A stretch of 59,236 nucleotides of DNA, filler included, from Platydemus manokwari (taxonomy: Eukaryota), in NCBI GenBank assembly GCA_037951405.1. It is 5 parts of 5 records of this genome, joined end to end, with 100 filler letters (N's around TTAATTAATTAA, not from the genome) between each part and the next. Parts side by side here need not be neighbours in the genome. Positions count along the whole stretch, not along the records: positions 38,068 to 49,458 come from JBBMOY010707762.1; 4 more parts are not named here. The stretch is one strand, 5' to 3'. The translations under genes were made by a program, and so were the position numbers. Positions 1-59,236 of this stretch are shown here, one piece after another (position 1 is the first letter of the stretch; each line of letters begins with the position of its first letter). The notes below the pieces were generated by a model, which was not told where the DNA came from, searched no databases, and saw only the letters and a program-made list of their open reading frames with translations.

Positions 1-360
1 AGTATGAAAATAAAGAAAAATAATATTGAGGTCGATCATATTATTATTTTAGAAAATAAGTTTTTTTCCAAATTTATTTAAATCTATGAGATTAACATTA
101 GGAACTTTAGAAATTGATAAAGTTGAAAATGTTTTTGTTAAATTTTTTATTATTGGATAAATAAAAAAATTGGAGATTAATTAGTTGAACTCACGATAAA
201 ACCATAAAGACTATAAAGGTTTTAAAAGAAGGAAAGCTTTTTACAAGCAGAAAATTTGTTTTTCTAGAAATATTTCCATTAAAACAAATATTTGGATTTC
301 TGGAAAGATATAATCAAAATCTATATTCAACGATGACAAAATTAACTTTAATTCGGAATA
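1..360 (+). repeat. Dispersed degraded coding repeat, copy 1 (homologous to 12420-12800 minus); family unknown
   Basis: Colinear nucleotide blocks shared with the reverse complement of 12420-12800, e.g. tattgaggtcgatcata / tgttgaggttgatcaca, ctatgagatta(a/g)cattagg, gttttaaaagaaggaaa, aaaattaacttt. Confidence 0.7.
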
Positions 361-1879
361 TAAATAACAAAAAATATTTTAAAGTACAATTATCTGAACT
401 AAACTTAAATCACCAATATGAACTTAAGTTATTAGAAAGATTATCAACCAATAAACTAACTGCTGTAAATTATTTAAATTAATTGGCGAATATCATTGAT
501 ATTCATGAAGGATCAACTTATTATTAAAAAATAGACAAAGATTTATATTAATTAGATTTGAAGAGCCTGATATTAATTTTAAAACAATTTCAAAAATTTG
601 TTTACATTATTATAGAAGATATAGAAGCCAGTCAGATTCCACCTTTGTCATCAGCCATTATATGTCCAGTGTTGAGTGCGGAATCATGATACGCATCAAT
701 CGACAGGATTTAATCCTATCAGTCTCAATTATTATTTTATGCCTCAAATTATCGATCAACAACGTAACACCTACACTAAAACGTTTATTAAATATATAAC
801 AGCAAAATACAGTTTGCAATACAATATTTACCAAATAAAAATGTTGGTTCAATTCCAGATGATAGCAGTTTATACCTCCTTCTCTTGGATTAAAACCAAT
901 TACCAAAGATGTTTGTGAGCACAGCTCTATAATCGGACGATAAATGATACATACGATAAATATAAATCAGTTGTTTACAAATGATCTAACTTACTACTTG
1001 GTAATGGCAAATGGTATTGATATGTTCTGTTGACGAGCAAATCGAATAATAAATTATGGACTTCACGCACTCTTAAATGGGCTTACGCACTATAAACTAG
1101 TGGTCTCAACTGAATAATGGCCTTATTGTTTGAATTTTAACTATAGAATTTTATTGTTAAAAATATCGGAAATTGTTATTAAGAATATTTTAATATTTTC
1201 CTTATTTTCTTTTAAAACTATTTTATTACCATTTCCCTTTTAATGCCAGTACCAAGTGATTTGAATTAAATATAAATTGTTGATATTATATTATTATAAT
1301 TATTAATATATCCACTTTAATCCACCGCCTATCTCATGAATTATTTACCTCAACATAAAAATTGGTACATTTAAAAATGTATCAAAATATAAAACACATC
1401 GCCTCGAAATTCGGTCGATGTTTCTAAAAATACATTGTTACTTTCAATGTAACAAACTTTATCCCTCAATCATGAACCAAAAAAAGGTTACATTATTTGA
1501 CTACATTATCAATTAAAACTTGCTTAATTACTGCTATTATCAATATTGGAAACTACACTATGCATTCATAAACATTAAAACTACATTTATAAAAACTTTG
1601 CTTGGTTTATAAATTACTACTTTACAATTTACGCTATACATTCATGAATTACTACAAATAAAACATTATAAATTACTAGTGATAAAAGTATTATTAATGC
1701 AAACACAAAATATTGTTAAAATGTTTATTGTTATTTTCAGCTTGTTTGGCCCGATCCCTAACAAATAATATAAACTGGTAATTAGGCACATATAAATTAA
1801 ATTAAAATGTTTTGTTTTGCTTTTGCTTTTTCACATTATAGGAACTTCAATACTGTTGAAAGTTAAGTCTTTTATAATG

Positions 1880-1953
1880 TATAGCAAGGAGTCTACCCAA
1901 AACCGAAAAATGTGGCAAGGGGTCTACGAGAGAAAAAAGTTTGAGAACCTCTG
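1880..1953. mobile_element. hAT (Buster/Charlie-like) DNA transposon right end
   Basis: ggggtctacgagagaaaaaagtttgagaacctctg; reverse complement CAGAGGTTCTCAAAC is a typical hAT TIR. A possible degenerate left end (tagtggtctcaac) lies at ~1098, but the TSD does not match. Confidence 0.6.
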
Positions 1954-4329
1954 CTCCAATAGATGATAATAAGAACCCAATATTTAATGTATTAATAATA
2001 GCTGATAAAGCAACATTTAAATGCAAACTTATGAAAAAAATAATTTATTACTTTAGGATTGGTTTTAGGATTCCAAAAATTATAAAGAATATTGTTTTGA
2101 AACTTATTTAGTTGAAAATAAAATAAATATTTCCGATATTACAGCAATAAGCTTTCTCAAGAACAACAAAAATATTAAACAAATTACGTTTAAAATTACT
2201 GACAAAAATGAAAATTTATTAGATTTTAATGGTGAAGAAATATAAATGAGACCTCATTTAAAACAAGTTTGACGCCTTACGCCTTCATCTTAAACAAGTG
2301 TTACTGAGGTCGCCAAGGGCATATTTTAATTTTTAGAAAATAGTTTTAGATTTAATAAGTGTTGTAGCAAAATATGGAACTAATAAGAGATGAGTCGAAA
2401 TAAATGAGTTAAATAAAGCTAATAATAAAAATTGACATTCTCCATATTATTAAGAAATTACAATAAATAAAGGTTCTCAATGAGTTTTAATAAATAAAGC
2501 TCATCGATTTGATCCTGACTGCCCTTTGGACACATATTTTGATCCTTATGGAATTTTATCAACAAAGATGCTTATGATTTCTTCGGAGAATAAAAATTTA
2601 TTATCAGTAGCAGCTGCGGTATAATAAAATAAAATAATAGTTAAAATACAATCTGATGAAGAATTGTGTGAACAATTATTAATATATGTTTTGTACTGTT
2701 TAGGAGAATTTTAAAATATAGTAATGTCAGTACAAGTTTCGAATAATCGTTAATAAATCTCATGTTTTGGTGAAAATTATATTTATATAATGTTTAAATA
2801 GCGGATTCAAGTTGTTGTGGGTGAAGTGAAATGGTTTTGAAATTAAAGTGTACTATTTGAAAACTCTTAAGTAAATATATAATTTGATTATGATGAGCTA
2901 CATATCATTGATGCTTATCCAGCATAATTTTTCTGAGAACACATCTCAGTTTCAAATCAAACCAAAACCATGCGTTTATATTTGATTGTATCGGGAATTT
3001 CAATCAAGTCTTTACAAGGGGTTTCTATGACGATGGAGCTGTAAACTTTTCATGGAATTTTTAGATAGTTTTCAAAATCGTTCTGACATCAAATACCACA
3101 AGACCTTTAAAACAAAATATCGATTTTAATTATAACATAATTCTCATATCTCCCAGACAGAATTTACAAACGAAATTTTCCAACTACAGACAGTTCATTT
3201 TTTATGTGATTTATCACTTATTACAGCTTCATTGTTAAAAGTAAAGGAAATTCCTGAATTTGGATGAAAGAATTTTATTTGTTGAAAAATATTTAACATA
3301 AAATAGATCAAGACAGGAGTTAGAAAAAAATTTTATCATTCAATACAAAAAATTATTTATCACGTTTTTACCAATTATCGAGTGATCCTTGGATTTACCA
3401 TTGGAATTGCAGCTTGTGTTATGTGAAGTCTTGGGGAATGTATCAACCGCATGAATTGATAACAGTTACTACTCCCAACAAACCACCTCTTTATATCTTT
3501 CACGAAGTTATTCATTCATAACAAGTGCTTATTGCCCGTTATTCGTAAATTTAACTCTATTAAATGTTTTGTTTTAGTTTTCTATATTCGAATTTTTTGA
3601 GATCATCATGAACTAGTTTCTTTCAAAAATTCTATTGTTTTTCACACAAAGATTCGCATTGGAATTATTTACATAAATAAGCCACATTTCATCGTCAATT
3701 GATTTGATTATCTAACATGCTATTGGTGAAAAAGCTGATATTCCATAATAATAGTTTTTAGTTTAAAATAATAATTTCAAACATGAATAAAATTCTTCCA
3801 ACGATTGGTCCATTGAATGACCGAAAAGTGTGATAGTACTGTTTTCTCGACTATTGAATTGTACTTTTCGGTATATATTCCTCTGAATGACTGATGTGTT
3901 TATACCTCTAAATGGACGTCAACCCAGTGAGCATTTAAAATTTATTTTTTATTTTGGATTGTAATGGTAAAGAATTAAATTATTTCTTCATCTCACGAGT
4001 TTTTTTGGCATTGAATTTTAATATAAATTTTTGCAAAATTTTATAAAATTATTTTTAGCTCTTCAACAAATTCCCCATTAGATATTTGTCGTCTCCTCAG
4101 TATCCTTGCTAATTTCCGTAATAATTCATTACACCATTATTTATTCATAAACATTGATAATCGAGATACTCATACATTAAAATATAAGATATAGATGGTT
4201 CGTTCCTTGGATCGTTCCATTGTTCACAGTTCGTTACTTCTATCATACAATCAATTCTCTCTCCGCCTTCTAGTCACTGTTGTCTGGGATATCTTCTTCC
4301 CATATTTTAACACTGCCTTTGTTGCTATT

Positions 4330-7100
4330 CTCTTTCTTTCATTGCAAATAGATTAGAGGGGTTGACTGAAAGGTGAACAGGAATTCTATTCTTAACTTTT
4401 CGGTGAATGGAATGTAGGATGATATGGGCAGCTATTTGGTCAAAAGTTGGCCGATAGTTTTTTTTCAGTTAGAACAAATATTATTGTCTCAGTTTGAAGT
4501 TTGAAGTTGCTTGGGCGGCAAAATGTAAGATCGAAGGCTTAATTGATTTTCTGTCGATAAACGAGTTGGATGAATTGTGGTGATTGCTTGACGAACGCTT
4601 TCAAGAATTTGAATGAGGTGTGGGGAGTCGAGATCAATTAGTTTCATAGGGTGAATGGTAGTTATAGATGAGATTGAGTTGCTGGAATTAGTTTTAATAA
4701 ATAGGGGGGATGTTTAATATAACTCTGTTGATCTCATTCTGTAGGTCTGGATCTATTGCGGTATGGGAGGTAGATGACTAAACAATTTAATCCCGTATGT
4801 GTTGAATGTTAAGTGTAGAGAAAAGGTGAGTCTTAATAACTAGCAGGCTTTGAAATAGGGAGTTTTTTGGTATAAACTTAGATAAAAAGTAGAGGGATCG
4901 ATAAAAAACGATTTAGATTTATTAATTCCAGTGGCTATCATTCCAGGGAATCAGATAAAATTATATTTACCTGTTATATTTGTTAATTCTGGACAAAGGA
5001 TAAGAATATGTTTCGGACCGAATTTGAATTTTGCGAATCGGTCATCAAGCAAGAACCACCATAGAGCTTGGTAAGGTGTTGGTTCATGATAGTGGAGCAA
5101 GGAGTTGGTGAATGTTAAAGAGAATCATGAAAGGCATTCGATGACGGAATCTAAGTCAAAGCCGGACAGTGCGTGTCCATATGATAGGAAGATAGATGAT
5201 TGTGTAAGGAGGATTTCGTCTGGATCAACACTTGGCATGATAGACAATATCATGATCAAAGGTGATGGAGGGATTTGGTAAGGCATGGGATTTTATTCGT
5301 GATAATGGAGAGTTGAACAGGTAAGTAAGAGTTTATTTGTGGGGGGATTGTTAGGTTATGATTAAAATTATTATGATTGATAGATGATAATGAATGGTTA
5401 GGGCACGGTGATGGTTTTGTGTGATTAAGTAATTTGGAGGTGCTAACATAGTGCATTAGTGATGTAATATTATTATTATAGAATAACGATGTTGGAGCTA
5501 TTTTTATGGGTTTTATATTAAAAATACTGCTGGTAGGATGCTTTGTATTGGTGTATTTCTCTTGGTATTGGGTATTTTTCTTCAAAATCTGATTAGCCTA
5601 CATAGCTTAATGTGAAATCAGTGGGTCAAAGGTCAGTATTATTGATTTGGTTGTTATTAATCATGGATATGGGGTCAAAATGTTGTAAGAAATGAGGACG
5701 TTATTAGGTAATATAGATACATCTTGTGATTGTTGGTTATGTGGATGATTGTCTTTGGGGGCACTTCATGTTATGTCAATCGAAAAAGGATTTTTAAATT
5801 GTTTCCAGTGAGTTTAGACAGCTTTTATGATGTCATTCGTTTTTACGAAGCATGTGGTGCAACAGCACATTGATACTGAAGTGATATGTTGATGGACCTT
5901 GTCTCGTTAAGGGTTAGATGAAACGTATAATAGATGAGTCACGGAGTAGATTGTATGGATGCTGTCTTTGTTAATTTTTGAGGGAATCATATATTAACTT
6001 GCAAAAATTTACAAAGCAATTAGAGCATTTGCACTCAATATGTTGTAGAGTTTCAAATGCAATCGATAATTTGGAATTGTTGAAATAACCAAGAAACGCT
6101 GTACAAGTTTCTCGCGAGAATGGACAAAGGTTCGTTTCTTGGAGAGCAGGTAGTATGGAAAACATTTTAGGGAAATCTTAGGATTCTTTGTAGAGAAAAC
6201 ATTGTTTTTAGTTCAAATATTGGGCTCACTGTGAATTAGATCGTCGAAAAGAAGCTATCGAGAGATTTAAAATATTATTTACAGGTTATACAAATGTAAG
6301 CTAAGAAATTTATATAATTTATGAGAAGGAAGATTAAACCTAGATTACAACCCCATTTGGGATGTTTAATTTTGGCAATTTTGAGGTAATTTGAAAGTAT
6401 TTGATGTTAGGCTTGGTATTTAGAAGTAGAGGTGAGACGATACTGTTACGCCGGTTTAGTTTTAGTAGATTATGATAAACAGGTTGATGACAAATTTAGT
6501 GGGCCAGATTGGTGTAGATTAGGGCTAGAATTTGGATTGGTACGACCACTATAACGTGGCCTATAAGGTCTGGCCCGTTGGTTTGAAGTATCAAAACTGT
6601 TAATATTAGTGACATGGTAGTTTATTGCTTGATGATAATAAGTATAAGATTAATTATGTACTGAAGCATGTCGACCACTAAGCTGGTTGCTTCAAGGTGG
6701 AGTAGATGAGGTCTCTCTGGTAACAACAAGTATAGAATCTGAAAAAGCATTATTAGTGTCGTCATTATTGTAATATTTTGGCTTATGGTATTGTCGATCA
6801 ACATTTGCTGAATGTTTTACGTCATTTAGAACATTAAGGGAAGACCACCGCTTCTGGAAGTAGATGTTTGCTGGTGAATCTTTAGTTTACTCAGGGGTGG
6901 AAGATATCGAGTGGAATTATAAGGTCTTCCGTGATAACATGTTCGCCAATCTGTGATATATTAAAACGAATTCGAAGGGGGTATATCATTAGATTGAAAT
7001 CATATATTCTCGTTCACTATGTATTGGTTGATAGGCACCATTATGGTTTTTATATCTAGAGAAATTGTGCTGGTGTTGAGATAATAACATTTTATTTCTC
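4330..7100 (-). pseudogene. Long decayed ORF relic of unknown (TE/virus-like) origin
   Basis: Higher GC with a C-rich minus strand. Long protein-like stretches are broken by stops and frameshifts and include ORF-track pieces 5256-5585 and 5971-6165, a basic RARPYRPRYSGR segment and two CxCxxCFV motifs. Confidence 0.4.
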
Positions 7101-10100
7101 AGCTTAATATTTTTTGACTAAATTTCTCTAGTGGTTAATCTCCGGATGGTGACGTAGAGTGCCAATGACAACATTTCAGGGATAAAAGGGATAATGGTTT
7201 TGATAATAGATACATATGTTTGTTAAGGAGATATAGCCTGTTGCTGAGACACCTCAAATTTCAGTACCCAGAGTTATAACAGTTAGTTTAATAATAATTC
7301 AATTTCCCAAGAAGAAATTCAATATATCTTCCAGTGGAAAAACCAGTTATTGTTGGACCCGTAATGGAGGAAGATTGATAATTTGAACAAGTTAATTCAC
7401 TTTCCGAGTTCTGTTTGGCTCACTTTGTCCTCCAGTCTGGAGTGATAACTCCAAATAACACTTTTTTCGTCTACGTCAGTGTCGTAATTCTTTCTTGCAC
7501 TTACGCGGCCTAGTTAAACAAAAAGAATTCACAAAATGATAAAATGAAAACTTCGGGAGATAAATCTTCAAATAACAAGTCAAAAAACAAAGATTCCTGA
7601 ATGTGTACGATTTTAAAAACAGTTTATGTACCCATATAAATCTTGTTGGAGAAAACGTGAAGCCGTTTTCGAAATCAGAAAGGAGTATATTAGTAACCGA
7701 AAAGTCATGATAGTAGTACTCGTAGTATCCTGATCTTCACAATCGATTACAAAACATTTCACAAATTCAGCTCCACATCGCGTACCGAAGGTGAACAATA
7801 TTTTTAAAATTATATCGATTACGACATTGAAATAAGCGGTCATCATAATTTCTATTAATTGGTGAAGGCAGGCAGAAATAGTTCATTTAAACAAGCATTG
7901 AATTACTTAATAAAAATTTCTGCAGCTGCATTTACTCATCCTAGTAATTTCCTAGTAACTATAATTTTTTAAATGTGTTTTTATACTTCTTTTTTCTTGA
8001 ATTTCTGTCTTCAGGCTCCGCTCTACCATTGGTTTAAAATATAAGTCAAGAAAATAATCAAATTAATTTTAAAAGATTGAGCTTAGTCAGTCAAAAGCAA
8101 TTCCGAATATGAGTTCTGTTGATGAATTCTAATATTACGCAGATTTACATAGACATCGAATAGCAAATATTGGCCGTTATTACCGGTCCGATTTACCGTT
8201 AATTTAACTGATTACTTTTATTGTTTGAGTCCCGGATTATTTTCCCCAACAATACATCTTATTTTTATTCATTTACATTTATTTAAGGACCGCTTTTTGA
8301 GTGACTCATTCAACCTGATCATTGGATTCATTCCACATTCCCATTGGTTGTGCTTTATTTATTATTTATACCCTTTAAAATCCCCACTTAATTGTTGAGC
8401 CATTACCTTATTTTATAATTTGGATCGTGAATTCATATATCATCCTTCGTTTGCTGATGGAATTGATTGTTCAGTAACTTTACTTCAACATGTTGAGTGG
8501 GGAGGTGACAATAACAATAATAATAATAAACTTCCAATGTGGAATCTCCTAAAATCCATTACAAGTCTTAAGAAGAAATCGACAGTTATGGTTAGCAGAT
8601 TCTCGCACTATAAACTTCCAATTGAAACAAGGAATGGCCGGGTATAAAATCCCAAATTCAAATATAATTTAGTCTTGGATAAGAGTTCCTGAGAAAATTT
8701 ATTCCATCTTTGATATTTTTTATATTCATTTTACTTGCAGATAGATTTGAATGCTCTTGAATGATTATTTCAGAAATCTCAACAATTGATGCGGACGAAG
8801 CTATTACTTTTGTGGAAATAATCCCATTACCAGTGTCTATTGTTTTACAAAATGGAAACTATGAAGTTAGTTGTCATACATAATGACATGAGCGTCTTAT
8901 ATAACAAAATAGATTTACAAATCTATAACCAAATATATCACCAGTGTGCTTTCCAAAGCAATTAATGACCAAATTGAATAGGCTATACTTACAAATTAAA
9001 ACAAAACTGATCGATTAGATAGTTAGTATTTATTTTCTCTTATCATACACATCGCAACTGAAAGTGTGAAAGATATTCAAGTTAGAAAAAACGCACATTG
9101 CCCTTATAAAAAACTCCTCTTAACCACCACATTTTTCCAATTTCCCCAAAGTGACGGTTTGGAGGAGGACTACTGTACAAGTCAAGTGAATTTAAAGCAC
9201 ACGAATAAAAACATACTGAGTTCGCCAGGACAATGAATCGAAAAGGTTTGAGCCTGAGTTAATGTATGATAATTCAATGCGAGTATGCCAGGTACAAAAT
9301 ATTTCCATCTCACAAATTTCCAGTACATCACCTGCACAAACTGGCGATAGTCAGTATAATTTTACATCCGGTTTATGTTTTGTCTGGTATGTATTTACTT
9401 CCTGACCCATTTCTTTGTGTGTCAGTATAATACACACATGATAATTGAGGTCAGTTTATAAGCAAATGATGACCACTCGTAAGTCATTTAATTACCAAGA
9501 AGATTTAGAAAATAGTTTTGTATAATTTTTTAATTTAATTTTTACTTATAAATATGTTGAAGTGGTTTTTATTTATCGTCACAGTTTTGGCAAATGTTAC
9601 TTCCAAGTCATAGGGTCCAGCACAAATCATTAAAAAATAAAAAAATCAATTCAACTTATTTCAGGGAATTCAGGCTCAAATTTTTACTATGAATGGAGAT
9701 ATTGTAATGAATCAGATTATCGAAAAATTTTTCTCGTCTGTTATCATAGCTAGCAATCAGATTTTTCATGGAAAATTATAAATTTATTGTTCTGAACTGT
9801 TCCATGTCGAATGATCATAGTGCATAGGTATTTTATGATACTCAAAAAACACGAGGATTGGAGTCGCAAAATTTGGTTTACAAAGTACGCTATAAAATAA
9901 CAATTTGTTGCAACCTTTGATCGAAACTTCAATTACTTCTCGTCACATGATATGCCAGTATTAAAGTATATTTTGTCATGATTATTTCTCCAGAGAAATT
10001 TCCATATTTTTTAATCGAAAAATCCATGATGTGAAACCAAGTTTTCATACCGAAAATAATAATATTCATACCGGAATTAACTCTAGTATGTATCAATAAT

Positions 10101-12419
10101 ATCTGTCAAAGCCTAAAATATTTTCGAAAGGTTTCAAGGAGAACGTTTGAAGTGATATATTATAGATGTATTTGGAAACATTTTTTTTAAAGTATTCTCT
10201 TAATTAAGAATTAATTCTTTTCAATTATTGGATAAGTCTTTGAAAACTCGTCATCCAAACCTTTCTCCGACACGCAACGTTGCATATACTCTATTATAGT
10301 AATTTATATACATGTTATTCATACATTCTGGTATGCATTTAATGCGTATTTTCTTTATCAGACTAGCATTATAAAGAAATACACACTCGCACGTTCACTC
10401 ATGCCTATTATACATATGTATGTCCAGAATTAGAACAGTAACCTTTCTGTCTAGACTAGCAATACATAAAGTCTGTATTTACTTAACATTATGAATTCAA
10501 ACTTCCTCATTAATCATCACCTCACTTCATCATTATCATTATACACACAATTGTGTTTTATTATGATTTATTTAGTAGAATATAGACTCCGAGACAGACC
10601 GCTTTATATTCAGTGCGATTGATTCCCACTGTTGGCAATCTACCTTTGAATCCAGCTTCAAGTACTTGGAAAGAGGACAAACTTGTTTTGAGTCAGTAAG
10701 CTTTTAGAAAAAGTTATTCATGTACATCCATAATTATGCTCACATACTCTGACTTTACGGAGAATAAATCAATTAGATGTGAATTGATCTTGTTGAATTT
10801 ATTTAGTGAGTTTTTTGCAATTATAGATTATCATTTTTTTATTTTTTTAAAGAATTTAATAATCATTATTGAGTTGAATGAAATCGTTTAATGGTTTCGT
10901 TAAAAATAGAACAAGTCGAATGATTGTGAAACAAAGTTCAAATGAAAACCAAAGCGACGAGAAATGAAAATCGAAAAAGTTGAAACAAAATTTATCTTTG
11001 TTCATGGATAATCTGCTTCCATTTCTTTCTTATTTTTTGATGATGATTCGACATTTTATTATTTCCCCAAAACCAATTTTTTCCGAAGATTATTTTTCAA
11101 TGATGAAATGATCAACTTTTCCTACCGAACTTCGTTACAAGCAAGCCGATCAAATAAAAATACGATCACGAAATAGATGAAATAATTGTGATTATTAGTT
11201 CTATGATATTTCAGTATAATGTTGGCTTTCTTGTCATTCAATCACTGTTGTCAGCTCCCAAATTCCTAATTATGCTTAAGTTTTCAGTACCATTATTTCA
11301 AAATCATTTTGTATATGCTAATTTCACGGGCTTCGAAGCTTGTTTGGATCTTTAGTTTATAATAAGGACTGAGTTGACGAATAAAAAATAAATATCACCA
11401 GTCCATAACATTGAAAAAATCATAATAAATCGAGAGATTAAGATTTTGTCTGGAAAATAAGCATAACACGGTTTAAATCAGAAATGTCGAAATTGCAAAA
11501 TATAGCTATCGAAAAACACTTAAATACCAGTAGACATTGTCAATATGAATCATGGTTTGTCATGAGAAATTCAAACAACCAGAGAATAGCCATGAGTAAT
11601 AAATTAGTTTTCAGACGGAATCACATAGAATTATTTTCGTTTATATGATTTTTTTCTTAGATTATTAGACAAAACTGCAGAGGTTTGCGCCTTGAAAATT
11701 GATTTTGAGTGATAATATAGGTCAGTTCTTGGAGTCAGTTTATTTATACACTCAGTTTATTTTTATATTTAATTATATTATTTTGTAATAAGTGAGCAAA
11801 TAAAAATATTTTTAAGCGGTAAACATTTTATTTATTTTCTAACAGAAGAAATTGCATTCATTATTTTATCAAAAATAATTTTCACTAAAAGCACAACTCC
11901 GTAGAATTTCATTGTATATATTGTTGGGTAGGTCGCAAAATCAAACAAAATATTCAAGGAAACCATGAAAATAATACACATAGGGTTGATACGCGCACAT
12001 TTGATGTGTGCATGTACCAACGACCAATCAGATTCATCCCATATATCAATTTATATTTAGAATTCAATAATTGACCGACACACACTGAAAAATGGCAATA
12101 GGCATCGAAAGTTGCCAATGGCACGAGAGATTTAAGAGAACTTTATTAACAGATTGATATGTAGACGACTCTATCGAATGAAAAGCGAAGCTCTACGATA
12201 TCAATTGAACACACACGGGATGCCTATAAAGAAGTTAGATTTCACACTGCGACTGCCGGTCTTTTTGGTATATAAATTCTTTATTCCTCTGGCATAGTTT
12301 TCCTGACAGCCAGTTTTCTTAGTTATAATCGGCTTTCGGATGCTGATCCCATCTTGAGTGATTACTCATTATTTGTGATTTTTAATTATGTTTGGTGACG
12401 AGGTGTGTTTATTTTTATC

Positions 12420-12800
12420 TCTTTCTGATCAAAGTTAATTTTATCGTCATTAAGTCCAAAGAATGATGATAGCTTTCTAAAAATCAAAAAAATTGTTTTA
12501 ATGAATACATTCCGGTAATTTTATTTTTCAGACTGTAAAAAGGTTTCCTTCTTTTAAAACTCTTATTATCTTTATTTTGATCTTCTTTTGTTTTATCAGG
12601 AACGCACCCAATCAATCCTCAATTTACTTCATCAGATTTAACTAATAATATAAAATTTAACGTGGAAGATATTTCTCCCACATTTTCAAATGTCACAAGA
12701 ACCTAATGCTAATCTCATAGAAATTTTAGAAAATTTTTTTTTCTAAAGTAATATTGTGATCAACCTCAACAATATTTTCTTTTGTTTTCATCCATTCAAT
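12420..12800 (-). repeat. Dispersed degraded coding repeat, copy 2 (homologous to 1-360)
   Basis: Same colinear blocks as 1-360; lies immediately beside the mariner TIR at 12811. Confidence 0.7.
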
Positions 12801-12810
12801 TTTAATCTTA

Positions 12811-13500
12811 TATTGGGTTGTGGCATCAGTCCCCGTCGTTTTTTAAACATTTTTTTTCAAAGAAATCAAAGAATTTCAACAGCAAAATAATAACACTTTA
12901 ATCAATTATGTACTCTCCTTCATTGATCACAACTTCTTCATTTCTTTCCACCAGTTTGTTGATTCCATTTCGCTAGAAATGCTTAGGTCGAGTCTCAAAG
13001 TGGTTGAACCAATTCTCAAGATGATCTTGATTTTCGAAGCTTAAACCTCTCATTTCATTTGAAAGGCACCGGATTAGATAGTAATCCATCGGGATGAAGT
13101 TTTGGGAACAGGGAAGAAGTTGAAGGATCTCCCAAAAGACCTCTTAGAGTCCCATTTTAACAGTTTTGTGGTCTGTGGTCGAGCATTGTCACGGAGGAGG
13201 ATCACCTGACCTTGTCAATCAGGTTTTTTTTTCCTGAATTTACTGATTAACTCGATTCAAGTGGGATTTATAGATATTCTTCTCTACTATCATGCTCTTT
13301 CCAAGCATTTCACGGTGTATAAGATCTTTCCATTGTTTTCATCGGATGCAGATCTTTCTTGATCCTGGCTTCTCTCCAGGACTCACTCACTCTTTATTTT
13401 ACCTCATATTCACATAGAGACATCATTTCTTGTCTTCAGTGACAATTATGTATAAGAAACGTTACCTGTGGCCTTTGGATTCTTTTGTGCCGAGGTAGAT
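12811..13500 (-). mobile_element. Mariner transposon relic: C-terminal transposase pseudogene plus 3' TIR
   Basis: Minus-strand translation FLYIIVTEDKK*CLYVNM..KDLHPMKTM, VILLRDNARP, WEIL..PCSQNFIPMDYYL, GINKLVERNEEVVINEGEYIID* (stop 12898-12900) matches mariner IVTGDEKW / HDNARPH / YSPDLAPSDY. TIR tattgggttg.. follows a TA at 12809-12810. Confidence 0.9.
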
Positions 13501-13539
13501 TTTGAACATCAATAGAAAGTCGCTTATCCTTAATATAAG

Positions 13540-13830
13540 AAAACAAATATCTATGGAATTAATAGTTTGTTGAGAATATATCTAAAAATAATATTCATAA
13601 TGACAAAAGATTTACTGAAGGTTATAATATTACCTTAGTTGTTATTGATTTTTATACGAAATATGATTGGTGTATTTCTTTAAAAGATAAAAAACAAGAA
13701 ACTTCAGCTAAAACACTTGAAAATCATATTCATAAAGATTAAAGAATTTCAAAATATATTTGCTTTGGTAAATAACCTGGAATAACAAATAAATTTTTTG
13801 ACAGATTTTGTGGTGATAATGAAAATCAGA
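13540..13830 (+). mobile_element. Polinton/Maverick-type retroviral-like integrase fragment (pseudogene)
   Basis: GYNITLVVIDFYTKYDWCISLKDKKQE resembles the Polinton integrase core GYKYLLTVIDVFSKYAWAVPLKDK. Confidence 0.7.
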
Positions 13831-14379
13831 AAGACTGCATTTACTGAAAGATAGAAAAAACATAGATCCTAAATTTGTCGATGTTGTGACGAAATGAAGA
13901 TTTGATCAAAATCAAATAAATCGTACAGGTGAAGATGCCACAAATTATAAGTTTCGGAATTCAGATAGGGACTTGGTTCAACAATTCAACCTTGTCCCTT
14001 CTGAATAAAATAATTTTGGTGCACGGGACTAACACAAAAAAATTATATTAAAAAAAATATATTATATTATAATATTTACAAATCCACTAGTAGACTAACA
14101 ATCAACAAATATTGAAAATTTTTATTAAAATAAAACCAACAATTTAAAATAATTTATTGAGATACAAAATTTGTAGATTCAGAACTATCTTGGCGTAGAA
14201 ATTTGATTGGAGGTCTAAATATCGTCGTAGAAATTGTGGAGGAATGTTTTGAAAATGTCAAATATAATAGCTAGCATCGAAAAAATGGTTTTTCATTGTT
14301 GATTTTTAGTTTTTAATCTAAAATTGAATTTTATGTAAAAATTTCAATAAAATATGACTACAAATAAATTTTAATATCG

Positions 14380-14442
14380 AATAACTCACGATAGGTCATT
14401 ACTTTAAAATTGGGTCAAAGGACCTTTTTCTTAACTTAAGCC
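14380..14442 (-). mobile_element. Terminus of the MITE family seen complete at 26225-26826
   Basis: Reverse complement ggcttaagttaagaaaaaggtcctttgaccc matches the left end at 26225. Confidence 0.65.
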
Positions 14443-15358
14443 AGGCTAGATATGTTCATTTTTAAATTATTTTACATTATTTTACTTTTTATTTAGATAA
14501 TTTTAAAATTAAAAAAATGTTTTTTATTCTTAAAACATTTTATTTTTTTTAGAAAGATAAAAAATTACTAAAATATCAAAATAAATTTGTACCAATGAGT
14601 ACATTTTATTTTATTTCGTTTATAATACAACACTTTTTATACAGACGATATCAGCGTTCTCCTTTGCTTAAATCATAATACATCATCGATTTGTTTCCAA
14701 AAATATTGACAATAGAAATGAGATATTTCATAAAAAATTATATTATTCAAAATTGAGTTTCTTGAAAATAAAAATAAAAGTTAATAAAATTTAATGTTTT
14801 ATTCTCGTATTTTCTAGTTATTACCTGAATGCAAATAAAAGATATTAAATCATTTATAAAAAATTAAAATACGAAATATCTAAAAGTGAATTTAATCATC
14901 GAGAATTTTGATTTAATAAACCGAAAAACAGAATATGATTAAAAACTTTGTGAATTCTTATAAAATTTTATTTAGAAATCAATATATATTTAAAGGGTTC
15001 CGTAATTCCATTTTCTTTTTATCATTTTCTAATTTTTGAAGCAAATTTTCTATCGTTGAGAACTCACCAAGTCATTTATTCGTCTTCACTTTATGTCACA
15101 TCTAAACCCTTTATCGCATATTATTAATATGTTCTTCATCCGTGGTGAAAATATTTCGTTTTGAATATAATTTTATTTATTCAATTTTTATTTCTTTTTT
15201 CTTTTGTTGCTGAATTTGTATCTCTTCATTTCTGGATTTTTCCATTTGCTAACCCTGGTTGAACGTAAAACTCTCTACGTTTTGCTTGGGTTTAATTAAA
15301 ATATAATTTTTAATTTTACTTAACTTTAATGTTTACTTAACTTAAAAATAAAGTTTCA

Positions 15359-15515
15359 GACTAAAGTTAAGAACGGGGTCCTAAAATAAATTTTTTAATT
15401 TATTGAGTGCATTGCAAAAATCTATATAGTTTATTTAATTAAATTCTTTAAAAACATTTTGAATTTTTTGTTTAAGTGCTTATTAACAGTTTTGGTTGTT
15501 CGGAATCAAATATTA
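15359..15515 (-). mobile_element. Partial copy (other end) of the 26225-26826 MITE family
   Basis: ctaaagttaagaacggggtcctaaaataaatttt...ttgcaaaaatctatatag aligns to the reverse complement of ~26670-26826. Confidence 0.65.
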
Positions 15516-17201
15516 TGTTGGGGTTCTGGCCCAACAAGTTATTTACAACAACTAATTTACATTACCAAAAATATGTACATACATTTGCATAACAGTACGT
15601 ATAAAATGTGTATTTATTTTTATTGTATTGATTTTTATTTAATCAATATGTATTTTTTAATATCTTGGCACTTTGGAATTTCTGAGCTAAAACCAGCTTG
15701 ATTTCAAACAATATGCGAGGCGAAGATAAACAATAACAATAAGGTTTAATAGATTGTACTTTGGGGTAGTAATAGAACCACGTGAGATTGATAAGGCGAC
15801 TGTGATCTATACTGAAATATTAAATAAGTTTGAAAGAGACTTATTAATAACAATAATAATCATTAAAACAAAAAATCCAACAAACCCGAAACACATCAAA
15901 AATATTTACATAAAAATAATATTTATCTAACACAAATAAGGCCCTCACGATGCGGTAAGAAAATCCTTCGATTTGACTTTAAAAAATTGTGATATTTGTT
16001 ATAGTTTCATCTCCCTAATTTGAGCTTTCCAATGTGTCTGCGTATTGTCATAGGGAGCAGCAAAAGATTGAAGCTTTCCAGAAAATGTAGTGTTGTCACA
16101 GTCTGACTGGAAAATAGATTTGTTGAGGCTGAAAGTATTTTGAAACAAATGCATAATATTTGGTAAGGATTTATTGAGAATGAAAGTAGAAATTGTTAGT
16201 AATTATACATTGATATGATGATAAAGTAGGTGATTTGAAGTTACTTGAATAGGGGAATAATGTAGTATGATGAAATATGTTCAGGTTTTGGATTGATTAA
16301 GTTTGAAATGATAGGTAATGGAGTAATAGATGAGTATTATAAAGGAAATTATATGGTACTTTTTTATGCAGCGTGGGCATCCCTTAAAAATACGGCAATA
16401 GTTAGTGAAGCCAGAACAACATACACAGCCAACAAAATATTAGCATTATGTTCGAATATGTTTTTGGGATTTTATCAATTTTACTTCCAACATATCAACA
16501 GCGTTTATGCGAAAGTATAAAGTTGAACAAAATAAAAGACTCAGTAAAAATAAATAAAATAATAGAATTAATATTTGGTCTCTTTATTTGATTTTAACAC
16601 CTGTACGACTGAAAATAAGAGCGCTTTATTCACAAATGTAGAACAAAACCATTTTAACAACACAATATTCAAGACGCTTAACAAAATAAGAAAATAAATT
16701 ACTTTTTTAAAATGATTTTAATTAATTTTCTAATTTTAAACCAAAAAACGAGCCATTTTATTAGTAATAATATTTTTTTTTCAAAAAAATTCGAGTGTAA
16801 ATGATTTATGAGCTTTCTTCCTCTAAGTAATGGGAATTTATTTTTCCAATGATGGAAAAATATTGACTTGACAAATCTCTCACATTTCTGAAATCAGTCT
16901 CGTCAGACCATTATATCTTGAATGAAAGTCAAAATATTATTTTATTCACAATAAAATTAAATGAAAATTTATAATAAATGTGATGTTATTTTCAAAAATA
17001 TTGTTCACTTTACCGGCAAGAGAATTAGTATTTTCTATTGATAGATTTGGATTGATGATTTCCCATATTATGTCTCAGTTTACCACTTTATAATGAAGCA
17101 TGGAATAACGGCAACGACATCTGAAAACAACCCGGATAAAACTTAAATTTTCTAAGTAAACTCGAATCAAATCAAATCTCGAAAATAATTCTAATATTAA
17201 T

Positions 17202-17415
17202 TGTGAGATATTTGAGATGAATTAAATTTCAATTTAATTCGAAACAATTTTAATTTACATTTATTCAAATTTTATTCAGATTTGATTTAATTTTATAAAA
17301 AATTAAGTTAATGTAAAATTGAAAATATTTGGATTTAAAATAGGTATTGATTGTGTCTTGATTTTTTTGGTTTGATATTAGTTTGTGCTTAATAAAATAG
17401 TATGAGCGGCTAACA
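17202..17415 (+). mobile_element. LTR-like element (family copy), followed by a possible gag remnant to ~18030
   Basis: Begins TGTGAGATATTTGA and ends AATAAA..GAGCGGCTAACA, shared with copies at 23.8, 24.2, 29.4 and 30.7 kb. A degenerate knuckle-like VCKLVGHKTND lies at ~17975-18005. Confidence 0.5.
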
Positions 17416-19345
17416 GGCCTGATATGGCTTTTTATAAAATAATTTTGGATCTAGGATCACCGATTTCTAAATCAGCCTCTATGATTATCTGATCAAGGCC
17501 TCAGGTAGCAGTTTAACCTTATATAGCTACCTCATACTTAATACCGTATGAAGACGATACAAGCTGCAACGATGACTTATAAACTATTGTAAATGCTGTA
17601 ATTAGTATCTCTATATTAATGCTCCTAAATGCTATTTCCAAACGTATTGTTTTATTCTCAATTCCAATCAATCAAAAACCAAGCAATGATTTTATTAAAG
17701 TTTATTGCTACTACAAAAGACACCTATAACAGAATGACTCCGATGTTACAATTGATTTTACAAATACAATACGCAACTAATCCTATGACGTATACCTTAA
17801 CAAATTCAAGAATAAGCGACAATTGATAAACTCCACACTCTTGGATTTAAACCTTTTGCCAAAAGATATTTGAGACAAAGCTCGATAGTAGGAAAATTCA
17901 GAAAATATAATATCGATCAGTGATTTACAATATCAAACGCTCTCACTCAACATTATAGGATTATTGACAATGGTCTGCAAACTCGTAGGGCATAAAACAA
18001 ATGATCGTAGATGTTGCAAAATGTGTGCTATTAAAAATGACAGAATTCTTTAGTGGTTTCTCAACATAATGGGTATAGATCATTGAAATTTTCTCCTATT
18101 TATACTATTAATCTGCTTAGGTGTTTAATCTTTCACGTTATTTTAAATGCTACAATTTTGCTCCAAAGATAAAAGTATTCTCCTTTAATCTTATTGTTAC
18201 AAAATTATATTCCTTTGAAGTATAATTTATATCATTTGATACACCAATCATCAACTTATTTATTAAGAGATATTTTATAACTTTTATTATTATTAAAAGT
18301 TCTTCATTTTTTTATAATTATCAAGATTATTTTATAATAATATTTGCGAGGTTTTCGTCAAAGGATATACTTAAATAAATAATCACAAGGTTTTGCAATA
18401 TACCACGACTAAAATTTCCTGATAATATGAAACATGTTTCACAGAAGAATAGTGTTACATTATAAATATTGTTACACAGGATTTTTTGTAGTAATCGATA
18501 TTACAATGTCACAATTATCATCCTTTTATCATAAAAAATATTGTTACACCTAAACTTTTCATGCAAATACAATTTGAACGACACTTTAATGACTTGTACG
18601 AAAATATCTGTCGAAATCAATAAGTTTTTAATAATAGATTTCGATCAAGTAAAAATTACAAAAAATTCGTTCTCAATGACTCATAGAACCTTGCAGTGGC
18701 TGTAGTTTAATTTTGAATTTAAGAAGGTCTTGTGTCGAAAATGAAATTGAATCGGATTTATTTTCCCGGTTTGCAAATGAAAAATGAAATGAAATAGTAT
18801 AATAAATTATTATGTATTAAATATATTGAAATATGATAATCAATAAGATTGATTATTTTATTACTTAATTTAGATTATTCTCTAAATCTGTTGATCTTGG
18901 GAGGATTCATTTCAAATACAAACAATTATCAGGTAAATAAAGTTATCGATTTTACATTTATAATTTATATTTTCCACTATTTTGATTCGATCGAATAATT
19001 CAATATGAAGTCAATTAAATCAAGATTGTAGCAAAAATATAAAATAATAATGAGCGTCCCGAATTCTTACGGTTTTTTTACTAATCACAGTCTAGACAGA
19101 GACTGTTTAAAGTTGTTCTTACCGGAAACAAAATATGAGCCTTATAATTTATCTACTATCAAATTACTTGCTAAAAGTCTCAACGCAACGTTTTTGTCAC
19201 CGCATTATTATTGATCATTTATTACAAAGTTGATATAAAAGAAGCAAAATCTTTTCTATTGAGAATAATTGCATTTTATCTTTCTACTTTAGTGTTTATT
19301 ATAGGCATAATAAATAAGTAAATTGATAATAATAATAATAATAAT

Positions 19346-19445
19346 NNNNNNNNNNNNNNNNNNNNNNNNNNNNNNNNNNNNNNNNNNNNTTAATTAATTA
19401 ANNNNNNNNNNNNNNNNNNNNNNNNNNNNNNNNNNNNNNNNNNNN
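19346..19445. other. Assembly gap/linker (N44-TTAATTAATTAA-N44)
   Basis: Identical 100-nt structure at four sites; TTAATTAATTAA has stops in all six frames. Confidence 0.98.
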
Positions 19446-20049
19446 TTTATTTATTTATGAAAGTTAAGAATTACCAGTGATTCTCTTTATTATTATTCTT
19501 TTTTAAAAACAAAAATACGATAAATAAAAATAACATAATTAAACAACATAACTTTATTAGTCTTATTCAAAGTTCTAGCCTGAAGATATAATTAGACGAT
19601 ATTACGCCAATAAAAACTAATACCCAACGATTATGTTATATAAATTTTACAGGATTTGTGTATCACAGAAACAAATGTACTTCGCATAAATAGAAATACA
19701 TGAAAATTCTGGGTTGAAATGAAAAATGAGAATATAACAGCTAATTTAATTTAATTATTTGAAAGTAAATGTTGATATACTACCTAGTAATCATTATGTT
19801 GAGTGAAATTTCATTTGATTATATATTTTAATTAGAAATATAAATGTTAAATGCTTTATTTTCCATTATAATGTATTTTCGTTATGGGCAAACAGTGTTA
19901 CCATATGTTTCAATAAATCTTCTGGGATCTCCTTTAAACCTACGTAACAATGATAGAAGATAGACGCGATTAAGAATTAAATCTGAAACCGAATAAAAAT
20001 ATGAAAAACAAGAAGCAATTAAACTCTTTATTTAATCGGAACAAAAGTC

Positions 20050-20370
20050 ATTACGAAGAGCCTAATCAATAAAAGTATACCAGAAATCCTGACTAAGATA
20101 GTAGAGCTGATATTGCGTTTCTGATTTTTTGATTGTGAGCTAAACCTATCATAAGATAAGCGAATTATTCTAAAATATCCAGGCTTTAATCTTATATTTA
20201 AAAAATATATTGCATGGTGTAAACAATTGACAAAATTCTCATACGAAATTAGTTATATAGTTAAAAATTAATAATGTTACAGAGCTAGATCGTCTTTTCG
20301 ATCTTTGTAACAATCGCAGTCATCAGTTAATTAAAAGATAGGATCTCAATCTCAAACTAAATCCGTCTAT
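20050..20370 (+). mobile_element. Highly degraded LINE AP-endonuclease-like fragment
   Basis: KSLINK (cf. RSLxNK), YPGFNL and *DLN (cf. GDFN) occur in the expected order across frameshifts. Confidence 0.3.
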
Positions 20371-20459
20371 CAAAGAGTACAATGGCCTCACAAAATCTCA
20401 ATCCAAGTTCAATTGGAAAATGAACATTGATGAATGACTTTTTATGACTTTGTAGTCAA

Positions 20460-20783
20460 AATTATTTTTATTTGAATAGAATCTTTATTTTTATTTATTT
20501 TATTTTTGTTTATTTTTTATTTTTGAATTAATTAATTAATTTATTTTATTTATTTCATTTATTTATCTTTCTTATTTTTTTATTTTAAATTTTTAGTTTT
20601 TTAATTTTTAAAATTTTAATTTTTTTTAAAAAAGGGGTGTATGATTTTTGTTTTATTTTTTTTGTTATTTTTTTAAAAAGGGGGTATGTTTTTTTTTTTA
20701 ATTTTTTTTGTTTTTAAAAAGGGGGTGTATTTTTTTTTTAATTTTTTTGGGGTGCTCGTTCTTATAGCCCTTTCCCTTCTACT
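20460..20783 (-). mobile_element. Probable Polinton terminal inverted repeat
   Basis: Reverse complement starts AGTAGAAGGG.. (Polintons begin with AG/AGT repeats). Three subterminal ttttaaaaa(a)gggg(g)t(g)tat units; adjacent to a pPolB relic. Confidence 0.45.
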
Positions 20784-20789
20784 CACAAT

Positions 20790-21205
20790 TATGAACATTT
20801 AGATTTTCTTGAAAATTACATTGAAGAACAGCAGTTAAAAGATTCAAATTGGATATTTAAACATATTGAAAGTGTTGAGATTTGTTTATCTAAATATCAA
20901 TCATTAGTTGGAGGTACATATATTGAACTTCCTTTACTTAAGTATAATAACTAGTGTGAAAAGTTTAAATAAGAATGGATCAAGTAATATAATAATGACT
21001 GATGACGATGAAGCAGATTTTCAACAATCTCTAAGGTGTAACTATTGTGATAAATTATTTCCAGTAGAAACTAGGAAAATACAGAAGAGCTACATGTAAC
21101 CGTTGTAACTTAAATGATAAATCAATTCGAAACTTCTTTATTCCTTGGTATTTTCTTATCAGAAGTAATTATGATTTTCATCTGTTTTTTAACGCGATAA
21201 TGACA
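20790..21205 (+). mobile_element. Polinton protein-primed DNA polymerase B N-terminal fragment (pseudogene)
   Basis: QQLKDSNWIFKHIESVEICLSKYQSLVGGTYIELP, MTDDDEADFQQSLRCNYCDKLF and ATCNRCNL..FFIPWYF..SNYDFHLF match Polinton pPolB GSGW..GSSYIxLP, the endonuclease VII Cys motifs and FHN..YDxH. Confidence 0.8.
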
Positions 21206-21507
21206 AAAAATGTTAACAAAAATGTTAATCTTTAATAAATTTAAATTGAAACCTAAAAAGCAAATCATCCCTTATGAATATGTTAAATTTGATACTTTTA
21301 TAGAAGTCGATGGTTTATTAAATATTAAAGAATTTCCAAGTATTGAAAAATTTGTTAGATGAAAATCATAATTGTATTTTACATATTCTTCATAATTTTT
21401 ATGAAGGTCATCCTTAAAAATAACATTGTCGAAAATATAACAAGTGGAATAAGTTTTGTACCTTTCAATAGTCATTTTTGATTTAATGTTTTCAGTAAAT
21501 ATTAAAT

Positions 21508-21674
21508 GGTTGTTCGTTTCCAAACCCCGCCCCAAAACCCCTATTTTCAAAAACCTCTACTTTTCAATCCTTGTATGCCCCATTGACCTCCAAAATTATC
21601 AATTTTAAAATCAACCAATCTATAAATCTACATAATCGTTCAAATTTTTGGGCGGGGTCTGAAAACGAACTACC
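21508..21674. mobile_element. 167-bp MITE with ~29-bp TIRs and 9-bp TSD (MULE/Merlin-like)
   Basis: ggttgttcgtttccaaaccccgcccaaaa versus reverse complement ggtagttcgttttcagaccccgcccaaaa; flanks atattaaat / attttacat (7/9 match). Confidence 0.8.
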
Positions 21675-23744
21675 ATTTTACATCTTCTAATGAACATTGA
21701 ACCCGACTTGAAATTTTATTGTGAAGTATGTGATAAATATTTCAAAACGAAGACAGCAAAATAGCTCATGAAAAAAAAGTATGATAAAATAAAATTAGAT
21801 TTATTTAAAGAAATAGAAACAAAAAACATATATGTTTTAAAAGATGAATTAGTTGATATAATAAATAATTATTTCATTTCTATGAAAATAAAATTTATGT
21901 ATCAAACAACAATTGTGAATTTGAAAAAGGTGAATAAAGTGAAAAAGAAGATTTTAGAAATTTTAAGTTTTATATAAAACCAGAAAGAATATCAAATCAA
22001 AATTTAATTAATGAAATTATATATCACGTCACATTTTTCAAATTAATATAGGAAGATATTATTAAAATGTTATTAGATTATAATACGCATTAAAGTCAGT
22101 AACAGTAAAAAAAAGTGAAGGAAAAATCAGTTTACCTTCTTAGATCAAGAAGGATTTGTCCATTTATTAAGTTCCTGATGCAAACAAATTATTATTTATA
22201 TATAAGTACCGGTACGAAAATACAAGATATTGCTTTTTGGTGAGCTTAGTGATAGTATCCATATCTACGTTTACATTGTTCTATTTGCGTTCATATTATT
22301 TCTATTTATTGAAACTCAAATCCGCATTCCCATTTAAATGGCGATCAATGAAACAGTTGATTATTGTGTTTTAGAATCTATGTTGGAGCAATCATTATTA
22401 ATCGAAGATAAACAATTATTTTATTGAGCAAGAAAGATTTGTTCAAGATATTTAATCTGATCAATGTTTCTTCCTATGACACCCATTACTTGAATGCCAT
22501 CAAATATAATCAAATATAATTATAGAGATTATATTCTATAATGGAAACACAATATCTCTGCTAGGCAACATGTCATACAACATTATTAAAGTGCCATTTA
22601 TGCCTCACATACCAATCAGATTACAAGCAGAGACTCATTAATAGATTAATAATAAAAATACTGATTGGAAATCCTTTATAGAATTTGAAAAATATGTAAA
22701 TCATTGGAATTATAAAATCCGTTTTGATCTGATTCTGTAGTTTCAGAGATTAATTTAAAAATTGACCCAATGAAATTGAACATTCTTTAAGCTAATCATG
22801 AACAATTTTTATTTTTCTCAGAAAAATGATACTGTTTATTGTGGCCGTTTGTTTTAATTTTAATTTTTTAATTTATTTTATAAATATATATATTCGAAAT
22901 AAGCTTTGAAAGTCCCCAAATATTTTGGTTTATGTGCTTGAATCGATGGGATTATTTGGAATCATTGATCAGTTGATAAATTCAAAATACCAGGCAAATT
23001 TAAAAAAATAATTTTAATCAATATAATGAAGTTATTTTAATAATTAAATTTTATTCCGAAAAAACTTTATTATTCACTCTTATTAATTTTAATAATTAAT
23101 TTTTTACTTGTTAATCATGTTATTATGGTTGGAATTAATTAAGAAAACCAATCAATTATTCATTGTGAACACTGGTACCTTCGACAGGTTAGGGAATACG
23201 ATTTCCTGATTACGTCCAAATTTAATCTGCATTCTTCACATTTGCCACTTGATGATTTTCGACAAAAATCATTTCTTTTTCAACGGTTTTAAGCGCCTTG
23301 AAAATGAAAATAGTTTTTTTGGTTTTGTAAAATTATTTTTCAAAATAATAATTAATGGAATAATTGATATAAATATGGTTTTTTTGAATTTGATTTGATA
23401 TTTGGAATGGCATCTTCGGATTTTTTTCATTAAATGATTTTCGACATGAAATCGATTAAATATTCCGTCATAAATCAATAACTCCCAACCATTGTAAAAA
23501 AATTCATTCTATCTTTTTTAATCTTCTCAATTATTTAATTTTTAAAAAAAAATTAAATTTTTAAATTTTTTTAAAAATTTTAAAAAAATTAATAATTTAG
23601 TAGTTTTTTGTAATGTCTCGTTTTATTTTTTTACTTTATTTTGTATTTAAATGAATTATCAAGAAACAATCTTTTGTTTTTTATCTTGATTTTTTTCTGT
23701 ATTTCATTAATGATTTCTTTTTTTTAATTTTTTAATTTATTAAA

Positions 23745-23835
23745 TAATATTGATTTGTTTATATAATTGTAGTTAAATATATAATTTGGTGTCTGGACTT
23801 TTCAGTTTGTTTTTATAAAATGGTAGCGGCTTACA
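23745..23835 (+). mobile_element. LTR-like family 3' end copy
   Basis: ggtgtctggacttttcagtttg..tataaaatggtagcggcttaca, homologous to the 24.2, 29.5, 30.7 and 17.4 kb copies. Confidence 0.55.
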
Positions 23836-24109
23836 TGACGATCACACATCTGGATTCGATTCTGAGAGGACCAATAATTGAAAGTTATGGAAAAGAAGGA
23901 GATGTTGAGACTATTAAGATAATATATAAGGAAGATGTAGAGAAGATATAAAGAAGATTTAAAGGACATATAAAAAAATAAAAGTATTTGAGTTTTTTAT
24001 GTAGATAAATATTTAGAGCATTTGATACAGTATCAGTTAAGGATACAGGTAATATCAAATATTTTAGAGAAAGAATTCTAAATTTTTTAAAAAAAATTAT
24101 TTTGTTTAA

Positions 24110-24217
24110 AATTATATTAATTTGTTTAAATAATTGGGTTTTAAAAATACATAATTTGTTTTCTTGATTTTTCAGTTCGTTTTCGATGCTTGTTTTATAT
24201 AATAGTAGCGGCTTACC
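24110..24217 (+). mobile_element. LTR-like family 3' end copy
   Basis: cttgatttttcagttcgttttcgatgcttgttttatataatagtagcggcttacc. Confidence 0.55.
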
Positions 24218-26224
24218 ATCCTCAAATTCCGAGTTATTTGCCATCCGTCAAGAAGCCGAACAAATAAAAACAACACTGCCAGTAAAACAATTAATTAATC
24301 ACCAAATTCCGATAAATCTTATCATGTATTAGTTTTGTATAAATTTTTCATTTGTATAACGCATGGAATTTTATAAACCCAATCTTAGTCATCACTGTCA
24401 GGTGCATTTTTATAATATCGATTTTTACAATTGGTTTTCAATTATTAATGGATTTACCGAACCAGCTGGATAAGTAAAATTACAATTAAAGTAAGCGTAA
24501 ATGACAAAATAATCGAATATCAAATATAGAATAAATAATATCGATTAATCTGCTTTCAAACAATTTTAAATGCTTTATCAGAACTAAAACAAATTCAAAA
24601 TAAAATTCAATTCATAAATACCAATAATAATAGCAATAATATTGAAATAAAGTTCAATATATAATTCAAAATCGATAAAAACCAATAATTAAATAAAATC
24701 TGAAATGACTAACATTTTTTTATGAATATTGCAATGACTAATTTGTGATTGGTGCAAATATGTAGATTTTGCTTTTGGTGCAATGACAGCGATTTATAAT
24801 CACTTGACTAAAAATCAATATCGTTTATCAAGCTCTAGCCAATCAGATTGATTTGTATAAGTGCTGATACTAACCTATTTTAACTTTTATAAACAGCATG
24901 ATCATGCTTGGATTATTAAAAGTTATTCCATCGATAAATCGATTAATACGTTCTTTCTATTCATCATCATCGGTTAGGATCACTAATTTATTATTTTATA
25001 TTTCTTTATATGATATTCACTTTTATTCGTTATGCGAGTGTGATATTCGTATATTTCTCTCAACTACTATTATTAATAATCACACCAATAACTCTAAGAT
25101 CTTCAGTCGATCACAGAACTACATAATGTTAATAATCGATTTTAATAAACAAAATATTTTATAATAAAATTCTGGTTTAAAATTTTCAATTAATTAATTC
25201 TTCTTTTGAATTTTTTGTTTAAATTAATCAAATTGTTTATTGTTAACATTGTTTACTATAGATAACAAAATATTATTGATTTTAAAAATTCTCCAAATTC
25301 CACCAATTTCCGAGTCAACTTTCTCTGTCATTGCATCTGAAAAATCTATTTTTTGATAGCTTGTAAAATTATTTTAAAAATAAAACATTCGCCAATTTCC
25401 GTCAGTGAACAACGACGTATTCATAAATGTAACTTGTTCTGTTTCATTAAAACAAACGAAAATACAAATAAACAAAAACAATGAATGTTCGATGAAATAA
25501 GAAAATGGAATGAGAAATCAACTAAATTTAATCAATTTACTGGAAATGAAATTTAATTGTAACGATTAATGGATGTCAGTTTCATCAATTCACCAATTCT
25601 AGTAATGTCATCCGACGGTTTCTTCACTACATATTGCCCATACAAGATTTATCAATAAACTGAGATTTCGATAATTGAATGTATGTATATATTCGAATCT
25701 AAGATTTGCAGACAAACCATCAAACGATAAATTAATGTGAACAATAATCACGGATTAATGTTTCTGTCTCGAAGTTAATGCTTTAATTAATTGAGTTGAT
25801 TTTCGTTTTATTAATTTAATGGGACAAAAATATAGAGAATAGAATCTTTTTTCTCTTATTTTATAATTATTTTTACGATTATCTCGTTTATTATCGACAT
25901 CGAAATCTGTCTGGATTAGCTCCGATGTCTTGTTCGATGAATTGTATGTATTATATGTATGCATTATTATATAGATTTATCTGAACTGATCTTGAATCCA
26001 ATTAAAATGCTAGCAAATCAATACAATCTCTATTGACCGAAAAAAATTCAAACCTCGTCCAGAGTAGTCGTTTTAAGGAAATGCAATAAAATAAAATCTT
26101 AACCAGACATTATGTTTTAACTTTATATATTACTTGTTAGTTACCATAATATCTTTGTCTTTAAATTTTAAATCAAAATTCATGTTTTTTCCAAAACAAT
26201 ATAATATCTTTTCAATAAATTTTC

Positions 26225-26826
26225 GGCTTAAGTTAAGAAAAAAGGTCTTTTGGCCTACTTTCGTTATAATGAATTTTCGTTCATGAGATAATTTCAGAAC
26301 ATAATTTTATAAATAATTGAGATGTTTTATTTATTCGTATAGTTCAATTAATATCTCATTTTTAAGATGTCTAATAGTGACAAAACATAGTTTTTAAATC
26401 AAGTTCCTTTTCTAATCACAACGCTTCTATTTGATTATTTGAGTTTTTAAATTTTTATAATTATAAGTCGAGTTAATTAACTACAGACATGTTTAATTAT
26501 AGCATTGCTTATTTTTATTAAATAATTGTAAACATTGAGAATATCTAACAATTTGTTTCTAATGTTAAAAAAGGTTTACCCGCTAATTTTCAATAAATTG
26601 CAATTCGACCTACGTTTATTACAATTTTTCAAATAATAAATTTTACGAAATTTTTAAGCTCTAGTGTATTTAATAATTGATTTCAAACAACTAAAATTCT
26701 CCTTCAGTACTTAAATAAAAATTCAAATTTTTTTTAAAGAATATAATTAAATAAGCTATATAGAATTTTGCAATACATTCAACAAATTTAAAATTTCATT
26801 TTAGGACCCTTTTTTGAACTTTAGCC
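26225..26826. mobile_element. ~600-bp non-autonomous DNA transposon with GG-terminal TIRs (Merlin-like)
   Basis: Left ggcttaagttaagaaaaaaggtc; right (reverse complement) ggctaaagttcaaaaaagggtc; 8-bp flanks aaattttc / ccattttc (6/8). Two further partial copies at 14.4 and 15.4 kb. Confidence 0.7.
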
Positions 26827-26904
26827 CCATTTTCAAATAAATTTTAAAATATTTAATATTTATTTACATATGATTTTTCTTCTTTTTTAAATTAAAAAAA
26901 TGTT

Positions 26905-26992
26905 TACATTTTTATATTACATCTTTATTTTTATTTAAAATTACTTTGGTAATTTTACTAATTTTAATAATTTTTTAAAATTGAGAGGTTAA
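26905..26992 (+). repeat. Dispersed repeat ending gagaggTTAA (piggyBac-like terminus); second copy at ~33835-33919
   Basis: acatttttatattacatctttatttt..taattttactaatttta..aaattgagaggttaac in both copies. The window end ttaacccctc resembles the opposite terminus. Confidence 0.5.
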
Positions 26993-28302
26993 CAATAATT
27001 TTATAAATATCAATATGATATTTATAACTCAAATTTCTATAATTATAATCTTATGTCAATTTTAATTATCGATTGTATTTTTAAATAAACCTTACACTAC
27101 TTATAAATAATTTTTATTAATATACAATGTTGACTAGAAATTAGGGTCAATACCAAAAATGAAAGCCAAATTATTTATTCAGTTTATTGAAGGTATTATG
27201 TGATTAACAAAACTGTCAATAAACCTTTCACTTTCGAATCAAACAAGTGTTAGGATGTATAATGTATAGCATGTATACGCCTCTGAATGTGTCATTTTTT
27301 TCCCTGGATATTTTCTCGTTCGCGCACACAGTTTGGAATTTCAAATTGAGTATAATTCTATTTCATGTTAACTCTTAGCTTAAAAAAATGGAAGCTCCGA
27401 AATTGAACAAGAATCAAAAGGTTTTGCACAATAATGAATGATGAGTATAAATCCCTTACGACAGCTAAGAGATATAGATTATGCAGAAACATTATTCAAT
27501 AAAATACGAAGGCTTTTTGAAGATATTATGATGACTATATTCCGTTAACTTCTTAGTAAAATTTTGCTGAAGCAGTCTAACTAAAACAAGGATATCTGAG
27601 AATGATGTAATTAATTTAGTTATTTAAATTGTATCGGAGATGTCAGGTTGAATTATTATAATTATTGACTGAGTTATTAATATAAATTGGGAAGGAAAAT
27701 AAGATAATACATTTCATTATCAATATTTGCATTCGTGGCATTAGAGGTTGGCTTTGATACAATCGGGGATGTTTGTAGCGAATAACATTGATGTATCAAC
27801 ATGTTTTGTTGATTACATATAATGAAAAATGATAAAGAATAAAATCTATTATGAATATGTTCACCACATCGCCACCTTATAGAAGCAAATGGATACCAAA
27901 ATACTAACAATAAACTTAAATAAAAGCTATAAAATAGAAAAAAGAAAAATTATATTGAAAATACTAATGATTGGGTGGCACTGGAAATGAAAAATTAAAA
28001 TCACGAATCAGATATAATTCCGATGTAAATGATTTGTTAAAAAGACTTGAATCAATTCAAACCGAACAAAAATGAATAGAAATAGCTGAAAAATAAATAA
28101 AACAAAACGAACAATAAATAAAGTCTCAATAATTGTCGAATATGGAAAAATTGAAGAAATGTATTTTTAATATTATACAGATAAAAGATAGATACACACA
28201 GCCTATATAATGTTTGGTTATAGAACACAGGAAAGATCAATATTGTTTTCTAGTCATACAAATGTTTCTTAATATGCCACCATTTCCTCAATTGGAGGAC
28301 TG

Positions 28303-28402
28303 NNNNNNNNNNNNNNNNNNNNNNNNNNNNNNNNNNNNNNNNNNNNTTAATTAATTAANNNNNNNNNNNNNNNNNNNNNNNNNNNNNNNNNNNNNNNNNN
28401 NN
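28303..28402. other. Assembly gap/linker
   Basis: N44-TTAATTAATTAA-N44. Confidence 0.98.
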
Positions 28403-28409
28403 ATAATAT

Positions 28410-28448
<39 letters not shown>

Positions 28449-28545
28449 ATAATAAATTCAATAATTATAATAGAAATACTAGCAGTAATAATAATAATAA
28501 TAATAATGATAATAATAATGATAATAATAATAATAATAATAATTA
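28403..28545. repeat. (AAT)n microsatellite
   Basis: Long, imperfect aat runs at the contig edge. Confidence 0.9.
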
Positions 28546-29367
28546 CTATTATTTATATTATAATATTAACGATATTGAATAATAATAATTTATAATTTAT
28601 AATATTTCTAAAATGGAATAATAATAATATAATATAATTATATTGGAATATAATAATTATAGTAAAATAATAAAAAAAAATCAAATAAAATAAACATAAA
28701 GCTAATATTGCCATAATAATTCAGTGATAAAAACCGAATGACATTTTCGCACGATCTCTACCTGCCTATCTTGAACCGATATAACGTAAACAGAGAGTTA
28801 TAAGAAAACCGTTGTGACATTTCGACAACTATTTCCCCTAAAAACCTGAACATTGTGATTGGGTAAATTTGATGATAAGAAATGGAAACTATATTGATTT
28901 CCAGACCCGTCAGAAAAAACATTGATGGATAGATATTTATGAATTTCCTTTCAACTTCAACAATTCAATGATTTCTTTCATCATAAAACGAAACAAAACA
29001 GTGAAAAATTAACCACAAATGAATGATCGCAATGGTGGATTGTCTCATCAATGAAATAATGTCATCTGGATTTTGCAGTGTCTCATAAAATTCAAATTTT
29101 CATTCATTTATTAAGTTGATTGTGTGTGGGGATTCTCTTCTTGGTTAAATATAAACTCAGGTCACTAAAGTAACTGTGTTCGAATCATTATCGATTTTCT
29201 TATTCATCATTTATTGGTCTGCCGTTTGTTGAGAACCACTTTTGATTTGTTATTATCAAATTTTTTGATTTCTTGTCATATGAAAAATGATCTATGATGA
29301 AATCAATAAATAATTCCACTTAATAAGTGATTATTGTTTTATTGTTTATAAAAATCAATAAAATGAT

Positions 29368-29535
29368 TGTGAGAATTTGAAATTGAATTAAAATTTTTAA
29401 ATTTTTGTATAAAATTTGGTTTTTTATAAAATTATATTGTATTTGTTTAAATCATTGTATTTAAATAAATAATTTGATGTTGTGGCTTGTCAGTTCATTT
29501 TCGATGCGTGTTTTATAAAAAAGTAACGACTCACA
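29368..29535 (+). mobile_element. Solo LTR-like element
   Basis: Perfect 6-bp inverted termini TGTGAG...CTCACA; internal homology to the other family copies. Confidence 0.6.
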
Positions 29536-29799
29536 TCGACGATATTGATTCTGTCGATTTAATCTATTATCTAATCAAGTCATTTCAACTTGAATAAAAA
29601 ATTTTGTTAAAAATAAATATTCTCATTTATCAGCTTCCCATAAACTCAACTATTAATAACACTAAAATAGAGACCGCTTTTGAACTTGGTTATTGGTCGT
29701 CAAATTGTGGCAATGATAAAATCTTATAAAGCAAAATAAAAAATAAAAATATAATTAACTCATCAGATAATAGATGTAAAATTATCTCAGAAGAAGTAA

Positions 29800-30728
29800 G
29801 AAGGAAATGTTTAATGTTAGCAACAACTTTATCGATAATAATCAATCCAAATCAAAATGCTGTGCAAATCTTATCTTCACCAAAACTCCATTAAGATAAT
29901 TGAGGCAAAATTTCACATCATTCACTAGCCGATACAAATATTAAAGCCTAAAAATGTGGAGTCCCATTCAAGATAAATTCTTACATCGACATTTAATACA
30001 AGTTCCTCATTGGTCATGTGAGGAAAATTTAAAAGTAAAAAAAATTGTGGATTAGGATTGGTAATAAAAGAAGCTCTCTTGAAAATATTAAAATGTGTTT
30101 GGAATAATGTATATTTAGTAAAACATCTCAATCAATAATTTTAACGAGTTTCAAAATGAGCTGGCCAATACTAACATGTTCATTATTGGATCAAGAAAAA
30201 TTCGATATTTCACACAAGATTGGAACTGATAATTCATCATCGATTATTCAAAAAATAGCAAATATTTCACAAGCACACAACTGAATCAATCTACTGATCA
30301 CAATTTTTCAACAATGCTAATGATTCCCATGGAATACAATGTAGAAGCGTACAACGCGCATCGATATATACAAGATAGCATAAATTACGAATGATAAAAA
30401 TATTGAATTGAACTGTGACGATTTGTCTGAATATTGCTTGTGGAATGAATTTCAAAATTTAGAAGAAATCTTTGAGAAATATTTGGAAATGACATCTCTA
30501 TCTTGGGAGGAGAGAGGTGTGAGGTGTGATGATAAAATTGAGTTATGAAGTCAAAGATTCACAAGAAAGATCACTTGGATATGTTTGATAGAGATTCAAT
30601 ATCTCACCATGGACATGGTGTTTGTAGAAATGAGGATTAACAATAAATTGTTTGTTGATTCCACAATATTTCTGATTTGTATATTTCTATTTTATTTCTA
30701 CGTGGATTTTATCGCTAATTATATGACA
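29800..30728 (+). mobile_element. Degraded LTR retrotransposon 3' end (integrase tail, PPT, 3' LTR)
   Basis: Polypurine tract gggaggagagagg (30505-30517) is directly followed by TGT..AATAAA..TGACA (30728). An upstream NVYLVKHLNQ weakly resembles gypsy integrase tails. Confidence 0.4.
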
Positions 30729-30730
30729 AT

Positions 30731-30838
30731 TGTTAGCCGCTACTATTTTCAAAATTACACATTGAAAACGAACTGAAAAGTCAAGACACCACAAATCTAT
30801 TTAAATAAAAATATTTAATTTATTTAAAATATCTCCCA
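30731..30838 (-). mobile_element. Short solo LTR-like copy with 5-bp TSD
   Basis: Reverse complement tgggagatattt...agcggctaaca; flanks acaat / ataat (4/5). Confidence 0.55.
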
Positions 30839-31483
30839 ATAATACTTGTTTTAATTGATATTTATTTATTTCAAACAAATAATATAGCTAATAAATATGA
30901 TTTTAGTTCGGTTGTATTTTGATATGAAAATGGAATCGAATTGTCAACAATAAAAACAATTTTTATGAATAAATATTTATGAAAATCAAGTTATTTTTTA
31001 ATGTGAATTCATGAGATGATTGTGTTGATAACGCCATTGATGAATCAATGAGTTTCAAATCGACTGATGTTCTCAGATGTGTATTATGGTTGGGTGCTGA
31101 AAATCTATGCGAAGCTGATGATAAGACTAGGATACAGAATAGGATACAAAAAACTATCAAGTTATGTCGTGCTCGGTACAACATACGATATACTAAATAA
31201 CTTTACGAGTACGACACAGCGGCAATAATTTCATGTAAAATTAAACTAATATATTTAAAATCATGGTTACCTTCGATTATTAGTTTTGATTAAAATTACA
31301 AAACACTCCTATGGGCTATTTATTTATACTGTCGGCTCAAGCAACTATGTTAAGCGTGTACGTACGATATATTTTTCAATATTTTCCCTCAGATTTTTTC
31401 TGCTTAGATTTGCTCAGAATTTTCATTTTAAAAATATAAATTGCTGAAAATATTTTATTAATTTATTTTATCATATATTATAC

Positions 31484-31563
31484 ATTATTATGGTTATTAT
31501 TATTATGGTTATTATTATGGCTATTATTATGATTATTATTATGGTTATTATTATGGTTATTAT
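31484..31563. repeat. (ATTATTATGGTT)-type minisatellite
   Basis: About six imperfect 12-15 nt units. Confidence 0.9.
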
Positions 31564-34500
31564 AGTTAAGACTGAAAAATCCTTTATTGGGGCTTACCCT
31601 TCGAAATAAATAACAAGGAAAATACGATGAATATTAGCCGTAAATGAAAATGATTATGAAAATAAGAACGGATTTGCAAATCAAATGTTATTTATAAAAT
31701 TGTATAAAATGATAGTGCTGTGACAGTAGTCATGTTTTGTGGGGAGATGAAAATATTAATCTATTATTCTGGAGAAAGATAAAATTTCAAATTATTATTC
31801 TGATGGCACCGTCAAGCAGTGAAACTCAAGAGCTGTTCTTTCCCTGTTCAACCCAAAGAAACGAAGTCAGATAAAAGAACATTTATATTAAACTTGTAAA
31901 ATAGATAATTGAAAAAACAAATTTTTATAAATAAAAATAATTATTTTAATTAATAATAATAAATAATAATCGGAAACAGTTATTTTAATTCAAATAATTA
32001 ACGGAATGTTTTGGTGAGAGTGTCTTCTGATAGACAGATTTAATTGAATCGTTAATTTAATATTGATGATGTCAGTTCGATTGTAATGTTGGGGTTTGTC
32101 GAAATCGAAATGATATTTGATTTTTTTGATATTTTTGTACAATAATCCATTAATATGGCCCGAAAGATAAACTTTAAATAATTATTTTATTATTACTGTA
32201 TATTAATATGATAATTATAATTTAATAATATCATAATAATATAGTAATAATAATACAAAATGATATTTTCACAATCTTTTTCGTGCACGGGATTTATCGA
32301 AAGCAATAAAATCTATTTATTATTAAAAATATAACCTTAATAATGTAAATATAACCTATATAGGGTAAACCTTATCATTTTAATATCTGAATAAATAATT
32401 AGGCTGGTTACATAATTGAGGGGCAATCCACTATTTAGAGACTTATAGCGTTTAATGAAAAATTAATAATTATATAAGCCCAATGGTCATTCGGAACATT
32501 TTCGTTTCGATTAATAAGAGCAATGAACAGGGACAGTAATTATGAGATGTTAATTGGATGAGGCATTAATTACAAATTATCGTTCAAGTAGTATTGTAAA
32601 ATATAATTGAATTCAAATTATTTAATAATAAAAATAATAAAAACTAATTTTTTTAATTAAAATTTCTTTTCTAGTAATATTATTATTTTTTAAACTTCAT
32701 TTATACATTATAATATTTATATTCAAAACATCAATCAAGCCAGATTTAAATAAAGATTAATGAGATTATTTTCAATGTTCTGCATTGAATAAAAATATTC
32801 AATTTGGCATTGATGAACTTTATTTATATTTATAAATATTTATTTATTTTCATTTGGATGTTTATTAATTGATCTATATTTATAATTATAGTAATAAAAT
32901 TGTTAATATTAAGATTGAAGAGCCACCAAATGAACACAATTAATAAAGCAGGACAATAAATAATTTAAGAAAAAGCGAATTAAAATAAAATAAAATTGTT
33001 AATCGTAAAAATAAATATTTAAGTGAAATAATATTGAAAAAAATAATAAAATTAATTAGCTAAATAATTCAGTTTGTTTTACTGAATCAATTAATTAAAA
33101 ATAATCAGTACAAAATACAAAACAATCAGTACTGTTCAGGGCCAAAGTACCAGCTAATGAAATTGGTGAAACTTTGCACTTTGGCTTGTCCAGAATATGA
33201 TGAATCGAAAGTGATTCGACCGATTAATGGAAAAGGAAGAACCAATTAAAGGAATTGGTGGGAAACCAGTACGTAAGAGTAAAGTTGAACGGTTTACTAC
33301 ACAGTTCCGCAATATAAAACTGAGGCAATCCGAATAAGATTTGTGATTTCTTAAAATTTTGATATCACAGCAGACAGTCTGATGGATGATACAATCAAAA
33401 AGAAAAGAAATTATTGAGGAAGAATTTTTCAAATGACGGTCAGTTGATGATTGCCATTAATCTGAAGAGAGAAAATATTGATCAAAGAAGAAACTAGAAG
33501 AATTATTTACAGAAAAGGAATCAATTTATTTTTATTTTTAATCTTTCAACGAATCGCAGTAGAAAACTTTCCCGCATAGTGGTAAATTGAATATTGTATT
33601 GATGATATTCGAGGATAGCATTCATTAATATCGGCTTTGTATAAAGTTAATCGTATTGTACATACGTGACTGCAGTTGGTTAGTAATCAACTTGTTTTTT
33701 GGAGTCAGATATAGTTAGAACACGAGTATTTGTTGTGCTTTACAGCAAGTATATTATTATTTTTATTAATATTATTAATGTTAGTTCTTAATATTTAAAT
33801 AAAAAAAAATCTTTTTTAATTTGTAAAATTGCTCACATTTTTATATTACATCTTTATTTTTATTTGAACTTACATTTTGTAATTTTACTAATTTTAACTT
33901 TTTTTAAATTGAGAGGTTAACAGTAAAGCAAGATCATTTTATAAATATTCATATCGCATAATTATTATTTAAATATTTTTTTAATATTTATAATGTTAAT
34001 CTTATGAAAATTTTAATTATTTTTAATTAAACCTCACAATTATTATTATTATTATTATTATCATTATTATTATTATTAATCTAACAAATTTAGTGACATA
34101 ACGCGATTTGGTTTTCGGAATTGATAATGAAAAAACAATACACCTGATGAACTCTTAAAGATGGATTGACAGTTGTAATCGATGACAAAAGTCAATATTT
34201 TATTATATTTTAATAAATTATTTTTTTTAACAAATCAAGTTGACTCCTTATTAAACGATATTTTTTTCCTACAATTGCTGAGGTGAGACATTCCGAATTC
34301 GATTATTATATCAATAAGAATTAAAAGAAAAGAAATAAAATAAAGAAATTCCATCAAATATTTATTAAAATTATCTCCAAATATTATAAATTATTGATTA
34401 AATCGTTATCGAACTTTATTCTGAATTGATGCGATTTGCAAATGAATGATAGATTTTTTTGTCTGATAGATTTTATTTGACTACGTAAAGCGTTACAGAT

Positions 34501-34821
34501 GAATAATTGGTTGTAGAGATAGATTTAATGATTTCTGTTAACATTCCATTATCAATCGGAGCCGACATCATAGATGGAATTAATAAATCACTCTAACACG
34601 TTTTAGAGTTTAATAGATTTTATTGACAGCTTAATCAACTGGAACTGAATTTTTTTAATCATTCCGCAGGTATTAAAAGTGATAATGTTTCATTGGTTAG
34701 ATTCCTTTGCTTGTTTCAATTTATTAGCTCATAAATATGATGTTCAAATTAAGTTTTATTTTTATTAATATTATTAATAACGATAACATAATAATAAACT
34801 GTTATTATAATTGTTGTATAT

Positions 34822-35524
34822 CAGTGATCTTCGTAATGTTTTGTGTGGCCACCCATTTTATGAGTCCAAATTTTTTCGCGACTTCTAGCGAATAAAATAA
34901 AAATAACAAAGTAAATTTCTAACACCAAAAAACTAAAATATATTTAATGATAACAACGATTTTTTGCATATTCTGGTATAAAATATCACATATTGGATAT
35001 ATTTCGGTGATTGCTGATATTTAAAATTCGATCGATATTTTATCTTAATATAAGTCAATGTCGAGAATGATTGATTTTTCACACAAATAAGTAAAGGTAA
35101 AAGGAAGGAGACAAAGTATGACTAGTTCTGTTAATAATGAATATGCGGTTTTTAGACTAGCCCAAAAGGAGCTTAAGTTTTTTTTTTGGAAAAATTTACT
35201 TTCAATCTCAAATCACATAAGAATTCAAAAAAACTCTTCTTGAGATTTAGTGAGAGATGATATTGCTTTCCTTAAAATAATCAGAACATGCTCTTGTTGA
35301 GACTGTTTTTGCATTAAGAGAAAATGTACTATTTTGTCGTCTAATAATATCAATAAAATAAAAGAATAATGGTGTTAAAAATTAATTATTTAAAATTAAA
35401 CTTCTCATGTTTAAAGAATATTTTTTTATGATTACTTTACTATAACTAGGAAATTTCTGGCGACCTCCAAAAATTGTATCGTGAGTCACTGCTGGGTCGC
35501 GCTCCCCCCGATTGAAGAACACTG
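34822..35524. mobile_element. 703-bp non-autonomous hAT (Buster-type) element
   Basis: TIRs cagtgatcttc / gaagaacactg (10/11); 8-bp TSD ttgtatat / ctgtatat with central TA; subterminal gcgac/gtcgc motifs. Confidence 0.85.
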
Positions 35525-36519
35525 CTGTATATTATAATATAATAATCTAATTTCAATATAATAATATAGTTTTTAATAATATTTTATATTTTATACGTGT
35601 GTGCACATGTGTGTTTATTGTTTGCCACATCTGACGTTTTCACGATTTCCGCAAACACTGATTGCAGGCTGTGGACAAATTTGTGACTTCATGATTTTCA
35701 TTTTCGTGTCCATTGAACAAGAAATCAGAAATTTTCGGCAATGGAAATGAAATGATTTCCCATGCGATGTGTGAAGATCAAATGTGACAGCTGCATGATA
35801 ATTAATTGAATTTCGTTCGACCAATATGCGACGGCTTCCATTTATCATATCTAATACGTTGTGAGAATTAACCGAGATTGATCATTGTTGACAGACAGTA
35901 TTCCGCCACACATCATCATGTTCGATAATGAAATTAATTTTTACAAATAGAACATTAAAATATTCTTCGATAATGATTGCAATAGTGGAGCTCGCGTTTC
36001 GATTTCGATTAATGTTTTGAATATTTTAATAATTGATGTACTCATATATGAGACTGTGGTTTGGACAGATTCAATATATTATTTCATTCTAGAATTTAAC
36101 GTATTGATATTAAAACAACTTTGACTGTGGTAGGTGGTCTCGAATTCGAAGTGGTGCAGGTATCCATGACGATAACGGACGTTAGTTGGATTTCAATATT
36201 TTTATAAGAGACAATCAAATATTATACAAACTCATTTGTACGATAATCTCACACGAGACAATCGATTTTCTGTTATTGATCTTAAATGTACGGGGTAAAA
36301 TCGTCTCGTTAAACATTTATATTAGATAATTTAATAGCAATGTATATATATCGTGTGATTCATAAGTCTCCGTATCTAAAACCTAAATAAAACAACACTA
36401 AGAACAAATTAAGTGTATTGAGTTACTTTAATGCACAACAAAACACAATAACAGTAAGAACAAATAAAGATAAATAATAAGCAATTTCATAGCAACCTTT
36501 CAAAATGTTCACCATCTTG

Positions 36520-36735
36520 CTACAAACAAGATTCCTTCTTGATTTCATCAGACGGTCTTCCTGATTGCAAACTAGTAGATAAGTTTCCAGTTTCTTCAAA
36601 CTTTCGCACGAACTATTGCACTATTGTCCTAGCTAATGGTGCACGATTGAAATGTTGTTCAAATTCTGGGCACGTCTTGGTACTACTCTGGTACACTATT
36701 GTATGGCTAACTTTAAACACTCTATCCGCCATATT
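36520..36735 (-). mobile_element. Tc1/mariner-superfamily transposase N-terminal HTH remnant
   Basis: YQSSTKTCPEFEQHFNRAPLARTIVQ*FVRKFEETGNLSTSLQSGRP; KFxETG...SGRP is the Tc1-like HTH/GRPR signature. Confidence 0.7.
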
Positions 36736-37967
36736 GTAATAATGCAACTGATTAATAAGAAATAAAAAATAAAGTACAATAATCAGTGAATAATAATTAA
36801 TATCAATGAGTATAAATATGTGAGTATAAATTATATTGTATTTTGTTGTGCGTTTCGTTTTCATGACAGCACACAGTCATGCGAGTGAAATGTCATCGTC
36901 AACAATGTGCGTCCAGCGCGAAAAGCCATAAAATTAAAAAACCAAGACATGGAACTTTCTATAATCTTACTTATTAAAAATCAGCTGCATATAAAAATGA
37001 ACTGAAATTGTGGATTAATATTCTATCTAGCATGCTTGATTGCCCTCGAAATCTCAAAATTGCATGTATAAAAGTAATTTGTCTGAAATTTTCTATAACA
37101 GCAGTCGTATACTGTCTTCATTAAATGGACATTTTGAAATTCTTTCCAAACGTGCCGCTGTTAGAAGTACAAATGTAAAAATCAATTGATATTTTTCGAA
37201 CTATTTCCTAGATTTAAAAAGAAAATATTATTCGCAATCTGAGGATAACGACACTTACCAATGTAACATAATCAATAATAATAATAACTATATAATAATA
37301 TATTAATACAATAATATAGTAATAACAAAAATGAAAAATCCGTTATGGTAGCGACCTTTCTAATCAATAACAAATCACTGAAAACCAATGACAACAACTA
37401 TCAAATGGTAATAAAAAATGAGAAAAATATCCTTGCAAAAACCTCCAAAAAGATGAATATTTTAACCAATCAAAGAAAACCGTACTTTTATTATAAGCTG
37501 GTTTAAGGGCTTGTGCAACCGAAATGTAAAGACACTTCTGTTTATGCCTAAATCAATTTTAGTTCGTACAATGATATACAGAATAGGATTTCTGCATGTA
37601 AAAATGTCACGTCAAAAATTATTACACAAATTAAAATTATCATTATCATTCTTATCTTACTATTAGCCTTTAGTAAGAAAAAAGTTAAGAAGAAATGTAG
37701 AATATATAAGGATGAAAGATCATGTTTGGTGAACATGAGCGAAATAGACTATATATATATATATATATATAACATATAACGAGAATATATAGAGAACTTT
37801 TATAATAATAAAGAGATCTTAGTATTCAACAACGAGAGCTGTGAAATAATACAAAGATTTTAAAGTAACAGGGTTTAGAGTGTTCTGAAAATTTTAAAAA
37901 TAATTTTTAATCTTTTTATATAAAAATAAATGATAAACAATACCTGTAATAATTTATTTATATTTAC

Positions 37968-38067
37968 NNNNNNNNNNNNNNNNNNNNNNNNNNNNNNNNN
38001 NNNNNNNNNNNTTAATTAATTAANNNNNNNNNNNNNNNNNNNNNNNNNNNNNNNNNNNNNNNNNNNN
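37968..38067. other. Assembly gap/linker
   Basis: N44-TTAATTAATTAA-N44. Confidence 0.98.
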
Positions 38068-38689
38068 GCAACAACTATAAAAAACTCTATTCTATATAAT
38101 ATGAAAGTCGATTGGTTTTTATCAAAATTCATGTCCTATCAAAGGCGGAAGACTGTCCAATATATTATTATTTGGTAACATTTAATTCATACATTTTTTG
38201 TTTAAAGCGCATTCAGTCTTATTACTGACTATCAAGTTAACTTTCGATATTTTTGCTTAATTCATTGTTTTACATGAAAAACTGACAGATATTATCAATG
38301 GTATCACATAATAATTATAAGTACAACAAAAAAATCAGAAACCAGAAAATGACAAAATATAACATATCATCTGATTTTATGCACGTTACTTAGTTTAAAA
38401 TGCATCTAAAATATTACATTACTTAAAAGCCGATGAATATTTTACAATTTAATAATTATATTTTGAGAGAATGTCATTTAGCCAGAAAGAATAGCTACAC
38501 AAGTCTGAGGAGAATACTGTGCATCCATGACGAAGAAGAAAAAGCCGATATTCAAACCGAAAGTGAAGCTGATGGATTCTCAAGGATAGGCGAAGCATTT
38601 TTTTCAAAACGCTGAACTCAGTACCAGACAGCCAGAGAAGGTAAACCAAAAACTCGGTTTATAAATGTTGTCGGGGTTTCATTGCAGCT

Positions 38690-40160
38690 TTTACTTCGAC
38701 CGATACATGTCCCATCTGTTCAAATTTTACCTCCGCGTGTTATGGTTTCAGCAAGTTTCTGGCATACTTCCGCTGTGAGAGTGACCTAGCTGTCGACTCT
38801 GTGTTCACCTTGGCAAGCTTCAGGTGCGAGTGTGATACTACGAGCAATAAGTTTGGCATCTAATACGGATGAGCGACTAAAGGCTCCGCAGTAGCATTCG
38901 AATGAAGCCTTCGTGACCCTGCATTTCTTGATTGTAGTTCGATAAAATTCTAATTCCTGATACACGTAATAGGACTCCCGTGGTCCTTGTATGACGGTGT
39001 TGACGTTGACTGCTGGACAATCGAAGAGATCAACGAATGAATAGATGGTGGACAGCTTGGGATTCGAACAATCATATGCAGTGAGCATAGATGTTTTTTC
39101 TATCAAACTGCATATGAGAATAACCTTTACCAGAGTGTTCATTAAACCATTATTGTTGAAGCTACCCAATCCTTCTGGGGTAAGTCGTCTGTTGCATTGT
39201 TTCCTGGTAGTGTGATGTGTCTCCGTAGGTCGAGATCATGATTTTGTGTGCCAGATTAATCAGTATGATTTTAGCTCTGGATGCGGTTATTCCATCTTTA
39301 ATAATTTACCATAACACGTTTTCTGAGTCAACGGTATGATGATCGTGTGTGATCAATTCCTTTCACTATTCGCAAGAGGCATTGTTGAATGTCTTGCTTG
39401 GAATTTTTAGTTGTGTTGTCCACCAGTCTTCGAGATCCACAATTTTTATGATTTCATCTGCGACCGGCTCAGGTGGCGGCGGAGATAGTTGTGTGTCATA
39501 CTCTGGCTGGTATTCAATGATTTGCGAGGTTTCTTGGGTGTCCTCATCCATGTCTACTGGTAACTGTGTCTTCACTCTCCCTGTTGCTGGCTTGAAGAGT
39601 GTGGGTACACGCCTCCATTTTTTGGATTCCACTGGCGTTGTTAGTACCTTTACTACTGTTATAAAATCTGGTAGGCAACCTACGTCAACTAGGTTCTCAT
39701 CATCATCTACCGGATTTGATTGAATTGTGATAATGAACGGCTCCGTGCTTGATTTTTCCTGTCTGATATCCTGCCTAAATTTGCGAACGTGTGTGAAGCA
39801 AGAGTATGTCTTTAGTCAGTTCCCGTGATGACTGGTCCGAATGTGCAGCGTGGGCATCGGTGCTTCTTGAGGTTGACTGCTAATGGCCAGCCCATTTCAT
39901 TGTAGGAGTAACTGTACTTCCTTTTGATAAATGGCTCCCTTGTCCAAGAAATCAATCTTTATTGGTGCGGCGGCAGCCAATACATCGGTAGGAACAGTAG
40001 TGTAAATGTGATTGTTTAGAATACTCTTGATTATTTGTTCGTCTGCATGGTTTATTTGAGCTTCCCTTACTAAGTTAATAGCGAACTGAGTCAATGTTGC
40101 TTGTTCCTCAGTTGTTAATTCAATAGTTGCGAGCACGTTCTCAGCGTGATTACTTGCGTG
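38690..40160 (-). pseudogene. Endogenous virus-like element copy 2: unknown N-terminal protein plus chuvirus-like glycoprotein N-terminus
   Basis: Hydrophobic LVKVILICSLI precedes LTAYDCSNPKLSTIYSFVDLFDCP..YQELE..KKCRVTKASFECYCGAFSRSS..GGKI*TDGTCIGR, the pattern of Jingchuvirales G (xYDC..SLxD..C..CxV..YCGxxSH..DGxCxG). The upstream part is colinear with 45.6-47.1 kb. Confidence 0.75.
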
Positions 40161-40337
40161 AGACTTTGTTTAGTTTCATTTGCCTTTTCAGTAAAGTAAA
40201 CAAATTTAAAAAGTAAAAAATTAATTAAGTAAAAAAGTAAACACGAGTAAAACAGTTGTTTAAATAAATAAAAACCGATCAGCACGAGAACAAATCAGTT
40301 GTTAAGTAAAACTAAATCAGACAATCAATAGCTAAGT

Positions 40338-40419
40338 AAAAACGAAGCAAAGACAAAGCCCATTTTGTAAAATATAAACAAACAAAGCAAAAACAAAGCC
40401 CATTTTGTAAAAATATAAC
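40338..40419. repeat. Two tandem ~40-bp direct repeats
   Basis: aagcaaa(g/a)acaaagcccattttgtaaaa(a)tataa occurs twice. Confidence 0.85.
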
Positions 40420-41360
40420 ACATTATGGGAAAATTTAAACAAACATATAAACAAAGCTGCGCTTTGTCCCTTGTCTCAAAACAGTCTCAAATTTTAATAA
40501 AATCACAAACAATCTTTTAATCAATCGTTATTATTGGTTTATTTTAAGATGATTACTTATATAACTATTGGTAATTCCATCTCTTATTTATCTATATCTC
40601 AATGGTTTTATCAATAATTTTCATTAACGTTGTTTAAATTTGCAAAGATTGATTATTTCGAGCCCAAATATCATCGAAATATTTATCTTCTAATATTATT
40701 CTGATTTTTGTGTAATTCTGATTTCTATAATTATTTCAAACCAAATTATTTTTCAATTTCCATTACCGAACTCTTAGAAAATAATATATTTAATGATTAA
40801 TTGAGTCAAATTAAATTTGATATTATATTATAATTATTATATTATTTTTGTATTATTTAAAATAAAAAATCATAATTTTAGAATTGAAATTTTTTATCCG
40901 AAATCAATGACTTGAACGATCACAAGTTGCAACAAAAATTAGCATCACCTTTGTTCTAAAAATTCCGCAAATAACGGTTTTTTTGCTATTAGTAATTCAT
41001 CTGAAATTTTGAAAAATAAAAACTTCTCTATCACAATTCTCATAATCATCATCATATCAACCGATATTTGAGACCAACAGTTTAAAATTCAGAAATTGCT
41101 AAATCTGTTAATAAACACATATTTTTTGTGACTGACACAGTATTATGTCAGTTTTCAAATTTCCACGTTTTCATTCAACAATAATAAATTAAAAAAATTA
41201 TAAATTATTGAAATTTTTAAGAAGCAATTCATTCAGAAACAAATGTTTGTTAAAAATTTACATGTGAAATATATTTACTCTATTTGAAACGTTCCACTTG
41301 GCAATATTCTGTACGCTTAACAATACTATAGTGCTCATAGTATTACCGCACACAGTCAAT

Positions 41361-41376
41361 CCAAATAATATAAATA
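41361..41376 (+). promoter_or_regulatory. TATA-containing element conserved upstream of both secreted-protein genes
   Basis: ccaaataatataaata is identical at 41361 and 43747, starting 56-57 nt upstream of each ATG. Confidence 0.6.
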
Positions 41377-41417
41377 AATAGCTTTCAGAAATATATTTCA
41401 TATTTTTTTTGATAATA

Positions 41418-41794
41418 ATGAAAATATTTATTATTTTTGCAACTTGTTTTCTAAGCTCAGTGTATTCCTATCTGATTCATGGTTACGGCTACATTGAAAA
41501 TGGTTATTATCATTACTTGATATATTTTGAATATTTATTTTTCATTATTTAAGGAAAAGGTTACTTTAAATTAGATGATAAAGTGTATCCAGATACAGTG
41601 GGACATTTCGAACATCGTGCTCAAGGTAGGTGTCTCAAATGCTCTGTTCGGCCATCTAAAGATGGTGTAGAAAAACCGCATTTCTCATGCGCTGGGTAAA
41701 TTTTATAATATTTAATATTTGATTCCAATATTCCTTTAGCCCTTCATTAGCTGTTTTAAACGGGAAAACACTATACATACCAGTTTGCAAATGA
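41418..41794 (+). CDS. Small secreted Cys-containing protein A, 93 aa; exons 41418-41502, 41554-41695, 41740-41794
   Basis: GT-AG introns of 51 and 44 nt give the open frame MKIFIIFATCFLSSVYSYLIHGYGYIENGKGYFKLDDKVYPDTVGHFEHRAQGRCLKCSVRPSKDGVEKPHFSCAGPSLAVLNGKTLYIPVCK*. It has a signal-peptide-like N-terminus, a downstream AATAAA and a paralog with identical intron positions. Confidence 0.85.
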
Positions 41795-54656: not shown

Positions 54657-56898
54657 AGCCATTTTAAAATTTTGAATAAAATAATGAACAGTTTGAATGA
54701 CATCACCAGCATGGAGACTGTTGTAAAATGGATTGGCATGTTTATTAAATCCGATTTCGACTTCTTCTAGAAAATTTTCCAACAAATCCGAACTGACCTA
54801 AACATGAATCGAAATGAAAAATGTTTGTTTGAAAGTGAAATGAAAAGTGGCGTTCACTTTATATTTTCGCAAAATATTGTGATGCAAAAACAAATAAACA
54901 GTCAAATATTTCAGAGTGTGATTATCTGTTAAAGCGTCTAAAGCCATAATATCGAAATCCCATTCATTGATATTATTCTAAAAATAATATCTATAGCAAT
55001 TGGCATTGGCCAATGAATGATTACTTCAATCATTTTCGAAACAGGTGGAGGAATGTTCATGGCAGCATTTTCATTTGATTTCTTAAATATTCTAAAGTTC
55101 ATTTTTATTTTTAGTAATAATGACTTGAAATCGATTTACTTTTCCACCATCAACATAGCTATAATCGCATTGACAACAGCTTTAAATCGTGGTCGTTCAG
55201 ATTTTCTAACGATTTTCCCAACATTTGTAAACGTTGATGATAACCAATCTTTGATTTCCGCTGGCATATCATCTATTTCGACATCGTTTTCATCATCAAC
55301 TAAACTGTAGAAAATGTACAATTGAATAAATGGATAATTACATAAATGTTGATTTTACAATTTTGCATCATTGGCTAATTTATCCATAACATCGGCAGTA
55401 CTAATAAGAATTTCTAACATTTCATTTTTTTCGATACTATTAGATTTTATTAAATTTAACAGGTTGTGCAATCTTTAATAATTATTTCAATCATAGGAAA
55501 AAGTTATCATAAGAATTTTCACTTTGAACAACATTGGAGATATCTTTGAACCTTGGTACTATCTTCATCACTCATTATAAAATAATTTTTTAAACCTTCT
55601 ATTTATAACATAACAAAAAATTTTATATTAAAATTATAATCAAAATTATAATTAAAATTAGTATCATTTTAAACCTGCATTGCTATCTAATTAAAAAAAC
55701 AAAGAACATAATTTAAAAATTAGTTAATCGTGAAAGTTATTTTATCTGTAATTCAGTAAAATTAATTTTGCAAAATTGTTTTAGATTTTAGTTAAAATTT
55801 TATAGGACGCTAATTAAATATTTAACTTCCTTGAGTTTGAAGATTTGTGCCAAAATGATTAAATCATGATAAAAATCCCAGGAATTAGGCTTTAAAAAGA
55901 TATACATATTGACAGATAATACACACCATCTCGGTATCCAATCAAGTGTCTCGAAATCAAAAATTTCTTATTGGCATTAGCTTTCAATTTAGGCAAACAT
56001 CAAAATGTCAGATGGATCAATGACCGTGATGGAATGATATTTTAAAGAATATTCTCCATTTCAATGATTATTATAAAATATTATTATAATTAAAATTATA
56101 AAAATAAAAAATATTTTAAAAAAGCCATACATTTTTACTGAAGCGAGAACAGTATTATCTACCTTGTTAGCTTACTAAAAATGAAGTTGTTTTAATTGGT
56201 ATTTTATATTAATATAATATTATCTCAATTAATGCGAAAATATTGTATCACCGATTCCGTTAGTTACTAAAGTTATTAACAATTTAAAGTTAATTATATT
56301 TTAAATATATAATATAACTAAAAAAGAATTGATTTGCAACTTTTTGTTTTCAAAAATTTTAAATAATTCCTTATTCAAGTTTTGAATCTACATATTAAAT
56401 GTGAATAAATTTTAAAATAAATATTTGAATGACCCGTTTAAGAATCTTAGGATTTGTTTTAAAAATTTTAAAGTTAATTTTATCCTGTTCAATCTTTCGA
56501 TTTTGGAGTGTTGTTTCAATGTCAAACAAATGCATTTTTTTAACTGTATGCATTTAATTACATTTACTTACTGAAAATTAGATAAGAAATGTGTTTCATA
56601 CATTTAAATAAAGAAACGTATTCTCTAAACTGAATAACTATTGATTTTTTTACGCTTTTAAATATTGACTGCTTAACCAAATTTTATTATTTAATTTTAA
56701 AAGTGGTTGGTGTTATAACTAAATAAAATCTTTACTCACCTGTTGTACTGGTTTCTTCTTCTAGTTTATCAATGACTGACTCATTTGTTGGATACGAGGC
56801 TGCCTGTAGAGTGCCTTTAACAACATTAAAAGGTCGTTATTTTAACAGCTTTAAAACTTCTGCTTACCTATTTCTCTTTGCAACGCATATGCTTGCAT
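54657..56898 (-). CDS. PDE1: Ca2+/calmodulin-dependent phosphodiesterase 1-like gene, 5' portion; exons 56868-56898?, 56740-56814, 55675-55686?, 55523-55598, 55359-55472, 55140-55304, 55025-55091, 54858-54977, 54657-54797
   Basis: Spliced translation ..FLVDDENDVEIDDMPAEIKDWLSSTFT..ERPRFKAVVNAIIAMLMVEKIFKK..INEWDFDIMAL..HTLKY..EIGFNKHANPFYNSLHAGDVIQTVHY matches PDE1 (VPSEVRDWLASTFT; KFRSIVHAVQAGIFVERMYR; NPYHNxxHAADVTQTVH). Intron phases are consistent; the first three exons are less certain. Confidence 0.88.
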
Positions 56899-58371
56899 AA
56901 GGCAATCTTCTGTAAATCAAGGATTATTCTCTATGAATTTGAGAAATCTACATTGACAATGTCTGTTAATCCATATTTTTAGTTGTCATTTCATATCTTA
57001 TTGATTCTGCTCGGCATTCTCATTACATTGCTTATGTGACTTATTTAGGTCATGGGTATCATTTCATCTTCCTCTGTTTCTCTATCAGAATATAGCACCA
57101 ATCTGCCCTTCTGAGTTTTTAAATTATTTTATAGTTTTTGCTTTTTGGATCGCTCTAACACATAATTTAATAACTTTCCATAGTGAGTAATTATTTATAT
57201 CTTGAATTGAATCTCGGTTATTTTTCCGAATATTCAACAGATTTCAAATTTGATTAAATTTTTGAAATATGTCAATCCTTTTCAATATGAGTGCATTAAA
57301 AACTTTAAGTAACTATTATAAATTTATTTTGAAAGTTGTGATGTCATATGGAATTGATCCAGTGTTTCCTATATTACTAGACTTCTATTTTTTTATGTTA
57401 TTGTAAAATCTTGTTATTAGTTCATTTATCACCAAAAAGGAAATAATTTATGATTTTAAAAATTTGAAATTAAATCACCATTTGAAAAAAAATTACTAGA
57501 ATTTTGTAAAGTTGATATCAATAAAAATAAATTATTAAATTTATAATAAAATAATATGAACTGAAATATTTATTTTCGTTATTTAATTATTAAAATTATA
57601 GATTACTCTTAAATGAATTGAAACTAGCTTAACGAATAATATATCAAATTGCTTAGAATTTTATGAATAATGATTTGTGTTGTTTATGTCATCATTGCGG
57701 AAACATTATTATCATTATTTGAACTTATTTGTAATTGTACATATTGGATCAATAATTTTTATGTTCAATGCTTCAAATTTTTTCAAGAATTTTCTAACCA
57801 TCTTTTGACTAAATCCAGCAATAGCAAATTTTTTTGTCAAATCATTAATTACATAGATTTTCAGGCGTTTTTAACAAGCTGAATTAATTTACATGCATGC
57901 ACTTGGTGTTGAGATTATAGGATCTATCAAAGGGTTCCATTTTTTAATTTTGGTTTGTTTTGTTATGGGATCAATAGATGAAAAATTATTACAACTTAAA
58001 TGTTTTTCAAATCGATTCCCAATACGTATATTATAAGATTTAGACAAAAACTTAAGTCAGTGATATACAAAAGTAAATTTAAAGTTAAATCAATTTCCAA
58101 AATTTTCTAAATAAATATAAGACAGAAGTTTGCAAGTGTGATTCTTCTCGAATCTAATGAATTGTATAATTTACTAAAAATCCATTGTGTGTTATAATTT
58201 AATCAAATCGTTCAGAACGTATTTAATCACTTGATTAATTTTCAAACAATTACAGTGATAAAATTAATTTTTAAAATTGTTTTTATTGATAAATATTAAA
58301 TGTTGAAAAAATTATGGGCGAATAGAGTAGAAAATTAAAATTAATATTGACATCAAATTGATTTAGACTGC

Positions 58372-58704
58372 ATGTCTGATAAAGCTCAACAAAGTCAAAT
58401 TAATTATCCGCCTTTCCTAGGACAATATTCGAAAATTGGTGAAATGATAAAATTGAATAAACTCAAGACTTGTATCAAACATTATCAACATAATGCTTTT
58501 TGTCGGGAAAGGAATGAAAAAGTTAAGCAATTAAAAAATCAAAAGAATGCTTCCATTGATTTGAAAAAACGAAATAGAAAGCTATCAAGGTCGACTACTG
58601 GGTTTTATAGAACAGATGATGCATTGAACCATGACATATTTAAGTTAACTCATTTTGAAAAGGGATATTGTAGTAGCAGTAGAAAGAGAAAATTATTTTT
58701 ATAA
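58372..58704 (+). CDS. Hypothetical basic 110-aa protein
   Basis: ATG-initiated ORF that is long for this AT content, with soluble-protein composition; no recognised motif. Confidence 0.4.
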   Translation: MSDKAQQSQINYPPFLGQYSKIGEMIKLNKLKTCIKHYQHNAFCRERNEKVKQLKNQKNASIDLKKRNRKLSRSTTGFYRTDDALNHDIFKLTHFEKGYCSSSRKRKLFL

Positions 58705-58888
58705 CGTTTATTTTTGATGTTTTACTTCATCTTCAAATGTAATTTGAATTCAAATATTCAATCAGTAGAGGTTGGAAAATACAGTTAACATTGGTTTTTA
58801 AATTTAATTCATTATTATTATTAAGATTATTTAATGATGGTTGTTTAAATCTGTGATTAATATTCTGTATTATCGCTATATTTTCAAT

Positions 58889-59086
58889 ATGGATGACATT
58901 ACACCACCTTCTTCACTAGAGCAAACTGAAGAATCGGACGTAAGTTCCGAATATGATAGTTTATTTCCAAATGTAACAGAACGAATAGAAGAAGAAGAAA
59001 AATATCAAGATGAAATATCAGGATCCAGAAAGGAAGAAAAACCTTATCTTGATATAGAGGAATTTACGGATGATAGTGATAGCTAA
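58889..59086 (+). CDS. Hypothetical highly acidic 65-aa protein or exon
   Basis: MDDITPPSSLEQTEESDVSSEY..DDSDS*; strongly D/E/S-biased, unlike the flanking non-coding DNA. Confidence 0.35.
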   Translation: MDDITPPSSLEQTEESDVSSEYDSLFPNVTERIEEEEKYQDEISGSRKEEKPYLDIEEFTDDSDS

Positions 59087-59236
59087 TTTATTTTTAATTT
59101 AATTTTTAATAATTCTTTCATTTTAAAATAAGAATTCAAATATTTTCTTGTATGAAAACGCAAACTAATATGTTTTTATATTTTGATTTTCATTGTAGAA
59201 TTGATACAAAATTTAATTTGTTTTTGTTAACCCCTC

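Follow-up and report, generated by a model that had tools for sequence, protein, structure and literature searches.

The window (the whole stretch of DNA analysed, 59,236 nucleotides from Platydemus manokwari) has a GC content of ~25% and is made of five unrelated contig pieces joined by N44-TTAATTAATTAA-N44 linkers. Since the pieces are unrelated, neighbors across linkers carry no meaning. Two copies of one protein-coding element, A and B, both lie within the 11.4-kb piece at 38068-49458. Copy A runs on the minus strand from 40170 to ~38693, where the first-pass annotation had placed it, and its partner, copy B, runs on the plus strand from ~45540 to 48107, with a tail to ~49150. The two are oriented away from each other, with 5 kb of AT-rich DNA between them (Table 1). 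This spacer holds two paralogous small genes (41418-41800 and 43803-44190, plus strand; 66% DNA identity over 761 nt), each with a signal-like start, ~95 residues, several cysteines, and two ~50-nt introns. Elsewhere in the window, 51400-53900 (plus strand) holds the remains of a non-LTR retrotransposon in which a Ulp1-type protease (PF02902, E 0.0034) precedes the reverse transcriptase (E 4.8e-17), an order that we take to be that of NeSL-like elements. The stretch at 4000-7400, with higher GC and strong G-skew, looks like a decayed element and had no Pfam match in six frames.

Table 1. Features of copies A and B and linkers, in window positions.
Feature	Position	Strand	Evidence or state
Linkers, N44-TTAATTAATTAA-N44	19346-19445, 28303-28402, 37968-38067, 49459-49558		
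A, four-helix domain (first half of shared module)	39876..40100	-	HMM of relatives matches 40052-39612
A, integral ubiquitin/SUMO-like domain	39633..39860	-	one in-frame stop; no C-terminal Gly-Gly
A, acidic, proline-rich linker	39462..39632	-	direct reading
A, degraded, probable Bcl-2-like region	39158..39461	-	BH1-like DGITASR, BH2-position NRRLTPEG; three stops; frameshift and gap near 39195
A, hydrophobic signal-like stretch	39080..39142	-	best 11-residue hydropathy 2.83; 18 residues before AYDC
A, gB-type (class III) Env, first ~130 residues, truncated	38693..39079	-	PF24664 E 5.1e-11
B, remnant of additional upstream ubiquitin-like repeat	45537..45635	+	tblastn piece linked to P0005 95-128
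B, four-helix domain, frameshift at end	45748..45978	+	HMM i-E 2.9e-07
B, ubiquitin-like domain, one stop	45987..46190	+	HMM i-E 8.8e-15; 44% to P0005 over 72 aa
B, long acidic linker	46250..46583	+	direct reading
B, probable Bcl-2-like region, several stops	46584..47021	+	ends in BH2-like IEPWMNRRFGW
B, signal-like stretch	47076..47138	+	hydropathy 1.69; 21 residues before AFDC
B, gB-type Env, N-terminal half, three frame pieces, truncated	47139..48107	+	PF24664 E 4.6e-09 and 2.7e-05
B, tail	48108..49150	+	GC 0.40, A-rich strand: element-like composition

The G parts of the two copies matched in a tblastn search of A against the window (E 1.4e-13). The non-G parts, upstream of Env, reached only E 1.4 in plain tblastn, a weak score explained by the split of B across two frames. 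When stops and the one frameshift of B were read as X, the first ~190 non-G residues aligned with a score of 103, whereas shuffled sequences averaged 30 (z 15). None of 1000 full shuffles and none of 1000 window shuffles reached this score, and the result was similar with other gap costs and matrices. Forty of 175 aligned non-G residues were identical (23%), and blastn found no nucleotide similarity between the copies. As a control, an HMM built from 12 database relatives only was run on the six frames of the window. It found A (i-E 1.2e-29) and B in two pieces (Table 1); one further row, at i-E 6, is at chance level. Taken together, the second, divergent but colinear copy proposed in the first-pass annotation is real, and its likeness to the first is, as proposed, at the protein level only.

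Some of the motif pairs in the first-pass annotation needed correction, and the later pairs were the weaker ones. The motif INKEIYN in B was a misreading, with a stop two codons before KEIYN. The pair RVPTLFKP/RPVSLYYP does align but is not kept in the relatives and is no family motif. The GITASRAKI..YQETM pair is colinear but borderline when taken alone (23 of 1000 shuffles, or 51 of 1000 with other bounds). In A, NRRLTPEG and YQETM lie in different frames, with a frameshift and a gap of ~15 codons relative to B.

Copy A has 7 stops in 481 codons and copy B has 11 in 822, and rough decay by neighbor count was 0.11 and 0.08 substitutions per site, respectively. We rejected a post-insertion duplication of one copy, as decay of this size cannot give 23% protein identity with no blastn match. 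In the ubiquitin-like domain, A shares 32 of 81 residues with P0006 and B shares 32 of 72 with P0005/P0008, against 13 of 72 between A and B. A tree of 14 ubiquitin-like domains put A and B on opposite sides at 90/88, with no branch starred. Different nearest relatives and too little decay for duplication support the earlier suggestion that A and B inserted independently, as distant members of one family, and place them in two subfamilies.

No repeat pair was found around A or B within the contig piece. Neither copy has a gag core upstream: each starts with the four-helix plus ubiquitin-like module or shortly before it, and the database relatives P0006 and P0013 begin at the module as well. 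Ahead of A lies a T-rich leader with a short tandem duplication (40350-40420) at ~45-nt spacing. These starts would fit an origin as retrocopies of a shortened accessory-Env message (from splicing or a subgenomic transcript) or as a non-autonomous cassette, in place of random fragments of full-length elements. However, there are only two cases, they break off at different places on the 3' side, and neither showed a poly(A) or a target-site duplication. A database protein with its start at the module may be an open reading frame called on a broken copy, and P0010, P0011, and P0014 carry the module as part of a Gag fusion. We therefore consider the retrocopy explanation improbable.

The structure of the module was predicted on the relative P0005. 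The first half forms four helices (block pLDDT 82-94), and the second is a beta-grasp with an rmsd of 1.6-2.8 Å over 72-80 residues to ubiquitin-like structures. With the HMM linking both copies to this modeled relative, the second half of the shared module is a predicted ubiquitin fold, and it carries the family motif DDDE(Y/N)L(I/V)D(C/V/I)GC. An aspartyl protease or SAM-methyltransferase, considered from L(V/I)D(V/I)GC, was dismissed, the motif being the 3-10 helix region of the ubiquitin fold. The upstream repeat of B matched Pfam ubiquitin at E 0.1, and P0005 carries the whole module twice. The Gly-Gly that follows the last strand in conjugatable ubiquitin-like modifiers is absent in A, B, and the aligned relatives. 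Integral ubiquitin-like domains (of the Rad23/ubiquilin/BAG6/parkin type, and SUMO-like) have the beta-grasp fold in common with the module, but identity to them is only 5-22% and the module has its own motif, DDDEYLxDxGC. Unlike in those domains, a four-helix domain always stands in front wherever a relative is long enough.

The four-helix half had Pfam matches in 0 of 6 rows (PF08711 included) and no natural PDB match of note. A likeness to a TFIIS N-terminal or LEDGF IBD-like bundle was considered and found no support in these sequence searches; the model shows four helices, the TND fold has five. Sequence searches of Pfam, NCBIfam, and the PDB gave nothing credible for the non-G pieces of the window, and word-indexed searches limited to longer proteins gave no homologue for the A non-G region, the B Env, or alignment A3. 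The non-G part had been described as a possibly capsid- or matrix-like, uncharacterised domain. Neither term suits the module as a whole: it follows the Gag core and zinc knuckles in all three long relatives, its second half is a beta-grasp, and that half matches well-annotated proteins, so that "uncharacterised" now applies to the four-helix half only. No nucleoprotein, capsid, or matrix chain appeared in the fold lists for the module, which were taken up by matches to the ubiquitin-like half. An AT-hook-like (K/R)RGRP motif is present in the post-module linker of P0010, P0011, P0012, and P0014 (4 of 12 relatives); it does not occur in A or B.

Between the acidic linker and Env lies a region that is probably Bcl-2-like. 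In B it matched the C-terminal domain of P0011 (z 7.3, 0 of 1000 shuffles). Copy A alone was weak, at 51 of 1000 shuffles against B and 253 of 1000 against P0011; lacking a match of its own to P0011, it is assigned by colinearity with B. With a three-row profile that includes the A row (A4), Bcl-xL or Bcl-2 made up 58 of the 60 PDB matches listed (best E 0.011), with BH1 and BH2 aligned. Pfam Bcl-2 scored E 0.019, ranked behind two unrelated families. The model of this region was poor (pLDDT 48.9); all 40 of the Foldseek matches listed for it belonged to the Bcl-2 family (E 0.036-0.15), and a wider structural search with the same poor model placed Bcl-2 entries only 25th, 33rd, and 45th. A BH1-like DG and a BH2-like PW/Y...GW occur at the spacing seen in Bcl-xL, Mcl-1, and BHRF1. 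As in Bcl-2 proteins, a hydrophobic stretch starts ~20-26 residues past the BH2-position motif; cellular Bcl-2 proteins have a similar spacing from BH2 to the tail anchor. Unlike in cellular and viral Bcl-2 proteins, NWGR is not kept and the domain is part of a polyprotein. P0014 retains at most the last Bcl-2-like motif (721 of 1000 shuffles), a BH2-like GEW at copy B's distance before AYDC, and the rest of the domain is missing.

The Env of both copies matches PF24664 (Monjiviricetes_fusion), a glycoprotein family of negative-strand RNA viruses. That of A is 35% identical to the Env of P0014 over 130 aa (E 7e-18), and each piece of that of B matches the P0014 Env (0 of 200 shuffles). In both copies, the BH2-position NRR motif, the hydrophobic stretch, and A(Y/F)DC lie in one stop-free frame, which implies that the upstream region and Env were once one polyprotein. 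The tail of B had no match to the C-terminal half of the P0014 Env or to its proteases, and no credible Pfam match. By eye, it contains an NLS-like PSTSKRIKLEE and an RNase-H-end-like NVVADHI, both without database support. An RNase H end or integrase start, considered by eye for this tail, was set aside after Pfam and P0014 comparisons gave nothing.

A and B could instead be segments of a chu-like or mononegavirus genome that integrated directly, in which case the non-G part would derive from a nucleoprotein or matrix gene. The viral affinity of Env and the lack of any retroelement enzyme in the contig piece would fit this, but we regard it as very improbable. The region upstream shares a reading frame with Env in A as well as in B, its second half has a ubiquitin-like fold, and the fold lists, filled by that half, returned none of the expected viral proteins. 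Relatives of the module carry Gag zinc knuckles and proteases in the same protein, and P0014 largely refutes a viral segment. Moreover, gB-type Env is common in gypsy elements, according to excerpts of PMC13524379.

The longer relatives show the context that the two copies have lost. P0010, P0011, and P0014 each join Gag and the module in one protein, with the Gag core and zinc knuckles first. In P0014, Env is followed by proteases, as four aspartyl protease repeats at residues 1557-2200, and the Gag hint in the relatives is Retrotrans_gag. Gag core, CCHC knuckles, and protease are present in these three relatives and absent from both truncated copies. We conclude, with a probability of close to nine in ten, that A and B are what is left, truncated and without function, of two subfamilies of flatworm GAG-ENV-POL Ty3/gypsy elements (Burro/GYPSM1-like, the gB-Env "errantiviruses"), a placement drawn from domain order and the Gag hint. 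With no gag core, pol, or LTR, both copies are dead and presumably make nothing.

A very improbable alternative is that A and B derive from BEL/Pao elements with a captured chuvirus glycoprotein, presumably Anakin-like. The same glycoprotein family does occur in mosquito BEL/Pao elements, according to excerpts of PMC13524379. However, Env precedes the proteases in P0014, which is the GAG-ENV-POL order given there for flatworm, nematode, and bryozoan gypsy elements, and the Gag hint is Retrotrans_gag.

For the Ty3/gypsy reading, an intact element would encode one long polyprotein of Gag core and zinc knuckles, accessory host-like domains, Env, protease, and the rest of Pol. The segment that survives here would be the four-helix domain, ubiquitin-like domain, acidic linker, Bcl-2-like domain, signal stretch, and class III fusogen. 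From general retroelement biology, Gag core and nucleocapsid would build the particle. The polyprotein would probably be cut by the element's own protease and by signal peptidase, with the signal stretch threading Env into the endoplasmic reticulum and the fusogen giving particles entry into neighboring cells. The accessory domains would act on the host. Having no Gly-Gly end, the ubiquitin-like domain would serve as a docking module and not as a conjugated tag. There is perhaps an even chance that, in particle-producing cells, the Bcl-2-like domain holds death of the host cell in check. By its spacing after the BH2-position motif, which resembles that of a Bcl-2 tail anchor, the Env signal stretch could act as an anchor.

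A more speculative and, in our judgment, unlikely extension is a host-control cassette. The Env signal segment left after cleavage would give a true anti-apoptotic Bcl-2 mimic its membrane tail anchor, while the four-helix plus ubiquitin-like part would act as a new adaptor for a host factor of chromatin or the proteasome. If so, this would be a retrotransposon with cell-death control in the style of large DNA viruses, perhaps with a shorter message of its own for this purpose.

The locus itself carries little weight, being two dead fragments of an element type already described. The gain is a sharper annotation of the Burro-type accessory region, with a conserved four-helix plus ubiquitin-like module and its diagnostic motif. 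This module is common to very distant subfamilies and persists where most of the Bcl-2-like domain has gone. A further gain is the idea, open to experiment, that the Bcl-2-like domain is anchored by the Env signal segment.

Burro/GYPSM1 elements are said to have been described, by Jurka in 2007 and Grohme in 2018, as giant gypsy-like LTR retrotransposons of planarians. Elements of this type are characterised by a Ty3/gypsy RT-RH-IN, LTRs, and a size of up to 30 kb. In excerpts of Arkhipova and Yushenova 2019 (PMC6431247), Burro/GYPSM1 ORF1 spans ~4,900 residues with Gag and knuckles, MATH, BIR, and ankyrin; a Ubi2/SUMO-like domain precedes BCL-2, and Env, which matches mononegavirus fusion proteins, lies in frame between BCL2 and the protease. 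This published order agrees with the one derived independently for A and B (Ubi/SUMO-like, probably BCL2-like, and Env in frame, then the protease in Burro). The same excerpts report decayed Burro fragments with stops and frameshifts in Dugesia japonica, propose in outline an anti-cell-death role of the BCL2-like domain, and deem the host action of the apoptosis and ubiquitin domains worth experimental confirmation; our literature search found no later work on that action. Burro elements are PIWI targets, according to excerpts of PMC8532177. Compared with Burro, only 1.5-kb and 2.6-3.6-kb fragments are present here, with no MATH, BIR, ankyrin, gag core, pol, or LTRs, and the module is repeated in B and P0005. 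The four-helix domain ahead of the ubiquitin-like domain is not named in the Burro passages of PMC6431247 that we cite.

The flatworm, nematode, and bryozoan gypsy elements in excerpts of PMC13524379 have gB-type Env only. Everything before Env is labeled "GAG" there, and the excerpted main text has neither "ubiquitin" nor "apoptosis," and "bcl" only within "subclade." Its Supplementary file 2, also in excerpt, holds partial Env sequences of six Schmidtea errantiviruses (Smed_errantivirus_1-6). By hand count over the best-kept stretch, with all six rows compared, the A Env shares 29 of 53 residues with Smed_4, and the B Env shares 24 of 48 with Smed_1 and 23 of 48 with Smed_4. Within those excerpts, the GAG-ENV-POL errantiviruses of Schmidtea mediterranea thus share about half of the best-kept Env residues with A and B, and in them Env lies upstream of Pol.
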